Assembly: GCA_965116925.1 (NCBI GenBank)
Contig: OZ220744.1
Location: 5,952,001 to 6,016,000, forward strand
Reading direction: 5' to 3'
Length of the DNA stretch: 64,000 nt
Origin: Candidatus Poribacteria bacterium
GTDB lineage: Bacteria; Poribacteria; WGA-4E; PCPOR2b
Below the pieces are notes generated by a model that saw only the letters and a list, made by a program, of their open reading frames with translations, did no database searches and had not been told where the DNA came from. Position numbers and translations under genes: made by a program. This document shows positions 1 to 64,000 of the stretch, one piece after another; the first letter of the stretch is position 1, and the number at the start of each line of letters is the position of its first letter.

Positions 1-1629
1 TTGTAACCTATTCTCCTTCCTCGCTGGTGTCCTCTACGGTGCTTTCAGTCCCCTTTTCATCGGGGCAAGGATTGTAACGTTTCTGATTAAGCGGGTGGTG
101 TGCCCTGTTTTGCCTTTCAGTCCCCTTTTCATCGGGGCAAGGATTGTAACTGTGTAACTTCTGGTCCGAGCGGTGGCATCTCGATCACTCTTTCAGTCCC
201 CTTTTCATCGGGGCAAGGATTGTAACAGTATTAGATCCTATAACAGGTGCTGTGATAATTGCTTTCAGTCCCCTTTTCATCGGGGCAAGGATTGTAACAG
301 AGTTTAGCGAATAGCGTTATTAACCCCAAAGTGCCTTTCAGTCCCCTTTTCATCGGGGCAAGGATTGTAACCTATAAATACCGCCCGCAACATTATATCT
401 ATCACCACCCTTTCAGTCCCCTTTTCATCGGGGCAAGGATTGTAACATAACTTATTCGCAGATAATCAACGATAGATCAGGCTTTCAGTCCCCTTTTCAT
501 CGGGGCAAGGATTGTAACCAGCGAACAGCAGTAGAAACACATCTAACAGGCGGTCTTTCAGTCCCCTTTTCATCGGGGCAAGGATTGTAACTACGGAAGC
601 AAAGAAGTATATCGGCTTGGATGAAGCTTTCAGTCCCCTTTTCATCGGGGCAAGGATTGTAACTGCTTGGACGTAACTTGGACGGGACGGCGGTGGGATC
701 TTTCAGTCCCCTTTTCATCGGGGCAAGGATTGTAACCTTTTGGACGGCAGATGCGACGCTGCCGTACACAAGCTTTCAGTCCCCTTTTCATCGGGGCAAG
801 GATTGTAACCAGCAGGGCGTGTGTTGTATGAGCCATTCGAGTTCTTTCTTTCAGTCCCCTTTTCATCGGGGCAAGGATTGTAACCACCGTGATTAGTCTG
901 AATCCTCTACCGTATCAAACAGCTTTCAGTCCCCTTTTCATCGGGGCAAGGATTGTAACTATCAATATCATGGTGTTTTCTCCCGTCTTGGTATCCTTTC
1001 AGTCCCCTTTTCATCGGGGCAAGGATTGTAACGTCAAATGTTCCGAACATACGCATAGCAGATATTGATCTTTCAGTCCCCTTTTCATCGGGGCAAGGAT
1101 TGTAACTGAGCCGTCCGTCGGGGGACACTACCTGCCTAAGACTGCTTTCAGTCCCCTTTTCATCGGGGCAAGGATTGTAACCAACAATTCGACTTTAGAG
1201 GTGAACGCTCGGAACAGTCTTTCAGTCCCCTTTTCATCGGGGCAAGGATTGTAACATGGGTAGTGGCACGACGGCTGTGGCTGCTAAGGAATTCTTTCAG
1301 TCCCCTTTTCATCGGGGCAAGGATTGTAACACATGAACAGACAAGCGCAGCAGCAGCCACACTCGCATCTTTCAGTCCCCTTTTCATCGGGGCAAGGATT
1401 GTAACCGCTCCGATGGATACAGGATACGGGCAGAGGTGGACTTTCAGTCCCCTTTTCATCGGGGCAAGGATTGTAACACGGGCGGGCTGTGGATTGGGCT
1501 AAATGACCTGTGGGCATCTTTCAGTCCCCTTTTCATCGGGGCAAGGATTGTAACATAATATGTATTACAAAGGCAAAGCACTAAAACGTAGGCTTTCAGT
1601 CCCCTTTTCATCGGGGCAAGGATTGTAAC
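1..1629 (-). CRISPR. CRISPR array, 37-bp repeat GTTACAATCCTTGCCCCGATGAAAAGGGGACTGAAAG (transcribed orientation), 22 complete repeats plus 1 partial at the window edge, 22 spacers of 34-40 bp
   Basis: Identical + strand copies CTTTCAGTCCCCTTTTCATCGGGGCAAGGATTGTAAC start at 42,114,190,262,335,410,482,555,627,700,773,848,923,996,1070,1145,1219,1294,1369,1441,1518,1593. CCCC/GGGG stem with an 8-nt 3' handle ending GAAAG. AT-rich leader on the right implies minus-strand transcription. Confidence 0.99.
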
Positions 1630-1870
1630 CGACTATGGGCAGCACTCATAAATCGCTCCAAAATATAGAAAATATCTATGTTTTTGAAGCATTCTCTGTA
1701 TCATGGCATGAAACGCCTCTGTGTTCAAGAAAAAAGTGTATATCTTCAGCGTGTCTTGTGTTCATCAGTATCGGTGGGATTCGGATCGTTATTTTCGCAA
1801 ATCCCCGTTGTCAGTGTCATGCTATCTGTTTGGCTATGGAGACCAGAGACAGTCAGTCGCAAATCGATCT
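1630..1870 (-). promoter_or_regulatory. CRISPR leader
   Basis: AT-rich non-coding stretch between the last repeat and cas4, with TCGCAAAT motifs at 1795 and 1857. Boundary approximate. Confidence 0.75.
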
Positions 1871-2030
1871 TCCTACAGATTTGGGTAGGTACAAGACCTA
1901 CCCCTACAGTCTTCGTTTTGATTAAGACGGTGTAAACTCTGCTTTGAGTAGGCACAAAGCCTGACCCTACAGTATCTTCTTTTTCGCAAATTGCCCCGTC
2001 TTTTCCGCAGAAACTTGGTTTGCGAAATTC

Positions 2031-2603
2031 TCATAATACATCGGCACAGAATCGACGAAATTCACACTCGACGCATTTGCCGCGCTGTGGTGTCGGTGGA
2101 GGCATCCACTCCTCTGATAGCATACGCCGTATCTGTTTGATAGCGTCGAGAGTCCTGCGCCTAAGTGTCTCTGAAATCGGAACTGGTGTGATGCGCCCTG
2201 TAGGGATCCGATAGATGAACCCTTGAGACACCGATTGACCGAGACACTCCTCCACCATCAGCGCGTAGGCTGTCAACTGATACTTCGCGTTCAGATTCAA
2301 CCGTTGGGTCGTGTCCTTAAACTCGACTGGAAACGCGCCATCTTCGGTCTCAATAAGCAGGTCGAGCACACCGCTCAGTCCGAGGGACTCGGCGTATAGT
2401 GAGATGTGGAACTGACGGCTACCAGCCTCCAGTCCGTAGCGGGAGAGGGTTCGCCGTCGCTCTAAGACGCTTAGGATTTCGTGTTGGACCGCGCCGATTT
2501 GCATCGGGTGCGTCGTTGGGCGGGTCACGGGGGTGTAGTAGGTGTGGTAGACCACCCGTGGACAGTAGAAGTATTGTTTGATGTCGCTGACCCGTATGTT
2601 CAT
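2031..2603 (-). CDS. cas4: CRISPR-associated exonuclease Cas4
   Basis: N-terminal YCPR, GxxD..ExK RecB motifs, QLxxY and C-terminal CxxCxxxxxC Fe-S ligands. ATGA overlap with cas2. Confidence 0.95.
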   Translation of the reverse strand: MNIRVSDIKQYFYCPRVVYHTYYTPVTRPTTHPMQIGAVQHEILSVLERRRTLSRYGLEAGSRQFHISLYAESLGLSGVLDLLIETEDGAFPVEFKDTTQRLNLNAKYQLTAYALMVEECLGQSVSQGFIYRIPTGRITPVPISETLRRRTLDAIKQIRRMLSEEWMPPPTPQRGKCVECEFRRFCADVL

Positions 2604-2851
2604 TTTCCATTCTCCTCAATGACGGTTCGTTTGTCGTAGTCTTTTGCACACACGCTAAGGATCTCGATCTTCCCTTCCGCTTTGCCGAGTTGTTCGGTCA
2701 GTTTCTCCTCCAATGCGCGCCGCCGGGTTGTGTTGATGTCACCGAGGAATGCGCTGTACTGGATGCGTTTTAAGCCGTAGTCGAGGCAGACATCGGCAAT
2801 CTTTTTGCGGATGCGGTCTTTCACGATGTCGTAGATGACGTAGGTGTGCAT
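2600..2851 (-). CDS. cas2: CRISPR-associated endonuclease Cas2
   Basis: 83 aa with YVIYDI start and RIQYSAF motif. Confidence 0.95.
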   Translation of the reverse strand: MHTYVIYDIVKDRIRKKIADVCLDYGLKRIQYSAFLGDINTTRRRALEEKLTEQLGKAEGKIEILSVCAKDYDKRTVIEENGK

Positions 2852-2858
2852 GAATTAT

Positions 2859-2892
2859 AGAAACCGAGTTTTTTCTTGAAAACTCGGTTTCT
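2859..2892. repeat. REP family A palindrome AGAAACCGAGTTTT-N6-AAAACTCGGTTTCT
   Basis: 14-bp inverted arms. Further copies at 3481-3514, 3646-3679 (degenerate), 8755-8787, 13243 (half), 14681-14714, 16335-16368, 28721-28754, 63086-63119 and 63994-edge. Confidence 0.9.
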
Positions 2893-2899
2893 CTGTCCC

Positions 2900-3466
2900 C
2901 TAATCTAACATCAAGTGCTCTATAAACTCCCTATTGGTCTCAGAATACGCACAGACGAATTTAGTATAAGCTTGGCGCGAAGGAAGTTGAGACAGTACGA
3001 TATCAGGTTTGGATAAAGTTCCGTTACGCAAACCGATGTAGTCCTGATAGCTAGAAAATGTCCAACTTTCTGGATTACTGGCTATCCCCGCCAATACTGG
3101 ATTTAGGTGAATATAGCGTGAAAGATGTAGAAGATATTCGTTTTTGTCTACTAACTTTGCCTTAAAGACACCTTGGAAAACTGGTCCCACGCGGTCTTGT
3201 TGCCGATTCACAGCTTTGGTGTAGGATACGGTGAATGGTTGCATAATTTTCGTGCTCAGGTTGTCATCTTTCAGGTAAGCGAGAATGTGGTAATGATTCG
3301 GCATAAGACAATAGGCGACAATTTCAATTAAATCAGGAAGGCAGTAGTGGCGTAAGCGTTTTATAAAGTATCCCCAGTTTTCCTTATCAAAGAAGATGGG
3401 TTGACGGTTTACGCCGCGGTTGTATAAATGGTAATAATGTCCTGCTCTAAATTGAACGTCTCGCAT
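2900..3466 (-). mobile_element. REP-associated tyrosine transposase (RAYT / Y1_Tnp, IS200-like HUH)
   Basis: YHxxNRG, YCLMPNHYH (HUH), RYIHLNP (catalytic Tyr) and WxxSSY motifs. Flanked on both sides by REP family A palindromes. Confidence 0.92.
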
Positions 3467-3480
3467 CTATGGTGTCTCCC

Positions 3481-3679
3481 AGAAACCGAGTTTTTTCTTC
3501 AAAACTCGGTTTCTATCGGTTTCTAAATGTGTTGTACCTTAAATCGGTAATTTGGTATCTATGGTGCGTCCGAGAAACTGCTCGCCTGCAACCTTCCACA
3601 CACGCTCCCATGAAAATTGGGAGTTTCGTATCTATGACGTGTCCAAGAAACTAAGTTTTGAAGAAAAAACTGAGTTTCT
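3481..3679. repeat. REP family A cluster upstream of RAYT
   Basis: Palindromes at 3481-3514 and 3646-3679. Three ATCTATG-N7-8-AGAAAC-type units near 3466, 3558 and 3630. Confidence 0.8.
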
Positions 3680-3686
3680 AAACTTT

Positions 3687-4796
3687 TTACCATGTGGCGG
3701 TGAAGGGGTGATAGTCTCGTTCGCGGCGTAGGTGCATGGCGAGGTGACGCGCTTGGAGCTGGATGATGTTGCAGAGTTTTTGCGCTTTTCGCTCGAATCG
3801 TTCGGTTTCTTGAAGTCTCGCCAGTACGCGATCGGCAAGGGCGCGTCGGGTCGCTTGGCTGAGGCGGCGTTGTGTTGGGGTTTCGGTCTCCGCATCGGGT
3901 TTCGAGGATTGGTGCACGGCTTTGGCGGCGTCGCTGTCGGGGTCTTCCCACTCGACTTTGAATCGTTTGTTGATCATCGCGAACACGACCCGATCCACGA
4001 CGGGTTGGCGGAACTCTTCGATGAAGTCTAGCACCAGTGAGGGTTTGCCGGGGCGATCGACGTGCAGGAATCCGGCAAACGGTTCTAGCCCTGCCAGTGT
4101 GAGCGCGCTCCAGACTTGTGAGTAGAGTATGCCGTAGCCGTAGTTGAGCAGTGCGTTCACGTCGTCGGTTGCGCCTTGATGGTTGCGAGTGGTGAAGCGT
4201 CCGGCGGGCAGCAGGCGTTGGACGCATTCCCAGTAGAGGGCACCGGCGCGTCCTTCAAGGTTCAGTAGTGTGCTACGTGCATTGTCGATTGGCGGTTCGC
4301 TGACTGCAGCAACGGTTGGGGATTGAACGTCCTGGATTTCGTCAATCAGTCCTTCGATCTTTGTGAGTCGTTCCATCAGTTCGGCGTATTTTTTGGGTGC
4401 CTGTTTTTTGCGGTATTTGCCGAAGTAGCGAACGAGGTTGATCTGGTTCTTCAGCTTGCCAGTAGCAAACTGTTTGGCGATCTCTAGGCCGCGCTCGTCG
4501 TGGTAGGCGGCGAGTTGTTCGCGCCTTGAGATCACGGTCGCTGTCAGGGACGGGCTGTTGAGTTTCGCATACGGTTTGCCGTTGAAGCTGAGGAATGCGA
4601 TTTCGATGCCGCGCTCGGTACAGGCTTCAATGAGATCTGAGGACATGCTGACGCCACGTGAGGTGATGACGATTTGATCGAGGTCCATCAGGGGGTGTTC
4701 CTCTTTTTCGCGGTCTTTGTCTCGGTATCGGACGCTGACGCGCTCGGAGCGTTTGCCGAGGTATGTGCCGTAGTCGGAGATGATGAGTTGTTCCAT
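3687..4796 (-). CDS. cas1: CRISPR-associated endonuclease Cas1
   Basis: EGxAxxxYW, NALLNYGY, GFLH and DFIEEFR motifs. Start set at ATG 4796 (MEQLIIS) behind a GAAAGGA RBS. Confidence 0.96.
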   Translation of the reverse strand: MEQLIISDYGTYLGKRSERVSVRYRDKDREKEEHPLMDLDQIVITSRGVSMSSDLIEACTERGIEIAFLSFNGKPYAKLNSPSLTATVISRREQLAAYHDERGLEIAKQFATGKLKNQINLVRYFGKYRKKQAPKKYAELMERLTKIEGLIDEIQDVQSPTVAAVSEPPIDNARSTLLNLEGRAGALYWECVQRLLPAGRFTTRNHQGATDDVNALLNYGYGILYSQVWSALTLAGLEPFAGFLHVDRPGKPSLVLDFIEEFRQPVVDRVVFAMINKRFKVEWEDPDSDAAKAVHQSSKPDAETETPTQRRLSQATRRALADRVLARLQETERFERKAQKLCNIIQLQARHLAMHLRRERDYHPFTATW

Positions 4797-4863
4797 TTTT
4801 CTGTTTCCTTTCGATCCGCTGCTTGCGTCGGTCTTGAATTTCGGGTACACTTTAATAACCTAA

Positions 4864-5018
4864 TAGGACTTACGCAGTTGATATAAATATCGCCGCTGCC
4901 TTCGTGGCGCGGTGCCTGCTCTTGAAGAAATTGGGGGTTCCCAGTCTGCAATAGTGGGTACAGGTTGCCTAACCTGTACGGGGTGTGCGATGTTTGCCAG
5001 CGAAGTGCGTAACTCCTA
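4864..5018. mobile_element. MITE-like element with ends TAGGACTTACGCA / TGCGTAACTCCTA
   Basis: 13-bp near-perfect terminal inverted repeats with TA at both outer ends. Non-coding. Confidence 0.6.
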
Positions 5019-5263
5019 CCTAAGTTGCTATTCGTTGAAAGTCCACCGTTTTTTATCAGGGCAGAACCTCCCCGACCATCTGGTAGGTCCTTTGTCTTTC
5101 GCTCCAGAGGAGCGATATGTCTATAGAACCACAATAGGGTGGATACCCGCGCTCCAGAGGAGCGCAATGTGTATAGCCAGGGCCAAGCTGCCGATAAATT
5201 GAAGTCCTAAGAACGGATTGGCGAAGTCGGAGCCGAGCGGGTTTTATAACTAGCAACTTGCGT
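5018..5263. mobile_element. MITE-like element with ends ACCTAAGTTGCTA / TAGCAACTTGCGT, carrying GCTCCAGAGGAGC hairpins
   Basis: Inverted ends match those at 39455-39753. Solitary ends near 12180, 35283, 46213 and 50358. Confidence 0.55.
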
Positions 5264-5321
5264 TTTAACAAGGAACGCAGATCTGCGTTCCCTACCCCCG
5301 GTTGTAAGCGATTATGGGAGA

Positions 5322-5621
5322 TTGACTCAGGTGGTTCTTATGTGCCAACGTTGCAATACCTACAAATATCTTGAGCCCCGCCCAAAGAACTGGCGAAACC
5401 AGCTCTGGATTAAGGGCAGAAATATGACGGTTTGGCATCTGATCGCTGCGATGCGTACTGAACATGAGACGCTTGAACAAACCGCTGAAAACTTTGGTTT
5501 GCCGCTGGAGGCTGTCGTCGAAGCGATGCACTACTATGCACTTCACAAGGATATTGTCGAAGCGGATGTTGAAGCGGAGAAGCAGATCCTCGTTGAAGAA
5601 TTCAGAGTTGCCTATTGTTAG
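5322..5621 (+). CDS. DUF433-like (VapB45-type) HTH antitoxin, orphan
   Basis: IKGRNMTVW...AENFGLPLEAVVEAMHYY pattern of DUF433. No PIN toxin follows, and cas3 converges on it. Confidence 0.7.
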   Translation: MTQVVLMCQRCNTYKYLEPRPKNWRNQLWIKGRNMTVWHLIAAMRTEHETLEQTAENFGLPLEAVVEAMHYYALHKDIVEADVEAEKQILVEEFRVAYC

Positions 5622-5664
5622 CGAAAATTAACTCCTTAGCCAGTCCCTTTAACAATGGTGGATA

Positions 5665-8022
5665 TTAATCAAATGTCAATCCCACCTCCGAGTTATATTT
5701 GGCGGTAACGCGATAAGGTTCTCGTCCATTTCTCAGAATTTGGTCACTGTTTTTGAGTGCGTGAAACCTTCCCCAACTGATTGGGACTAACAGTTCTCCG
5801 GCGCGAATTGGTTCTTCCTCGTTCAGAGTTTTGTATTCATTATAGAGAGAAGCCGGTAGGACCTCAAGTCCATCAAACGCCCTGTAAAATGCTTCCTCAA
5901 GTCCCTCGTCTGCTGCAAAAGGACGCATTGGTCGTATGCACATTCTATCAAAGTTTGCGGCGGCGTTTTCGTATTTCTCCCGCCAACGAACTTCAACTTC
6001 GCCACTGTAGATTTCATCCAACCAAGCACCGATACTGCCCTCATCAATTGGCTGTTCATGTTCGCGTTCAAGAATAGAAAGGGTGCGTTGTACCAGTTCG
6101 GGATCATAAATCTTTTGTCCATCGTCAGGTTGACGAAAGACATGAACAGGCGCGAGACCTTTCTGTAGTCTACGACGGTTGATACGACCAAAACGTTGTA
6201 CTAGTGCCTCCAGCGGTGCCGGCTCTGTGTAGATTGTATCCAAATCAATATCAAGACTGACCTCAACCGCCTGTGTTGCAACGAGGACAATAGGTTGACG
6301 TTTCTCGCTCGTTGCTCCCGTTGCATCCCGAATCAGTTTTTCTTTCGCAGAACGGTCACGCATATTGAAACGACCGTGTAAAAGTTCCGTTCGGATATTC
6401 ACCTGATTCAGTTGGTCACTAATTTGGTTATATGCTTCTTGTGTGCGATCAACGAGATTGCACACAACCAACACCGATTTTCCCGCCTCTGCGTCGTTGA
6501 CCACATTTGACAACCCGGAATCAGTCAATAATTCGCCGTCGTGCAGCATCAGTCGATGACGGATAAATTCTTGGAACAACGCTGAATCAGCTTCAATTTT
6601 AGCTGGGGTGTCTAAGGCTTCAGATAACCAACCTTGAATCAGCGTTGGGAAGGTTGCTGACATGATGAAGAAACGGGCGTTGAAATTCACTCTCAGGTAC
6701 TCGATGGTTTTGAGGATCATCGCCAATCGCGTGACTTCGTAGGCGTGAATCTCGTCAAATATAAACGCCGCATTATGATAATCGGTGAGCAACGCCTCGT
6801 AACCTTTGAGGCGATACATCCCTTTAAGCATTTGATACGGACTAAATACACGGACCGGCGGATAATTAAGCCGTGATAGATTCCGCGCCCATGTTGCGGT
6901 ACGAGCTGCTGCTCTTGGATGATAATCTCTTTCTAAGAGAGCCCGATAAAGTGCTAGCAGACCACGGCCATGTTGCAAACCAACGTGTGGGAAGATTTCT
7001 TCTAGGCGACCTTGCATTGCATTCATACTGGCTTGATAGGGGAGTGTATAAAAGAGTCGAGGCAATCCACCGACACTTGATGACTGGCGTGCTGCCCACA
7101 GTAGAGCGGCTTCTGTTTTCCCACTACCGGTTGGTGCTACTAAGAGTGCTGAACCATCAACTGTTTCGGCTAGTGATTGGTGTCCAAAGAGACTTTCCGT
7201 CGATAGGTTACGGCTTGTTAAAATCGTATCTGCGTCAAACTCGGCAACCGGTATCGGTCCAGCGTGAGCGGAGGCACTGTGGTCTGCATTGATGATATAG
7301 CCGCGAACAGTGATTCCTAGCACGATTGCATCAAGTGTGCCTCTCCTCTCTAAATTTCGGTTGAGTGTCCGGTAAACCTTCAGCCAGTGCCGGGTTCGTT
7401 CAACGCCGTATTGTTGGACAGCTTCAATCGCGATATGCTTCTCTTGCAGCTGAGGCGTTGAGATGCCAAAATTTGCTAACCCAAGTTCATCCCGCCACGC
7501 GATACCACATTCTGACAACCAACGCCACAATCCGCCCAAGGTTTTCTCTGAGAGGGAGGCAAGTTGAGGTCTCAAAGGGTCATCGTCCTCCCAATCAGGG
7601 ATAGGGTAAATTCGCTGAATTTCCTCGAAATCTCGATGGTGTGAGACAATGCTGGCAACAAGCCATCGCTGCTCTTCCGTTGACAGATCATCAATCACCC
7701 AATCCACAAACGCAAGCGAAAACACTTCGTGACGGTGCCCCCATCCTCCCCCATTACAACGGAGTTGCATTTGAAAGCCTGCTATTGCCTTGCCAAAATC
7801 GTGAAGGAATGCTGACCAGAAAAGGATGTGCCATAAACGTGGTACGTTGAGTTGCGTTGGAAGATTGGGGCGTAATTGGATGAATTCTGCCAATCGTGAT
7901 AACACATACCATGTGTGCTGGGCTAATGTTTCCGGTTGACCGCCTTCACCCAATTCCGCACTTTTTGCCCACACATTGTTTAACCAATCGGGATATGGGA
8001 CGTTTTCAATTGAAGGTTGCAT
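5665..8022 (-). CDS. cas3: Cas3 HD nuclease-helicase
   Basis: HD motif LHDFGK, Walker A APTGSGKT, DEIH, SAT and QRFGRINR. Start set at ATG 8022 with a GGGAG RBS. Confidence 0.97.
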   Translation of the reverse strand: MQPSIENVPYPDWLNNVWAKSAELGEGGQPETLAQHTWYVLSRLAEFIQLRPNLPTQLNVPRLWHILFWSAFLHDFGKAIAGFQMQLRCNGGGWGHRHEVFSLAFVDWVIDDLSTEEQRWLVASIVSHHRDFEEIQRIYPIPDWEDDDPLRPQLASLSEKTLGGLWRWLSECGIAWRDELGLANFGISTPQLQEKHIAIEAVQQYGVERTRHWLKVYRTLNRNLERRGTLDAIVLGITVRGYIINADHSASAHAGPIPVAEFDADTILTSRNLSTESLFGHQSLAETVDGSALLVAPTGSGKTEAALLWAARQSSSVGGLPRLFYTLPYQASMNAMQGRLEEIFPHVGLQHGRGLLALYRALLERDYHPRAAARTATWARNLSRLNYPPVRVFSPYQMLKGMYRLKGYEALLTDYHNAAFIFDEIHAYEVTRLAMILKTIEYLRVNFNARFFIMSATFPTLIQGWLSEALDTPAKIEADSALFQEFIRHRLMLHDGELLTDSGLSNVVNDAEAGKSVLVVCNLVDRTQEAYNQISDQLNQVNIRTELLHGRFNMRDRSAKEKLIRDATGATSEKRQPIVLVATQAVEVSLDIDLDTIYTEPAPLEALVQRFGRINRRRLQKGLAPVHVFRQPDDGQKIYDPELVQRTLSILEREHEQPIDEGSIGAWLDEIYSGEVEVRWREKYENAAANFDRMCIRPMRPFAADEGLEEAFYRAFDGLEVLPASLYNEYKTLNEEEPIRAGELLVPISWGRFHALKNSDQILRNGREPYRVTAKYNSEVGLTFD

Positions 8023-8731
8023 CGTTATCTCCCACAAAGCTATGGAAAACCAAACCGAGATAGTTGCCTTGATATTCAGGCGTTGAAAGGTCAATCCAAT
8101 ATTTGCCCTTCCCATTTGAAAGGGAAACTCGATCGGTGAGTACCGTGTACTGTGAAAATGTTGGACGTCGGTTTTGACTGTAATCCAAATAGCGAGGCAT
8201 TAGAACCGATACACCGCGCCCAATTCGGGGCCCCATCTCATGCGGCATAATCGTATGTTCAAAGTAGGCAGCCTCGTTCTGCTGCAATTCAATAACGTTG
8301 ACTGCTGTGTAGGTGAACAGGTCCTGCGATCTGCCCAACGAAACCGCATAGCGCGGACTTCGGAATGCTGACTCCCATTCCGGACGGTTGATGTAGAGCG
8401 TGAGACGCGGCTGAAAGATTAACTCCCGTTCAAAGGGATTCACCCTGCCCTCAAGTGCGTTAGGAATTTGAGTGCCCGGCAACTTGCTACGGCTAGAACT
8501 GGATGGCGTCAATACAATGATGTGTTCAATATCCCGAACGTGCCCTTGATGGGTGAAATGGTAAGCGAATTGAACCCCACTTGGATCGAACCATTCCCCC
8601 AACGCACTACAGATATGCCCGTAAATGGTTGCCGGGGGCGGCATCTGAAAGCTGGGGTGAATCTGTTGCATAAAGTGAGGATAGCGGAAAGAAGTGGTAA
8701 GTCCTTCCGCAACGACTTTGAGGACTTTCAT
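8006..8731 (-). CDS. cas5: Type I-B Cas5
   Basis: TSFRYP, PPPATIYG and LGRSQDL motifs. Start ATG 8731 behind GGGAGG. Confidence 0.93.
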   Translation of the reverse strand: MKVLKVVAEGLTTSFRYPHFMQQIHPSFQMPPPATIYGHICSALGEWFDPSGVQFAYHFTHQGHVRDIEHIIVLTPSSSSRSKLPGTQIPNALEGRVNPFERELIFQPRLTLYINRPEWESAFRSPRYAVSLGRSQDLFTYTAVNVIELQQNEAAYFEHTIMPHEMGPRIGRGVSVLMPRYLDYSQNRRPTFSQYTVLTDRVSLSNGKGKYWIDLSTPEYQGNYLGLVFHSFVGDNDATFN

Positions 8732-8796
8732 AGAGACCTCCCAATTTAAGGATGAGAAACCGAGCTTTTCCAAAAAACTCGGTTTCTTCTCCGTTA

Positions 8797-9885
8797 TCAA
8801 TCCAACCAATTCGCATTTTCTGATTTTTGTAAATCTTCAGCGAAAGCCTTAAATGCGTCCCGTGGATGATTTACCCTTATGTTTGCCCCACAACTTGCCA
8901 AACCGGGGGGATCGCTTAATGCCTCCTCAAACTTAGCTCGTTCTTGGTCGAGATAACCTTTAGTCCAACCGACATAAATATCCGAGAGAATATCGTCCTT
9001 GAAAACCGTCAGTGTCTCGGCAAGTGCATCAATCTTCAGCTCCGGTTCATCCCGCTGATTTGGTCCGATGACATGACCGAAAATGTGATTGCCTCCTTTG
9101 GTCACCGCCAAGATTGTCAACGCCGGACTCACATCTGTGTAATGTAGCGATTGTTTCGCGCCACCTTCGAGGTGTGCGAGTCCGTCCAAAAGCGTACTGA
9201 TACGTTGAACGCGTGCTTCGTATGGGAGTCGGTAGGATTTTTCATCTTCGAGGTGTTCAAGATCCTGTGTTTGTGCCAGTCCAATCCGCACGTCATCAAG
9301 GTTTCGGTAGCCTGTTTTATTTCGGTAGGAGAATGTGCCCACGGCATGTAAATCGAGCGATAGAAGCCCTTTGAGGGTTGCACGATAGAATTGGTGTTCA
9401 TGAGGTACAGGGTCACCTTCATGACGTGACATTGTGCCAAAATCCTCGGTAACATTTGTTGGCGCGATGGAAACCAATGTACTCACGCGAAATGGCGATA
9501 CACGAGTAACCGTATCCGTGGTTTCAGTTTCGTTTGCCCGCGATTCATCTGCTTCCCGCTTCTCTTTAGCAGATGTCCTTTTAGACGGCGCACGCATATA
9601 ACCGAAAAGATCGTCGTCCCACCACTCAATTGGATTGGCGTCGGTATAAGCAACTTTTTCCTCTCGGTAGATTGGAGCGGGAGCCCAACCTTGTCCACCA
9701 TTTTCAAGGGTTGTACGCAGCCAATAACGAAATGACTGCGCTGATACATAGGGATAAGCACCCTGCTTCGTGCGAATCATCTTGACTCCCACGGTGTTAT
9801 CGGTGCGAGCACCAGGAATGCTTCCGAGATTATTAAGTGCAGATGCCGGTGCATCAATAAGCATCAAACCTGTTGCAAATGCCAT
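8797..9885 (-). CDS. cas7: Type I-B Cas7 (Cst2/DevR)
   Basis: PYVSAQSFRYWLR, DDLFGYM, RVSPF and GGAKQ motifs. Lies between cas8 and cas5. Confidence 0.95.
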   Translation of the reverse strand: MAFATGLMLIDAPASALNNLGSIPGARTDNTVGVKMIRTKQGAYPYVSAQSFRYWLRTTLENGGQGWAPAPIYREEKVAYTDANPIEWWDDDLFGYMRAPSKRTSAKEKREADESRANETETTDTVTRVSPFRVSTLVSIAPTNVTEDFGTMSRHEGDPVPHEHQFYRATLKGLLSLDLHAVGTFSYRNKTGYRNLDDVRIGLAQTQDLEHLEDEKSYRLPYEARVQRISTLLDGLAHLEGGAKQSLHYTDVSPALTILAVTKGGNHIFGHVIGPNQRDEPELKIDALAETLTVFKDDILSDIYVGWTKGYLDQERAKFEEALSDPPGLASCGANIRVNHPRDAFKAFAEDLQKSENANWLD

Positions 9886-9918
9886 GATATAAACCTCCTT
9901 GCAATTTGTGATAATTCG

Positions 9919-11415
9919 TTAGCTGTTTTCATCCTCGTTCTCTTGAGCGGTTTCTTCAACCAGATCAGGATTTTCGCCCAACCAGCCTTTCTCATGTAAC
10001 TGTTCAACCATCCGGATGAACACCAAGTCACGCGCCAGCCACCAGTCTGGACGTTCTAATCCGTACCCCTCTTCAAAAACTTCAATATATGGGTCAAGTT
10101 TGATAATCGGTGGATTACCACGGTTGACATGCTCCAGATTGGCACGGATTAGTAATCTACGTACGTCACTGGACCTACGTTGATGAAAAAAATCACGGAA
10201 GAAACGACGATCATTCTGACTACTGACATAATTCGCCAGTTGGTCGCCCATCTTGCGAATCTCCTCAATTCGTTCCTTTTCCATGTGAAATACCCTCCTT
10301 AAAAAAGATGCGATGATATTCCATGACACCAAATTCATCTCGTGTGTTAGTCCGTAGTTTCCCCGTGGGTCACCTTGGTTGACGCGACCGTAGCGGGACC
10401 GGCGACGCAAAAAGTAGGTCCGTAAAAATGCCTTTGCTCTGTCCGGCAAAAGAAACAAACCATCGTACAATCCTAAGACATCTTCATAAAGCCAATTTCG
10501 ACGCGGTTGGAATGGCTTATTATCTTTTTTTCGTTTATTTTGGGGTTCAGTCTCCCATGCACGATTGACGATTCCATTCCATTGTGTACGGTAATCTGCG
10601 CTCTGCATTTCACGCAGAAATCCAATAATTTGAAGCGGTAAGTGATAGATGTCCAAACCGACGCCCTGCCCGCTGTTTGTCAGGTGATATGCTGTGAGTG
10701 AGAAAGGCTCCTCATCTTGAAGCTCCTCCCGCTGTCTAATATCACCTTGAAGGAGTGTGTTAATTAGCAGTGTGCCGCGAGAGTTATGTGGTTCCTCTAT
10801 TTTCTTGCTGCCTGCTGCTTGGGCGAGAGCAATTGCTCTCTGATTTCCTTCTAGAAACGATCGGGCAAAATATAGCATAAGGTCTGGATTATCTGAATGC
10901 ACCGCAAGCAGGCGTCCTGCGGACTTTGCACATCCAAGTGGAAATGCCTGAATAGCGAGCAGTGCTTCACCTGAAACGGGTAAGCCTGCCTCACCATAGG
11001 CGTGGAAGTTGATAACATTTTCACCGGTGAGCAGTGGGATGTGTTGGCGAAAAGCGCGTCCCTGTGGCAGGGTCTCTTTTTCTCCAAATGCGATATTAAC
11101 GGCTGGCTTGCCTGTGAAAACACACACCTCATCATCAAGCAGGGGGGTATCATCGCTATAATTCCGCAGTACACGGGTTGCATACGCTGAACGCTTTTCG
11201 GGCGTTTTATTGTATGCTGGTTGCGTAAAGCCTGAATTTGGAAAAGCGACTGTCAAAAACGACTTGAGTGGGTCTCGGACGTATTCACGAGTGATATAGT
11301 CCGCAACTTCGTCAAGGTCAGTTTCTGTCAATTCATCAGGGTTTCGCTTGTCCACAAAAGCGGTAATTGTTGCAATTCCCACATCAACAAGTGGGTGTCC
11401 TGTGTATTTGAGCAT
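9919..11415 (-). CDS. cas8b1: Type I-B large subunit Cas8b1/Cst1
   Basis: YTGHPLVDVG start, FPNS, C-x-F-T-G, RQHIPLLTG..INF and C-terminal W.LARDL. First gene of the Cascade operon. Confidence 0.9.
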   Translation of the reverse strand: MLKYTGHPLVDVGIATITAFVDKRNPDELTETDLDEVADYITREYVRDPLKSFLTVAFPNSGFTQPAYNKTPEKRSAYATRVLRNYSDDTPLLDDEVCVFTGKPAVNIAFGEKETLPQGRAFRQHIPLLTGENVINFHAYGEAGLPVSGEALLAIQAFPLGCAKSAGRLLAVHSDNPDLMLYFARSFLEGNQRAIALAQAAGSKKIEEPHNSRGTLLINTLLQGDIRQREELQDEEPFSLTAYHLTNSGQGVGLDIYHLPLQIIGFLREMQSADYRTQWNGIVNRAWETEPQNKRKKDNKPFQPRRNWLYEDVLGLYDGLFLLPDRAKAFLRTYFLRRRSRYGRVNQGDPRGNYGLTHEMNLVSWNIIASFLRRVFHMEKERIEEIRKMGDQLANYVSSQNDRRFFRDFFHQRRSSDVRRLLIRANLEHVNRGNPPIIKLDPYIEVFEEGYGLERPDWWLARDLVFIRMVEQLHEKGWLGENPDLVEETAQENEDENS

Positions 11416-11447
11416 TCTACTTTAGTCTCCTTTCTTTTAAAACGGTA

Positions 11448-11480
11448 ATTATATCCCCGATTCCCGTCAGAACATGTCGG
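11448..11480 (-). promoter_or_regulatory. cas8 promoter: TATAAT -10 with an upstream inverted repeat CCGACA-N5-TGACGG (candidate WYL operator)
   Basis: Minus strand reads CCGACATGTTCTGACGG-GAATCGGGGA-TATAAT. No recognisable -35. Confidence 0.6.
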
Positions 11481-11566
11481 TGATCGGAAAATAGTGTAAT
11501 TTTTTAAGGATCTACCACATTTTTTTTTTCCTTCTCTTATCCATTCGATACTTCCCCAGGTCAAAT

Positions 11567-11602
11567 GTTATCAGCCTAAACACTGTAGGCAACGATTTTC
11601 TT
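11567..11602 (-). repeat. Degenerate solitary CRISPR-repeat-like unit upstream of cas8
   Basis: AAGAA AATCGTTG CCTA CAGTGTT TAGG CTGATAAC versus array GTTAC AATCCTTG CCCC GATGAAAA GGGG ACTGAAAG. Confidence 0.55.
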
Positions 11603-11703
11603 ACATTGCAAAACGGCACCAATTCTAATAAAATAGATACGTGACGATATGGGACACTATATTTTATAGCTGCCTATCCAATATCAGAGGAGTGTACCGT
11701 CCT

Positions 11704-11949
11704 ATGAAAGTGATCGAGTATATCGCAGAAGTATTACCCAACGGTTCTCTCGCACTGCCTGACGACATCCGAAAAGCGTTGGGATCGCAAACGCAAGTCA
11801 AAGTGACGTTAGCAGTGGAAACACCTTCGACCCCTGACCTCCAGAAGGGTTGGCAAATTTTCAAAGATCTTGGAAAAGATGCGGTTGCTGGGAAGCTGTC
11901 CAACACTTCGATAAATCATGACGAATACCTCTACGGTACACGGAAATGA
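11704..11949 (+). CDS. Small antitoxin-like protein (AbrB-like N-terminus, HDxYLY C-terminus), orphan
   Basis: GAGGAG RBS. NGSLALPDDIR hairpin motif. The C-terminal S.NHDEYLY resembles antitoxins found upstream of PIN toxins. The overlapping ATG (11946) ORF stops after 6 codons. Confidence 0.6.
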   Translation: MKVIEYIAEVLPNGSLALPDDIRKALGSQTQVKVTLAVETPSTPDLQKGWQIFKDLGKDAVAGKLSNTSINHDEYLYGTRK

Positions 11950-12236
11950 GCACCTCCTCTTTATAGGTCGGGTTTTCATACTCGATACCTATCAGAAATA
12001 ACCCAATAAACGACACACATGTCGCCCCTCTGGGGCTTTAGGATATGGAATTTCGGAATTGCTATACACATATCGCCCCGCTGGGGCTTTGGAGGCGGAG
12101 CAAGTTGAAAATCCCGATCGTATCGGGGATACCCGACCTACGCATATCGGGAGTTGACTTTTATCACGCTGCACGTAACTAGCAGCTTACGTTAAAATAG
12201 CGATCACAAGGGTTGTCCTTACCTTATCTCTAGGCT

Positions 12237-13175
12237 TTATTCAATCCGATATTTCCCCAACCCAAACGTTGCGTTTTTGCCGACGTGCAGAAACCTGCCC
12301 AACGCCGCGAATGGCATGAACGCCGCCAAATCGCCGTTATAGGTTACACACCCAACCAGTCCTCCGAGCTGCATCTTCTGATTCTGTCGTGAGGAGTAGC
12401 GTGTCCAGTCCTTCCATCGCAGGCTGCTCTGGACGGTTTGGATCGTTTCCGCCTGTGCGATGAGTCCCTTGAAATCGAGATCCAACGATTCGCCACAGTG
12501 GAAATATGCCAACGCCGAGATTCGCCCGATCAGTCGTCGCCAGAAGAGGTGGAACGGGAGTTGATCCGTTATTTGCCCCTTATGTGTGATCCGCGTGGGG
12601 GTGAGCAGGTGCACGGTCAACTGGTCGGTCGGTAGTGATGCTGCTTCGCCCTGAATCTCGTCGAAGCTGAGTGTGTTATTAAGGTTCTGTATCATCTGGG
12701 TTTCGCCATCGTAGACTGATTCGCCGTCCTCGGTCTGGACGTGGGTCAGTTGGAACCGTCCGCGTCCCTTGCCGATGCCGATCTCGCCTAGTTCGCGGAA
12801 GCTAACCAGAAAATAGGGGAGGTAGTCGATGGCGCGTCCGATCAGGGTCAGACGGAACACAAACGATTCTCCTCGCCGGTATTCGCCTCGTGTACTTAGG
12901 GGGTCGATCACGAAGGGTCTAGGCACGTCCCCATACGTCCTTAATTGTTGCGCGCCCTCGAATGGGGCGGTCTCGAAGATGTAGGGGTATGGGCACACGG
13001 CTTTGAGTGTGCAATCTCGGCAGTCAATTGGTCCTTGGGTACAGACCATCTTTCGGAAGGCGTGTCCGAATCCGCCGCGGAGTGTGGAACCGGCGTAGGG
13101 TGGCATCACAATTTTTGAGAGCGCGGTTAGGATTATATGGTAGCGTGCGATTCGGAAGTTCTGTAGTGGGTTCAT
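12237..13175 (-). CDS. cas6: CRISPR pre-crRNA processing endoribonuclease Cas6 (DUF2276-type RAMP)
   Basis: GSTLRGGFG, Cys cluster C..C..C...CPY, PRPFV and the C-terminal G-loop HVGKNATFGLG. Confidence 0.95.
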   Translation of the reverse strand: MNPLQNFRIARYHIILTALSKIVMPPYAGSTLRGGFGHAFRKMVCTQGPIDCRDCTLKAVCPYPYIFETAPFEGAQQLRTYGDVPRPFVIDPLSTRGEYRRGESFVFRLTLIGRAIDYLPYFLVSFRELGEIGIGKGRGRFQLTHVQTEDGESVYDGETQMIQNLNNTLSFDEIQGEAASLPTDQLTVHLLTPTRITHKGQITDQLPFHLFWRRLIGRISALAYFHCGESLDLDFKGLIAQAETIQTVQSSLRWKDWTRYSSRQNQKMQLGGLVGCVTYNGDLAAFMPFAALGRFLHVGKNATFGLGKYRIE

Positions 13176-13191
13176 TGGTGTTTCCTTTTCT

Positions 13192-13215
13192 CATATAGCC
13201 CGCTTTTCATCGCGG
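13192..13215 (-). repeat. CRISPR-repeat hairpin mimic in the cas6 5' UTR
   Basis: Minus strand CCGC GATGAAAA GCGG GCTATATG: same 8-nt loop as the array repeat and a compensatory stem pair. Confidence 0.7.
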
Positions 13216-13264
13216 TATGTAAGGGATGATGAGGAAAGCCTCAGAAACCGAGTTTTTCGGAAAT

Positions 13265-13287
13265 GGGCGGGGAAACCCCGCCCCTAC
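13265..13287. repeat. GTAG-type REP family B (GGGCGRGG-N3-YYCGCCCCTAC)
   Basis: Copies at 35583-35605, 39295-39317 and 46176-46198. Related GTAG hairpins near 1885, 1948, 5270, 20170, 35413, 39368 and 39568. Confidence 0.8.
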
Positions 13288-13295
13288 GGTTTCTG

Positions 13296-13320
13296 GGTAT
13301 AATCGGGAGTCATTATACCA
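13296..13320 (-). promoter_or_regulatory. cas6 extended -10 promoter (TGGTATAAT) inside a perfect GGTATAAT-N8-ATTATACC palindrome
   Basis: Read directly from the sequence, between the WYL stop and cas6. Confidence 0.55.
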
Positions 13321-13345
13321 TCCGAGAGTGCAATATATACGCACT

Positions 13346-14317
13346 TTACTTTTTATTGTAAATTTGCTGCATTTTTTTAATTTCCGCCTTGATCTCATGG
13401 CGGAGGCTTTCGGGTTCAACGACTTCTGCATGTGATCCGTAGCCCATCACCCACCGCTTCACTTCGCCCAACCCACCGACTCTCAGACGGAGTATCAGTT
13501 CACCGGAAGGCAGCTCCTCGATCTGTTGGCTGGGGTGCCATTCGCGTTCCCTGATCCAGCGTGCCTGATATTCGTCAAATTTGATGACGATATTTTCGGG
13601 TTCTGTCGCCCGTTCAGCGAGAAACCCAGCCTCTAAGTAGGCATTGAGTGAAAAATCCGGGGGGACTTGGAAAGAGGATAGTAGGTGTTTATACGCTTTG
13701 ATGCGGCTGGTGAGAAAGTCCCGGGGTTCGCGTCGGGTATGACAATAGGCGATTAAATACCAATCACCCTGAATGTTATGGAGATGGTATGGATCAACAA
13801 TGCGTGTGCTTGTTTGACCGCTACTCGCTGAATAGTACTCTATTTCAATTGAGTATCTTGAAAGGATAGCCTCGTTGAGTTCAAGCAGTAATTCTGGATC
13901 AACTATCGCTCTGCCGCCGCCTGTGAAGGTAAACGCAGCGGTTTTCCTTTGTGCATCGTAGCTTACACTCTCTGGCAGATGTTGTTTTATCTTATCGAGT
14001 GCGAGTCGAAGCGGCGTTTCAAAAGGAGTGCCCAGATACCGTCTAAATAATTCTTCTCCCAGAAAAAAAGCGGTAATTTCTTCGCTTGTCAGCATTATTG
14101 CAGGAAGGAAATAGGTGGGATCCGTGTAGTACCAACCGTTTCTGGTTCTGTCATATTTGATAGGCGCGCCAAAGCGGTTTATCAGAAATTTCCTATCTTC
14201 GTAGGCGATTCGGGTGCTGCGGAGTTCAAAGTGTGCCTGGACTGTATGGGCGTTTGGATACCTTTCTCTTTGAATCTGATCATCAATCCAGTAAATTCTT
14301 TCCAGCTTGGTAGACAT
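13346..14317 (-). CDS. HTH-WYL-WCX transcriptional regulator associated with the cas locus
   Basis: N-terminal winged HTH, WYL motif GDWYLIAYCH..R..RDF...RI and C-terminal WCX (WVMGYGSHAEVVEPESLR). Confidence 0.93.
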   Translation of the reverse strand: MSTKLERIYWIDDQIQRERYPNAHTVQAHFELRSTRIAYEDRKFLINRFGAPIKYDRTRNGWYYTDPTYFLPAIMLTSEEITAFFLGEELFRRYLGTPFETPLRLALDKIKQHLPESVSYDAQRKTAAFTFTGGGRAIVDPELLLELNEAILSRYSIEIEYYSASSGQTSTRIVDPYHLHNIQGDWYLIAYCHTRREPRDFLTSRIKAYKHLLSSFQVPPDFSLNAYLEAGFLAERATEPENIVIKFDEYQARWIREREWHPSQQIEELPSGELILRLRVGGLGEVKRWVMGYGSHAEVVEPESLRHEIKAEIKKMQQIYNKK

Positions 14318-14508
14318 TTGGTGTGATTTCCTTTCGCCTTAGTAGGGATTTACTCATGATATACACATGGTGCCCCACTGGGGCTAAAAAACTTGGGATG
14401 TCCTTGGTGCTATACACATATCACACCTCTGGGGCTATGTTGTTTCATTGGTGTTGGGTTTTACTGTCGTTCAACCCAACCTACGAGAATTACTGTTATA
14501 TACAAAAA

Positions 14509-14538
14509 GGTTACGGCATACGGAGTATGCCTACTACT
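14509..14538. repeat. REP family C GGTTACGGCATACGGAGTATGCCTACTACT
   Basis: Near-identical copies at 39419-39448 and 50329-50358. Internal hairpin GGCATAC/GTATGCC. Confidence 0.85.
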
Positions 14539-14779
14539 TTGTAAGATCGGGATTCCATGTCTTAAAAGATACAGGATAGACCAACCATAGTGCAAATTTA
14601 AAAATGGCAGTTTGAAACTAATAGTTTGACTCTGCAAAAAATAACTTGGTTCATATAAAAAGAAGGTGTAAAGCGTGAAGAGAAACCGAGTTTTTTCTTC
14701 AAAACTCGGTTTCTGTGTTGGAGATTGTTTGAAACGGTTCGGTGGGAGGCGAAATTACTGAGAGAGGTAAGGGTGGGTA

Positions 14780-15292
14780 TTAAGCGTTGCTCCAATCATA
14801 TTCGTGAACGACCTGCTCTCCCGTACCAATTTCGTTGAGTTCGAGAAGGTTGCCATCCGGATCATAAAAGAAAAGCACATGCCATTCACCTTCACCGGCG
14901 AAACGGACGGGTGGCGAGACAAATTCTACGCCCGCCGCCTTCAACCGTTCATAGGTGGCTGGGACATCTTCGACGGCAAAGCAGATATGTGCACTCGGTA
15001 CGTGGTTGATGGGGTAGCGTTGGGCAGGGCTGGTGGGATTGAGCCATTGGATAAGATCCAGTGTGAAGCCCGGTCCTTCATTTCGGGTGTGGCCATGGAT
15101 CCCATCGGGTGCACGGAGCCGGTATTCGCGCATGTGTACCTTGGGGATTGCAACCATTTCGGAGATTGGACCGTCGTTGTGTTCTTCAGGGGAGACAACT
15201 TCTAGCCCCAGTAAGTCGCGATAGAAGTGGAGTGACTTCTCCAGATCGCTGACCATGACTGCAACGTGGTCGATTTTAATCGTAGCATTCAT
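14780..15292 (-). CDS. VOC/glyoxalase family protein (methylmalonyl-CoA epimerase-like fold)
   Basis: IDHVAVMVSDLE, AHICFAV and FYDPDGNLLEL motifs. Confidence 0.85.
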   Translation of the reverse strand: MNATIKIDHVAVMVSDLEKSLHFYRDLLGLEVVSPEEHNDGPISEMVAIPKVHMREYRLRAPDGIHGHTRNEGPGFTLDLIQWLNPTSPAQRYPINHVPSAHICFAVEDVPATYERLKAAGVEFVSPPVRFAGEGEWHVLFFYDPDGNLLELNEIGTGEQVVHEYDWSNA

Positions 15293-15525
15293 AGGGTTGT
15301 TCCTTTCTAATCTGTGTTTAGATTTCTTGTCTCTAGTAGATACGCAAAAGTGAGTCTGAGTCTACAGGTTTAACTGACTGATTAACGCATCCGTAATTAG
15401 CAGTTCAATCGGTGAGTTATCCACAATTACCTGGCAAAATCTAACAAAATCTAACACTTTTGACAAAAATTCTGTCAAATCCCGGTTGTAGGAAACGACG
15501 ATACACCCTAACGACTCAGATTAGA

Positions 15526-16272
15526 CTATTTCGTCGTATATCCACCGTCGACTGTCATCACGGAGCCTGTGACATATGACGACTCATCGCTTGCCAAGAA
15601 TAGGGCGGCGGAGGCGACTTCTATCGGTTCTGCAAAACGACCAAACAGATTCGCCTTGCGATACGGTGCGAGATGTTCCTCTGGGATGTTTGCTGCCATC
15701 GGTGTGTTCATAGATCCGGGACAGATTGCGTTGCCCCGGATATGTTCTTCGGCATGGTCACACGCCATGGCTCTGACTAGTCCGATGATGCCGTGCTTAG
15801 AGGCATTGTAGGACGCCTGATTTGGCTGTCCGACGAGACCTGAAATGGACGAGATACAGATAATGCTCCCACCTCCCTGACGGCGCATCCGTGGGATAGC
15901 AGCCCTTGAACACAGGAAGGTGCCTTTGAGGTTCACCCCCAGCACGTAATCCCACTCCTCTTCGGTGGTGTCGGGGACGTTCTTCTCAACCTGTACCCCT
16001 GCATTATTGACTAAGACATCGACGCCGCCGTAGGTATCAACGGCTGCAGCAATCATGCGCTCTGCGTCGTCCCCCTTGGAAACATCCGCCCGGACAAAAA
16101 TCGCGTCGCCGCCTTCCTTGCGGATAGCGTCCACTGTTTCCTCTCCAGCCTCCCTGTTGATGTCGGGAACGACAATTTTGGCACCTTCGCGGCTGAATAG
16201 CAGCCCCATCGCTTGACCTAACCCCATACCTGAGCCGGTAATGACGGCAACTTTATCCTTCAGTCGTGACAT
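15526..16272 (-). CDS. Short-chain dehydrogenase/reductase
   Basis: TGxxxGxG, NNAG and YxxSK motifs. Confidence 0.95.
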   Translation of the reverse strand: MSRLKDKVAVITGSGMGLGQAMGLLFSREGAKIVVPDINREAGEETVDAIRKEGGDAIFVRADVSKGDDAERMIAAAVDTYGGVDVLVNNAGVQVEKNVPDTTEEEWDYVLGVNLKGTFLCSRAAIPRMRRQGGGSIICISSISGLVGQPNQASYNASKHGIIGLVRAMACDHAEEHIRGNAICPGSMNTPMAANIPEEHLAPYRKANLFGRFAEPIEVASAALFLASDESSYVTGSVMTVDGGYTTK

Positions 16273-16378
16273 CGGCTTCTACCTCCTCTCTGTTCAAAAA
16301 TAGTTCATGTAAAAGGAAAGTGTGAATTACGAAGAGAAACCGAGTTTTGAAGAAAAAACTCGGTTTCTGTTTCATGAT

Positions 16379-17923
16379 TTAGAAGTTTGGGAACGTCAAG
16401 GGTTGGTCGGTGAAGACCTTTCCATCGGTTGTTGAGACCTCCTCCACGATTGGCTTGAAGCCCATCCCATCTAGCACATCGCGTTGGATGTCAATTCCCG
16501 GCGCAACTTCCTTTAGCTCGACGCCACGATTTGTCAGTTGGAAGGTCGCGCGCTCGGTAACGTACAACACCTCCTGCCCTGTTTCGCGGGCGTATCTGCC
16601 GCTGAAGGTAATCTGCTCAACCTGTTCGACGAACTTGGGGATCGTACCTTCCTTAACGACCTTGACCCCCCCATCTTGAATCTCGACCTCTGACTTCACG
16701 GCAAGGGTGCCGCAGAAGACCACCTTCTTCGCATTCTGGGAGATGTCGATGAAACCGCCGCAGCCGGGGATGCGACTGCCAAATTTGCTGACGTTCACGT
16801 TGCCGTGCCCGTCTACTTGGGCGTGCGAGAGGAACGCAATGTCGATCCCGCCGCCCTGATATGAGTCGAACTGATAGGGCTGATCCAATATTACCATCGG
16901 ATAGTACATCGCACCGGAATCGAGTCCGCCTGCGGGAATACCGCCCAAGCTGCCCTGTTCGATGCTGAGGGTGATCTGATCCTCGATCCCGCTCTCTTCG
17001 GCGATCATCCCGACACCGAAGGGCATACCGAATCCGAGGTTCACAACAGCATTCGGACGTAGTTCCAACGCCGCCCGTTTGACAATGACTTTGCGCTCAT
17101 CGAGCGAGAGCCTCCCCATACTCAGATCGCCTTCGCGAGCCTCGCCGCACAGTGCTGGATCAAAGTCGATCTGGTAGGTCTGTTTCTGATCTGGGGCAAG
17201 CACAAGGGCATCGACAAGGGTGCCGGGTATCTTGACCATACGGGGATCGATGCCACGTTTTCCAACCATGCGCTTAACCTGTGCGATGACCTTTCCCCCG
17301 GAGTTCCGAGCGGCTTGTGCATCCGAAAGCATTTCAAAGTAGGCTGCCTCATCCTCCATTGAAATATTCCCATCGGGATCGGCGGTGGTGCCGCGGATGA
17401 AGGCGACATTGACGGGGAAGCTGTGGTACATAAGATACTCCTTGCCCCGCAATGTGACCACTTCGACCAGATCTTCTGTTGCGCGTGTGTTGAGTTTGCC
17501 GCCTTCGATTCGGGGGTCTGCAAATGTGTGCAAGCCGACATGGGTAATGTATCCGGGCGCACCGGCAGCGATGCTCCGCATCAAGCACGACAATGCACCC
17601 TGCGGGAGGTTGTACGCCTCAGTTTTGTTTTCGATAGCGAGTTTTGCCATCGGTGGTGACATCCCCCAATGTCCGCCGATGTCCCGTTTAATTAGGCGTG
17701 GATCGGCGAGGTGTCCCAAGCCGAGTTGCCCCTGATCTCCCATCCCGCTGATGTGAACAACGGTCAGGTCGCGCGGCTGAAGCGTTGACCGGAATCGTTT
17801 CCCCAACGCCTCAATAAGTTTTTCGGGGATGGCGTGTCCTGCGCCGCTTCCCCCGATAACGAGGGTATCCCCACTTTGTACCATCTGCACAGCTTCTTCT
17901 GCGGTGATAATCGGTTTTATCAT
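16379..17923 (-). CDS. Acyl-CoA:acetate/3-ketoacid CoA-transferase (YdiF-like)
   Basis: Fused alpha/beta family I CoA-transferase with VNLGFG, catalytic E in IEQG, GNVNVS, GGFIDISQ and YVTERA. Confidence 0.9.
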   Translation of the reverse strand: MIKPIITAEEAVQMVQSGDTLVIGGSGAGHAIPEKLIEALGKRFRSTLQPRDLTVVHISGMGDQGQLGLGHLADPRLIKRDIGGHWGMSPPMAKLAIENKTEAYNLPQGALSCLMRSIAAGAPGYITHVGLHTFADPRIEGGKLNTRATEDLVEVVTLRGKEYLMYHSFPVNVAFIRGTTADPDGNISMEDEAAYFEMLSDAQAARNSGGKVIAQVKRMVGKRGIDPRMVKIPGTLVDALVLAPDQKQTYQIDFDPALCGEAREGDLSMGRLSLDERKVIVKRAALELRPNAVVNLGFGMPFGVGMIAEESGIEDQITLSIEQGSLGGIPAGGLDSGAMYYPMVILDQPYQFDSYQGGGIDIAFLSHAQVDGHGNVNVSKFGSRIPGCGGFIDISQNAKKVVFCGTLAVKSEVEIQDGGVKVVKEGTIPKFVEQVEQITFSGRYARETGQEVLYVTERATFQLTNRGVELKEVAPGIDIQRDVLDGMGFKPIVEEVSTTDGKVFTDQPLTFPNF

Positions 17924-17977
17924 TTATTGACTCCTGATAGCCAGGGTTAATCAAAATTTTCTATCGTTTGCTTGCTA

Positions 17978-20080
17978 TTATGCTTCTATACAGTGTATGA
18001 CCGCAACCTCCCAAGGTTCGACTGTGATTTGGAACGCATCATCTGTAATCGGCACATCACGATGAGCCAATAGGTCATGAGCATGGGCTGTTTTCCATTT
18101 GGGACGCAGGGTGACATGTACCTGTCGTGGTTCGAGGTTGAAGGCGAACAACAGCCGCCCTCCACGACGTGATTTTCGCACAATCGTTACCGCGCGATCT
18201 CCTTCGACAGATACCGTGGGGTGTACTCCAAATTCATCCGCCAGTCCAAGAACTAGGTCAGGCTGTCCCACATCGCCGAATCCTGCCGATAGCGTAAAGC
18301 CGAACCATGTGAAACGTCGATCCGCTGTCTGCACGGCTACGGTGTCACCGCCTAAAGATGCGATTGATTGAGTGTCGTTGTATGGTTCTAGGATAGCATA
18401 TCCGCACGGTGTCTGAATAGTCGTTTGCCCATAAGGGGTTTCGACGATATTCCGTCCACATTCGATGTCGTACGGTGTTACTGCTGAGAAGTCCGCTACC
18501 CGCACGCCGAAACGCTCGGCGAACCCTTCCGGTGGACGGTAGCTGGACTGCCCATCGGCGGAATACATGCCGAAACTTCCCTCCGCCATGAAATGCGTTT
18601 CTGGGCTCTCTTGCAATGTTCGTTCGATCCGTGCCTGTGTTTCTCCACTCATCAGTGTAACATTCGGCAGAAACAGGAGCCGGTATCCCGACCAGTCCAT
18701 CCGTGGTGTAATAACCTCCGCAGGGATGCCGTGGCTCCAAAGCGTCCGGTACACGCCACGCAGATCCGCTAAGAAGCGATCAGATTCATCGTTATAGCTG
18801 AAAAGTTCCTGCGATTCGGGGTGGTACACGATGCCTACGTCGGCGCGTGGACATTCCAGAGGTAGGTGTTCGGCGAGTCCTTCAATCTGCGCTATTGCAC
18901 CCGCTGCCGCATCGAAACGGGATGTCGGTTCACCGTCTAGTGCTACCAGGTTATAGCCGGGAGACTCGAAACTGAGATATTCAGGGCGATATTGCCAGAA
19001 CATCGTCCCCGCAGCACCGCACGCTAAGGTCATCCAGAGCAGCGTGGTTAGTTCTCGCGGGTCGGATTGCTTTTTCCACGTTACCCCGCCCCTCGACATA
19101 CCTGCGTAGATCTCTTCATTCCACCAGCGTCCGTTGCGTCCGGCACTCCGTGACCAGTCGAAACTGAACGCTCGATCTGCAATTTGATAAGGGTCATCCG
19201 ATGTGAGCAGATTGTTAGATGACATCGACATCCCCCAGCTGTCCACAATCCGCGCACATCGCTCATCCCATGGACGTGGCGACCAGCCGCCGTGTGATCT
19301 CACCTCATGATGGGGGTCAATCTCCTCGACTTCGTCCACCATCCACTGCAAGTGGTTTGCTAAGTTTTCGTAGTGAAATTCGCGGTAGAGCAGCATCTCG
19401 ACGACGTTCTGATCAGATCGTGGCGGTTCCACATCTTCCCAGCGGCGGTAGCGGCGTGAGAAACGGGTGTTGAGCGAATCCAGTGTGAATCGCTCGCGCA
19501 GCCACGCTTTGTACTTCGCAATTGTGTTTTCACAGTAACACGGGTAACCATCGCCATCCCGGTGCCAGACCGATGCCAGATTCACTCCATCCCAGAGCCC
19601 CCAGATTAACAGGTTGGATCGATCTTTATAGCGATGGACTACGTGGCGCAACAGGCCGCCGCCGTACTCGCGCCAAGCGGGATGGTCGTAGCAGTGGATC
19701 ATCGCACCTTGGGGATAAGCGGGGCCCGCGTCGGGCTCTGCCCGTTGCCCGCGGTGGTTGACAATCCGCATATCGGGATGCTCGCGGGTCAGCCACTCCG
19801 GACACGCGCCATGTGTCCCTAACACGATGTCGAGCCAGACGGACAATCCGTGTTTTTCTGCCAAGTCGAACATGTAGTCGAAGTCATCCAATTCGTAGAT
19901 GCCGGGACGCGGTTCCATCCAGTTCCAATAGGTAAAGCTGCGTACCACCCGAAAGCCTGCCGCGTTTAACCGGGCGAAGTCTGCGTCCCAGCAGTCGAGC
20001 TTGGGCGTAGGTGCACGGTAGTATTCTACCCCGACGGGAAATGGAGTTTTCGGATGTTCAAAACGTTTTGTGATGGGCAT
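17978..20080 (-). CDS. GH42-like beta-galactosidase family protein with trimerisation domain
   Basis: W...EP.PG.Y, CYDHP, CYC...WL..RF...LN and FWQYR motifs. Canonical NE acid/base motif replaced by DG. Confidence 0.85.
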   Translation of the reverse strand: MPITKRFEHPKTPFPVGVEYYRAPTPKLDCWDADFARLNAAGFRVVRSFTYWNWMEPRPGIYELDDFDYMFDLAEKHGLSVWLDIVLGTHGACPEWLTREHPDMRIVNHRGQRAEPDAGPAYPQGAMIHCYDHPAWREYGGGLLRHVVHRYKDRSNLLIWGLWDGVNLASVWHRDGDGYPCYCENTIAKYKAWLRERFTLDSLNTRFSRRYRRWEDVEPPRSDQNVVEMLLYREFHYENLANHLQWMVDEVEEIDPHHEVRSHGGWSPRPWDERCARIVDSWGMSMSSNNLLTSDDPYQIADRAFSFDWSRSAGRNGRWWNEEIYAGMSRGGVTWKKQSDPRELTTLLWMTLACGAAGTMFWQYRPEYLSFESPGYNLVALDGEPTSRFDAAAGAIAQIEGLAEHLPLECPRADVGIVYHPESQELFSYNDESDRFLADLRGVYRTLWSHGIPAEVITPRMDWSGYRLLFLPNVTLMSGETQARIERTLQESPETHFMAEGSFGMYSADGQSSYRPPEGFAERFGVRVADFSAVTPYDIECGRNIVETPYGQTTIQTPCGYAILEPYNDTQSIASLGGDTVAVQTADRRFTWFGFTLSAGFGDVGQPDLVLGLADEFGVHPTVSVEGDRAVTIVRKSRRGGRLLFAFNLEPRQVHVTLRPKWKTAHAHDLLAHRDVPITDDAFQITVEPWEVAVIHCIEA

Positions 20081-20122
20081 TTGGTATCTCCTCTGTACAA
20101 CCGATGATGTGAATATAAGTAC

Positions 20123-20230
20123 TATAGTGAATTCAAAAAATAAAGAAACACTTGCGCCACCCCTGTTTGGTAGGCGCTGTTTATAACTGCGCCGATTTGG
20201 AGTGTCTCATTAATTCTAAGGTCCACTATA
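20123..20230. mobile_element. MITE-like element, ends TATAGTGAA / TCCACTATA, with an internal GTAG REP
   Basis: Short imperfect terminal inverted repeats. Non-coding. Confidence 0.4.
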
Positions 20231-20261
20231 ATTGGGGTTACAGGACCGGCTATTTGTGCTG

Positions 20262-20290
20262 TTGACGGGGATTTGAATCTCTGCTATACT
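20262..20290 (+). promoter_or_regulatory. sigma70-type promoter TTGACG-N17-TATACT
   Basis: Near-consensus boxes upstream of the 20402 ORF. Confidence 0.6.
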
Positions 20291-20401
20291 GAGCGAGATC
20301 AACGGTCGAGAATCTGCGCCGTCCATCGTTGCATTCGCATATTCAAACGGATGGATCCGGCGTCAATTTTAGCACGCTACACCCTTTAGGAGGAAGACAT
20401 T

Positions 20402-21067
20402 ATGAGACTCATCCTCGTCGGCTGTGAATACGCCGGTAAGACAACGTTAGCCAATGAAATTGTGAAATGGATTGACAGCACACTGGGTGGTGCTCGCGGT
20501 TTCCATGACCATTTTACCATCCCTTCTAATGAATTAACAGTGGAAGATCAAGATCAATTTGCCGCGCTGAGTCCGCGGCTCAAGGAGATGTTCCAGCGTT
20601 ATATCATTGAGTATCACCTTCAGCCCGCATTTTATGCGGATCCGGACCACAATATGACCGGTTTTCATATTGAGGAAGCGGTCTACGCGCCGTTGTATTA
20701 CGGCTACGGTGGCAAAGGTGAATACGCGGAGCGCACGACGTTAGCGCGGGCGGTGGAGAAAACGATTATGGAGGAAGCACCCGACACAGTGCTCATCCTA
20801 CTGACAGCGTCAGCGGAGGTCATTACACAACGGATGCGCGAAAATCCACAACCGCGCGGTGTCCTACAGGAGAAGGATATCGAGTATGTCCTGCAACGAT
20901 TCGAGGAGGAGTACCAAGCCTCGCTGATCCGTAGAAAATTTACTCTCGATACCACAACGGCGACTGTGGAGGAAACACTCGCTGAATTTGCCGAGCAGAT
21001 TGAGTTGTACCTGTCGGATACGGACCGCCTGCGCATGTTAGCGCATCAGGCTTTACACGGGAAATGA
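20402..21067 (+). CDS. Hypothetical P-loop protein, nucleoside/nucleotide kinase-like
   Basis: AGGAGG RBS, N-terminal GCEYAGKTT Walker A and the LILLTAS...R lid pattern. Confidence 0.65.
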   Translation: MRLILVGCEYAGKTTLANEIVKWIDSTLGGARGFHDHFTIPSNELTVEDQDQFAALSPRLKEMFQRYIIEYHLQPAFYADPDHNMTGFHIEEAVYAPLYYGYGGKGEYAERTTLARAVEKTIMEEAPDTVLILLTASAEVITQRMRENPQPRGVLQEKDIEYVLQRFEEEYQASLIRRKFTLDTTTATVEETLAEFAEQIELYLSDTDRLRMLAHQALHGK

Positions 21068-21084
21068 GTTTAAAAGGAAAATCT

Positions 21085-21957
21085 ATGAAACGTCTGGCTT
21101 ATACAATCGTTGCGGCAGGTGTAGTTTTCTTGTGCATTGCTGCTTGGGCGCAAATGGATTTCGCAAGGATTAAAATTAAAACGACCCACGTTGCCGGTAA
21201 CATCTATATGCTGGAGGGGGCTGGGGGGAATATCGGTGCGTCGGTGGGACCGGACGGGATTCTGCTTGTTGACGATCAGTTTGCACCGTTGGCAGAAAAG
21301 ATTCGGAACGCACTCAAAGAATTGGGTGAGGGACAGTTAAAGTTTCTGATCAACACCCACTTTCACGGTGATCACACCGGCGGCAACGTCGTCTTCGGAA
21401 ATGAGGTGCCTATCATCTCTCACGCCAATGTCCGAAAACGCCTACAGATAGAATCCTCTCCCAAAGAAGCCTTGCCGGTTGTCACATTCGATGATTCGTT
21501 GTCTATCCACTTCAACGGTGAGGAGATCCGTGTTATTCACTTCCCGAATAGCCATACGGATGGCGACAGTGTCATTTTCTTCACCGGATCGAACGTGGTG
21601 CATATGGGAGATCTCTTCTTCTCCGGGCGATTTCCGTATGTTGATTTGAGCAACGGCGGAGATGTGAAGGGATTAATAAAGCATATTGAGAAACTCTTAG
21701 TCGAACTCCCGCCAGACGTAAAACTGATTCCGGGACACGGTCCACTATCGGATGTTGATGATCTCAGGACTTATCACCAGACGCTTGTAGCGACAACGGA
21801 GATAATTCGGGATCAGATAGAAGCAGGAAAAAGTTTGGAAGAAATTAAAGCGGCGGGACTTCCCAAAAAGTGGCGTTCGTGGGGAGCCGGTTTCATTTCG
21901 ACGGGGCGATGGATTGAAATTGTCCACCGGAGTCTAGCGAAAACAGATGACATTTAA
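21085..21957 (+). CDS. Secreted MBL-fold metallo-hydrolase (cyclase-like)
   Basis: Signal peptide, THFHGDH, HTDGD, GD and PGHG motifs. Confidence 0.9.
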   Translation: MKRLAYTIVAAGVVFLCIAAWAQMDFARIKIKTTHVAGNIYMLEGAGGNIGASVGPDGILLVDDQFAPLAEKIRNALKELGEGQLKFLINTHFHGDHTGGNVVFGNEVPIISHANVRKRLQIESSPKEALPVVTFDDSLSIHFNGEEIRVIHFPNSHTDGDSVIFFTGSNVVHMGDLFFSGRFPYVDLSNGGDVKGLIKHIEKLLVELPPDVKLIPGHGPLSDVDDLRTYHQTLVATTEIIRDQIEAGKSLEEIKAAGLPKKWRSWGAGFISTGRWIEIVHRSLAKTDDI

Positions 21958-22041
21958 TACAAAACCGCAGATCCCATAGAACCTTGTAGGGAATGCCCCA
22001 TCGACATAGTTCTATGAAATCTGCGGTTCTTTGTAGTAGCT

Positions 22042-23433
22042 CTACAGGTTGTAGCCTCGTTCGTTGTGTAGTGCGAGGTCTAATCCTTCTTGTTCATCGT
22101 TGTATCTGACACGTAAACCAATCGCCCTATCAACAGCCTTGAGAATAATAAAGGAAACAATTCCGCTCCAAAGTATGGTTACGATGAGACTGACAAACTG
22201 ACTCCAAAGTTGTAAACCAATACTTTTGTCCATTCCCATTCCACCTAATCCTTCTGCGGCGAATATGCCGGTCATCAAGCATCCAACGATACCACCGATG
22301 CCGTGTACGCCAAAGGCATCAAGCGAATCGTCATATCCGAGCTTATGCTTGAGACTGGTTGCACCCCAGAAGCAGATCACACCTGAAGCGAGTCCGATAA
22401 CCAATGCGCCCATCGGTCCAACGCTGCCGGAGGCTGGTGTAATTGCCACAAGCCCTGCGACAGCACCGGTGACGATACCTAGCACGCTCGGCTTTTTGTA
22501 CTTTATCCACTCAATAAACATCCAAGCCAATGCGGCGGTGCCTGTGGAGATTTGTGTGACTAGCATCGCCATTCCTGCTGCACCATCAGCTGCCAAAGCA
22601 CTACCGGCATTAAAACCGAACCAGCCGACCCAGAGCATAGAAGCACCAATGACTGTTAAGGTCAAGTTATGGGGTGGCATGGGGGTCTCAGGATAGCCGT
22701 AGCGTTTGCCAATCATTAGGGCAGCGACAAGCGCCGCAACACCTGCGTTGACGTGCACCACAGTCCCACCGGCAAAATCGAGTGCGCCCAAAATATCTCC
22801 AAAGTATGAACCATCCCCAGCCCACGCCATGTGGCAGATTGGCGCGTACACAATTATAGACCAGATCCCCATGAACCAGAGCATAGCGGAGAATTTCATT
22901 CGTTCCGCAAAGGCACCCGCGATCAGGGCGGGGGTGATGATGGCAAAGGTCATCTGGAAGCAGATAAACACTGTTTCCGGGATAGTGCCTGATAAACTAT
23001 CCGCGTTCACACCCTGGAGGAAAACCTTGCCAAGCCCTCCAACGAATGAGTGGCCATTGGTTACTTTTGACATCATACCGGTTGTATCAAAGGCAATACT
23101 ATAGCCAATCACAATCCATATAACGGTAATCAGCCCGGTCAGCGTAAAACACTGCATCAATAGCGATAGCACATTTTTGGCACGCACCAGGCCGCCATAG
23201 AACAGGGCAAGACCGGGAATGGTCATGAACAGAACCAGTGCTGTTGCTGTGAGCAGCCAAGCGGTATCACCCGAATCAAGCGCGTCTTCAGCGAGAGCAA
23301 GTTTCGGGAGAGCTAAGAACATCAGTACAAACAGCATTCCCAGAACAGTTCTGGGTTTACCGTATCTTAAAAGCCTTATAGGTTTTACTATATGTTTCTG
23401 AAACCTAAACACACTCTGTGGTTGTTGGTGCAT
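22042..23433 (-). CDS. amt: Ammonium transporter (AmtB-type)
   Basis: GLALFYGG, FQMTFA, DFAGGTVVH, WFGFN and DD.LD.FGVHG. Start at ATG 23433 behind GGAGG. Confidence 0.96.
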   Translation of the reverse strand: MHQQPQSVFRFQKHIVKPIRLLRYGKPRTVLGMLFVLMFLALPKLALAEDALDSGDTAWLLTATALVLFMTIPGLALFYGGLVRAKNVLSLLMQCFTLTGLITVIWIVIGYSIAFDTTGMMSKVTNGHSFVGGLGKVFLQGVNADSLSGTIPETVFICFQMTFAIITPALIAGAFAERMKFSAMLWFMGIWSIIVYAPICHMAWAGDGSYFGDILGALDFAGGTVVHVNAGVAALVAALMIGKRYGYPETPMPPHNLTLTVIGASMLWVGWFGFNAGSALAADGAAGMAMLVTQISTGTAALAWMFIEWIKYKKPSVLGIVTGAVAGLVAITPASGSVGPMGALVIGLASGVICFWGATSLKHKLGYDDSLDAFGVHGIGGIVGCLMTGIFAAEGLGGMGMDKSIGLQLWSQFVSLIVTILWSGIVSFIILKAVDRAIGLRVRYNDEQEGLDLALHNERGYNL

Positions 23434-23678
23434 TTTTACCTCCATTTAGGTTTAGACGACCACTAACTGCCCCGATCAGATCGGGATTTCGCTACGCTCA
23501 GCTTGAAAATTGTTTCAAACTCCTTGTCAGGCAGTATAACACCCTCGGTTTCAAAAGTAAACAGAAATTTTTCGATTTTATTCAAATGGATGCCTTTGTC
23601 CACAAGGAGGAATTGATAAATTGATTGTATCTTGATAAGCATTCAGATGTAGCTTTTACCTGAACGCCTATCGATTTT

Positions 23679-25046
23679 CTAGTTAATAGAAGATATTGTA
23701 AAGTCTGGATACGCACTGGCACCGTGCTCACCATAATCCAACCCTTCTAACTCCTCTTCTTCGCTAGCGCGCAATCCAACAATCCTTTTGATACCATAAA
23801 ACAGGATAAAACCTGCTACCATACACCACGCAAAAACGGCAACAACTCCAATGAATTGGGCACCGAAGAACTTGAATGCTGCACCTTTATCCGCTGCATA
23901 GAGGATTCCTTGCTCGGTATGGAATAGCCCAAGCAGAAGCGTTCCCAAAGCACCGCAAACGCCGTGTACAGAAATCGCGCCAACTGGATCATCAATTCTC
24001 AGGCTTTCAATTATCAGGACCGAGAATACGACCACAATACCTGCAATTGCGCCAATGATTACTGCTGCCACTGGTGTAACAAACGCGCACGGTGCGGTAA
24101 TCGCAACGAGGCCGGCGAGTGCGCCGTTGAGTGCCATACCAGCATCGGGCTTCTTGAGTTTGAACCAAGCGGTTATCATGGCTAGAATTGCGCCTGCTGC
24201 GGCAGCAAGGTTTGTCGTTACAGCAATTAATGCAATAGGTTTTGCATCAGCTGCCATCTGGCTACCCGGATTAAATCCGAACCAGCCGAGCCATAGGATA
24301 AAGACACCGAGTGCTGCCAACGGTAGGTTATGTCCGGGAATCGGACGGGGAGTTCCGTTTGCGTCATACTTACCGGTGCGAGCACCGAGTACGATCGCGC
24401 CTGCTAAAGCGAGCCAACCACCCGTTGAGTGGACAACCGTTGAGCCTGCAAAATCCAACATTCCCATACTCGACAGCCAACCGCCTCCCCAGATCCAGTG
24501 CCCGACGATTGGGTAGATTAAACCGGTGATGAAAACGCTGTAAATCAGATAGCTTCTGAACTTTGTGCGTTCAGCCATCGCACCAGAGACGATTGTCGCT
24601 GCGGTGGCGGCAAAAACCAGCTGGAACAACCATGCAGCGAGCGTTGGGACGGAACTCCATTCCAGGGCGCTGAAACCTTTTGTTTCTCCGGAGACGAACC
24701 ATCCACTTAATCCCATGAAGCCGTTGCCATCGCCAAACATAATTGCGAATCCGATCGCCCAGTAAGCGATAGCCCCCATTGAGAAATCCATTAGGTTTTT
24801 CATCAGGATATTGACGGCGTTTTTCGCGCGGGTAAATCCCGCCTCAACCATGGAGAAGCCTGCTTGCATAAAGAAAACCAGAAAGGCAGCGACCAATACC
24901 CAGATGGTATCAGCAATATATTTTGAGGTTTCGATCTTTTCACCTTCAACGAAGCCGTCTAGGGCGAAAGCGTTCATACCTAGACATAGCGTCAAAATCA
25001 GAACAATTCCTGCAATTCTGTAATCATTCAGAAAGATTTTTTTCAT
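23679..25046 (-). CDS. amt: Ammonium transporter (second, divergent Amt clade)
   Basis: FFMQAGF, RAKNA, DFAGSTVVH, WFGFN and DDPVGAISVHG. Start at ATG 25046 behind AAGGAG. Confidence 0.96.
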   Translation of the reverse strand: MKKIFLNDYRIAGIVLILTLCLGMNAFALDGFVEGEKIETSKYIADTIWVLVAAFLVFFMQAGFSMVEAGFTRAKNAVNILMKNLMDFSMGAIAYWAIGFAIMFGDGNGFMGLSGWFVSGETKGFSALEWSSVPTLAAWLFQLVFAATAATIVSGAMAERTKFRSYLIYSVFITGLIYPIVGHWIWGGGWLSSMGMLDFAGSTVVHSTGGWLALAGAIVLGARTGKYDANGTPRPIPGHNLPLAALGVFILWLGWFGFNPGSQMAADAKPIALIAVTTNLAAAAGAILAMITAWFKLKKPDAGMALNGALAGLVAITAPCAFVTPVAAVIIGAIAGIVVVFSVLIIESLRIDDPVGAISVHGVCGALGTLLLGLFHTEQGILYAADKGAAFKFFGAQFIGVVAVFAWCMVAGFILFYGIKRIVGLRASEEEELEGLDYGEHGASAYPDFTISSIN

Positions 25047-25190
25047 TTTTGTCTCCTTATTAAGAGGCACCCGCGTCGGCGTATTGTAAATTATCCGTAA
25101 AGCGGAGGAAAGATTAACGAGAGGTTGTAGCCGCTTGGATCGTTTATCTTTCCGATGCCAAAGACTAAATCTTTATGCTAATGACCGTAG

Positions 25191-25205
25191 GCAAGAAAGA
25201 TGCCA
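25191..25205 (-). promoter_or_regulatory. sigma54 (-24/-12) promoter for the amt genes
   Basis: Minus strand TGGCA-TCTTTC-TTGC matches the sigma54 consensus. Confidence 0.75.
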
Positions 25206-25338
25206 GTGGTTAATGAGGATATTTTTTCTAGCGGCGCAAACAGTTGAAAGACAGAGACAACGGCGTTATGACAGGATTTTTTGAAATGATTGGCTGTGTA
25301 ATGTTCCTCCCAAAGTGCTAATACATTTTTTAGCAATC

Positions 25339-25378
25339 TGCTGAAAATTTAGGCAGCGAATCACCTGAATTTCAGGCA
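25339..25378. promoter_or_regulatory. Candidate NtrC-type enhancer sites
   Basis: TGCTGAAAATTTAGGCA (TGC-N11-GCA, 25339-25355) and CACCTGAATTTCAGGCA (25362-25378), about 135-175 bp upstream of the sigma54 site. Confidence 0.5.
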
Positions 25379-25416
25379 AATGCATCTGATGCTAATCTTG
25401 TCTGCTTGATCTTGAC

Positions 25417-25446
25417 TTTACATTGTATGGGTGCTTTAGGTATAAT
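25417..25446 (+). promoter_or_regulatory. sigma70-type promoter TTTACA-N18-TATAAT
   Basis: Immediately upstream of the IS left end. Likely the original promoter of the 26786 gene. Confidence 0.55.
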
Positions 25447-25467
25447 TGATTGACGCAGTTGGTTCAT

Positions 25468-26772
25468 CAACTTCTTAGCAGTGGAAGCCCCGTCCTTTAG
25501 GACGGGGAGGAAACTGCGCCTCCTTTTTTGATAGATTCAAAACATTGATTATGAAAAAGACTTATGAATACAGAGCCTATCCAACAGTCAAGCAATCGAA
25601 TAAATTAGTCGCATGGCTTGAAATCCTTCGCAACTTGTATAATCAAGCACTTGCATGGCGTAAGCAAACCTACGAACAGACCGGTCAGTCCGTTAAGAAA
25701 TCAACCCAAGAAAAAGCCTTAACGCCGTTTCGCCAAGAATCAGACACAGTCGCATCGCTTCATATTGATGTTTTGCAGGATACGATTGACCGATTAGACA
25801 AAGCCTATCAATCGTTTTTTCGCCGTGGTAAGAATAGCGACAAGACCGGCTTCCCACGCTTCAAAGGTGCCGGGCGGTATCGGTCAATGACGTTTAAGCA
25901 CTTGGCGAAACAGTTAATACGCGATATTCGCAAGCGGACAGCGCGAGTCGTCGTGCCGAAAATCGGTCATGTTAAAATCCATTACCACCGGCCGTTGCCC
26001 GACGGGAAAATTAAGACATTGACGGTACGGCGTAAAGCAAGTGGGTGGTATGTATGTATAGTCGTTGAGATTGCAGACCCTGTTGAGATTCCCGTTGAAA
26101 CCACAATCGGGATAGACGTAGGACTGAAATCCTTCCTGACCACCTCAGATGGTGATAAAGTCGCCAACCCTCGGCACTTCCGTCGGTCAGAAAAGAGACT
26201 TGGTAAAGCACAACGGATATTGTCCCGTCGTGACAAAGGCAGTGTCCGCTATGAGAAACAACGGGGGCATGTTGCCAAGATACATGAACATATCGGCAAT
26301 CAACGTCGTGATTTTCAGGGTAAGACCGCTCATTGGTTGTTTTGCCAATGCGAAGAGGTCGCTGTTGAAGACCTGAAAATCAAGAACATGGTAAAGAATA
26401 AGCATCTATCTAAGAGCATATCTGACGCTGGCTGGGGTAGCTTTCGATTAAGACTTCAGAGCAAAGCTGCAAACGCTGGCTTGACGTTGACGAAAGTTGA
26501 CCCCAAGCACACCAGTCAGAAATGCTCAGGTTGTGATGCGGTTGTACCCAAATCGTTATCAGAACGTGTCCATGACTGTCCCCATTGTGGGCGGGTATTA
26601 GACCGGGACCATAACGCTGCGATAAATATTAAAAAGGCTGCTGTAGCCTTGCGTGAAGGTGTGTCGGTGGTGAACGACCCCGAAACCCCCTGTTTGGGGA
26701 CAGAAGCGCGGAACTCAATAAGACCCATTGGACGGACAAACAAGACCCGTCCTTTAGGGCGGGGTAACTGAC
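25468..26772 (+). mobile_element. IS200/IS605-family TnpB-only (IS1341-type) element
   Basis: Matching subterminal hairpins CCCCGTCC-TTTA-GGACGGGG (left) and CCCGTCC-TTTA-GGGCGGG (right). Right end TGAC at 26772. Left boundary inferred. No tnpA. Confidence 0.8.
25551..26771 (+). CDS. tnpB: RNA-guided endonuclease TnpB
   Basis: N-terminal HTH (Y.YR.YPT), RuvC D (GIDVG), E (VEDL) and D (DRDHNAA), zinc finger CSGC/CPHC. Catalytic triad intact. Confidence 0.95.
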   Translation: MKKTYEYRAYPTVKQSNKLVAWLEILRNLYNQALAWRKQTYEQTGQSVKKSTQEKALTPFRQESDTVASLHIDVLQDTIDRLDKAYQSFFRRGKNSDKTGFPRFKGAGRYRSMTFKHLAKQLIRDIRKRTARVVVPKIGHVKIHYHRPLPDGKIKTLTVRRKASGWYVCIVVEIADPVEIPVETTIGIDVGLKSFLTTSDGDKVANPRHFRRSEKRLGKAQRILSRRDKGSVRYEKQRGHVAKIHEHIGNQRRDFQGKTAHWLFCQCEEVAVEDLKIKNMVKNKHLSKSISDAGWGSFRLRLQSKAANAGLTLTKVDPKHTSQKCSGCDAVVPKSLSERVHDCPHCGRVLDRDHNAAINIKKAAVALREGVSVVNDPETPCLGTEARNSIRPIGRTNKTRPLGRGN

Positions 26773-26785
26773 TCTAGGAGGGATC

Positions 26786-27775
26786 ATGAATCAGTTGGTA
26801 AAAGTTGGTTTTGTTGGAACAGGCGGCATCGCAAATAGCCATCTCCGTAACCTTGCAGAGATGGAAAATGTGCGTATCGCAGCCCTTTGTGATATTGATG
26901 AAGCACGCGTAAACGCAGCAGTCGAAACCTACGGCGGACAGGCGTATACAGATTACCACAAGATGTTTGATGGGGTGGATCTGGATGCTGTCTATTTCTG
27001 TCTGCCTCCTTTCGCGCACTCTGACGCAGAGATAATCGCAGCAGAGAGAGGATTTCACCTGCTTGTGCAGAAGCCGGTTGTGCTAGAACTTGAGACCGGG
27101 CTCCGCATTATGGAAACGATTGAGAAATCAGGTGTGATCTCCTGTGTGGGCTATCAAGGGCGGTACAGCAATGTTGCAACCGCTGCGCGCGATTTTCTCA
27201 AGGATAAAACCATCGGCATGGTGGCTTGCCATCGCTGGGGAGGTGTCCCTGGGGGACCGAACCATTGGTGGCGTATGATGGAGAAATCGGGTGGGATGCT
27301 TCATGAGCAGGCGACTCACCAGCTCGATATGATTCGGTACACCGCCGGTGAAATTGTCGAGGTCTATAAGATTGATGCCATGCAGATTAATGTTGATCAG
27401 GAGAACCATACAATCCCTGATGCGGAGGTGGTCACGCTTCAGTTTGAGAGCGGAGCAGTTGGCTACATCTCGACCAGTTCTGCATTGATTAATGGTGGTG
27501 GGGGTACGCACACCGATTTTATCGTCGAGGGGCACTACACTGTTCAGCTCGGTTGGGGTGAGGTGCGAATTGTTCCCGAAGATGCGGCAACCATTGAAGT
27601 ATCTGATGAACAACCCTTCTCAATTGATGAAGCGTTTATCCAAGCGATTCAGACGGGCAATCAATCGGTTATCCGGTCCTCCTATACGGATGGACTTAAA
27701 TCAGCAGCGATATCAATTGCTGCGAACCAGTCATCGCGTGAGGGCAGACCGGTGCGTGTGCCGACGATCTCGTAG
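26786..27775 (+). CDS. Gfo/Idh/MocA oxidoreductase
   Basis: GFVGTGGIA..H, QKP (EKP variant) and SGG.L.EQ.TH..D motifs. Confidence 0.9.
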   Translation: MNQLVKVGFVGTGGIANSHLRNLAEMENVRIAALCDIDEARVNAAVETYGGQAYTDYHKMFDGVDLDAVYFCLPPFAHSDAEIIAAERGFHLLVQKPVVLELETGLRIMETIEKSGVISCVGYQGRYSNVATAARDFLKDKTIGMVACHRWGGVPGGPNHWWRMMEKSGGMLHEQATHQLDMIRYTAGEIVEVYKIDAMQINVDQENHTIPDAEVVTLQFESGAVGYISTSSALINGGGGTHTDFIVEGHYTVQLGWGEVRIVPEDAATIEVSDEQPFSIDEAFIQAIQTGNQSVIRSSYTDGLKSAAISIAANQSSREGRPVRVPTIS

Positions 27776-27817
27776 GAAAAAAATTGTATAGGGAAAATGT
27801 AATAACGGAGGTAACGG

Positions 27818-28660
27818 ATGATTATTGATACACATACACATTTCTATGATCCAACACGGTCCGAAGGTGTGCCTTGGCCTGATCCTGATGATGATGTGCT
27901 TTATCGCCCTGTGTACCCGGAGCACCACAAGGCACTTGCGATCCCTGAAGGTGTGACGGGGACTGTTGTTGTTGAGGCGAGCACATGGGTTGAGGATAAT
28001 CAGTGGATACTTGACCTTGCGGAAAATGAACCGTTTATCGTTGGATTCGTTGGGAATTTGGACATAGGTTCGCCGGATTTTGAGAGTAACCTTGAACGCT
28101 ATGCTGCGAATCCACTTTTCCGAGGTGTACGGCTTCGCGGGGTGGATATCGGAGAGGTTGTGAGTGGTGGGAATCTGGCGAACATTGAGATGTTTGCTGC
28201 GAAGGATTTATCGGTAGATCTTTTATCGTCGCCAGATGCTTTACCGAGTGTCGCCGCACTGGCAGCACAAATCCCCGAACTACGTATTGTCATTAACCAT
28301 GTCGCCGGTGTGTCTATTGATGGAAAGGCACCAGATGCGGCGTGGGTTGAAGGGATGCAGATGGCGGCGGCAAACCCGCATGTCTACTGTAAGGTTTCAG
28401 GGTTGGTGGAGAATACGAAAGACACACCTTCACCTACTGATGTGGCGTACTATGCGCCGACAGTGGATGTGTTGTGGGATGCGTTTGGAACGCATCGGTT
28501 GGTCTACGGAAGCAATTGGCCCGTATCGGAACGTTTTGCCGACTATGCGACGGTGCAACGAATCGTATCCCAATACTTCAATGCGAAGGGAGTCGTCGCT
28601 ACTGAGAAGTATTTTTGGAGGAATGCCACGGCGGCATACAAGTGGTTGGATCGGGGATGA
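27818..28660 (+). CDS. Amidohydrolase_2 family protein (lactonase-like)
   Basis: IDTHTH, INH, CKVSG and YGSNWP motifs. Confidence 0.88.
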   Translation: MIIDTHTHFYDPTRSEGVPWPDPDDDVLYRPVYPEHHKALAIPEGVTGTVVVEASTWVEDNQWILDLAENEPFIVGFVGNLDIGSPDFESNLERYAANPLFRGVRLRGVDIGEVVSGGNLANIEMFAAKDLSVDLLSSPDALPSVAALAAQIPELRIVINHVAGVSIDGKAPDAAWVEGMQMAAANPHVYCKVSGLVENTKDTPSPTDVAYYAPTVDVLWDAFGTHRLVYGSNWPVSERFADYATVQRIVSQYFNAKGVVATEKYFWRNATAAYKWLDRG

Positions 28661-28786
28661 CTTGAAGCGGCATTGTGATCCTGCTCTATCGGTAGGATGT
28701 TGAAGGTGCAAAACTCAAAGAGAAACCGAGTTTTTTCGGAAAAACTCGGTTTCTGTTACACAATTTCTTCACATAAGCCAAGACAT

Positions 28787-29746
28787 TTACCCTGCGTTAA
28801 GAACTTCCCGTATACCTGCAACGATGTTGTCCCGATCCGGGAATACGTGGTCTTCGAGCCCGGGACTATACGGTATCGGTACATGCAGTGCACAGACGCG
28901 CTTGGGCGGTGCTTTCAGTTTTGCAAAGGTCTCGCTATCCTCAGTGACTACGGTTATAATCTCTGCTGACGCGCCTGCGGTGGGACCTGCCTCGTCGGCG
29001 ATGACCAGTCTGCCTGTTTTCTGCACGGAAGCGCGAATTGCTGCCTCATCCAGAGGTACGAGAGAGCGTGGATCGATAACCTCGACGGAAACGCCCTCTT
29101 TTTCAAGCGTTTCGGCTGCGGCAAGCCCTTCGTGCACGAGCCAAGCCAGTGCCACCAATGTTACATCGCTACCCTCCCGTTTAACGTCGGCGACCCCTAG
29201 TGGCACCGTGTAATCTTCTTCAGGCACCTCGCCCTCAACGCCCATGAGCCTGTTCGATTCAAACGAGATAACGGGATTGTCGTCACGGATGGCGGATTTG
29301 AGTAGCCCCTTCATATCGTAGGGGGTTGACGGTAATATCATCTTCAATCCTGCTAGGTTCATAAACATTGAATAAGGACTTTGGGAGTGTTGGGCGGCGA
29401 CCCGTCTGCCACCTCCGACCGAAGCGCGAAATGTGATAGGAAACTTCGCTTGGCCCCCAAACATGTAGTGAATTTTCGCCGCCTGATTCACGATCTGATC
29501 CATGGCGACGAAGGAAAAGGTTATCATGCCCCAGTTGATGATCGGTCGATAACCTGACCCCGCTGCGCCGATGGCGATACCTGTAAAAGCACCCTCGGCG
29601 ATTGGGGTAGCACGCACCCGTTCGGAGCCGAATTCATTGACCAGTTCGTCTGCAGCACTAGTTGCGAGGTGAAATGTGGTTGAATCTCGCTGCATCTCCT
29701 CGATGAGTGCATCTGTTCCGGCTTGTGCATAAGATATTTTTGGCAT
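28787..29746 (-). CDS. 2-oxoacid/acetoin dehydrogenase E1 beta subunit
   Basis: TPIAE, DQIVNQAAK, AAQHSQ and VIDPRSLVPLD motifs. Confidence 0.9.
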   Translation of the reverse strand: MPKISYAQAGTDALIEEMQRDSTTFHLATSAADELVNEFGSERVRATPIAEGAFTGIAIGAAGSGYRPIINWGMITFSFVAMDQIVNQAAKIHYMFGGQAKFPITFRASVGGGRRVAAQHSQSPYSMFMNLAGLKMILPSTPYDMKGLLKSAIRDDNPVISFESNRLMGVEGEVPEEDYTVPLGVADVKREGSDVTLVALAWLVHEGLAAAETLEKEGVSVEVIDPRSLVPLDEAAIRASVQKTGRLVIADEAGPTAGASAEIITVVTEDSETFAKLKAPPKRVCALHVPIPYSPGLEDHVFPDRDNIVAGIREVLNAG

Positions 29747-29788
29747 AATAGGTTGCCCCCATAATTTTCGATTGGGAGTGAAAAGATT

Positions 29789-30223
29789 TCAGGGAAGAAA
29801 ACGACTTTCCTCGTCGGGAGTTGGGATTCGACAGGCATCTCTCCGTCCGAACCATCGGTATCGATTTCGAGCGACGGTTCGATAAACGAAATCCCGAACA
29901 CTTCGTGGGACAAGGCGCAGCAGGCTCAAGAGCCACCATACCCCTCCCAAACGGCGATATACCTCCAGAAAAGCATCTGATTCCTCGCGAATTCCCCGCT
30001 CGTCTAAATAGAACATAGACCACTCTTGAGGTGCCTCGGAGAGCGGTGGTAACATCTGCTTGGCGGTTTCCCCTTGAATTGGCGCGAACCTGAAAACCCC
30101 TTTATTGTCAATCCTCAGGATCAGATCCACAAATCGGTTGCACATACCGCATACACCGTCAAAGAAGATGATAGGTGGTTTCTGTGCAATACCCCTTATT
30201 ATCTTATCTGTTTCTGAATTCAT
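29789..30223 (-). CDS. DCC1-like thiol-disulfide oxidoreductase (DUF393)
   Basis: FDGVCGMC motif and Y..VARNRYRWFG. Confidence 0.88.
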   Translation of the reverse strand: MNSETDKIIRGIAQKPPIIFFDGVCGMCNRFVDLILRIDNKGVFRFAPIQGETAKQMLPPLSEAPQEWSMFYLDERGIREESDAFLEVYRRLGGVWWLLSLLRLVPRSVRDFVYRTVARNRYRWFGRRDACRIPTPDEESRFLP

Positions 30224-30235
30224 GGTGGAAATGAG

Positions 30236-31204
30236 TTAGGACTCAGCAAAAATGTCTTCGACCGCCGCTTCCGGTTTCGGAAATGGGCTTTCCTCGGAAA
30301 ATTTGACCGCGTCCTCAATTGCCTTGAGGATTTCAGCGTCCATTTCTTGCCACGCTTCTTTAGTCAGAATTCCTTGATTCATCAGATTCGCCGCAAAGCG
30401 GCCGATTGGGTCTCGCTGTCGCCACTCTTCGATCTCTTCCTTCGGACGTGGGTCCTCTTGCCCCGGTCTTTCGGTATGTCCGCGCCAGCGATAGGTCTTG
30501 CATTCGATGAGGGTGGGACCTTGACCTGCACGCGCACGGTTGACAGCGGCTTCGGCGGCTTCATAGACAGCCATCACATCGTTGCCATCGACAACTACCC
30601 CCGGAATACCGTAGCCGGCGGCACGGGCTGCCACATCGCTGAGAGCCAAGGTGTCTGCTGCGATGGTGCCGGCGGAATAGAGATTGTTCTCACAGACGTA
30701 GAGCATCGGTAGCTTCCACGTTGCGGCGATGTTGATGGACTCGTGGAAGGGACCTGCGTTTGAGGCACCGTCCCCAAAGAAAGAAACGGCGACTCGTCCC
30801 TTGCCTTCGAGTTGGGCAGCGAGTCCGGCACCGGTTACGATGGGAATACCACCTGCGACAATGCCATTGGCTCCCAACATACCGATGCTGAAATCGGCGA
30901 TGTGCATAGAGCCACCTTTGCCTTTGCAGTAGCCGGTTTGTCTGCCGTAAAGTTCAGCCATCATCCGATTCAGATCTGCACCCTTGGCGAGACAATGCCC
31001 ATGACCGCGGTGGGTGCTGATGATTTGGTCATCCGCATTCAAAGCTGCACACACACCGACGGCGACCGCTTCCTCACCGATGTAGCAGTGCACGACGCCA
31101 TAGATGGCACCCGCCTGATAATCATCTGATGCCCGTTCCTCGAAGCGACGGATGGTCTGCATCGAGCGTAACATCTCAATCTGTTTCTCTGTTGTGAGCG
31201 TCAT
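30236..31204 (-). CDS. TPP-dependent dehydrogenase E1 alpha subunit (AcoA-like)
   Basis: STHRGHGH, GKGGSMH, GDGA...ENN TPP motif and TYR..GH. Confidence 0.92.
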   Translation of the reverse strand: MTLTTEKQIEMLRSMQTIRRFEERASDDYQAGAIYGVVHCYIGEEAVAVGVCAALNADDQIISTHRGHGHCLAKGADLNRMMAELYGRQTGYCKGKGGSMHIADFSIGMLGANGIVAGGIPIVTGAGLAAQLEGKGRVAVSFFGDGASNAGPFHESINIAATWKLPMLYVCENNLYSAGTIAADTLALSDVAARAAGYGIPGVVVDGNDVMAVYEAAEAAVNRARAGQGPTLIECKTYRWRGHTERPGQEDPRPKEEIEEWRQRDPIGRFAANLMNQGILTKEAWQEMDAEILKAIEDAVKFSEESPFPKPEAAVEDIFAES

Positions 31205-31237
31205 GTTTGTTTCCTCCCGAAAATCTCACCTATCGCT

Positions 31238-31780
31238 TCAAGTTTCAGCCCTTGCCCGTCGAAACAGCACTGTGCGGGCTAACACAAGGACAGCAATCGC
31301 GAGCGCAACGACAGGACCGAACCAAGCACTTTCTTTTGGCACGGTCAATATAAAAATATAAATAAATCCGAGCAGATACCACAGCCTATCCAACCTTCCT
31401 TGCACCAACCGAGCTGCAAGGTACGCACAAGCAAGCGTAGTAAACGCAATCCATATCCATGAAAATAGCCACGGTGTCCATCCATAGAAAGGGAGGCTAA
31501 TGAGCGCGTAACCTGTCCACCCTGTTGGAAATAGATCAAAGGCGTGGTGGACGGCAAAACCGATGCTAACACCCATCGCAAACGCATATAATCCGAAGCC
31601 AATCCTCAACGCCAGCAACAATAGTATGAGGGGAATCAACGGGCTGTGCGTGACGATGGAGCGGTGAAGTAGCAAATTGATGTGTTGGTCGATATCTGGC
31701 ATGCCGATGCCGCAGTGTAGTCCCACTAGGACGAATACCGGGGCTATCAGAGTAACGAAGAATCTGCCCATCGCCTGCAT
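31238..31780 (-). CDS. Membrane protein, metal-dependent hydrolase-like (YdjM/DUF2227-like motifs)
   Basis: Hydrophobic, with PDID, HRS..THS and H...D motifs. Confidence 0.55.
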   Translation of the reverse strand: MQAMGRFFVTLIAPVFVLVGLHCGIGMPDIDQHINLLLHRSIVTHSPLIPLILLLLALRIGFGLYAFAMGVSIGFAVHHAFDLFPTGWTGYALISLPFYGWTPWLFSWIWIAFTTLACAYLAARLVQGRLDRLWYLLGFIYIFILTVPKESAWFGPVVALAIAVLVLARTVLFRRARAET

Positions 31781-31794
31781 GTTTAGCTCTCCTA

Positions 31795-33525
31795 CTATGC
31801 GGGTCTATCGCCCTTTTGTACTGGTGCGGTTCGACTATCAACGCCGGGCAACATTTTTGCTGGATCGCGGGTCACAATCACGTCAATGATGGTAGGTATA
31901 TCACGCGCAGCGATGCCTTCGGCAAACGCTGCGCCTAGCTTAGATGGCTCCGATACACGAATACTGTGGCACCCAAGTTCGCGAGCTACATTTGCATAAT
32001 GGGTTTCACTCAGGTCACTCGATTGATAGCGTCCACCGTACAGACTGTGCTGAAGGGCTTTGACGTAGCCGGAGGCGGCGTTGTTCACGATGGCAAGGGT
32101 AAAACCGAGTCCTAAGCGTCGTGCTGTTTCAAGTTCTCCGAGCATCATGTTGAATCCAGCATCGCCGGTAAGCCCAACCACCGGTGAATCTGGAGCAGCA
32201 AGCTGTGCACCGATAACCCCCGGTAGACCGTAGCCGATCGAGGCAAACCCCCGATTTGCGATGTAGGAACGCCCCGCACGAGTTGAGTCATAGAGTAATC
32301 CGGTCCAATGAGCGGCAAATCCACCATCAACAACAAGAATCCCATCATCGGGCATGACGCCTTGCAGTTCGCGAACCAATCGCGCCATGTGAATCGGACG
32401 CTCCTCGGAGGCATAGCGGGGTTCTGCTTCTACCCGCCAAGCTGCCATCCGTTCTGCTAACTCCGCTAGGTAGGATGCGTGTTGGGCCTGTAAGGCTTCG
32501 GCGTCGTCAGCGAGGCTAGCGTGAAGATCGATAAGCCCTTCAGCGGCATCCCCCCAGAGGGCGACTTCTGTGGGTGTCGTGCGTCCGATCTCCTCCGCTA
32601 CGATATCGAGATGGATGAACGGGACACCTCGCGGCATCAGGGCGTAGCGTTTGGTGGCAATCTCGCCCATCTTGCAACCGACTGCGAGGATGCAATCTGA
32701 GGATTCGATCAGGTCATTGGCAATCCGTGACCAGCGACCAAATAAGCCCACACTCAACGGATGTGTACACGGAATGGCACCCTTCCCGCTCAATGTCTGA
32801 GCGACTGGGACGCTGAAATCTTCGGCGAACTTGAGTAGCACTTCATAGGCTCCTGAGAGATGGATACCACCCCCCGCGAGTATAATTGGTCGCTTAGAAC
32901 GGCGGAACTGCGCTGCGGCGCGAGCAACCGCTTCACGGCCCGGACGGGGACGTTGAGCAGGGATACAGATAGTTTTTGGATCGATATAGAAATCGTCTAT
33001 CGGATAGTCAAATTCCCCGTGTGCTACATCTTCGGGGACATCGAGAACAACGGGTCCTGGTCGCCCGGAGGTCGCGATGGCGTAGGCACGGCGCACCAGT
33101 TCGGGGATGCGAAGGCCATCTTCGATCCGGATTAACGCCTTGACCGATGGGGCGAGGATCTCGGATTGACGCGCCTCCTGCGTCATGTTTTTCCAAGAAT
33201 GGGCACGGTTGCTGTTGCCAACGATAACGACGAGGGGCACCCCTGCGTTTAACGACTCGACGAGTCCTGTCACTAGGTTTGTGGCTCCCGGACCGAGCGT
33301 CGCATCGCAGATGCCGGGGCGTCCGGTCACGCGTGCCCATGCGTCAGCGGCGAATACGCCGGATCGCTCATCGTTGATGAGTGTATGTTGAAGCCCTAGT
33401 TCACGCACTGCATCGTAGAAGGGCAGTAGTTGGAACCCAGCCATACCGAACATCGGGGCGGGGTTATGGTTCTTGAGCATTTCGGCGAGTGCTTGCCCGC
33501 CGTTCATCTGTCGAAATGAAGACAT
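31795..33525 (-). CDS. TPP-binding enzyme, acetolactate synthase large-subunit family
   Basis: DE..G.F.AD, GPGATN, GRPGPV and GDAGF...NN motifs. Start at ATG 33525. Confidence 0.9.
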   Translation of the reverse strand: MSSFRQMNGGQALAEMLKNHNPAPMFGMAGFQLLPFYDAVRELGLQHTLINDERSGVFAADAWARVTGRPGICDATLGPGATNLVTGLVESLNAGVPLVVIVGNSNRAHSWKNMTQEARQSEILAPSVKALIRIEDGLRIPELVRRAYAIATSGRPGPVVLDVPEDVAHGEFDYPIDDFYIDPKTICIPAQRPRPGREAVARAAAQFRRSKRPIILAGGGIHLSGAYEVLLKFAEDFSVPVAQTLSGKGAIPCTHPLSVGLFGRWSRIANDLIESSDCILAVGCKMGEIATKRYALMPRGVPFIHLDIVAEEIGRTTPTEVALWGDAAEGLIDLHASLADDAEALQAQHASYLAELAERMAAWRVEAEPRYASEERPIHMARLVRELQGVMPDDGILVVDGGFAAHWTGLLYDSTRAGRSYIANRGFASIGYGLPGVIGAQLAAPDSPVVGLTGDAGFNMMLGELETARRLGLGFTLAIVNNAASGYVKALQHSLYGGRYQSSDLSETHYANVARELGCHSIRVSEPSKLGAAFAEGIAARDIPTIIDVIVTRDPAKMLPGVDSRTAPVQKGDRPA

Positions 33526-33543
33526 AGATCTCCACCCCCTCAA

Positions 33544-34362
33544 TTACGAAGTGAGCAATTCTACAAAGGTTGGCACTGTTATGCCAACGGTGACGTCACA
33601 TTTAGCAGCTTGTTTGTTAATGTATGAGACGATCCCATTTTCCCATGCGGAACACGCATCGCCGATACGGGCGGTCATGGCGTCGACTGTGACCGCCGGT
33701 GTAGAGTTCTGATCAAGGATTTCGAGACGTTGAATTCCAGCCATATCTATCCCAACGCCGGCATCGTTGAACACCGCCCCTCGCGCCTGCACTGCAAGTC
33801 CATAGCCGGGTCGTCCGGCAAGTCTCCCGCCGTGCGAACCCGTAATGATGATTGCGTCGCTATCGTTGGGCTCGACGAGTGATGCAGAGTCACAGGCGAT
33901 TACCCTCACTGGGCCTTCGCGTAGAAGTTTGCGTGTTTCCAGGTAGGCAGGTGCATCGCCTTCAAACACTTTACCACGCTGCATGGCTTCTGCCACCTCT
34001 TGGCAAGTTTCGCCCACGGCACAGCCGAGAGTTTTAGCGGTTGCATTGCAGTGGCTGATCTGTCCGCGTGTGAGCATGTCAGCACCGTCTCCAATACGTG
34101 CTGATGTATGGGCAACCGTTGCGGCTGCCATCCCTAGCCGCTGTAGATAATCGAGTGCTCCGATGCCTGCATTATCTAGCCCGATTCCTGCGTCATTGAA
34201 AATCACACCGCGTAAGCCTGCGAGTGCTGCCAAGTATCCGCAGTAGCTGCCTCCGTGGGAGCCGGCAACGAGCACGGTTCCCCGAAATTGGGGACCGAGT
34301 TTGGTAATGCTATCGGTGAGTTGAATGGTCTTGATGTCGTTGGGATTCAAAGCAACTTGCAT
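33544..34362 (-). CDS. Hypothetical protein made of two homologous domains, each with GSHGG / FNDAG / ARIGD motifs
   Basis: Internal duplication visible in the translation. Confidence 0.75.
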   Translation of the reverse strand: MQVALNPNDIKTIQLTDSITKLGPQFRGTVLVAGSHGGSYCGYLAALAGLRGVIFNDAGIGLDNAGIGALDYLQRLGMAAATVAHTSARIGDGADMLTRGQISHCNATAKTLGCAVGETCQEVAEAMQRGKVFEGDAPAYLETRKLLREGPVRVIACDSASLVEPNDSDAIIITGSHGGRLAGRPGYGLAVQARGAVFNDAGVGIDMAGIQRLEILDQNSTPAVTVDAMTARIGDACSAWENGIVSYINKQAAKCDVTVGITVPTFVELLTS

Positions 34363-34423
34363 CGGATTTCTCTTTCTAGCAGTTGAGATTCATACCTTAG
34401 CACTATACTTGAACCTTTTCAGT

Positions 34424-35206
34424 TCAATACAATACATCCTCAATTGCTCTATGGAGTTTCCAATCGCCCTTTTCTTTGGCAAATTTTAACGCCTTATATA
34501 AATCCTCCCTCCCTCGCGGGCGGGCCAACTCATCCTTCGCTAAACTCCGATAGAAATAGGCACGAGCATTGTTTGGGTCAAGTTGGATAGCAGTGCCATA
34601 ATCGGCAATCCCGGCGAAATGTTGTCTTAATTTAACCTTCGCTAAACCTCGGTAGTTGTAGTAATCGGCATAATCAGGCTCAAGGCTTATCGCCTTGTCA
34701 AAATCGACAATCGCATCAGTATAGTGTCCGAAGTCATATTTCACCCTACCCCGATTACAGTAGGCATAGGCAGCATTGGGCTCAAGACTTATCAGCATGT
34801 CATAATCGGCAATCGCAGCGGTATGTTGTTCTAACTTGTATTTTATCCAACCTCGATCATTGTAGACATAGGTGGCATTGGGCTCAAGGCTTATTGCCAT
34901 GTCATAATCGACAATCGCAGCAGTGTGTAGTCCTAATACATCCTTTGCCTTACCCCGATAGTAGTAGGATTTAGCATCAGCCGGGTTGAGTTTTATCGCT
35001 ATATCATATTCGATTATGGCTTCAAAGTATTCACCTTTATCCGCTTTTGCTTTTCCCCTATCAACATATTTCTGGCTATCATCACCGTTGTTACCACTTG
35101 TCTGTATTTTACCACTTTGGGTACGCGAGGTGTCGGAAAGTATTCCGAAAATTATCAATCCTATAAATCCTAGGAGACAGGCAATTCCAATTAAACGTTC
35201 TTTCAT
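34424..35206 (-). CDS. Membrane-anchored TPR protein
   Basis: N-terminal TM helix and about five to six 34-aa TPRs (Y.NRG..K..L.....AI.DY..AI.L.P). Confidence 0.9.
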   Translation of the reverse strand: MKERLIGIACLLGFIGLIIFGILSDTSRTQSGKIQTSGNNGDDSQKYVDRGKAKADKGEYFEAIIEYDIAIKLNPADAKSYYYRGKAKDVLGLHTAAIVDYDMAISLEPNATYVYNDRGWIKYKLEQHTAAIADYDMLISLEPNAAYAYCNRGRVKYDFGHYTDAIVDFDKAISLEPDYADYYNYRGLAKVKLRQHFAGIADYGTAIQLDPNNARAYFYRSLAKDELARPRGREDLYKALKFAKEKGDWKLHRAIEDVLY

Positions 35207-35678
35207 TACACCTTGCTCTTTTCTATTTTGCTCAGTGAAGCCCTCAACTCCCCTTTCAATGAGCTAAATCTTGTCTAATCTAACGCAAGTTGCTAGTTGA
35301 TAACCAAACGTCAGAAACCGACACAATAGTCGGGAATTGAAATTCTCTCCTACTAAAAACATACGGTAGGATTCGTCCCCTCCGAATCGTGACTCTGACT
35401 GTTGACGCATATCGTAGGGAACAACGATCGTTGTTCCCTACAACTCGTTAGGTGTAACAACACTGCTAAGTTTTGGTGATTTGCTCTACTATACACATTG
35501 CGCTCCGCTGGAGCGCGGACCTTGAGACAATCGCCGTTCTATAGACATATCGCTCTTCTGGAACGAAGATTGAACACTTGACGGGCGGGGCAACTCCGCC
35601 CCTACGAGAAAACTGATGGATTTTCAATAGATGATAGCTTGGATTAGTATAGCACATTGATAGAAATTTTCAACATAT

Positions 35679-36929
35679 TTATCCGACAGATTGTCGCCGT
35701 TGTAGGCGGAGATGTATCAGGAAACTGAGTGTGCCGATGACAGTCAGGCTCGCGCCAGTTAGGAAAAGACTGCGGTAGCCGAGTGTTTCGATGATGTAGC
35801 CGCCTCCCAACGCCATGGCTGAGAAACTCAAGCCCGATGCCATCTCACCGGCACCGGACATCGTCCCTCGGCGGGTTGGTGACACCACCTCCATGGTGTA
35901 AACGAGGAAGGTCGGATACCGGATCGAGGTCAACGCAAGCACTCCGATGAAACCGAGTCCAGCAGCACTCCAGTGAGAGATAAGGATTAACGGCAACATA
36001 CTGATTGCGGTTCCTAGCGATGCCCACGCAGCAGTGCGACCATAGCCCCATCGTCTCGTCAGCAGGGGTACAATCAAGGCTGTTGGGATAGAGAGCAGCC
36101 TACCTGTGGCGGATAACACACCGATGTGAACTGTGGAGATGTGTAGACCGGCATCCATGTAGACGTTAAAGAAGATGAAGAGCGTGCCCACACCGGTTAC
36201 GACGAGGAGCCGAACTAACGTCAGGAATGCAATCAACCGGAGGGGAGAACTCTCTTTGGCCTGTCTTTCTGTTATGGGTTGAACGTGAGGCTCACGGGTT
36301 GCTACGATTGCTATAACCGTAGGAATTAACAATAGGCTGGCAAGTAACAACGAGTATCGGTACGGCGCGGCCTGATCGAGCGAAACGCCAAGATATATGG
36401 CACAAACTCCCGGCAGGAAACCACCGACTAGACTTCCAACAAATCCAGCCAGCGACCAGAGTGCTGCTTGCACTGAAAAGACATGGCTGCGCTCATTCTG
36501 TCGGGTGACTTTCATCACAAACGGTGCAGTGTTTGCAAAGTACATGGCAAAACCGATGAATGCGAAGCACCAAGTAATGAGCAACCACACAGCTTGCCAG
36601 TTTCCTGTGCGTAATTCGGCAAAGGGTAGGAATCCGCAGCCTATCATGAGTAGAGTCAACCCTGTAATCATCATACGACGATTGCCTAAGCGTCCGCTGA
36701 GGGTTCCGGCAGGCAGGCAAAAGAGGGCAAAGAGCAGCATCCCGCTTCCGTTAACCAAGCCAACAAATTCGGGTCCATATCCTAGGCGCAGTAGGTACAG
36801 GTTGAATAGAACGGTATAGATGCCACCATCGACGGTTAGTCCGATTAACATCGTAGTGATGAGGTACAGGCGCACATCGCGGTTGAAATCACGCAGGACG
36901 TGGAGATAGGTGGGAGTTGCTCTGTTCAT
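35679..36929 (-). CDS. MFS transporter
   Basis: About 12 TM segments and motif A GTLSGRLGNRR. Confidence 0.9.
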   Translation of the reverse strand: MNRATPTYLHVLRDFNRDVRLYLITTMLIGLTVDGGIYTVLFNLYLLRLGYGPEFVGLVNGSGMLLFALFCLPAGTLSGRLGNRRMMITGLTLLMIGCGFLPFAELRTGNWQAVWLLITWCFAFIGFAMYFANTAPFVMKVTRQNERSHVFSVQAALWSLAGFVGSLVGGFLPGVCAIYLGVSLDQAAPYRYSLLLASLLLIPTVIAIVATREPHVQPITERQAKESSPLRLIAFLTLVRLLVVTGVGTLFIFFNVYMDAGLHISTVHIGVLSATGRLLSIPTALIVPLLTRRWGYGRTAAWASLGTAISMLPLILISHWSAAGLGFIGVLALTSIRYPTFLVYTMEVVSPTRRGTMSGAGEMASGLSFSAMALGGGYIIETLGYRSLFLTGASLTVIGTLSFLIHLRLQRRQSVG

Positions 36930-36944
36930 GCTGTTGGACGTGAC

Positions 36945-37982
36945 CTATGCCCTCTCGACCAACTGGCGTGTGGCATCCACCACGTAGGTTACATCATCGC
37001 GTGTGATGTGACGATGGACAACTAGACGCGCACTAGCAGGAGGGCGCGGGTTCGCGAGGATACCGCAGGTCCTCCATTTCTCAATAAGCGATTCAGAACG
37101 CCACCCTAGTTCCTCGACGTTTACCATGGCGAAGTTAGTAGGTGTGGGAGGGCGTTGGATTTTTAGCCCTTCAATTGACTCCAATCCTGTACAGAGTAGG
37201 CGGGCGTTTTCATGGTCTTCCGCCAGTCGATCCACCATCTTCTCCAATGCGACAATACCCGCTGCCGCGATAATACCCGCTTGACGCATACCGCCGCCCA
37301 TGCGTTTGCGTACAGCATCGGCTTCGTCAATAAAGACATGGCTACCACACAGTAACGATCCTACCGGCGCACTCAACCCTTTTGATACGCAGAACATCAC
37401 CGAGTCAATGTGCCGGGTATAATCTTTTACACCTATCCCATGTGCCACCACTGCATTAAAGAGTCGAGCACCGTCCATGTGGATTTTCAATCCGTGCGTT
37501 CTCGCTGCTGTGGAAACCGCTTCTACCTCTGCGGGCGTCCATGCGGATCCGCCGCTGCCGTTGTGGGTGTTCTCAATACACAGTAGGCTCGGTTGGGAGA
37601 CGTCCTCCGAATTGATGATCTCGTCCAACTGTTCGGGTTGAATTACTCCGAACTCCGCCTGCATCGGATGGGGTTTCACTCCATGGAGGACGGCAAATTC
37701 GCCCCGCGCTCCGGCGAACAGATGAGCGCGTTCCTCGAAAAAGACATCGCCCCCCGAACGGGTGTGAGCGAATAACGCACATGCGTTGCCCATGGTGCCG
37801 CTAGGCACATAAAGCCCCGCCTCCATTCCGAGTGTTTCTGCAGCCAGTTCTTGGAGTTTATTGACGGTGGTATCCTCTCCGTAACCGTCATCTCCGAGGG
37901 CTGCCTCCATCATGGCTTCCTTCATTTCTTGTGTCGGCAGGGTAACGGTGTCACTTCTCAGGTCTACTGTTCTTTCTGGCAT
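36945..37982 (-). CDS. ltaE: Low-specificity L-threonine aldolase family PLP enzyme
   Basis: DLRSDTVT, PSGTMGN, ENTHN, HMDGAR and SKGL (PLP Lys). Confidence 0.85.
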   Translation of the reverse strand: MPERTVDLRSDTVTLPTQEMKEAMMEAALGDDGYGEDTTVNKLQELAAETLGMEAGLYVPSGTMGNACALFAHTRSGGDVFFEERAHLFAGARGEFAVLHGVKPHPMQAEFGVIQPEQLDEIINSEDVSQPSLLCIENTHNGSGGSAWTPAEVEAVSTAARTHGLKIHMDGARLFNAVVAHGIGVKDYTRHIDSVMFCVSKGLSAPVGSLLCGSHVFIDEADAVRKRMGGGMRQAGIIAAAGIVALEKMVDRLAEDHENARLLCTGLESIEGLKIQRPPTPTNFAMVNVEELGWRSESLIEKWRTCGILANPRPPASARLVVHRHITRDDVTYVVDATRQLVERA

Positions 37983-38024
37983 TCTCTTTTCTTTCTGTAT
38001 CCATCAAAGGGCGAGTGTGCCTCG

Positions 38025-39161
38025 CTAATGAGGATCAACCCTAAAGTGTTTTACCACATCTTCATTCAACTCAAATCCCAGTCCCGGACGGTCAGGCACT
38101 TCGATAAAGCCGTCTGCATCAACCTCCATTGTCGGGGTTAGCAGCTCGGAGATGATTGGCGAATCTGGAAATGCGATGGGCGTCTCAAAATACGGCATAT
38201 TCGGGAGTACCGCAGCGAGATGGATTTCTGCCGCCACTCCGACGACATGGCACCACGCGTGGGGTACACAAATCAGTCCCCTTCGATAAGCGGCTTCCGC
38301 AATCCGTGCAATTTCTCGAATTCCGCCTGAACGGACTGAACTGGGCTGCACCACATCCACCCGTCCTTTCTCCATAATATCCTCAAACTCAAATCGTGTG
38401 GTGAAACCCCAATCGCCTACCGCAATGCGGGTATCTACCGCATCTGCCAACCGGGCATAGCCGGCGAGATTGTCCGCTGGGAGGGGTGCCTCAATAAAGT
38501 ACGGGCGATATTCTTCAATCGCACGGATCGAGGCGATGGCTTGTCCGACCTCGTACCAGCAGTTCTGCACATCAATCAGGATTTCTCTGTCCTCACCGAT
38601 GGTTTCACGGACGGCTCCCACAATTTCGGCATCGCGCTGTGTGCTGACATGTCCGAAACCGCCGGGCCACTCCTCTAACTTCATTGCATGAAAGTTCCGT
38701 TCCTTTGCCAATGTAAAACGTTCGACAATCTCCTCTACATCCTCACCCGGCGGGTAGACGGTCGCATAGGGCATCACCTTCTTTTTAATTTCGCCGGCTT
38801 CCCGCACGGTGCAGCAGGCGTGCCAGATCAGTTCACAGACCGGCTTGCCGAGTGCTTTGCCTGTAATATCCCAGAGTGCGGTCTCCACCGCTCCAATGGC
38901 AGCAATGGTGACGCCACGTCTCCCGAATAAGCCTGTGGCGGAGTACATTTTTTGCCACAAGCGTTCAACTTGCAGCGGGTCTTCGCCGCCCAGAAGTCCT
39001 TGTAAGCCGCCGTCGGTGCGGATGATAGCATCAATCACCAGTGATGGGGATTCCGCCTGCCCAATCCCGGTGATACCTTCATCGGTATGCACGCGTACTA
39101 AGGTTTCGTCCGCTTTACCCGGATCTGTCAACGCAATGGTTTCTATTTCTGTGATTTTCAT
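38025..39161 (-). CDS. Mandelate racemase/muconate lactonizing enzyme (enolase superfamily)
   Basis: V.TDEGITG.G, E.ALWDI.GK, PH and P..PGLG motifs. Confidence 0.9.
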   Translation of the reverse strand: MKITEIETIALTDPGKADETLVRVHTDEGITGIGQAESPSLVIDAIIRTDGGLQGLLGGEDPLQVERLWQKMYSATGLFGRRGVTIAAIGAVETALWDITGKALGKPVCELIWHACCTVREAGEIKKKVMPYATVYPPGEDVEEIVERFTLAKERNFHAMKLEEWPGGFGHVSTQRDAEIVGAVRETIGEDREILIDVQNCWYEVGQAIASIRAIEEYRPYFIEAPLPADNLAGYARLADAVDTRIAVGDWGFTTRFEFEDIMEKGRVDVVQPSSVRSGGIREIARIAEAAYRRGLICVPHAWCHVVGVAAEIHLAAVLPNMPYFETPIAFPDSPIISELLTPTMEVDADGFIEVPDRPGLGFELNEDVVKHFRVDPH

Positions 39162-39452
39162 TTTAGTTTAGCCTCTTATCTCTCGCTAGGAATGCCGTTC
39201 GATGGCGGATTATAGCACGTTTTCTGACGCTGAATCAAGTGGATGTTGCCTGACTAGAAGTTCTCTATGAAACAGTGAAGATGGAATCATTTACGGGCGA
39301 GGTCACCTCGCCCCTACGATTGATGCAGAACCTACCCTCGATCTTATCGGGACCCGCGTTGATTTCCGTAGGGATTGGGTTGCCCAACCCGTTGGCACCG
39401 TGCTGTAATTTGCATAACGGTTACGGCATACGGCGTATGCCTACTACTATCT

Positions 39453-39755
39453 TAACGCAAGTTGCTAGTTGTATGTGACGCAGTAAAAGTCAGCTCCCAA
39501 TATCCGTAGGTCGGGCATCATGGGTTTTAAGAAATTAAACGGGTAATTCTATATTTTCCCAGACCCGGTAGGTGCGGTTTCCAACCGCACCGGACATCGC
39601 TCGGAAATTACCCAATTAATAAATTAATCTTCATCTTGCCCGACTCATAGCCCCAGCGGGGCGACATGTGTAAAGAAAATAGGATAAAACCAGCCTTAAA
39701 GCCCCAGCGGGGCGACATGTATGTGGTATCGTAACGCAACTAGCAACTTAGGTTA
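39453..39755. mobile_element. TA-flanked MITE-like element (ACGCAAGTTGCTAG / CTAGCAACTTAGGT) packed with REP hairpins
   Basis: Inverted ends with flanking TA. Internal GTAG REPs and two GCCCCAGCGGGGC units. Confidence 0.6.
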
Positions 39756-41120
39756 TCTTAGAAAAAATTGAGGGAGCAGTTCTTTTGACGCGAGGAGCAG
39801 CTCGTCGAGCATCGCTTCCGCTTTATCGGGCAGGATTGCCATTTCATCGATCAGCAACGCCTGAAGTGCGAGGTTACGATCTCCCTTGACTGCAGCATCA
39901 GCGACCAGTTCGTGCCACACGAACCGTTTCTCCAGAATCCCTTTGAGCACCGGCGGCACCTCACCCATCTGTATTGCGCGCACGCCTCCAGAGTCCGTTA
40001 CGCCCTCCAACTCGACTTCAGCCGTTGCGGGAAGGTTAGCGATTGCGCCTTGGTTGGCGACGTTGACGATATAAATCTCACGACGACCATTTGCAATGGC
40101 ACCGATGAGGCTTGCGATGCCTTCGCCGGTGATCGAGTCGTCCTGCACGTCGGGCAATTGGATCTCGTCCAGAAGCCCCTGATACTCCTTAAAGAATTCG
40201 GCACGAACTTCCGGTTCGGCAGGTGCTGCGGTCGGTTTGCCGGTTTCGTAGCCGTGTCCCAGAAGGCTCTCGTACATGCCGTAAGGTAAATTCTTCGGCC
40301 CGCCCTGCACCTGTGTCAAAAACGGGTAAAACTCTATAATGTGATCGTCGGACGGATAAACGATATGATACCCGTAAATTTGTGATAACCTTGCACTGAG
40401 GACTCGCCCTTTCGGTGCTTGACGTTCGGCGACACGCCGCATCAATTCTGGATACAGGTCCTCTCCCTTGTGTAGAACGCGGGTGAACCAAAAATAATGA
40501 TTCGTTCCGACCCACATGCAATCCAGTTCTGTAGGCGACACACCCAGAATCTCTGCCGCATACACGATCCCTGCTTGTACCCCGTGGCAGATGCCGATGA
40601 CGTTCACGTCGGTATACTTGTGCATCGCGCGTAGTAGCGTTGCCATGGGGTTTGAATGGTTAAACATGATAGCCTTGGGGCAACGCTTCTCCATCTCTTG
40701 ACAGATGTTGATATAAGCGGGGATTGACCGTAGCGCCATCATCATCCCTGCCGGTCCGCAGGTGTCACCGATAACTTGAGAAATACCGTATTTCTCTGGG
40801 ATGCGGATATCGGCGTTGTGGAAATATGAGTTGTAAACATTCCGCGTGATTTCGGCACCGCTTCCGCCAATCGAAGAGATAGCGAAATCTGCACCATCAA
40901 CGGCATCAACAAGGTCAATCGTCGAACGAATTTTGAATCTCGTTCCTGCGATTTCGGCTAAACGCCTTCCCATTGCCGCCATTCTTTCAACCTTTTCGCT
41001 GTCGATGTCGTAGAGGACGAGTTCCGAATCGCCCAGATCTTGACTCAACAGCAAATCTGGTATTGCGCGGCGGAAATAGAGACTTCCACCGCCGAGACAT
41101 ACGATCTTTTTAGCTGGCAC
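39753..41120 (-). CDS. Family 4 glycoside hydrolase (NAD+-dependent, alpha-galactosidase/glucosidase-like)
   Basis: LGGGS, GDT.GP.G, NHSNP, IGICHG (metal Cys) and G.NH motifs. Confidence 0.9.
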   Translation of the reverse strand: MPAKKIVCLGGGSLYFRRAIPDLLLSQDLGDSELVLYDIDSEKVERMAAMGRRLAEIAGTRFKIRSTIDLVDAVDGADFAISSIGGSGAEITRNVYNSYFHNADIRIPEKYGISQVIGDTCGPAGMMMALRSIPAYINICQEMEKRCPKAIMFNHSNPMATLLRAMHKYTDVNVIGICHGVQAGIVYAAEILGVSPTELDCMWVGTNHYFWFTRVLHKGEDLYPELMRRVAERQAPKGRVLSARLSQIYGYHIVYPSDDHIIEFYPFLTQVQGGPKNLPYGMYESLLGHGYETGKPTAAPAEPEVRAEFFKEYQGLLDEIQLPDVQDDSITGEGIASLIGAIANGRREIYIVNVANQGAIANLPATAEVELEGVTDSGGVRAIQMGEVPPVLKGILEKRFVWHELVADAAVKGDRNLALQALLIDEMAILPDKAEAMLDELLLASKELLPQFFLR

Positions 41121-41376
41121 AACAATACCTCCGTGGTGATAATGAATTAAGATTTTGGGCTGATTCTTTTGGCATGACTTTGGTTTGAATGGTCAGAAAA
41201 TCGTCAACGGGATTTTGAACCAGCCCGGAATTTGTACGCATTTTATGATAGTTTTCAAAGGTTGTCAATACGAAGGATTCGGTTTTGATGTTGAGTTTTG
41301 ACGGCTCCGGTTGTATAATTTACACAAGGATCGACGCAAGTTTAACCGAACTCGTTTTCAAGGAGGAATCACACCG

Positions 41377-42537
41377 ATGAAAAATCGAGTGGGAGCATTT
41401 TTAGCGAATCGATTGCCTCTCAAAGATGTGGAAGATCACATCAAAAAGCCGCTGCCGAGGCATATCAACTGGCTTTTCTCTCTGGGAAGTATGGCAGCCT
41501 TTTTGCTGATTCTTCAAGCAGTTACTGGGGCGTTTTTAGCGTTTTACTATTCGCCCTCACCTGACCACGCTTATAACGCTGTGAATTATATCAGCAAGGA
41601 GGTGGCTTTCGGCGGTTTTGTGCGCGGATTGCACCATTGGGGTGCCAGTGCGATGGTGATTGTTGTGTTTTTGCACCTACTGCGCGTTGTCGCTTACGCC
41701 TCCTATAAACCGCCGAGGGAGATGACGTGGGTCACCGGGGTCTTGATGTTCCTGATCGTGTTGGGATTCGGTTTCACAGGTTATCTGCTGCCGTGGGATC
41801 AAAAGGCGTATTGGGCAACGGTGGTCGGCGTTAAAATTGCCGGCACTGCCCCTGTCATCGGGGAATTTGTTGGGAAGGTGCTCCGTGGCGGGGAGGAGGT
41901 CGGTGCTGTTACCCTGACTCGGTTTTATGCGCTGCACACAATCTGGCTACCGTGGATCGCTTTTGGGTTGGTTGGTGTGCATCTGTTTTTTGTGCGCTAT
42001 TACGGTTCAGCGGGAACCCCCAAGAACGCTCCCGAAGATATGCGGTCGGGCAAACCGTTTTATCCGGATCAGCTCTTTGAGGATGCGGTCGCGATCTTGA
42101 TCCTGTTCATCATCCTTGCCACGATGGCGATCTTTATCCCTGTGCCTCTCGAAGAGCTTGCTGACCCGACCGATGCTAGCTATGATCCGCGTCCGGAGTG
42201 GTATTTTCTGTTTTTGTTCCAGTTGCTCAAGTATTTTGAGGGACCTCTTGAGGTGGTTGGTACGTTTGTTATTCCTACGGTTGGGTTTATCCTGCTCCTT
42301 CTCCTTCCATTTTTGGATAGGAAAGAGGAGCGGACTTCCTTGCTGAAACGTCCTGTCGCGCTTGCGGTTACTTGTGTGTCTGTTGTGTTGATTGTGCTGC
42401 TTACCGTTCTTGGTGCGATTGCGCCTAGATTGGAGCCTGCTCCTGAGGAAACACCTGTGACTGAGGGGGCGGTGCCAACTCAAGAAGAGACTCAGGAGAA
42501 AAAGGAAGAGGCGGTTTTTGATTTTGGTTTGGATTAG
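41377..42537 (+). CDS. Cytochrome b of a bc-type complex (fused b6 + subunit IV)
   Basis: RGLHHWG...LH and LH...VH heme ligands, GYLLPWDQ and PEWY. Start ATG 41377 behind AAGGAGG. Confidence 0.92.
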   Translation: MKNRVGAFLANRLPLKDVEDHIKKPLPRHINWLFSLGSMAAFLLILQAVTGAFLAFYYSPSPDHAYNAVNYISKEVAFGGFVRGLHHWGASAMVIVVFLHLLRVVAYASYKPPREMTWVTGVLMFLIVLGFGFTGYLLPWDQKAYWATVVGVKIAGTAPVIGEFVGKVLRGGEEVGAVTLTRFYALHTIWLPWIAFGLVGVHLFFVRYYGSAGTPKNAPEDMRSGKPFYPDQLFEDAVAILILFIILATMAIFIPVPLEELADPTDASYDPRPEWYFLFLFQLLKYFEGPLEVVGTFVIPTVGFILLLLLPFLDRKEERTSLLKRPVALAVTCVSVVLIVLLTVLGAIAPRLEPAPEETPVTEGAVPTQEETQEKKEEAVFDFGLD

Positions 42538-42640
42538 GAATTGTCTGAATCAGGATTTTTAGGATAGAAGGATAAACAGGATAAGGTAGGGCGACGTCCA
42601 AAGATTTTGGGAATGCCCTAACTTTGTTGCCGATAGTACA

Positions 42641-43429
42641 TTAGAAGACTATAACAAGGCAATAGAACTTAACTCGCATTTTGTCGAGCCCTATTACAAT
42701 CGCGGCGTCGCTTATCACGAAAGACACCAGTATGATCTTGCCATTAAGGATTATACCATGGCAGTAGACTTGAAACCAGACCTTGCTGAAGCCTATACCA
42801 ATCGCGGTATCGCTTACAACAACACAGGCGATTACGTCCGCGCCATTGAAGATCTTAACAAGGCGATAGGACTGAGCCCAGACCTTGCTGAAGCCTATTA
42901 CAATCGCGGCAATGCTTACTACGAAAGACGGGAATTTGCTCAAAGTATCAAAGACTATAGCAAGGCGATAGAACTGAAACCACAGCTTGCCGAAGCTTAT
43001 TACAATCGTGGCGAGGCGTGGTTACATCTAGAAGAATGGGAAAAAGCCGAATCGGATCTAGCAGATGCCAAGAGCATGGGGATAAATATCATAACTGCAT
43101 TTGATTACCTCTATGAAAGCGTTGCGGACTTTGAGCAGAGTAATGGTGTTAAGCTACCGAAAAACATTGCCGCAATGCTAACACCTCAAGTAATTGCCAT
43201 GCGAAGAGGGGATTTACAACAGCGAATAATTAAGTTAATCGAGCAACTCCCGGCAGATAAATTGCAAATGGTCATTGACTATCTGATAGATCTTCAAGAC
43301 GAAGAAGAATGGGAGGCAACTCATGAATTGGCGGGCGATCCGGAAATTGCCAAGAATTTAGAACGTGCAGAAGCAGATATGAAAGCGGGAAGGCTAAAGC
43401 GTTGGAATGATGTTAGACGGGACGTTTAA
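42641..43429 (+). CDS. 5'-truncated TPR gene fused in frame to an antitoxin-like C-terminal domain (from ATG 43199)
   Basis: The TPR-coding frame extends 39 codons upstream of the first ATG (42758). The C-terminal 76 aa resemble antitoxins (EATHEL..DP...L.RA..D.KAGR...W). Confidence 0.6.
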   Translation, partial: LEDYNKAIELNSHFVEPYYNRGVAYHERHQYDLAIKDYTMAVDLKPDLAEAYTNRGIAYNNTGDYVRAIEDLNKAIGLSPDLAEAYYNRGNAYYERREFAQSIKDYSKAIELKPQLAEAYYNRGEAWLHLEEWEKAESDLADAKSMGINIITAFDYLYESVADFEQSNGVKLPKNIAAMLTPQVIAMRRGDLQQRIIKLIEQLPADKLQMVIDYLIDLQDEEEWEATHELAGDPEIAKNLERAEADMKAGRLKRWNDVRRDV

Positions 43430-43520
43430 TGTACAACTCACCGATGACGCAGAGAAGCATTACAACACGCTTGACGCCAACATGACGCGACGAGTGAGCC
43501 GAGCGATTAATCTCCTATAG
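43407..43520 (+). pseudogene. Truncated RelE/ParE-family toxin
   Basis: MMLDGTFNVQLTDDAEKHYNTLDANMTRRVSRAINLL* overlaps the antitoxin-like stop. It matches the RelE N-terminal pattern but is only 37 aa. Confidence 0.55.
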
Positions 43521-43687
43521 ATGCGGCAAATTAAATCCGTAATAATCTGCGATTCAGACGATCTTTCTATTCATCGTTTCGATCTCTCAGTTCTTTAATA
43601 CCATCTTGTATTTTGCATATCCCACCTTTAGTCCAATCCTATTGATAACCTTGGTCTATCTGTGCTCCAATAGTCCCCGCTTAATCC

Positions 43688-43717
43688 TTGACATGCCTCT
43701 TTGTAATGTTCTATACT
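43688..43717 (+). promoter_or_regulatory. sigma70-type promoter TTGACA-N18-TATACT
   Basis: Consensus boxes upstream of the 43743 ORF. Confidence 0.6.
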
Positions 43718-43742
43718 GTCTGACCGAAAAGGAGGCTGTAAT

Positions 43743-46103
43743 GTGGTGCGACAGACAACGCCAAAAGTCCCATTCACCGAGATGCCCTGGACTCAAATTA
43801 GATTCCTTCATGTTTCAGCGATCTCCCTGATAGCATGGGCGTGTCTGTTGCGACCTGCATTTGCCCAACATACAGATCCGTTAGGGAATCCCGTCTTCGA
43901 TAAAAGCGGGAAGGAACTGTATACACTCCAAGCGCGCTTTGGCGTGTTGGGTGGGGACTCACTCCTGCGCCGTGACTCGGAGTTTCGCAGTAAAACGAGC
44001 AACCGGAACTTCTTTACCTTCAATATTCCGGGCGAAAATGTGCTCCATCAGTTGACCGTTGGCAACTTTCCGACCAAGTTTTCGAGTTTTACGCTCAATA
44101 AAGAGCTCTTTGATGCAGCCCGTTGGAATATAACGGTGCCGAAAGCAGGCGGCAGAGTATCTGCTTTTGTGGGGAGGGTAACGAACAACACCTTTGCGCT
44201 ATCCGGGGATCGGGTCAGGCCTATTGAGAACCGAGATATTGTGAGCCGTTCCGATTGGTTCATGGCGGGCTTGCGGGCGGAAGCGAATCTCGGTGCCCAC
44301 AGCGTCCGATTGGGGGCGTTGCCGGAATTTACTATGCCGTTACCTAGGGTCGGGTTTAACTATGTGAATCGGTTTTTTACCAACTACGATCTCACCCGCA
44401 CGAGCAATCCGTTTCGGGGCGTTACGATTGCCAATCCGCCGCCGGAATTGTACCTGCGTTTCAGCGACGCCTCACCGGAAAATCCGGGCGGTGCAAAGGT
44501 CTTTCGTGTCCGCGTTTTTGTCGATGATATTTTGGAGTATGACATTATCGGCGGCAGAGAGTTGCCCGGTGTACTGCTGTTCCCGAACGACAGCAGGCGG
44601 GACGGGAATTCACGTTGGGTGGACGGCGAAGGGACGTTTACCTATCGATTCTTCCTTTTCAGTCCGCAGGAGATTAATAGTGTGCGGTTTGAGGTTGATG
44701 TTGCCAACGACTACCTAGTTGATCTTTCAACGGACAACCAAAATTTTCAGGTGGAGTTAAGTGCGCCGGGCAACGTTAAGGACGAATCGAATCGGAAGGT
44801 ACATCGGTTTGAATATGGCGAGTTAACCGATGAAGCGACGATGGGATTCGATCTCCAAACGACGCTTCTCGGATTTTCGATTGAAGCTGAACGTGCGTGG
44901 TATGTGCAGACCAAACAGTATCCACTCCTCAGTGGCAAGCGGGCGCACCGCACAACGGGAGCATGGTTCATTGATGTGAACCGGAACTTTGGTCCGGTGA
45001 CTTGGCGCAGCGAGGTTACGCGGATTGCTCCCTTTTACACGGCGAGAAATTTCATTGACGATAACGACGACGACGATCCCTATGCGGATTCTCGCGAGCC
45101 GGAGATTTTGATTTCGGGGAATACGAAGGATGACTTAGATGGCGATAGGGTCAAGGACTGGAACGACGATTTCCTGCTGTTCTTTGCGGATCCGCCGAGT
45201 TTTCGCTTAGGCCTCAACCGTGAATCAATCGACTTCAATAATAATGGTCAGCCTGACAACCTCGAAGACGATGATAAACCGAACTACCGTTACGATTATG
45301 ATGAGGGTTCTTCTGGACACCACACCTACCTCAAGGTTGAACTGCCGTTTGTGGAAGGGCTTTCTGTTCTACCCGGATATTACGAGAAACATCTGATTCT
45401 TCAACACAAGAGCGCGAGAGGATGGTATAATGTCTTATCTTACGCACCGAAGTCGATTCCTCATTTCGGGACGATTCTCTTTCGTTATACCTTTCGTCGA
45501 TCTCACGATATTATTCCGGACGATGTTGTGATCCGCAGTACAGGCGATATTATCGAGGATGATTTGGTGCGTCAAAGGTATCTCGGCAATATTTTTACGA
45601 TGATTGTCGATTACCAAGATATCAAGAATCTTACAATTCGTAGCAAATTCAAATACCAGCGGGATACGTTGTTCCACACGCGTCAACGGGTTATTGATAC
45701 TGCATTGATTAATCAGATCCGCTATGACTATAAAGTTCGTGAAGACCTGACCATCTCTCCAGCGTTTCGGAGTGATCGAAACATCGGCTATACGTTTCCT
45801 TTTGATAAACGGACTGCCTTTGATACCATCCGAAATGTTTATATCTTGACTTTGACTCATCAGGTTGCGGCGCAATTGCAGTTGAGTGCCGGTGCACAGT
45901 ATCTGACGTGGCGGGATCGCAAGGATTCACAACGGAGTCTCAACCGAACTGTTAGCTTTTTGGAGCTTGTGCTACAGGGCGATGCCTTTGGGCAGCGGAT
46001 GGGACTGCTGATTACCGGTGATTATATTATCCAGAATTTCCTTGAGCCGATTGGAGGCGGCGAAAGGCACACGAACATTGGAATTTCGCTGTTTTTGTTG
46101 TAG
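43743..46103 (+). CDS. Large secreted hypothetical protein, probable outer-membrane beta-rich protein with Asp-rich Ca-binding-like loops
   Basis: AAGGAGG RBS, signal peptide (AFA), DDNDDDD / DLDGD / DFNNNG motifs and amphipathic beta-strand pattern. Confidence 0.7.
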   Translation: MVRQTTPKVPFTEMPWTQIRFLHVSAISLIAWACLLRPAFAQHTDPLGNPVFDKSGKELYTLQARFGVLGGDSLLRRDSEFRSKTSNRNFFTFNIPGENVLHQLTVGNFPTKFSSFTLNKELFDAARWNITVPKAGGRVSAFVGRVTNNTFALSGDRVRPIENRDIVSRSDWFMAGLRAEANLGAHSVRLGALPEFTMPLPRVGFNYVNRFFTNYDLTRTSNPFRGVTIANPPPELYLRFSDASPENPGGAKVFRVRVFVDDILEYDIIGGRELPGVLLFPNDSRRDGNSRWVDGEGTFTYRFFLFSPQEINSVRFEVDVANDYLVDLSTDNQNFQVELSAPGNVKDESNRKVHRFEYGELTDEATMGFDLQTTLLGFSIEAERAWYVQTKQYPLLSGKRAHRTTGAWFIDVNRNFGPVTWRSEVTRIAPFYTARNFIDDNDDDDPYADSREPEILISGNTKDDLDGDRVKDWNDDFLLFFADPPSFRLGLNRESIDFNNNGQPDNLEDDDKPNYRYDYDEGSSGHHTYLKVELPFVEGLSVLPGYYEKHLILQHKSARGWYNVLSYAPKSIPHFGTILFRYTFRRSHDIIPDDVVIRSTGDIIEDDLVRQRYLGNIFTMIVDYQDIKNLTIRSKFKYQRDTLFHTRQRVIDTALINQIRYDYKVREDLTISPAFRSDRNIGYTFPFDKRTAFDTIRNVYILTLTHQVAAQLQLSAGAQYLTWRDRKDSQRSLNRTVSFLELVLQGDAFGQRMGLLITGDYIIQNFLEPIGGGERHTNIGISLFLL

Positions 46104-46257
46104 GCTGCTACATGTCGCTCCGTCCCGATAAGATCGGGCTTCAAAGTTACTGGAGCCAAAACTGAGGTCGTTGACGGGCGAGGGAACCTCGCCCCTACGG
46201 ATTTTCAATACATAGCAACTTGGGTTATAAATAAAGAAATAGAAAGGAGTAACAACC

Positions 46258-47223
46258 ATGCAAGGGCAACCGTGGGATGAAATGCAGCCATACTTTCGGC
46301 TCATCACCCCTAAACGCATTATTTTGGCGATTGTTGTTTTGCTTCTTATTGCTGTATCCTTGACCAGTATGTACACTGTCGAGGCGGATGAGGTGGCTTT
46401 GGTGCTACGGTTTGGGCAATACATTGACACAACTCAACCCGGCTTGCGCTTCAAACTCCCGTTTGGGATTGACCAAGTTATCGGTGTCCCTGTCAAAAGG
46501 GTGTTCAAGGAGGAATTTGGGTTCCGCACCCTGCGCGCAGGCGTTCGCACCCAATATGATCCCAGAGACTATTCCGATGAATCACTGCTGTTGACAGGAG
46601 ACCTCAGCATCGCTGATGTTGAGTGGGTGGTTCAATATCAGATTGGTGATCCGCGAAAGTTCCTGTTTGCCATCCGCGATGCGACCCGGTCCTTACGCGA
46701 TCTCTCTGAAGCGGTGATGCGGACAGTTGTCGGAGACCGTACTGTCACGGAAGTGTTGACCGTTGGACGTATCGAAATCGCTGCCGAAGTGAAACAAAGC
46801 CTTCAAGAGTTGCTCGATCGGTACGATACCGGTTTGATCCTTGTGAACGTTACCTTGCAAGATGTGAATCCCCCGGAGACAGTGAAACCCTCTTTCAATG
46901 CTGTCAATGAGGCAAAGCAGGAGAAAGAGAGACTGATTAACGAGGCACGGAAGGACTATAACGAATCTGTCCCGAAAGCCAAGGGTGTTGCGCGGCAAAG
47001 GATCTTAGAAGCAGAGGGATACGCGCTCAAGCGTGTTAACGAAGCGAGAGGCGATGCCGATCGATTCAACGCAATCCGACGGGAGTATCGAAATGCTAAG
47101 GCGGTGACCCGTCGCAGGCTCTATCTGGAGGCTATGAATGAGGTTCTGCCGACAGTCAAAGAGATCTATATCATTGACGGTAAGTCGAATGCTCCGCTCC
47201 CGATTCTACAGCTTGACAAGTAA
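46258..47223 (+). CDS. hflK: FtsH protease modulator HflK
   Basis: SPFH domain, LLTGD, coiled coil and VTRRRLYLE. Confidence 0.93.
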   Translation: MQGQPWDEMQPYFRLITPKRIILAIVVLLLIAVSLTSMYTVEADEVALVLRFGQYIDTTQPGLRFKLPFGIDQVIGVPVKRVFKEEFGFRTLRAGVRTQYDPRDYSDESLLLTGDLSIADVEWVVQYQIGDPRKFLFAIRDATRSLRDLSEAVMRTVVGDRTVTEVLTVGRIEIAAEVKQSLQELLDRYDTGLILVNVTLQDVNPPETVKPSFNAVNEAKQEKERLINEARKDYNESVPKAKGVARQRILEAEGYALKRVNEARGDADRFNAIRREYRNAKAVTRRRLYLEAMNEVLPTVKEIYIIDGKSNAPLPILQLDK

Positions 47224-47253
47224 CAATTTTCATCTCACGAAAGGATATCCACG

Positions 47254-48228
47254 ATGAATCCCAAAGCACTAGTATCAATAATCGTTATTCTCATCATCGC
47301 TATTCCCTTAGCCTCAAATGTGTTCTACACGGTTCGTGAAGATGAACAGGTGGTGATTACTCAATTTGGCGAGGCGATCAAAACAACGAGTGAAGCGGGT
47401 CTAAAAATAAAAACACCGTTCATCCAGAAGGTCCAGCGTCTGGAAAAACGGATTCTCGAATGGGACGGTTCGCCCAACGAGATTACAACGAAGGATAAGC
47501 GATTTATCTGGCTGGATACCACTGCCCGCTGGCGCATTACAAATGCCCTTGCGTTTTACGAGAGATTCCGCGGTGGGAATCCAGAAGCACTTGCTCAATC
47601 TCGGTTAGATGACATCATTGATTCGGCTGCCCGTGATTTGGTGACGGGTCAGCTACTCGTTGAAGTTGTGCGTAACTCAGACCGTATTCTGGATCTCAAT
47701 TTGGAAGAGCTGGATCAGGATGAAGGAGGCGGTAGTGCTGAACAGCTGGAAAGCATTTCAGTGGGCAGGGATACAATTGTAAACATGATCTTTGAAAAGG
47801 CGCAACAGAGCATCCCCGAAGACTGGGGGATTGAGCTAGTTGACGTACGGATTAAACGAATTAACTATGTAGAATCTGTCCGTCGGGAGGTTTTCGCCCA
47901 AATGATTTCCGAACGAGATCGAATTGCTGCCAAGTATCGGTCAGAAGGTCAAGGTGAAGCGGCAGATATCATGGGCCAGAAACAGAAGGAGTTAGAGCGC
48001 ATCCAGTCTGAAGCATACCAGAAAGCGGAGCAGCTTAGAGGTGACGCTGACGCGCAAGCGATTCAGATTTATGCACAATCACACGGTCAAGATCCGGAGT
48101 TTTACGCGTTCCTTCAGACGCTAGAAACTTACCGTAAGACGATCAACACCAATACCAAGCTGATTTTATCAACGGATAGCGATCTCTACAACTATCTCAA
48201 GAACGCCGGGCTGACAGGGAGACGGTAG
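47254..48228 (+). CDS. hflC: FtsH protease modulator HflC
   Basis: SPFH domain, DVRIKRI, MISER and DPEFY motifs. Confidence 0.93.
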   Translation: MNPKALVSIIVILIIAIPLASNVFYTVREDEQVVITQFGEAIKTTSEAGLKIKTPFIQKVQRLEKRILEWDGSPNEITTKDKRFIWLDTTARWRITNALAFYERFRGGNPEALAQSRLDDIIDSAARDLVTGQLLVEVVRNSDRILDLNLEELDQDEGGGSAEQLESISVGRDTIVNMIFEKAQQSIPEDWGIELVDVRIKRINYVESVRREVFAQMISERDRIAAKYRSEGQGEAADIMGQKQKELERIQSEAYQKAEQLRGDADAQAIQIYAQSHGQDPEFYAFLQTLETYRKTINTNTKLILSTDSDLYNYLKNAGLTGRR

Positions 48229-48249
48229 CACTGGAAGAAATAGGTACAA

Positions 48250-49212
48250 ATGATTAAATCACTCCAGTTGTATCAAGAAAATAATAGTGGTAATTCATGT
48301 CCCGACTTGTCGGGGTTCTCGGAGCGGAACGCGACCGGTAAAAAATCGGTTCAATACTCCCCGACCCGCCGCCATCCACCATGGATTCGGGCACGGGTTC
48401 CATCGGGACCGAACTATACCGAACTCAAGCGGTTGATGCGTGACCTTGAGCTGCACACCGTTTGTGAGGAGGCGCAGTGCCCAAATATCGGTGAGTGTTG
48501 GGAAAGCCGATCGGCTACTTTTATGATCTTGGGCGATGTCTGTACGCGTCGGTGTATGTTTTGTGCGGTTACCAAAGGGAATCCGGAGGGCGTTGATTTT
48601 GATGAACCTCGTCGGCTCGGCGAGGCTGTAGGGCATCTGAGGTTGGAGCATGTGGTAATCACTTCTGTCAATCGTGACGAGCTTGCCGACGGTGGGGCGA
48701 GCATCTTTGCAGAATGTATCCATGAGTCGCGCCGGCATAGCCCCGGCTGCACCGTTGAGGTGTTAATCCCAGATCTTGAGGGGAATTGGGACGCGCTTGG
48801 CGTGATTGTCGAAGCCAAACCTGACGTTCTCAATCATAATACGGAGACGGTGCCGCGCCTCTATCGCAGGACGCGCCCCCAAGCCAAATATCAGCGCACC
48901 TTAGACCTGTTGCGCATCGGTAAAGAGATGGATGGGACGATACTGACCAAGTCGGGCTTGATGGTAGGATTAGGGGAGAGCACCGAAGAACTGTTAGAAA
49001 CGATGCAGGATATCTGTGATACAAACTGCGATCTTTTGACGATTGGACAGTACCTCTCGCCGACATCGAGGCATTTGCCGATCCAGCGATATTACACCCC
49101 GGAGGAGTTTAAAGAGTTGAAAATAGCCGGCATGGAGATGGGATTTCGGCATGTGGAATCGGGACCGCTCGTCCGGAGTTCGTATCATGCACGGGAACAG
49201 GCGCAGTTGTGA
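48250..49212 (+). CDS. lipA: Lipoyl synthase
   Basis: CEEAQCPNIGEC, CTRRCMFC and RSSY motifs. Confidence 0.97.
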   Translation: MIKSLQLYQENNSGNSCPDLSGFSERNATGKKSVQYSPTRRHPPWIRARVPSGPNYTELKRLMRDLELHTVCEEAQCPNIGECWESRSATFMILGDVCTRRCMFCAVTKGNPEGVDFDEPRRLGEAVGHLRLEHVVITSVNRDELADGGASIFAECIHESRRHSPGCTVEVLIPDLEGNWDALGVIVEAKPDVLNHNTETVPRLYRRTRPQAKYQRTLDLLRIGKEMDGTILTKSGLMVGLGESTEELLETMQDICDTNCDLLTIGQYLSPTSRHLPIQRYYTPEEFKELKIAGMEMGFRHVESGPLVRSSYHAREQAQL

Positions 49213-49270
49213 TTATCGCGGATTTAGATTGGTAATTCAGATTAGGAGTGATACGGAAAGGAAATTCACG

Positions 49271-50269
49271 ATGCCTGACCAATACAAAATTTTGATAGCC
49301 GATGCCCCGTGGTCTATAGAGCCGGAACGGGAGGTTTTCGGAGAGATAGGCGCGGAATTAATCGTTGCCGAAACAAAGACAGAGGACGAACTGCTCTCTT
49401 TAGCCCCCCAAGTTGATGGGATACTGACTGACAGGCAATCAATAACCGATGCTATCATAGCGGTGGCACAACGGTGTAAAGCCATCGCTCGCTACGGCGT
49501 CGGGTTTGATAACGTGGCATTGGAGGCGGCAACGGCTGCAGGAATCATTGTTACCAATGTCCCGGCTTACTGCATCGATGAGGTCACCGATCACGCGATG
49601 GCATTGCTGCTAGCGTGCGCTCGAAAGATTCCGCTTTTCCATAAGCACATCAATAGTTGGAATCGGGATGTGGGTCCCCCGATGCGCCGTATCCGTGGAC
49701 AGACGTTAGGTGTCATTGGGTTTGGCAGGATTGGACAGGCGATCGCACCGAAGGCGCAAGCCTTTGGGTTGGAGGTTATCGTCTTTGATCAGTATCTCAC
49801 GTCGGAAGCGGTTCAAGCGCACGGTGCGGCGAAGGTCGAACTCCCTGAACTCCTTGCAAAATCTGATTTTATTTCTGTTCATACCCCATTGACGCCTGAA
49901 ACGCAGAACTTAATCGGTGAAGCCGAACTTCGTCAGATGAAGCCCAACGCCTACCTCATCAACACCGCGCGGGGCGGTATCATTGATATAGTTGCACTCC
50001 ATAAGGCGTTGAGCGAAGGTTGGATTGCTGGGGCGGGGCAGGATGTCTTACCACAGGAACCCGCGCCCCCTGATGAGCCGCTCCTCACACTGGAAAACGT
50101 CATTTTAACGCCGCACGTTGCGTTCCTTTCGGAAGAATCAACGTACGATGCTCAGAAAACCGCAGCGTCAGAGGTTGTAAGGGTGTTGACGGGGGAGATG
50201 CCGGAATCGGTGGTGAATCCGGAGGTTCTAGACAGTTCCGTGCTTCGTACCAAAGCACTCGCGGGATAA
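49271..50269 (+). CDS. D-2-hydroxyacid dehydrogenase (CtBP/PGDH-like)
   Basis: GVGFDNV, GFGRIG, INTARG and TPHVA motifs. Start ATG 49271. Confidence 0.9.
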   Translation: MPDQYKILIADAPWSIEPEREVFGEIGAELIVAETKTEDELLSLAPQVDGILTDRQSITDAIIAVAQRCKAIARYGVGFDNVALEAATAAGIIVTNVPAYCIDEVTDHAMALLLACARKIPLFHKHINSWNRDVGPPMRRIRGQTLGVIGFGRIGQAIAPKAQAFGLEVIVFDQYLTSEAVQAHGAAKVELPELLAKSDFISVHTPLTPETQNLIGEAELRQMKPNAYLINTARGGIIDIVALHKALSEGWIAGAGQDVLPQEPAPPDEPLLTLENVILTPHVAFLSEESTYDAQKTAASEVVRVLTGEMPESVVNPEVLDSSVLRTKALAG

Positions 50270-50369
50270 TAGGAAGACGGGAAAACGAGAGAACCAGAAA
50301 ACGAGACGATGAAACGGTTATGTGTGCAGGTTACGGCATACGGAGTATGCCGACTACTAGCAACTTGGA

Positions 50370-51443
50370 TTACACTGCCTCCGCTATACCGGATGCTGCG
50401 GAACGGTAGGCTGCATCGAGCAGCTCTACGCCTCGCATAGCGGCTTCCCCCGGTGACCAATTTACATCGGTTATTCCGAGAATCAGGTCCACGAAATTGT
50501 TGGGAGGACCGTCGCACTCATAAGCACCTCCATCTGGTGCAACGTCGGCAACCTCGTCAACTCCGTTGTGCCGGCGTAACTCCATGCGAGCGCGTTCGGC
50601 ATCTAGGAGCAGCATCCCCTCGCTGCCAAAGAAGCGGATGTCTACCTGAAATGGTCGATGGGTTGGGACGGTGCCTGTACCGCTGACCGTGCCAACGGCA
50701 CCACTTGTGAAGCGGGTGGTAATTGCATCATACAGATCTACCTGCGCCCCCGGTGCGGTCATCATACTGAAGACAGTCTCTGATCGCAAACCTGATAGCC
50801 AGAACATCAACCCCGCCGAATGCGAAATTTGCCCATGCCCATAACCGCCTCCCGCGACTTGGGGATCCGCCCATGTTGCAGGATCCGGATTGAACATCGT
50901 TCCTTCAGACTGTCCGCTCACCTCCGCAACATCCATGCCTTCGCCGCTGAGCAGCCCACGGATCGGTGAAGCCATGTGGCACAGCACATACTCTATTGTG
51001 CCGATTCCGCCGTCGTCCATGAGTCGTTTGGCATGTTGGATGAACGGCTTGTGATGCCAGCCGTAAGGCACTAGTAGTTGGACGCTCTTCTCATCTGCTA
51101 ACCGCACCAATTCTCGTGCATGTTCAGCGCGAGTGGTTAGCGGTTTCTCACACATGACGTGCAAACCCTTTTCAAGCGCGGCGGAAGCGTGATCGTAGTG
51201 GAGGGTATGGGGTGAAGCCACCACCACGCCATCTAATTCGCACGTGTCAAGCAGGTCGTGATAGTCTTCGGTCGCATACGCAAACCCGAACGCCTCTTGC
51301 ACCTGTCGTAATTCTTCTCTTCCTAGACGACAGACGCCTACTAGTTCGACATCCTCGCGCCCTGCGAAAACAGGCATGTGATTGCTAGTCGCCCACCACC
51401 CTGCCCCGATGAATCCCAAGCGCGCTTTTTTCTGTCCATTCAT
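50370..51443 (-). CDS. Gfo/Idh/MocA oxidoreductase
   Basis: GFIGAGWW and CEKP motifs. Confidence 0.9.
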   Translation of the reverse strand: MNGQKKARLGFIGAGWWATSNHMPVFAGREDVELVGVCRLGREELRQVQEAFGFAYATEDYHDLLDTCELDGVVVASPHTLHYDHASAALEKGLHVMCEKPLTTRAEHARELVRLADEKSVQLLVPYGWHHKPFIQHAKRLMDDGGIGTIEYVLCHMASPIRGLLSGEGMDVAEVSGQSEGTMFNPDPATWADPQVAGGGYGHGQISHSAGLMFWLSGLRSETVFSMMTAPGAQVDLYDAITTRFTSGAVGTVSGTGTVPTHRPFQVDIRFFGSEGMLLLDAERARMELRRHNGVDEVADVAPDGGAYECDGPPNNFVDLILGITDVNWSPGEAAMRGVELLDAAYRSAASGIAEAV

Positions 51444-51477
51444 GATGTGTTCTCCATTCTAGGAAAAATATCCAACA

Positions 51478-52446
51478 TTAACGCCTAACAAGCCAGAACT
51501 CACCTTCGCTATGCGTTGCCAACGCGCCTAGCAATACAGCACCGGGGAAATCCTCCGCCATATCAATCGCCATTGTGAAGATTCGGATATCGGTTGTCGC
51601 ACGTTGCTCAATAGCCTTTAGGTCGGGAATGCCTGAAGTCAGAATACCATCGCTAAATAACACTACAATTGTGGGGGCTCTGCTGTGTGTTTCTTGTAAC
51701 GCTTCGAGCATATCTTTGTCTGAATAACGTTCGCTTTTCACAGGCTTCGCACCCTCAAGATGGGCAACGGTATCAGCGATGTTTGTATCGTTGACGGGGA
51801 GGAAGTTGGGCTGGTAAAATTGGACCTCTTCGCTGAAGGTGCAGACGTTGAATTGATCATGCGATTCGAGAAAGTCAAGCGAATCCGTCATGATGCCGAG
51901 GATTCTCCCAAGTTTTCGCGGGTTCAAGCCGATCATGCTTGACGAGAGATCGACGCAGTAGATGATTCGCTGCGGTCCCTCCTGCCTTTCGATAAATTTG
52001 ACGAGTCGGCTTTTACGACGTTCCTCCGGATCAACTTTTTTGATGGGATTTGTTATCACCCGTTCCATCTGTGGCATCGCTTGCGGCGTGACGCTGCCCG
52101 TTGACAATCCCACATTGTCGCCCAGATTCATTGGACCGAGGCTAAACTGCGTCGGCTCTGCTGCTGAAACCACCCCTCGCTCCGTGGCAGGTGCGTTACT
52201 TGTCAAAATCTTCAGTGCCGGTTGGTTGGTTTGCACATTCGCTTTTTGGCGCCGTACTTGCGGACGTTTCGGGCGATTCATCCGTTTCCGCTTAGGTTCT
52301 TCGACCTTCATCAGTACTGCGCTGATAGCGTCTTGATTCGCGATAAATTGCTCGCTGGTCCAGAAGAAAAATCCTATGACGCCAGCGATGAAATGTAAAG
52401 CGAAAGAAACAACGAAGGCTTTGCTTGATCTATACTTTGATCGCAT
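51478..52446 (-). CDS. Membrane-anchored vWA domain protein with TonB-like N-terminal anchor
   Basis: S..LH TM helix, MIDAS DLSSSM and FSDG. Confidence 0.75.
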   Translation of the reverse strand: MRSKYRSSKAFVVSFALHFIAGVIGFFFWTSEQFIANQDAISAVLMKVEEPKRKRMNRPKRPQVRRQKANVQTNQPALKILTSNAPATERGVVSAAEPTQFSLGPMNLGDNVGLSTGSVTPQAMPQMERVITNPIKKVDPEERRKSRLVKFIERQEGPQRIIYCVDLSSSMIGLNPRKLGRILGIMTDSLDFLESHDQFNVCTFSEEVQFYQPNFLPVNDTNIADTVAHLEGAKPVKSERYSDKDMLEALQETHSRAPTIVVLFSDGILTSGIPDLKAIEQRATTDIRIFTMAIDMAEDFPGAVLLGALATHSEGEFWLVRR

Positions 52447-52464
52447 TTTAAGGTGATTGTTCCT

Positions 52465-53259
52465 TTAGTTTTCTGAAGGGTGTTGGCGTTCAACGGCTTC
52501 TCGCAAACGCACCATATCCGCCTGCAATTGTTCGACTCTGGCTTCAGCGACTTCGGCTCGCGTTGTTGCTTCAGCCGCTTCAGCTCTTGCCGCTGCGGTT
52601 TCGGCTTTCGATTCCGTGAGTGTCACTAAGGGTGTGCCATCGGGTAGATAGGGGCGCATGAAACGGAGTTTGTTAGGGAGATCCTCGGTTGAAAACAATA
52701 GATTTAGGGCTTCGCTGTACAATGCCCCTCGCTCATCGGGTGGAATAGCTTCATATCCGTCTTCTCTTCGCCGCCATCCACAAAATTCGGGAGGCCGCTC
52801 CCCTTCCGGTTGATGAATGAAGTATTCGTGGATACCTATTTCCGAGAAATACCGCCTCATTTTTTCTCCCCGATCTTCTTTCGCTGTCGAATCGGATAGA
52901 AATTCAAAAACAACAGTTGGAGCCGCTCCTTCTGCCCATGTATAAAAACTTCGGCGCAGCGGTTCGGAAGGCACACCCAACACCACGAACACATCGGGAG
53001 CAACGAATTTCCGTACATCTCCCTCTTGATAGTAGACAAAGCTATCTGTGCCAACATACGCCAGCGTGTCGCCCCGACTGAAATAGTCGTTTAGTTGCTC
53101 GCTGAGAATGCTAATTTGGCGTCCATGAAATTCGGTAACTGACATCGGTTCACCATCTTCTGTAGGATAGCCCTTTAGGTAAACAGTCGGTCGACCAAAA
53201 GCCCTTGGCATTTTTGGCAAAAATTTGCGGCGTTTATCTTCAAAGGTTGTTAGATCCAT
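52465..53259 (-). CDS. Uma2-family (PD-(D/E)xK) endonuclease with coiled-coil tail
   Basis: APDVFVV, VFEFLSDST and EYF motifs. Start ATG 53259 behind AAGGAGG. Confidence 0.85.
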   Translation of the reverse strand: MDLTTFEDKRRKFLPKMPRAFGRPTVYLKGYPTEDGEPMSVTEFHGRQISILSEQLNDYFSRGDTLAYVGTDSFVYYQEGDVRKFVAPDVFVVLGVPSEPLRRSFYTWAEGAAPTVVFEFLSDSTAKEDRGEKMRRYFSEIGIHEYFIHQPEGERPPEFCGWRRREDGYEAIPPDERGALYSEALNLLFSTEDLPNKLRFMRPYLPDGTPLVTLTESKAETAAARAEAAEATTRAEVAEARVEQLQADMVRLREAVERQHPSEN

Positions 53260-53295
53260 TATACATCCCTCCTTAATCAATCACGACGCATTCCG

Positions 53296-56200
53296 TTACC
53301 GCATTGACATTTTTTTGGCATTCAGCTCCCGCCGCAGGACAACGCCCCACTGACCGACTACCCATAGCGCATCGTCGTTTGGAGCGCGGACTATAGTATA
53401 CAGGTTGTTGGATATGTCCGTATGTTCTCGTTCCCACGTCGTACCGCCATCCACTGAACGGAGAATTGTGCCGGACGCGCCAACAGCGTAGATTTCCTGC
53501 TCGGATAGCGCGAGGATGTCGTAAAGGGTTTCGGTGACACCGCTCGACAAGGCTTCCCACTTAAATCCACCCCCCGTTGTGCGGAGAATAATGCCGTAAT
53601 CGCCAGATGCCCAACCCTTCCGCTTTGTGATAAATGACACTCCGTACAGGTCATAACCGGTGTCGGTTTCGTGATGTTTCCAATATCCGCCGCCGTTGAT
53701 TGTGCGTTGGACAATGCCGCTGTGCCCAACCGCCCAACCGAGCGGCGCAAATTTCATCTCAATCCTTTCGAGGTCTTTTCCTGTGGAGGTGCGTTGGGGT
53801 GTCCAGATGGGGCCTCCGTCTTGGTTATGAATAATCTGCCCATCCCTGCCGACAGCCCAACCTTCGGAGAAACTGCCAAATGCAACATCGTTTATCTCAA
53901 AGGGTAACGGTGGATCCTCCTCAAATAACCCTGGACGCGTCGGGGTTTGTCCCGCCGACCACTTTGCACCGTTGGTAGTGTACAGCACAGTACCGTCACG
54001 CCGCATTGACCAGCCCCATCGGGTTGCGTCTTCGGAGTTTAATCCCGACACATCGGCAAAATGAACGCCAACAAGGGGCTGTCCAGTGCCAGTTTGCAGG
54101 TGGGTCCAAGTTTTCCCGCCATCCCGAGTTTCCAGCAGGATGCCGTTATCTCCGGTAATCCAACCGTGTGTGCTGTCTAGGAAGAGGATATCCCGGAAAT
54201 CATCAAGTTGCTCGCCGAGTTGCCGTTCCCATGTTTGTCCACCATTTTCAGTGTAATAGATATGTCCTGCGTCACCGACCGCCCACGCGTGTTGATCGCC
54301 GATGAAATGCACGTTTGTGATTGGCAGTCCAGATTGACGGAGACCCCGACGATGGCGGGTTGGTCTTTCTCGGTTTTCGATTTCCGTTTCTGTCTGTGCG
54401 ACCGCTGTGGCTTCAGCTTCGGATTCAATCTCGCCTTCCGGTGTAAAACGCCCAGCACGGGATCGCTGCTCTGTCATATCTCTCTGGAAGATGTCAGTGA
54501 AATTATCGTCTAGCGGATTGTCGATCGTTGGCTGTGGCTCTTGAGCGTTATCCGCTTTTGCTTCCATATCCGCCTGCTTGCTCTGGGCGATTAGTTCTGC
54601 CGCCGTCTCAAGTCCTACATAGGTCGGCAGCCAACTCTCGCCTTGATCGGTTGTTACGAGGATAGCTCCGTTACGATTGATGCCCCAAGCCCGTTGATGG
54701 TTGTGAAACTTGATTCGACGAAGTCCTTCTACCATGTCTTCCGGGAGGATTTGTTTCCACGTCACGCCGCCATCCTGTGTGATGAACGACCTACCATCCC
54801 CCCCCACAATCCAACCGGACTTCGCGTCGGCGAAATGCACTGCGGCAGCAGGCTGATGGGTCTTGTCCTGAATCTCCCAGTAGTCCCCGCTGTTGACCGT
54901 ATGCAGCACCAAGCCGCCTTCGACCCGTTGGGGGGTAATAGCCCAGCCTTCGGTGCTATTGACGAAATGGAGTGCGGTGATTGGTCGGTTCGTTGTCCCG
55001 GTTTTCTGAAGTTTCCACGTTACGCCGCCGTCCGTCGTATGGAGTGTTTGTCCCTGATCAGCACCGAGCCAACCTTCTTGCGTATTGATGAACTGCATAG
55101 CACTGATTCGCTGGAAGTTTTGCACCACCTTTTTGATGACTTGCCACGTCTGTCCGCCGTTTTCTGTCCGGAGCAGCACACCGCGTCCGGCAATCCATCC
55201 GTGATCTTCATCGACAAAAGTGACCCGTCGCAAATCTTCTTTCACACCGCTGTGTTGGGGCACCCACGTTTTGCCACCATCCGTCGTGTGTGCAATCACG
55301 CCGCCGGATCCAACCGCCCACCCGCGCAAAGTGGCTAGCTCATCCGCCGTGCGATGAAAATAGGTATCGGCGAAATCGGTCTGCCAAGTCGCCTGACGGA
55401 CGATGTCCCAATGATAGGTGACCTCCTCGACGGTCGGTTGTTCCTCGGCAACTTCGGTAGCTTCCGTCCGTTCTGCCATAGGAGGTAGTTCGGCTGGGAG
55501 CTCCTCTGCATCAACAGAGTAACGCATCGCAATTCCGCCTTTACCGACGGCAACCATCCCTTCCGGTGAAAGCGCGAATCCGTAAAGGTCGTTCTCCGTA
55601 TCGCTCTCCTGCTTCTCCCATTTCTTCCCGCCGTTGGTGGTGGTCAGGATAACGCCACCATCTCCCACAATGAGACCGTGCTTTTCATCGGCGAAGTAGA
55701 CCTTATTCAGGTTTGCCTCCGTGCCGCTGGGTTGGAATCTCCACGTTTTTCCGCCATCTTTGGTGTTCAGAATTTCTCCGAACTGTCCAGTCACCCAGCC
55801 ATTTTTGTTGTCACTAAAGTAGATCGCGTACAGTTCATTATAGGTGGGTGTCTTCTGTTGCGTCCATGTCAGTCCACCGTTGGCTGTATGGATAACAACG
55901 CCGGGCCAACCGACCGACCAGCCTTCCTTTTCGTTGAGGAAAAACACCTCCTTAAGCATGTGAAATTCGCCCGGTGTCTGCTGCACCCATGTTTCACCGC
56001 CGTCAGCGGTATGCAAGACTGTCCCAAGATCGCCAACGACCCAACCTTTCTTTGGGCTGACGAAGTAGGTGCCCCGGAGCGAGTACCACCACCCGCTTTT
56101 TTGGGTTTCCCAACTTTGTCCGCCATCGGAGGTGTGGACAATCATGCCACGATCGCCGACCGCCCAACCCTCTAGATCGGAGACAAAATAGAGGCTTCGG

Positions 56201-57339
56201 ATGTGGTCCCAGATGTCCGTCTGAACCTCAGTCCACGTTTGCCCGCCATCTTGGCTCATGGCGATGGTGCCTTTTTCACCGACAGCGATTGCCCTGTTTC
56301 CATCCGCAAACTGTATCTCCTCAAGGTTATTGGCGGTGGTGCCGCTGGCTATCGTCCACGTCTCCCCACCGTCCTCTGAGTGCATGATCGTGCCTTGCCA
56401 ACCGACCGCCCACGCCTCGTCTGGAGTGGTGAACTGAACCCCGGTCAGATTATTTTCGGTGCCGCTCTCTAGCAATCGCCAGTTGTCTCCTCCGTCCTCT
56501 GTGAATGTGATGAAACCGATGTCAGCGACCGCTACGCCGCGTTTATTATCTGTGAAATGGATACTGTTGACGGTATCTCGAACATGGCCGTTGATCAGTG
56601 GGATACGGCTATCCTGCTTCGTCCATTCGGCACCCCCATTTGTTGTGTGGAAGATCGAGCCGTCAGTCCCGACAAGCCAGCCCTCGTTTTTGCTGATGAA
56701 GAAGACCCGCTTGTTATCGTTGATCATCCGGTCCCGTTCTCCTTCATAGCGATTACTCTGCTGCCTCCACGTTTTGCCACCATCCTCTGTGAGGAAAATC
56801 CGATCGTTTGCACCGACAGTCCAACCACGACGCTTAGTAACAAACCAGACACCGCTGAGCGGAAATTCGCTGATGTATTCATACCGTTCCCACGTTTTGC
56901 CGCCGTTCTTGGTGTAGAGCACATCGGCATCCTCTCCAACGATCCACCCCTCATCGGAATTTGCAAAGTGGACATCCCGGAGCGTTGCCAAAGTGCCGCT
57001 GTCTTGGAGATGCCAGCGACGTCCGTCATCGGTGGTAGCGATTAAACCCCTATCGCCAACCGCCCAGCCGTAGCGAGTATTGGTGAAATAGACCGCCTTA
57101 AAATCGCCTTCCGTTCCAACTTCTTGGCGTTCCCACGTCTTTCCGCCATCCTTTGTATGGACGATCATTCCCTTTTCGCCGACGATCCATCCACGTTCGG
57201 CATCTGCGAAATGTAGATCTGTGAAATTGACTTCCCAATCCGCTTTGCGGGTCACGTCTTGCCTACAGCCGATGAGTAATATTATGAGTGCAAGCGCAAA
57301 TGTCATGGCTCGAAATATATGTTGATATGTCCGTTTCAT
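53296..57339 (-). CDS. Giant YCF48/BNR-repeat beta-propeller lipoprotein
   Basis: Lipobox LLIGC and more than 20 F.....GW.VG..G.I..T.DGG.TW repeats, separated by two acidic linkers. Confidence 0.9.
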   Translation of the reverse strand: MKRTYQHIFRAMTFALALIILLIGCRQDVTRKADWEVNFTDLHFADAERGWIVGEKGMIVHTKDGGKTWERQEVGTEGDFKAVYFTNTRYGWAVGDRGLIATTDDGRRWHLQDSGTLATLRDVHFANSDEGWIVGEDADVLYTKNGGKTWERYEYISEFPLSGVWFVTKRRGWTVGANDRIFLTEDGGKTWRQQSNRYEGERDRMINDNKRVFFISKNEGWLVGTDGSIFHTTNGGAEWTKQDSRIPLINGHVRDTVNSIHFTDNKRGVAVADIGFITFTEDGGDNWRLLESGTENNLTGVQFTTPDEAWAVGWQGTIMHSEDGGETWTIASGTTANNLEEIQFADGNRAIAVGEKGTIAMSQDGGQTWTEVQTDIWDHIRSLYFVSDLEGWAVGDRGMIVHTSDGGQSWETQKSGWWYSLRGTYFVSPKKGWVVGDLGTVLHTADGGETWVQQTPGEFHMLKEVFFLNEKEGWSVGWPGVVIHTANGGLTWTQQKTPTYNELYAIYFSDNKNGWVTGQFGEILNTKDGGKTWRFQPSGTEANLNKVYFADEKHGLIVGDGGVILTTTNGGKKWEKQESDTENDLYGFALSPEGMVAVGKGGIAMRYSVDAEELPAELPPMAERTEATEVAEEQPTVEEVTYHWDIVRQATWQTDFADTYFHRTADELATLRGWAVGSGGVIAHTTDGGKTWVPQHSGVKEDLRRVTFVDEDHGWIAGRGVLLRTENGGQTWQVIKKVVQNFQRISAMQFINTQEGWLGADQGQTLHTTDGGVTWKLQKTGTTNRPITALHFVNSTEGWAITPQRVEGGLVLHTVNSGDYWEIQDKTHQPAAAVHFADAKSGWIVGGDGRSFITQDGGVTWKQILPEDMVEGLRRIKFHNHQRAWGINRNGAILVTTDQGESWLPTYVGLETAAELIAQSKQADMEAKADNAQEPQPTIDNPLDDNFTDIFQRDMTEQRSRAGRFTPEGEIESEAEATAVAQTETEIENRERPTRHRRGLRQSGLPITNVHFIGDQHAWAVGDAGHIYYTENGGQTWERQLGEQLDDFRDILFLDSTHGWITGDNGILLETRDGGKTWTHLQTGTGQPLVGVHFADVSGLNSEDATRWGWSMRRDGTVLYTTNGAKWSAGQTPTRPGLFEEDPPLPFEINDVAFGSFSEGWAVGRDGQIIHNQDGGPIWTPQRTSTGKDLERIEMKFAPLGWAVGHSGIVQRTINGGGYWKHHETDTGYDLYGVSFITKRKGWASGDYGIILRTTGGGFKWEALSSGVTETLYDILALSEQEIYAVGASGTILRSVDGGTTWEREHTDISNNLYTIVRAPNDDALWVVGQWGVVLRRELNAKKMSMR

Positions 57340-58103
57340 CTGATTTTTTCTCCTTAAAGTGTCGTAATGCTTGCAGAAACGCGGAAAGCCCGAAATCCAG
57401 TGGTGTGCCAGATCGGCTTTGGACCTGTCTCAACTCGATGAACGAGCGGAAAGCAATGGTGAAAATGCCTCTCGAAATTCTTGATCCTTTGGACGTGAAA
57501 ATCTCCTAAATGTTGAAGGACTAATCCGTTTCTGTCCTACAAAGTATAACATAATTGTGTATTAAACCCTACACCAAAATTCACTGAACAAGGATGCCTG
57601 TCTGAACATTCTGCCCGATGGGGTGTAGGGCGTTTGCTGCGCTCCGCCTTTTTGCTTGCATTTCAAGAGTCGGTGTGCTAACATGAACGCATCATATCCT
57701 CGGCGAAAATTTCATACAGATACAGTCGCGCGTATCTCATTGAGATGCGTTCTCAGACTGGATTTACAGGACTCAAAATTGACAGGGTTGATAATGAAGT
57801 TGAGAATCTTTAAGCGTTGATAAACGCACTTATCAAAGGTAAAACCGCTTTTCCCCCGGCGGAACAGGGGTGAGCTTAGGTCGCAATTAACGGTGTGGCC
57901 TGCTCCGGAGCGGGATTCAACTGGACAGGGAAGCCGGCACTACAGTTTGGTGCAGATTGGCATTTGTGAATCGACGAGACGAACCGAGATAGATCAGGTG
58001 GGGGCCAACGCGTGGGACCATATACCGTGATTGACGAATAGCAACCCGATACCACACCCGCTGAATAGAAACCAACCCTTAACCATCGAAAAGGGTACCA
58101 CAA

Positions 58104-58358
58104 ATGGAAGCGTTGCTTATGCTGATAATTCTTGGAAGTTTGAGCCTCGCTGCTTATCTCCTCATTAATTATCCTTTCGATCCACCCAAGGACGGGAAGC
58201 AACGCGATGACGACAGGCAGAAGAAACCAAAACGTCGACGCATTACGCGAATTGAAGATATTGATGGTCGGATCTATTTTCGAGGTGCCCCGCCGGAGGA
58301 ATGGAAGGCTTTAGAAGAAGAATACCAGAGACAGCAGCGAGAAAAATATTACAGATAA
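58104..58358 (+). CDS. Small hypothetical membrane protein
   Basis: N-terminal TM helix and basic tail. Confidence 0.5.
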   Translation: MEALLMLIILGSLSLAAYLLINYPFDPPKDGKQRDDDRQKKPKRRRITRIEDIDGRIYFRGAPPEEWKALEEEYQRQQREKYYR

Positions 58359-58421
58359 TCGACCCTACACCCCCAGAATGTCCGATACAATCTCTTATCG
58401 GATACAAGTAGGAGGAATATT

Positions 58422-58940
58422 TTGGAATTACGTTTTGACGAATCGCAAATCCGTTACTATGCAGAAAAGTATCTGGAGGACCATCCAGTTTACGACAATT
58501 CCGTAAAAAGCATTATAGGTGAGGTAAAAGCAAGAAGGTATCTAACACTATCCGACTTGATAGCACTCTCAAACTGGACAGGGGATCCTCGAAACAAGCT
58601 TCGCATCGAAAAGAACTCCAGTATCTCCATCGAAGAGATTACACGAATCGCTCTAAGCCCAGACACGGCTGAGCCCGACAGAATCAACAGCCTACAACTG
58701 TACGGTGTTGGTCCAACAATCGCTTCCGCAATCTTACACTGGTTTCACAAAGATTGTTACCCTATTTGGTCCAAACCTGCCAGATACAGTGTTCACCTCG
58801 ACAAAAGCAGAGACGAACCAAAGCCCGAAGAGTGGCAAGCCTATGTCTCATTTTGTAGATGTTTAGCGAAGAAAAGCAAAGTAAATATGCGAACTTTGGA
58901 CAGAGCACTCTGGAAATACGGGAAATACCGAGGGGCATAA
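58422..58940 (+). CDS. Hypothetical helix-hairpin-helix (DNA glycosylase-like) protein
   Basis: AGGAGG RBS, HhH LYGVGPTIASAIL and C-terminal R.LDRALW. Confidence 0.6.
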   Translation: MELRFDESQIRYYAEKYLEDHPVYDNSVKSIIGEVKARRYLTLSDLIALSNWTGDPRNKLRIEKNSSISIEEITRIALSPDTAEPDRINSLQLYGVGPTIASAILHWFHKDCYPIWSKPARYSVHLDKSRDEPKPEEWQAYVSFCRCLAKKSKVNMRTLDRALWKYGKYRGA

Positions 58941-59007
58941 TTTGCCGCGAAGGGGGCATCTCCCTTGTGGCAACACTTCAAGAGACGGGGATTTAAAAGG
59001 AGATAAA

Positions 59008-59292
59008 ATGATAAGCATTGTTAGGCAAAAACTTTTGACTATACATCACTTGACTGACGATTTAGTGCCGAATAGTAATAATAACTCACGAATAATTGAA
59101 ATTCTAACAGAACGAGCAGGGTTGCTTGATCAACTTGGAGAATCTGATGAGGCTCAAGCCGATAGATTTGCCGTGAGGCACATCGAAAGGCATCCCAATA
59201 GAGATCATAGCCATCTATCTTATGGGCGTGCAGCCCAAATAGAACTTCAAGGAATTGCAGAGAGGAATGGAATGAGGGACCTATTTCGATAA
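59008..59292 (+). CDS. Hypothetical protein
   Basis: AAGGAG RBS. 94 aa with no recognisable motif. Confidence 0.5.
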   Translation: MISIVRQKLLTIHHLTDDLVPNSNNNSRIIEILTERAGLLDQLGESDEAQADRFAVRHIERHPNRDHSHLSYGRAAQIELQGIAERNGMRDLFR

Positions 59293-59436
59293 AAGGAGAA
59301 TATCCTATAAATTAGCTTATCGGACATCGTTGTGAAAGAACAGTCGTAAAAAGTGATAAAAGCTACAAGGGAAAAACGCTTTACCACGTCTCCCTTGTAG
59401 TTTAGGATTGTTTATCAAGGAATAAAGGGAGGGGCT

Positions 59437-60807
59437 ATGGATATATTGACGATGGTATTGATTGCTCTTGCATTACTATCCGTGGTGACAGCAGGTGTGG
59501 TGCATCGAGCGTATTCTCGGTCGCAAGATCGTGTGCAGGAACTTACTGCGAAAGTGTCAGGTTTGGATGTAAACCTCGAAGATAGAGACAGCCAATTAAA
59601 TTCAGCAACTCAAGAAAGAGATGGATTACGCGATAATGCAAATCAACTTACTGCAAAAGTGTCGGGTTTGGAGGCAAGTCTCGAAGATAGAGAGAGTCAA
59701 TTAAATTCAGTAACCCAGGAAAGAGATGAATTACGCGATAATGCAAATCAACTTACTCAGCAGGTGGCAAGCCTTGAGGCAAATCTCAACGCCAAAGAGG
59801 AACAACTAGCTGAGCTTAATGCGTTCGAGGAGCGTTCCTTAAATGCGTTCAAAGTGTTATCATCAAAAATAGTGACAGATCAGGGGGAGTTATTGAGATC
59901 GCAGACGGTGGATTCCGTCAATAACTTAATTAGACCGCTTTCGGAGGGAATTGATAAGTTTAATACGGCGCGAGCGCGAGCTGAAGGTTCTCTGAGTGAC
60001 GACATAACAAGGCTTACATCTGAAACAGGCAAATTGGCTTCTGCATTGACGAAGGCACCTCACGTGCGTGGCAGATGGGGTGAAATGCAAGTTGAACGTG
60101 CCTTGGAATTGTCAGGTCTTGCTAAAGGCACCCACTATACGGTGCAAGATACCGATGGAGCAGGGGGACGAACTGACTTTATTGTCCATCTATCCAATGA
60201 CCGCCACATCATCATTGATTCAAAGGTGTCTCTAGTTGCCTATCTTGATGCCGAAGGTGCGACTAATGAAGAAGAACGCACTCAGTTTCTTGAAAATCAT
60301 GCGCGAGCTGTGAGAAATCAGGTGACCGTTTTAGCGGGAAAGGAGTATCAACAAACCCTGCCAAATACGGCAGATTTTGTGGTGATGGCGATGCCTGACT
60401 TTGCTTTGCCAGCTGCGGTGCAACACGACCATGACCTGATTGATTATGCTTTGGAAAGACGAATAGTCTTAGCGACTTTTTCTATGCTGGTGCCGCTGTT
60501 AAAATGTGTTGCGATGGGTTGGCAACAGAAAAACTTTGGGGATCAGGCTCAAGAAATTGCTGCTTGTGGTAGGGAACTCTACAAGCGTCTAGGGCCCTTC
60601 GTTTCTACTCACTTGTGTGACATTGGTGCTTCACTCAGCAAAGCTGTTAAAGCGTATAATGCGAGTGTGGGATCCTTTGATCAAAGGGTTATGCCACAAG
60701 CCCGGCGTTTTGTGGAATTGGACATAGCATCATCAGAATTGGAGGGCCCCGAAGTAATCAATCAGTCTGTTCGCTCTTTGAAAGATAGCTCCTTAGATGA
60801 TTTGTAA
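59437..60807 (+). CDS. rmuC: DNA recombination protein RmuC
   Basis: N-terminal TM, coiled coil, RG.WGE, D..V.L, IIDSK, DFVVM and YN..VGS motifs. Confidence 0.9.
   Translation: MDILTMVLIALALLSVVTAGVVHRAYSRSQDRVQELTAKVSGLDVNLEDRDSQLNSATQERDGLRDNANQLTAKVSGLEASLEDRESQLNSVTQERDELRDNANQLTQQVASLEANLNAKEEQLAELNAFEERSLNAFKVLSSKIVTDQGELLRSQTVDSVNNLIRPLSEGIDKFNTARARAEGSLSDDITRLTSETGKLASALTKAPHVRGRWGEMQVERALELSGLAKGTHYTVQDTDGAGGRTDFIVHLSNDRHIIIDSKVSLVAYLDAEGATNEEERTQFLENHARAVRNQVTVLAGKEYQQTLPNTADFVVMAMPDFALPAAVQHDHDLIDYALERRIVLATFSMLVPLLKCVAMGWQQKNFGDQAQEIAACGRELYKRLGPFVSTHLCDIGASLSKAVKAYNASVGSFDQRVMPQARRFVELDIASSELEGPEVINQSVRSLKDSSLDDL
59542..59790 (+). repeat. Intragenic 105-bp (35-aa) tandem repeat in rmuC, 2 copies plus a partial third
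   Basis: Units start at 59542, 59647 and 59752. Confidence 0.85.
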
Positions 60808-60880
60808 GCCACAAGGGAGGCACACCTCGCAAACAGTCTATCCGTTGAGCGGCACTTGAGAATACATTAAGGAGGAAAAA

Positions 60881-61402
60881 TTGGGAGACAAAGAGAATTA
60901 CGATTTCAGGAAGTCCAGATGGGGCATGTCAAGGGATGAGGTAAAGTCTACGGAAGATGCTACATTTATCGGTTCAACTGAGGATTTCTTATTTTATGAC
61001 GGGCGTGTAGCTAACATGGATTGTGGTATTAGCTATAATTTTGTAAACAACATGCTGGTATCTGCTAGGTACGGGTTTACAGAAGAACATAGCAATAAAA
61101 ATGATTACCTATATGATTTTTTTAAATTAAAGGATATCCTGAAGGAGAAATATGGAGATCCGGCAATTGACGATATAGATTGGCGTAACAGACTGTATGT
61201 CGACAGCGAAGAGGACTACGGGTTCGCCGTCAGTCTGGGGCATTTGGAGCTGTTTGCAGCATGGGATACCCCTAGCACAGGCATAAGTTGTCGCCTTTAT
61301 GGCGATAATTACGAAGTTGAATTAGGTGTTCTATATCGCAGCAAGGCACACCAACATCTTGTGGAGAAAAATTTAGAAAGTAAAGATCTTGATGATTTCT
61401 AA
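60881..61402 (+). CDS. Hypothetical protein (FR...WGMS..EV...E pattern)
   Basis: TAAGGAGG RBS. 173 aa. Confidence 0.6.
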   Translation: MGDKENYDFRKSRWGMSRDEVKSTEDATFIGSTEDFLFYDGRVANMDCGISYNFVNNMLVSARYGFTEEHSNKNDYLYDFFKLKDILKEKYGDPAIDDIDWRNRLYVDSEEDYGFAVSLGHLELFAAWDTPSTGISCRLYGDNYEVELGVLYRSKAHQHLVEKNLESKDLDDF

Positions 61403-61989
61403 TAGTGCTCAATCAAACCCTGATGAGTAATAAACACGTCCGATAATATTTCGGTAGGTCTGCACTAAAGTGTGGAGTCGTGAAATCGGCACTCAGGCTT
61501 ATAAAATCGTTCATACAGCAACAAGACATTCATCAAAGAAATTCTCAATGAACACGGGGTTTGGAGGCGTATTACCGATGTATGACATTTTTGGGTGTAC
61601 CTCGGATTTGTCCCATAATTTCAGACATTTGATGCCTACCACACTTAACTGCGGTGCTACCAATATTTCTTACCAGACATTTTAAGCCCTTTTTTGGAAA
61701 ACCCCAAAAACAAGATCCAGTCATAGCGCGGATCTTGGTTGTCTCAATAAGCAAAAAATATGTCCCAATAACTTGTAGGGGAGAAGTCATGGGACTGCAT
61801 AAGGCTTTTATTTTTATTAAAACACGGTATGGCGTTGGGTTTCACTTTATCTATCCTGTAAAAAGGTGTTGGTAGAAAGCGTAGCTTCTATTGTGTTTGA
61901 TAGGGTTCTGCTTTAACCGTTCAACCCAACCTACCCGCTGTCAAATATCAACACGCCCTAACTCGGCATCTGGAAAGGAGGGTATCAAC

Positions 61990-63033
61990 ATGAAAGCCGC
62001 TCAACTGTATGCCTACGACAAAGAGATGAACGTCGATCTGAAAATTGAAACCGTACCTGAGCCAACGATCAGCAATCCTGAGGATGTGATTGTTCGTGTC
62101 GGTGCTGCAGGCTTATGCCGAACCGATCTACACATCATCGAAGGGGTATGGCGGGACGTGATGGATGCGGACGGCGCGTTGTTGCCTTACATCATGGGGC
62201 ATGAAAACGCAGGTTGGGTTGAGGAGGTTGGCGTTGGCGTGAAATCGGTAAAGCCGGGTGATGCCGTTATCTGCCATCCCTTGCGGTCGTGCGGAATCTG
62301 TACAGGCTGCCGCCGGGGCGAGGATATGTACTGCGAGAACAACGCATTTCCGGGGCTGAGCGACAACGGTGGCTTTGCCGAGTATTTCCTGACCAATGAG
62401 CGGGCGTTGATTAAACTTAACGAGAATGTGTTGCCGGTGAATGTGGCTCCCATGGCGGATGCCGGCATCACTGCCTACCGGGTAGCCAAGCGGGCGGCGA
62501 AGATCTTGAATCCGGGCAGTTATTGTGCGATCCTCGGTGTGGGTGGGTTGGGACACATTGCCCTCCAGTGTTTGCATGAGTTGTGCGGCACCCGTACCAT
62601 TGCGATTGACCGAAGTGAATCTGCCCGAAAATTGGCTAAAGACTTGGGGGCTCACCATGTGCTTGACGGCGGTCCCGATGTCGTTGAGGAGTTGAAAGAA
62701 CTCACCGGAGGCGGTGCCCACGCCGTCATTGATTTTGTGGGAGAGCTCGGCGCAGAGCAACTCTGCTGGCAGATGTTGCGTCAAGGTGGGACCCACTTCG
62801 TCGTCGGTTACGGCGGCACAATTGAGGTCCCCACCGTTCACATGATTATCAATGAAATCGCAATTGTCGGCAGCCTTGTTGGCAATTATACGGAATTGGT
62901 CGAATTGATGGAGCTGAACGCCGAAGGTCGCGTTAATATGCGTGCACAAGAGTACTCGCTGGACGACATTAACACGGCTATCACCGACTTCAAAAATCGT
63001 CAGATTGTGGGTCGGGGCGTTATTGTTCCCTAA
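61990..63033 (+). CDS. Zn-dependent NAD(P) alcohol dehydrogenase
   Basis: C.TD.H, GHE, structural CxxCxxC-x7-C, third ligand D (ADAG) and GVGGLG. Start ATG 61990. Confidence 0.93.
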   Translation: MKAAQLYAYDKEMNVDLKIETVPEPTISNPEDVIVRVGAAGLCRTDLHIIEGVWRDVMDADGALLPYIMGHENAGWVEEVGVGVKSVKPGDAVICHPLRSCGICTGCRRGEDMYCENNAFPGLSDNGGFAEYFLTNERALIKLNENVLPVNVAPMADAGITAYRVAKRAAKILNPGSYCAILGVGGLGHIALQCLHELCGTRTIAIDRSESARKLAKDLGAHHVLDGGPDVVEELKELTGGGAHAVIDFVGELGAEQLCWQMLRQGGTHFVVGYGGTIEVPTVHMIINEIAIVGSLVGNYTELVELMELNAEGRVNMRAQEYSLDDINTAITDFKNRQIVGRGVIVP

Positions 63034-63181
63034 CCCCTAGTCACACACAAATTGATGAAGGCTCATGTAAAAAGAAAGCATGAAGAGAAACCGAGTTTTT
63101 TCTTCAAAACTCGGTTTCTTTGCACTAAATCTTAACATGAGCAATTGATAGAAATCCAGCACGGCGTAAGTGGAGGGAAAA

Positions 63182-63943
63182 ATGTACGATGATGTGCGGC
63201 TATCGCTTCCTGATACTTTAGATCGAGAGGTCATCTTCAAGCGACTGGAGAGGGTACTTGATCCTGAACTTGACGAGTCCATCCTCAAACTTGGTTTCGT
63301 CAAGTCGGTTAAAGCCGAAAGCGATCATCTAACAATTGAACTGCACCTTCCCACATACTGGTGTGCACCCAACTTCTCCTACATGATGGCTGAGGATACC
63401 CGTCGTGAACTTCTAACGGTTGAGGGGATCCACGATGTCACGGTTCGGTTGACAGATCATTTTGCTGCGAAGACAATTGAAGCGGGTGTGAACGCTGGCA
63501 AATCCTTCTCGCAGGCTTTCCCAGATGAGGCATCTGAAGATCTGTGTCAACTCAGCGATCTTTTTCTTCGTAAAGGGTATATTAAGCGTCAAGAACGGCT
63601 GTTGCAGAACTTGAAAAATGCGGGTTTATCATTTGAGGAGATCGCTGCCCGACGTATTAGCGACCTCTATTGTGAGGACGAATCTTGTCGGATCCGGCGC
63701 AACGATGGTCGAATATGTGATGTTGGGGAGGCTGAAGTCGCTCGTCAATACTTCCAGCGTCGAGCGGAAATGGACCTTGACTGCTCGCCTACTGCGCCTC
63801 TGATAATCGATCTGCGTGGTAGAGAGGTCACTGCCGAACAGTTAGAGAAGTATCTGATACGCGCACGCACCGTGCGCGTCGCACTGCAAGCGAACGGGTC
63901 GTTCTGTGCTGCTGTGTTGACAGCACGGAAAGGTAAAAACTGA
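63182..63943 (+). CDS. DUF59/Fe-S assembly-like domain protein of the type found beside soluble diiron monooxygenase clusters
   Basis: DPEL...I..LGFV, LPTYWCAPNF and C-terminal AN..FC..L..R. Confidence 0.75.
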   Translation: MYDDVRLSLPDTLDREVIFKRLERVLDPELDESILKLGFVKSVKAESDHLTIELHLPTYWCAPNFSYMMAEDTRRELLTVEGIHDVTVRLTDHFAAKTIEAGVNAGKSFSQAFPDEASEDLCQLSDLFLRKGYIKRQERLLQNLKNAGLSFEEIAARRISDLYCEDESCRIRRNDGRICDVGEAEVARQYFQRRAEMDLDCSPTAPLIIDLRGREVTAEQLEKYLIRARTVRVALQANGSFCAAVLTARKGKN

Positions 63944-64000
63944 GCCAACCTTTCAAAAGTGGTTCATAAAGAAAGAAAGTGTAAAGCGCGAAGAGAAACC

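What the first reader, a model, noticed from the sequence alone, without database searches (positions are those of the whole stretch)
4808..14317. Candidate regulatory system: Cas6-readable repeat mimics in cas leaders plus WYL-type promoter control
Each of the three cas transcription units carries a sense-oriented CRISPR-repeat-like hairpin in its 5' leader: cas6 (strong), cas8-7-5-3 (moderate) and cas1-2-4 (weak). Known crRNA-like regulators (CreA/CreR) use pseudo-repeat plus pseudo-spacer guides against promoters. Here I found no promoter target by eye, and the cas6 mimic lies just upstream of the RBS. This suggests a different logic: free Cas6 binds or cleaves cas mRNA leaders, while pre-crRNA from the long array titrates it, giving an RNA-level feedback matched to array output. 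A WYL sensor with a DriD/PafBC-like site would add nucleic-acid-triggered induction. The mechanism is entirely inference.
Basis: inference. Interest (0 to 1): 0.85.

Follow-up and report, generated by a model that had tools for sequence, protein, structure and literature searches.

The report
Leftover CRISPR repeat in cas6 leader
One CRISPR-repeat hairpin, left over from a known kind of small regulatory array, is kept intact just in front of the gene for the enzyme that cuts such repeats, so the enzyme may control its own message; the two other claimed hairpins are not repeat copies.

Summary
One of the three claimed mimics is real. The cas6 leader hairpin (13215-13200, minus strand) is the best non-array hit of a repeat covariance model in the window; the cas8 and cas1 leaders give no hit, here or in 22 related loci. 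The cas8 'hairpin' is a DriD-type DNA palindrome upstream of the -10 box. Relatives show that the cas6 mimic is the second repeat of a CreA/CreR-type mini-array: 8 two-repeat versions were found, 6 with PAM-flanked targets. In this genome and 8 relatives the first repeat and most of the spacer are gone, yet the hairpin stays 22-24 nt before cas6 and changes about 7 times more slowly than synonymous sites. It does not track the local array repeat. Best reading: Cas6 binds or cuts its own leader; the sign of the effect is untested, and no RNA data exist. The WYL part holds up better: two WYL types each travel with their own palindrome, both in a 4-N7-4-N11-TATAAT layout, but the cas8 site's WYL type is missing from this genome. 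The scan's index showed no earlier report of this element on other DNA, only two loosely similar phage notes.

The parts
13346..14317 (-). WYL+WCX regulator gene ('WYL-A'), the only WYL domain found in the genome
   Evidence: Pfam WYL and WCX; PafBC/DriD-type solved relatives; 1 PF13280 match in G000
13329..13343 (-). Site A, palindrome TGCG-N7-TGCA directly after the WYL stop; candidate WYL-A operator
   Evidence: Present after 13 of 13 WYL-A genes in L001-L021, and in L056 and L127; single copy in G000
13312..13317 (-). TATAAT (-10 box) 11 nt after site A; predicted cas6 promoter, start near 13305 (inferred)
13239..13294 (-). REP-like dispersed hairpin inserted in the cas6 leader, where relatives have the first repeat and spacer
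   Evidence: folds as a long hairpin; core motif occurs 366 times in the genome
13200..13215 (-). Repeat mimic: lone second repeat (psiR2) of a truncated mini-array; 4-bp stem, 8-nt loop; degenerate 5' half of the repeat extends to about 13230; predicted Cas6 cut between 13200 and 13199
   Evidence: cut position inferred from the 8-nt-handle rule (PMC8501985 passages)
13183..13190 (-). Purine-rich Shine-Dalgarno of cas6, downstream of the predicted cut
   Evidence: sequence
12237..13175 (-). cas6, the only copy found in the genome with this query
   Evidence: PF10040; 1 match in G000
11566..12236 (.). Insertion between cas6 and cas8: dispersed repeats and a 102-aa ORF on + (11641-11949)
   Evidence: no family hit for the ORF
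11537..11565 (-). Degenerate duplicate of the cas6 3' end, a scar of the insertion
   Evidence: sequence comparison with cas8 upstream regions
11465..11479 (-).
   Evidence: follows 7 of 7 WYL-B genes; fits the CGXC-N7-GXCG pattern (PMC10853764 passages)
11448..11453 (-). TATAAT (-10 box) 11 nt after site B; predicted cas8 promoter
5665..11415 (-). cas8b1/Cst1, cas7/Cst2, cas5b, cas3 (type I-B)
   Evidence: NCBIfam TIGR01908, TIGR02585, TIGR01895, TIGR01587
4833..4855 (-). Conserved box upstream of cas1; single copy in the genome, not repeat-like, role unknown
   Evidence: aligns in the window and 6 of 14 relatives
2031..4796 (-). cas1, REP-associated tyrosine transposase, cas2, cas4
42..1629 (-). 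CRISPR array, 37-nt repeat; 22 copies in the window, 60 model hits in the whole array

Best explanation
The cas6 leader hairpin is the second repeat of a CreA/CreR-type mini-array (repeat, spacer, degenerate repeat) that once sat directly before cas6. Several separate truncations removed the first repeat and the guide but left this hairpin, and selection has kept it (shown by comparison, odds about 0.9 for origin). The WYL-activated promoter transcribes it as part of the cas6 leader (inferred). Free Cas6 recognises the stem-loop and cuts at its 3' base, 24 nt before the start codon (inferred, about 0.7). The most likely consequence is negative feedback on cas6 alone: the cut removes the protective 5' end and upstream hairpin and leaves a 5'-hydroxyl end open to RNase J, or bound Cas6 hinders the ribosome; pre-crRNA from the 60-repeat array would compete for Cas6 and relieve this (inferred, untested). 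Transcription of cas6 is probably switched on by WYL-A at site A in response to single-stranded nucleic acid, as for DriD and PafBC (inferred from family and geometry). cas8 and cas1 have no such RNA element.
For: Same hairpin is the second repeat in 8 mini-arrays; spacer remnants remain in L001 and L008. All 11 members of the window's cas6 clade keep it. In the 9 loci without a first repeat the 19-nt core has 6 parsimony changes (0.32 per site) against 2.13 per site at 97 four-fold sites of cas6, Poisson P 2e-11. Among 5 loci sharing one truncation junction, 1 of 15 core columns varies against 19 of 26 adjacent upstream columns, Fisher P 5e-5. Conservation covers the stem-loop and about 2 nt past the predicted cut, not the handle. 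The CGC/GCG form is the true array repeat in relatives with a 77-86% identical Cas6, and the window's copy equals the L081 array repeat over 20 nt. The three inner pairs hold in 17 of 17 copies, one with a two-sided change. G000 has RNase J above cut-off, and B. subtilis RNase J degrades 5'-hydroxyl RNA exonucleolytically (PMC4652760 passage).
Against: No expression or cleavage evidence. 9 of 21 close loci lack the intact hairpin in the cas6 leader, and distant cas6 genes are mostly operon-internal, so it is dispensable and clade-restricted. The cut would leave the Shine-Dalgarno intact, and engineered Csy4 cuts upstream of a bacterial RBS equalise rather than repress output (PMC8601185 passage). 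The outer pair is broken in 14 of 17 copies, leaving a 3-bp stem. The window's own copy carries 3 of the 6 changes, including the first base after the predicted cut. The motif boundaries were drawn after seeing the conservation, loci are related, and leaders recombine against cas6 (the window's cas6 is sister to L001 but its leader resembles L002/L018), so the P values overstate.
Confidence: 0.4

Rival explanations
1. Natural insulator or maturation site: Cas6 cuts the hairpin, but the point is to free cas6 mRNA from a variable upstream leader (REP hairpins, swapped promoters, upstream genes), giving steady or higher translation and no negative feedback.
For: Upstream context differs widely among loci while the hairpin-to-start distance stays 20-24 nt; the Shine-Dalgarno survives the cut; engineered Csy4 sites work this way in bacteria (PMC8601185 passage).
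Against: Predicted ribosome-site accessibility does not rise consistently after the cut: easier in 4 or 5 of 11 loci, unchanged or harder in the rest. RNase J is present.
Confidence: 0.25
2. Relic: the hairpin was conserved while the mini-array was whole, the first repeat was lost recently, and the remnant has no job now.
For: L004's mini-array already looks decayed, with no PAM-flanked target; the window's copy has drifted at three edge positions; 9 of 21 loci lack it.
Against: Five loci share one truncation junction whose adjacent 26 nt differ at up to 14 positions while the 15-nt core differs at 0-1, so the loss is old relative to neutral change; at least four different junctions all spare the hairpin.
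Confidence: 0.15
3. Decoy RNA: the useful product is the upstream piece (promoter start to hairpin, about 105 nt), a solitary-repeat RNA that holds Cas6 or seeds an incomplete Cascade and so buffers the system.
For: The piece would end in a repeat hairpin that Cas6 can hold after cleavage (stated for 3' handles in PMC8501985 passage); solitary repeat units are reported in cas loci (10.1101/2023.03.03.530964 section 22).
Against: No 5' handle; upstream sequence changes at neutral rate; length varies among loci.
Confidence: 0.1
4. DNA-level site: the conserved 15-19 bp is bound by a protein on the chromosome, for example a repeat-binding factor or the sigma-like protein encoded beside some mini-arrays.
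For: Short, strongly conserved, close to a gene start; sigma-70-like genes precede the mini-array in L011, L016 and L152.
Against: Orientation is always sense; base pairing is kept, with a two-sided change; the sequence equals real array repeats; no sigma-like ORF lies between WYL and cas6 in the window.
Confidence: 0.1

Closest known systems
CreA/CreR crRNA-like mini-arrays (PMC8501985; 10.1101/2023.03.10.532045; 10.1101/2023.03.03.530964)
   Same: Relatives carry a near-perfect first repeat, a spacer and a degenerate second repeat, with a seed match (every sixth base free) beside a consistent PAM near a promoter or gene start; such mini-arrays are reported upstream of cas6 in type I-B. The window's hairpin is homologous to the second repeat.
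   Different: The window has only the second repeat: no first repeat, no handle, no spacer, no target. The papers describe loss of the second repeat and solitary units nearly identical to the array repeat, not a retained lone second repeat in an mRNA leader (passages seen only).
DriD and PafBC, WYL-domain activators (PMC10853764; PMC11804915)
   Same: WYL+WCX protein of about 325 aa; site B fits DriD's CGXC-N7-GXCG; both sites have an AT-rich or mixed 7-nt centre and sit at a fixed distance before a -10 box, as PafBC's -26 motif does.
   Different: Site A has other half-sites (TGCR-N7-TGCA); each site occurs once in the genome and serves cas genes, not a DNA-repair regulon; the operator follows the WYL gene; no binding or ligand was tested.
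Engineered Cas6/Csy4 sites in mRNA (PMC8601185; PMC9095627)
   Same: A Cas6-family site placed upstream of an RBS or in the nuclease's own transcript.
   Different: Those are synthetic; in bacteria the upstream cut insulated rather than repressed. Here the arrangement is natural and conserved.
CRISPR-repressed protein toxin-antitoxin (10.1101/2024.01.05.574328, abstract start only)
   Same: In L011, L012, L014, L016 and L152 the mini-array spacer targets the start region of a neighbouring protein gene.
   Different: Targets are sigma-70-like or unknown ORFs, toxicity untested; none of this module remains in the window.

Membership tests
CreA/CreR mini-array (window copy) | First repeat giving an 8-nt 5' handle, upstream of a spacer | tested here: not met
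   No model hit upstream of the hairpin in the window or near it genome-wide; a REP-like hairpin occupies the place
CreA/CreR mini-array (window copy) | Spacer with a PAM-flanked seed match at a promoter | tested here: not met
   Upstream sequence is not conserved; relatives' spacers reach at most 8 of 10 seed bases at CC-PAM sites in the window's cas region
CreA/CreR mini-array (window copy) | Degenerate second repeat keeping the stem-loop | tested here: met
CreA/CreR mini-array (relatives) | Two repeats around a spacer, plus seed match with a consistent PAM | tested here: met
   6 of 8: L011, L012, L014, L015, L016 top-ranked of about 41,800 sites each, PAM CCT or CCC, 24-783 nt upstream; L152. 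L004 none; L080 none in the 3 kb held
CreA/CreR mini-array | Cas6 processing and effector-dependent repression | not testable with these tools
   needs RNA or reporter data
DriD-type WYL activator | WYL and WCX domains behind an N-terminal DNA-binding domain | tested here: inconclusive
   WYL and WCX met; an HTH is only weakly seen for WYL-B (E 0.027) and not by Pfam for WYL-A
DriD-type WYL activator | Palindrome CGXC-N7-GXCG | tested here: met
   Met by site B at the cas8 promoter; site A has the same spacing with other half-sites
DriD-type WYL activator | Cognate regulator present for the cas8 site | tested here: not met
   WYL-B not found in G000 (99% complete):
DriD-type WYL activator | ssDNA-dependent DNA binding and activation | not testable with these tools
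   needs biochemistry
   tracking fails

The most novel reading that the evidence does not exclude
A regulatory mini-array was co-opted: after losing its guide, its second repeat became a cis-acting Cas6 site in the cas6 leader, giving natural, guide-free, RNA-level negative autoregulation of Cas6 that is relieved by pre-crRNA, placed under a WYL-activated promoter whose regulator-operator pair is swapped as a cassette.
Probability: 0.3. Interest if true: 0.75.

Novelty: new variant of a known kind. Interest (0 to 1): 0.55.

Why it matters
Known CRISPR self-control by RNA works through a guide that sends the effector to a promoter. A conserved lone repeat in the cas6 leader would be a guide-free route in which the processing enzyme senses its own surplus, and the relatives show how it arose step by step from a mini-array. 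It gives a cheap, sharp test (one enzyme, one 24-nt leader) and a search rule for other phyla: lone second repeats 20-25 nt before cas6. The two WYL-operator pairs also give testable sites for activation of cas genes by WYL sensors.

Tried and rejected
Repeat mimics in cas8 and cas1 leaders: rejected. Mimic tracking the local repeat: rejected. My idea that the pyrimidine-rich 5' half hides the Shine-Dalgarno and that the cut frees it: not supported; opening energies were not above shuffled controls in any of 11 loci. A hidden guide upstream of the lone hairpin: rejected, sequence not conserved. A genome-wide WYL regulon: each site occurs once in G000. A generic promoter scan found 13 sites against 15.3 by chance and missed both WYL promoters, which lack a -35 box. 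RNA runs: no RNA holder listed, so no reads were laid. Distant cas6 relatives: in 20 fetched regions and 7 short loci, read by eye, cas6 was mostly operon-internal and no leader copy was seen; this was not scored against each locus's repeat. The metagenome scan gave 25 loci, only 1 close (L127: site A, no mimic); the other 24 were not examined. Rfam: no family at threshold in 1600-14800. RNase Y not found in G000. L022 was left out of leader counts (contig ends inside cas6); L019 was left out of the codon tree (frameshift).

Full report
Locus. The minus strand carries WYL, cas6, cas8b1, cas7, cas5, cas3, cas1, a REP-associated transposase, cas2, cas4 and the array: a type I-B (Cst1) system. 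The closest cas6 relatives (77-92% identical) are in records titled Candidatus Poribacteria. The genome has one such cas6, one WYL domain and one array of 60 model hits.

Observation. The cas6 leader holds a hairpin at 13215-13200 with the repeat's 8-nt loop and a 4-bp stem, differing from the repeat by one compensated pair. A covariance model built only from 12 array repeats ranks it first outside the array in the window, E 0.0035. The model includes repeats with the same swapped pair, which favours the hit; against the window's own repeat alone the match is 14 of 16, equalled by 15 non-array sites in the genome. The cas8 and cas1 upstream regions give chance-level matches and no model hit at E<=10, in the window or in L001-L022.

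What the cas8 'hairpin' is. It is CGAC-N7-GACG followed 11 nt later by TATAAT, 32 nt before the cas8 start. The same element follows all 7 genes of a second WYL type (27-29% identical to the window's) and there precedes cas6 or other genes. It fits the DriD pattern CGXC-N7-GXCG (PMC10853764, passages). A strict pattern finds it in 12 of 159 genomes, with 1 control hit. So it is a promoter palindrome upstream of the -10 box, not a leader RNA. Its WYL type is not found in G000, G031, G056 or the fragmented G043, which still have the site; whether it is silent, constitutive or read by WYL-A is open.

The cas6 promoter. Directly after the WYL-A stop lies TGCG-N7-TGCA, again 11 nt before TATAAT. 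It follows 13 of 13 WYL-A genes in L001-L021 and two more distant ones. The identical geometry of two different palindromes, each tied to one WYL type, supports WYL-activated promoters of the DriD/PafBC kind (PMC11804915, passages on the -26 motif and ssDNA activation). Tight linkage alone could explain the co-occurrence, though not the shared spacing. Searches for a WYL activator of cas operons returned listings that I did not read further, so I make no novelty claim on this point.

Origin of the cas6 mimic. The hairpin occurs upstream of cas6 in 12 of 21 close loci: 20-24 nt from the start codon in 11, and 96 nt in L015. In L004, L011 and L016 a near-perfect repeat lies 65-74 nt upstream. 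The same two-repeat unit occurs away from cas6 in L012, L014, L015, L080 and L114/L152, before effector genes such as cas10d. In 6 of these 8 the spacer has a seed match on the opposite strand beside CCT or CCC, 24-783 nt upstream, at a promoter or gene start; L004 has none, and L080 none in the 3 kb held. This is the CreA/CreR plan (PMC8501985, passages; 10.1101/2023.03.10.532045, passages; 10.1101/2023.03.03.530964, passages and section 22, which reports repeat-like sequences near 27% of I-B cas6 genes). L001 and L008 keep pieces of the spacer. The window's hairpin is therefore a lone second repeat.

It does not track the array. The window, L002, L003 and L005 have CCCC/GGGG arrays but the CGC/GCG mimic; L014 has the reverse. 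The CGC/GCG form is itself the array repeat in other relatives, so this Cas6 family probably reads both forms (inference).

Selection on the lone repeat. All 11 members of the window's cas6 clade keep it. In the 9 without a first repeat, the 19-nt core shows 0.32 changes per site against 2.13 at four-fold sites, 2.7 in the 12 nt upstream and 1.5 in the 8 nt downstream (the upstream figure mixes non-homologous junctions). In the 5 loci that share one junction, 1 of 15 core columns varies against 19 of 26 upstream. Conservation stops about 2 nt past the expected cut, as suits a site to be cut that donates no handle. Caveats: boundaries chosen after inspection, related genomes, recombining leaders, a 3-bp stem in 14 of 17 copies, and three edge changes in the window's own copy, one of which restores the fourth pair.

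Mechanism. Shown: homology, position, conservation, pairing. Inferred: transcription from the site A promoter near 13305; Cas6 recognition; a cut at 13200/13199 leaving 24 nt with the Shine-Dalgarno. The sign is open. RNase J and RNase E/G are present, and RNase J of B. subtilis attacks 5'-hydroxyl ends (PMC4652760, passage), which favours decay and negative feedback. Engineered Csy4 cuts before an RBS insulate instead (PMC8601185, passage). Folding gave no consistent change in ribosome-site access. That Cas6 leaves a 5'-hydroxyl end is stated for mature CreA. Titration by the array is by analogy with CreR sensing crRNA volume.

Novelty. The parent element is known. Four full-text searches for natural Cas6 action on its own mRNA showed no such paper among the listings; the one 'own transcript' hit is a synthetic mammalian circuit (PMC9095627, passages). 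PMC9458426 (passages) covers repeat degeneration in CreTA. The library lacks most subscription papers, and bioRxiv supplements were closed. The scan's index had no look-alike in other genomes, two loosely similar phage notes and a note on this same locus; none was used as support.

Verdict. The three-leader circuit is not supported. A narrower finding is real: a selected, lone second repeat in the cas6 leader of one Poribacteria clade, under a probable WYL-activated promoter. New variant of a known kind; interest 0.55.

Noticed in passing
G000:C1:355889-355927 (+), L085/L153: Solitary repeat of the CGC/GCG form with a near-intact handle, far from the cas locus; best non-array model hit (25 bits). 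It overlaps a possible ORF start; no clear PAM-flanked target found. Similar solitary repeats with intact handles occur in L070, L078, L082, L088 and L090.
   Followed up: partly
G000:C1 about 945960-945700 (-): Three or four decayed repeat-like units about 75 nt apart: probably a dead orphan array.
   Followed up: no
L011 9267-9899, L016 9250-9885, L152 2058-2627: A sigma-70-like gene inside the cas locus whose start region is the PAM-flanked target of the adjacent mini-array spacer: a candidate CRISPR-repressed sigma factor.
   Followed up: partly
L012 13303-13749, L014 12508-12954: 148-aa ORF of no clear family whose upstream region is the mini-array's target; candidate CRISPR-repressed toxin or regulator.
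   Followed up: partly
L001-L021: The same cas6, WYL cassette and cas1-2-4 flank different effector modules (I-B Cst1 in 5 of these 21 loci plus L022; cas10d-like or other cas3 types elsewhere), so the effector block is swapped between relatives.
   Followed up: partly
window 4855-4833 (-): Single-copy box upstream of cas1, conserved in 6 of 14 relatives at varying distance; possibly a promoter or binding site.
   Followed up: partly
window 2900-3466 (-): REP-associated tyrosine transposase between cas1 and cas2, flanked by its REP hairpins; also at or near this place in several relatives.
   Followed up: no
G000:C1:5949557-5949739: A spacer occurs twice near the array's distal end, among repeats with a one-base variant.
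   Followed up: no
L118 (G044): A second site B promoter leads, after a REP remnant, into a repeat-like sequence with an intact handle: a WYL-type promoter may drive an array or mini-array directly.
   Followed up: no

What the first reader, a model, noticed from the sequence alone, without database searches (positions are those of the whole stretch)
13176..13228. cas6 mRNA leader contains a near-perfect copy of its own substrate hairpin
Minus strand CCGC-GATGAAAA-GCGG versus array CCCC-GATGAAAA-GGGG: 14/16 identical, the loop is identical, and the two differences form one compensatory C-G to G-C pair, a signature of selection on RNA structure. The stem base is 24 nt from the cas6 ATG, just upstream of the RBS, while flanking repeat sequence (the handle needed for Cascade loading) has diverged. 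This suggests Cas6 autoregulates by binding or cleaving its own leader, or uses the site to split a WYL-cas6 transcript (inference).
Basis: partly seen in the sequence, partly recalled or inferred. Interest (0 to 1): 0.85.

Follow-up and report, generated by a model that had tools for sequence, protein, structure and literature searches.

The report
Orphaned CRISPR repeat in cas6 leader
A leftover piece of a small regulatory CRISPR RNA gene sits just in front of the gene for the CRISPR-RNA-cutting enzyme Cas6 and has been kept almost unchanged in related marine bacteria, which suggests, without direct proof, that the enzyme recognises and trims its own messenger RNA.

Summary
The hairpin is real: 13200-13215 (minus strand), 14/16 identical to the array hairpin, 24 nt before the cas6 ATG of a type I-B locus, and the only such site outside the array in the 6.47-Mb genome. 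It is the distal repeat of a CreA/CreR-type mini-array. Seven related loci keep repeat-spacer-repeat, and 5 of those 7 spacers match a CC-PAM-flanked site upstream. Here and in 8 other loci of the same cas6 clade the first repeat and spacer are gone, yet the 15-nt core shows 2 changes where about 32 are expected. So it is under selection on its own, most likely as a Cas6 site in the cas6 leader. The element is clade-restricted. No RNA data were available, so binding, cleavage and the sign of any feedback are inferred. Verdict: a new variant of known ectopic CRISPR repeats, with a credible but untested case for Cas6 self-processing.

The parts
13200..13215 (-). Repeat-derived hairpin (orphan distal repeat, PsiR2-like); predicted Cas6 site, cut expected between 13200 and 13199 by analogy with the array repeat's 8-nt handle
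13192..13199 (-). Degenerate handle position; first two letters are AC in 11 of 12 leader copies, GC here; the rest variable
13183..13188 (-). RBS-like hexamer of cas6
   Evidence: by sequence only
13216..13242 (-). 27-nt linker between REP and hairpin; includes the decayed 5' half of the repeat; fast-evolving internal control
   Evidence: 20 of 27 columns variable in 5 loci
13243..13294 (.). High-copy REP-like palindrome, lying where relatives have the first repeat and spacer
   Evidence: 345-400 genomic copies of its arms
13312..13320 (-). Extended -10-like element, putative promoter upstream of the hairpin
   Evidence: seen by eye; the consensus scan found no -35/-10 pair
13328..13344 (-). 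Conserved 17-nt near-palindrome over the -35 region, putative WYL operator (inference)
12237..13175 (-). cas6, 312 aa
13346..14317 (-). WYL-WCX transcriptional regulator gene
2031..11415 (-). cas8b1, cas7 (Cst2/DevR), cas5, cas3, cas1, RAYT, cas2, cas4: type I-B locus
43..1629 (-). CRISPR array, 22 repeats in the window, continuing beyond the window start

Best explanation
The hairpin descends from the distal repeat of a CreA/CreR-type mini-array (repeat-spacer-repeat) that lay in front of cas6. In this lineage a REP element and a WYL-type promoter took the place of the first repeat and spacer, so no guide can be made, but the hairpin was kept as a stand-alone Cas6 site in the 5' leader. Shown by sequence: descent, loss of the first repeat, purifying selection, position. 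Inferred: the leader is transcribed from the -10 at 13312-13320; Cas6 binds the hairpin and cuts at its 3' base; this leaves a cas6 (in some relatives cas6-cas8-cas7-cas5-cas3) mRNA with a 20-24-nt leader and intact RBS, and about 100 nt of 5' RNA held by Cas6; cas6 output thereby depends on free Cas6. The sign of that feedback is not determined: the RBS survives the cut, so it could dampen, stabilise or merely standardise the mRNA.
For: Complete mini-arrays with the same distal element and shared 5' flank in 7 loci: before cas6 in L004, L011, L016, and elsewhere in the cas locus in L012, L014, L015 (before cas3 or cas10d-like genes) and L109. 5 of 7 spacers match a CCT/CCC-flanked site 49-808 nt upstream at 12-15 of 15 scored positions, reached by 0-2 of 300 shuffles each. 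No first repeat within 1.5 kb in 9 of the 11 clade members, while the same search finds it in L004, L011, L016. In those 9 loci the 15-nt core has 2 parsimony changes and the inner stem 0, against 2.16 per site at 97 four-fold columns of cas6 and 41 changes in the 15 nt 5' of it; 0 of 200,000 resamplings are as low. In 5 loci that share the REP end 27 nt upstream, 20 of 27 linker columns vary but 1 of 15 core columns, so constraint outlasted loss of the first repeat. Loop positions that vary (3, 4, 7) are those that vary among real array repeats; arrays with an A-G or T-G outer pair and with the CGC stem exist beside close Cas6 relatives. It persists beside two unrelated WYL genes with different operators, or none, and beside different effector modules. 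Degenerate second repeats of creA are still cut by Cas6 (PMC8501985, passages).
Against: No RNA, binding or cleavage data. The 9 loci are kin and may share one loss event. The leader stem does not track the stem of the locus's own array: CGC in all 12 leaders, while of the 11 whose array was seen 10 have the CCC stem. Three-pair stems fold weakly in context (pair probability 0.06-0.99, median about 0.55). RBS accessibility after the modelled cut rises in 8 and falls in 4 of 12 loci, mostly slightly. The first handle letter, A in 11 of 12 leaders, is G here, which could impair cutting in this genome. Close relatives do without it: intact in 1 of the 14 rows outside the clade, decayed in L009 and L015, absent in L010, L012 and L056, which carry the same operator-like palindrome. 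2 of 7 mini-arrays have no detectable target, and 1 of 13 control repeats also reached 12/15 with 0 of 300 shuffles.
Confidence: 0.55

Rival explanations
1. The selected product is the released 5' fragment, not the mRNA: a host-encoded decoy ending in a Cas6-bound hairpin and lacking a 5' handle, which soaks up Cas6 and Cas7 as phage Racr RNAs do and so damps Cascade assembly.
For: Same anatomy as RacrIF1, whose products upstream of the cut (about 70-76 nt) bind Cas6f and Cas7f only, and whose handle can be changed without losing most activity (PMC10651486, passages). Putative promoters lie 72-126 nt upstream of the hairpin in 7 of 9 orphan loci. Shmakov et al. propose effector titration for conserved single repeats.
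Against: The fragment's sequence and length are not conserved and are mostly REP. One decoy per cas6 mRNA would be easily saturated (inference). Not exclusive of the best explanation.
Confidence: 0.14
2. A Cas6-independent leftover: the hairpin is kept as a 5' stabilising or translation element, or simply hitch-hikes beside the RBS after recent, repeated losses of the first repeat.
For: Dispensable in sister lineages; does not track the local array stem; four changes around the stem base in this genome.
Against: The core is more conserved than second codon positions of cas6 (0.13 against 0.28 changes per site) and than the adjacent linker; a generic stem would not need an almost invariant 8-nt loop; it is a weak fold.
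Confidence: 0.14
3. The constraint is on DNA: a binding site for a regulator, or a repeat used for recombination or Cas1-Cas2 events that swap effector modules next to cas6.
For: Effector and WYL modules are shuffled around cas6 among close relatives; Shmakov et al. suggest single repeats can aid recombination.
Against: It lies 72-126 nt downstream of the -10, is unchanged beside two WYL types whose own palindromes differ, always has the transcript's orientation, and a 15-nt core diverged from the local array is a poor recombination substrate (inference).
Confidence: 0.1
4. It still makes a guide, either as first repeat with the RBS region as spacer, or with an undetected first repeat.
For: Homologous elements are parts of target-matched mini-arrays.
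Against: Handle positions 3-8 are variable; no first repeat in 1.5 kb and no other hairpin-plus-handle site near the locus in the genome.
Confidence: 0.05

Closest known systems
CreA/CreR degenerate mini-CRISPRs and regulatory mini-arrays (PMC8501985; 10.1101/2023.03.10.532045; 10.1101/2023.03.03.530964)
   Same: Ectopic repeat near cas6 in a type I-B locus (reported near 27% of I-B cas6 genes); second repeat keeps the hairpin and loses the handle; relatives carry the full unit with PAM-flanked partial targets.
   Different: Here the handle-bearing first repeat and spacer are gone, so no guide; the loss described in PMC8501985 is of the second repeat. The retained repeat lies 24 nt from a start codon.
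Solitary repeat units and RNA anti-CRISPRs (RacrIF1, PMC10651486)
   Same: Single repeat hairpin downstream of a promoter; handle not conserved.
   Different: Host-encoded, inside the cas6 leader, derived from a mini-array; Shmakov's SRUs are near-identical whole repeats lacking the downstream repeat, the reverse case.
Engineered Csy4 (Cas6f) hairpins in 5' UTRs (10.1101/2021.04.08.438922)
   Same: Hairpin upstream of an RBS; the cut separates the UTR and leaves the RBS.
   Different: Synthetic; outcome there was lower expression in one construct set and higher in another, so it gives no sign for this case.
Self-regulating ribonucleases such as RNase III (rnc leader) and RNase E (recalled, from no call)
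   Same: Enzyme would act on a substrate mimic in its own leader.
   Different: Those are proven negative loops; here neither cleavage nor sign is shown.

Membership tests
CreA/CreR mini-array (window element) | Proximal repeat with intact 8-nt handle | tested here: not met
   None within 1.5 kb upstream of cas6; none near the locus genome-wide
CreA/CreR mini-array (window element) | Spacer with partial match to a PAM-flanked promoter site | tested here: not met
   No spacer; a REP lies in its place
CreA/CreR mini-array (window element) | Distal degenerate repeat keeping the hairpin, handle decayed | tested here: met
CreA/CreR mini-array (relatives L004, L011, L012, L014, L015, L016, L109) | Two repeats 64-74 nt apart plus PAM-flanked partial target | tested here: met
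   Two repeats in 7 of 7; target in 5 of 7, not in L004 and L109. CCN is inferred from these targets; spacers gave no independent PAM
CreA/CreR mini-array | Cas6-matured RNA represses transcription through Cascade | not testable with these tools
   No RNA holder listed
Racr (RNA anti-CRISPR) | Encoded by a mobile element as a solitary repeat | tested here: not met
   Lies in the host cas locus, vertically shared with cas6; no virus collection was searched
Racr (RNA anti-CRISPR) | Bound and cut by Cas6, forms aberrant Cas6-Cas7 complex | not testable with these tools
   needs biochemistry
Type I-B CRISPR-Cas (locus) | Cas8b1/Cst1, Cas7 DevR, Cas5, Cas3, Cas6 | tested here: met
   TIGR01908, TIGR02585, TIGR01895, TIGR01587 above cut-off; PF10040

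The most novel reading that the evidence does not exclude
Cas6 senses its own free level by cutting a repeat mimic in its own mRNA leader: a post-transcriptional feedback loop that arose by exaptation of the second repeat of a CreR gene, with both the ancestral guide-making state and the derived Cas6-only state visible among living relatives; the released 5' piece may double as a self-made Racr-like decoy.
Probability: 0.4. Interest if true: 0.8.

Novelty: new variant of a known kind. Interest (0 to 1): 0.6.

Why it matters
Known repeat-based control of cas genes works through a guide and Cascade at the level of transcription. A lone, selected repeat hairpin in the cas6 leader would add control by Cas6 alone at the RNA level, reading the balance between Cas6 and pre-crRNA. 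It also offers a function for some of the unexplained single repeats reported near cas6, and a clade in which the step from CreR mini-array to orphan site can be traced. It is testable with one protein and short RNAs.

Tried and rejected
RNA evidence: no RNA holder listed; the three runs laid are contigs and show only presence. Upstream-ORF idea: the loop ATG opens a 12-codon frame whose stop overlaps the cas6 ATG here, but the ATG is missing in 3 of 12 leaders and the frame differs among the other 9 (5, 3 and 1): rejected. REP origin of the hairpin: the REP is separate, 27 nt upstream, and the hairpin is single-copy: rejected. Tracking of the local array stem by the leader: not seen. RBS-exposure switch: inconsistent. 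PAM from self-matches of 59 spacers: only short chance-level hits. Promoter consensus scan: 0 found. Distant cas6 (32-69% and short fragments): 63 loci given, 61 scored, 43 without a usable array, 18 tested; L062 matched (last repeat of an adjoining array), L130 4 of 100 shuffles, the rest 18 or more of 100; L026 was first tested in the wrong orientation and redone (27 of 100); many of these genes lie inside operons, so the test is weak. The metagenome scan added no close cas6 (best 62%, no hairpin seen by eye). The pattern search over 176 genomes gave 0-2 background hits per genome, like its control, so single hits were not counted. First-repeat labels missed L016 and wrongly flagged L013; corrected. 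One search crashed and was rerun. L022/L061 (cas6 cut at contig end) was left out of leader counts. Earlier-finding look-ups gave nothing on this element. No structure or complex prediction was run.

Full report
Locus. The window holds a minus-strand type I-B system: WYL regulator (13346-14317), cas6 (12237-13175), then after about 800 nt cas8b1, cas7, cas5, cas3, cas1, a RAYT, cas2, cas4 and an array. The 37-nt repeat has 54 exact copies in the genome, all in this array. The closest cas6 relatives (77-92% identity) are in records titled Candidatus Poribacteria.

Observation. Confirmed at 13200-13215, 14/16, 24 nt from the ATG. It is the only one of 679 non-array loop 8-mers with a four-pair all-GC stem and the only one of 15 near-matches that keeps the stem; Markov expectation for a given 100-nt leader is 1.2e-6. 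Contigs from two studies carry the same letters. Upstream lie a 27-nt linker, a high-copy REP (13243-13294), an extended -10-like element (13312-13320) and a 17-nt palindrome (13328-13344); the automatic promoter scan found nothing, so the promoter is an inference.

Distribution. On a tree of 25 close Cas6 proteins, all 11 rows of the clade holding this window (support 91/89; the 10-row core 99/97) have the hairpin starting 38-40 nt before the ATG; of the other 14 rows only L011 has it intact, and L009 and L015 have broken copies. The clade was defined by the protein tree, not by the motif. These loci differ in effector module (Cst1-type I-B, other Cas7-DevR systems, I-D-like) and in the upstream WYL (85% or 28% like the window's, or none). 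Among 18 distant cas6 loci with arrays none has a stand-alone leader match; one abuts an array.

What it descends from. In L004, L011 and L016 a near-perfect repeat with an intact handle lies 65-74 nt upstream of the leader hairpin; in L012, L014, L015 and L109 the same two-repeat unit, with a similar 5' flank on the second repeat, lies elsewhere in the cas locus. The first repeats of L015 and L016 keep their stems through changes on both sides. Five of seven spacers match a site 49-808 nt upstream on the opposite strand, flanked by CCT or CCC, with mismatches falling mainly on positions 6, 12 or 18; 0-2 of 300 shuffled spacers do as well. L004 and L109 have no target, and 1 of 13 control repeats reached the same level. 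In L011 and L016 the target lies at the start of a sigma-70-like gene. This is the CreA/CreR mini-array anatomy: first repeat keeps the handle, second keeps the hairpin (PMC8501985, passages; 10.1101/2023.03.03.530964, passages and section 22; 10.1101/2023.03.10.532045, passages). PMC9458426 (abstract) reports the first repeat as the more diverged overall in haloarchaea, unlike most units here.

The compensatory pair. The CGC/GCG stem is a regular array variant: 163 copies in 10 of 26 loci scanned, some overlapping, and 20 nt of the window leader are identical to the array repeat of L083. All 12 leaders have CGC, though 10 of the 11 arrays seen beside them have CCC. The outer pair is A-G in 11 of 12 leaders and C-G only here. 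So the swap was probably inherited from a repeat variant and is not by itself evidence of selection on this leader. It does show that near relatives of this Cas6 live with that stem, and arrays with A-G (25 copies, L094) or T-G (45 copies, L097) outer pairs exist.

Selection after loss of the first repeat. Nine of the 11 clade members, the window included, have no first repeat within 1.5 kb. Across them the 15-nt core has 2 changes and the six inner stem bases none, against 2.16 per site at 97 four-fold columns, 0.28 at second codon positions, 41 in the 15 nt upstream (ungapped) and 10 in the 8 handle positions. In five loci sharing the REP end exactly 27 nt upstream, 20 of 27 linker columns vary and 1 of 15 core columns (Fisher p 5e-5, columns treated as independent). 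The loop varies at positions 3, 4 and 7, as array loops do, though the 16 second repeats compared were picked with a two-mismatch pattern or from the mini-array scan. These loci are kin and may reflect one loss; the result shows lasting constraint, not repeated invention.

Mechanism. Most likely (0.55) the hairpin is a Cas6 site in the leader. A cut at the stem base would leave 20-24 nt with the RBS, so the mRNA stays translatable. Processed 5'-OH ends were more stable than primary ends in the Racr study, while Csy4 removal of a UTR lowered expression in one cell-free set and raised it in another. Folding gives no consistent RBS switch. Hence 'autoregulation' is plausible but of unknown sign. 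Rivals: Racr-like decoy from the 5' piece (0.14), Cas6-independent leftover (0.14), DNA-level site (0.10), hidden guide (0.05). Splitting a WYL-cas6 transcript is disfavoured because a -10-like element with its palindrome lies between WYL and hairpin in 7 of 9 orphan loci.

Novelty. Repeat-like sequences near cas6 are common in I-B loci (27%) and single repeats are known. Ten full-text searches (listings seen, and passages of PMC12817955, which proved irrelevant) returned no paper that describes a Cas6 site in the cas6 leader or retention of the second repeat alone; the library lacks most subscription journals, and the large data files of Shmakov et al., which I could not see, may list similar loci (the two supplement files held do not name Poribacteria). 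I rate it a new variant of a known kind, interest 0.6; 0.8 if Cas6 feedback is shown (probability 0.4).

Noticed in passing
L011:9255-9990, L016:9211-9985: CreA-like mini-arrays whose spacers match a CC-PAM site at the start of an upstream sigma-70-like gene: a candidate CRISPR-repressed sigma factor cargo.
   Followed up: partly
L012:13263-14135, L014:12430-13255: Mini-arrays target a site before a 148-aa gene of no clear Pfam family, upstream of cas3 or cas10d-like genes; possible CreTA-like cargo.
   Followed up: partly
L015:11998-12110: Mini-array whose first repeat has three stem pairs changed on both sides and whose target lies 49 nt upstream in its own promoter-like region.
   Followed up: partly
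G000:C1:355902-355925 (L090): Solitary 21/24 match to the CGC-stem repeat with most of the handle, overlapping a possible start codon at a junction between two segments; absent from 9 of 9 homologous loci examined.
   Followed up: yes
window 11448-11480: The promoter-like region before cas8b1 carries the other 17-nt palindrome, the one found before cas6 in loci with the unrelated WYL (L001, L003, L006): trace of a module swap.
   Followed up: partly
window 13328-13344; L002, L005, L010, L012, L018, L056, L133: Conserved palindrome just after the WYL stop codon, over the -35 region: candidate WYL operator.
   Followed up: partly
window 11641-11949 (+): 102-aa ORF between cas6 and cas8b1 on the opposite strand, flanked by REP-like repeats; no Pfam hit at E 0.05.
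   Followed up: partly
L096, L100, L102 (array ends), L015 upstream of cas6: Terminal or ectopic repeats broken near the 3' stem base by a similar sequence, as if a REP-type element inserts there.
   Followed up: no
L005, L095, L102, L110, L111: Arrays mixing two or more repeat variants, including both stem types in one locus.
   Followed up: no
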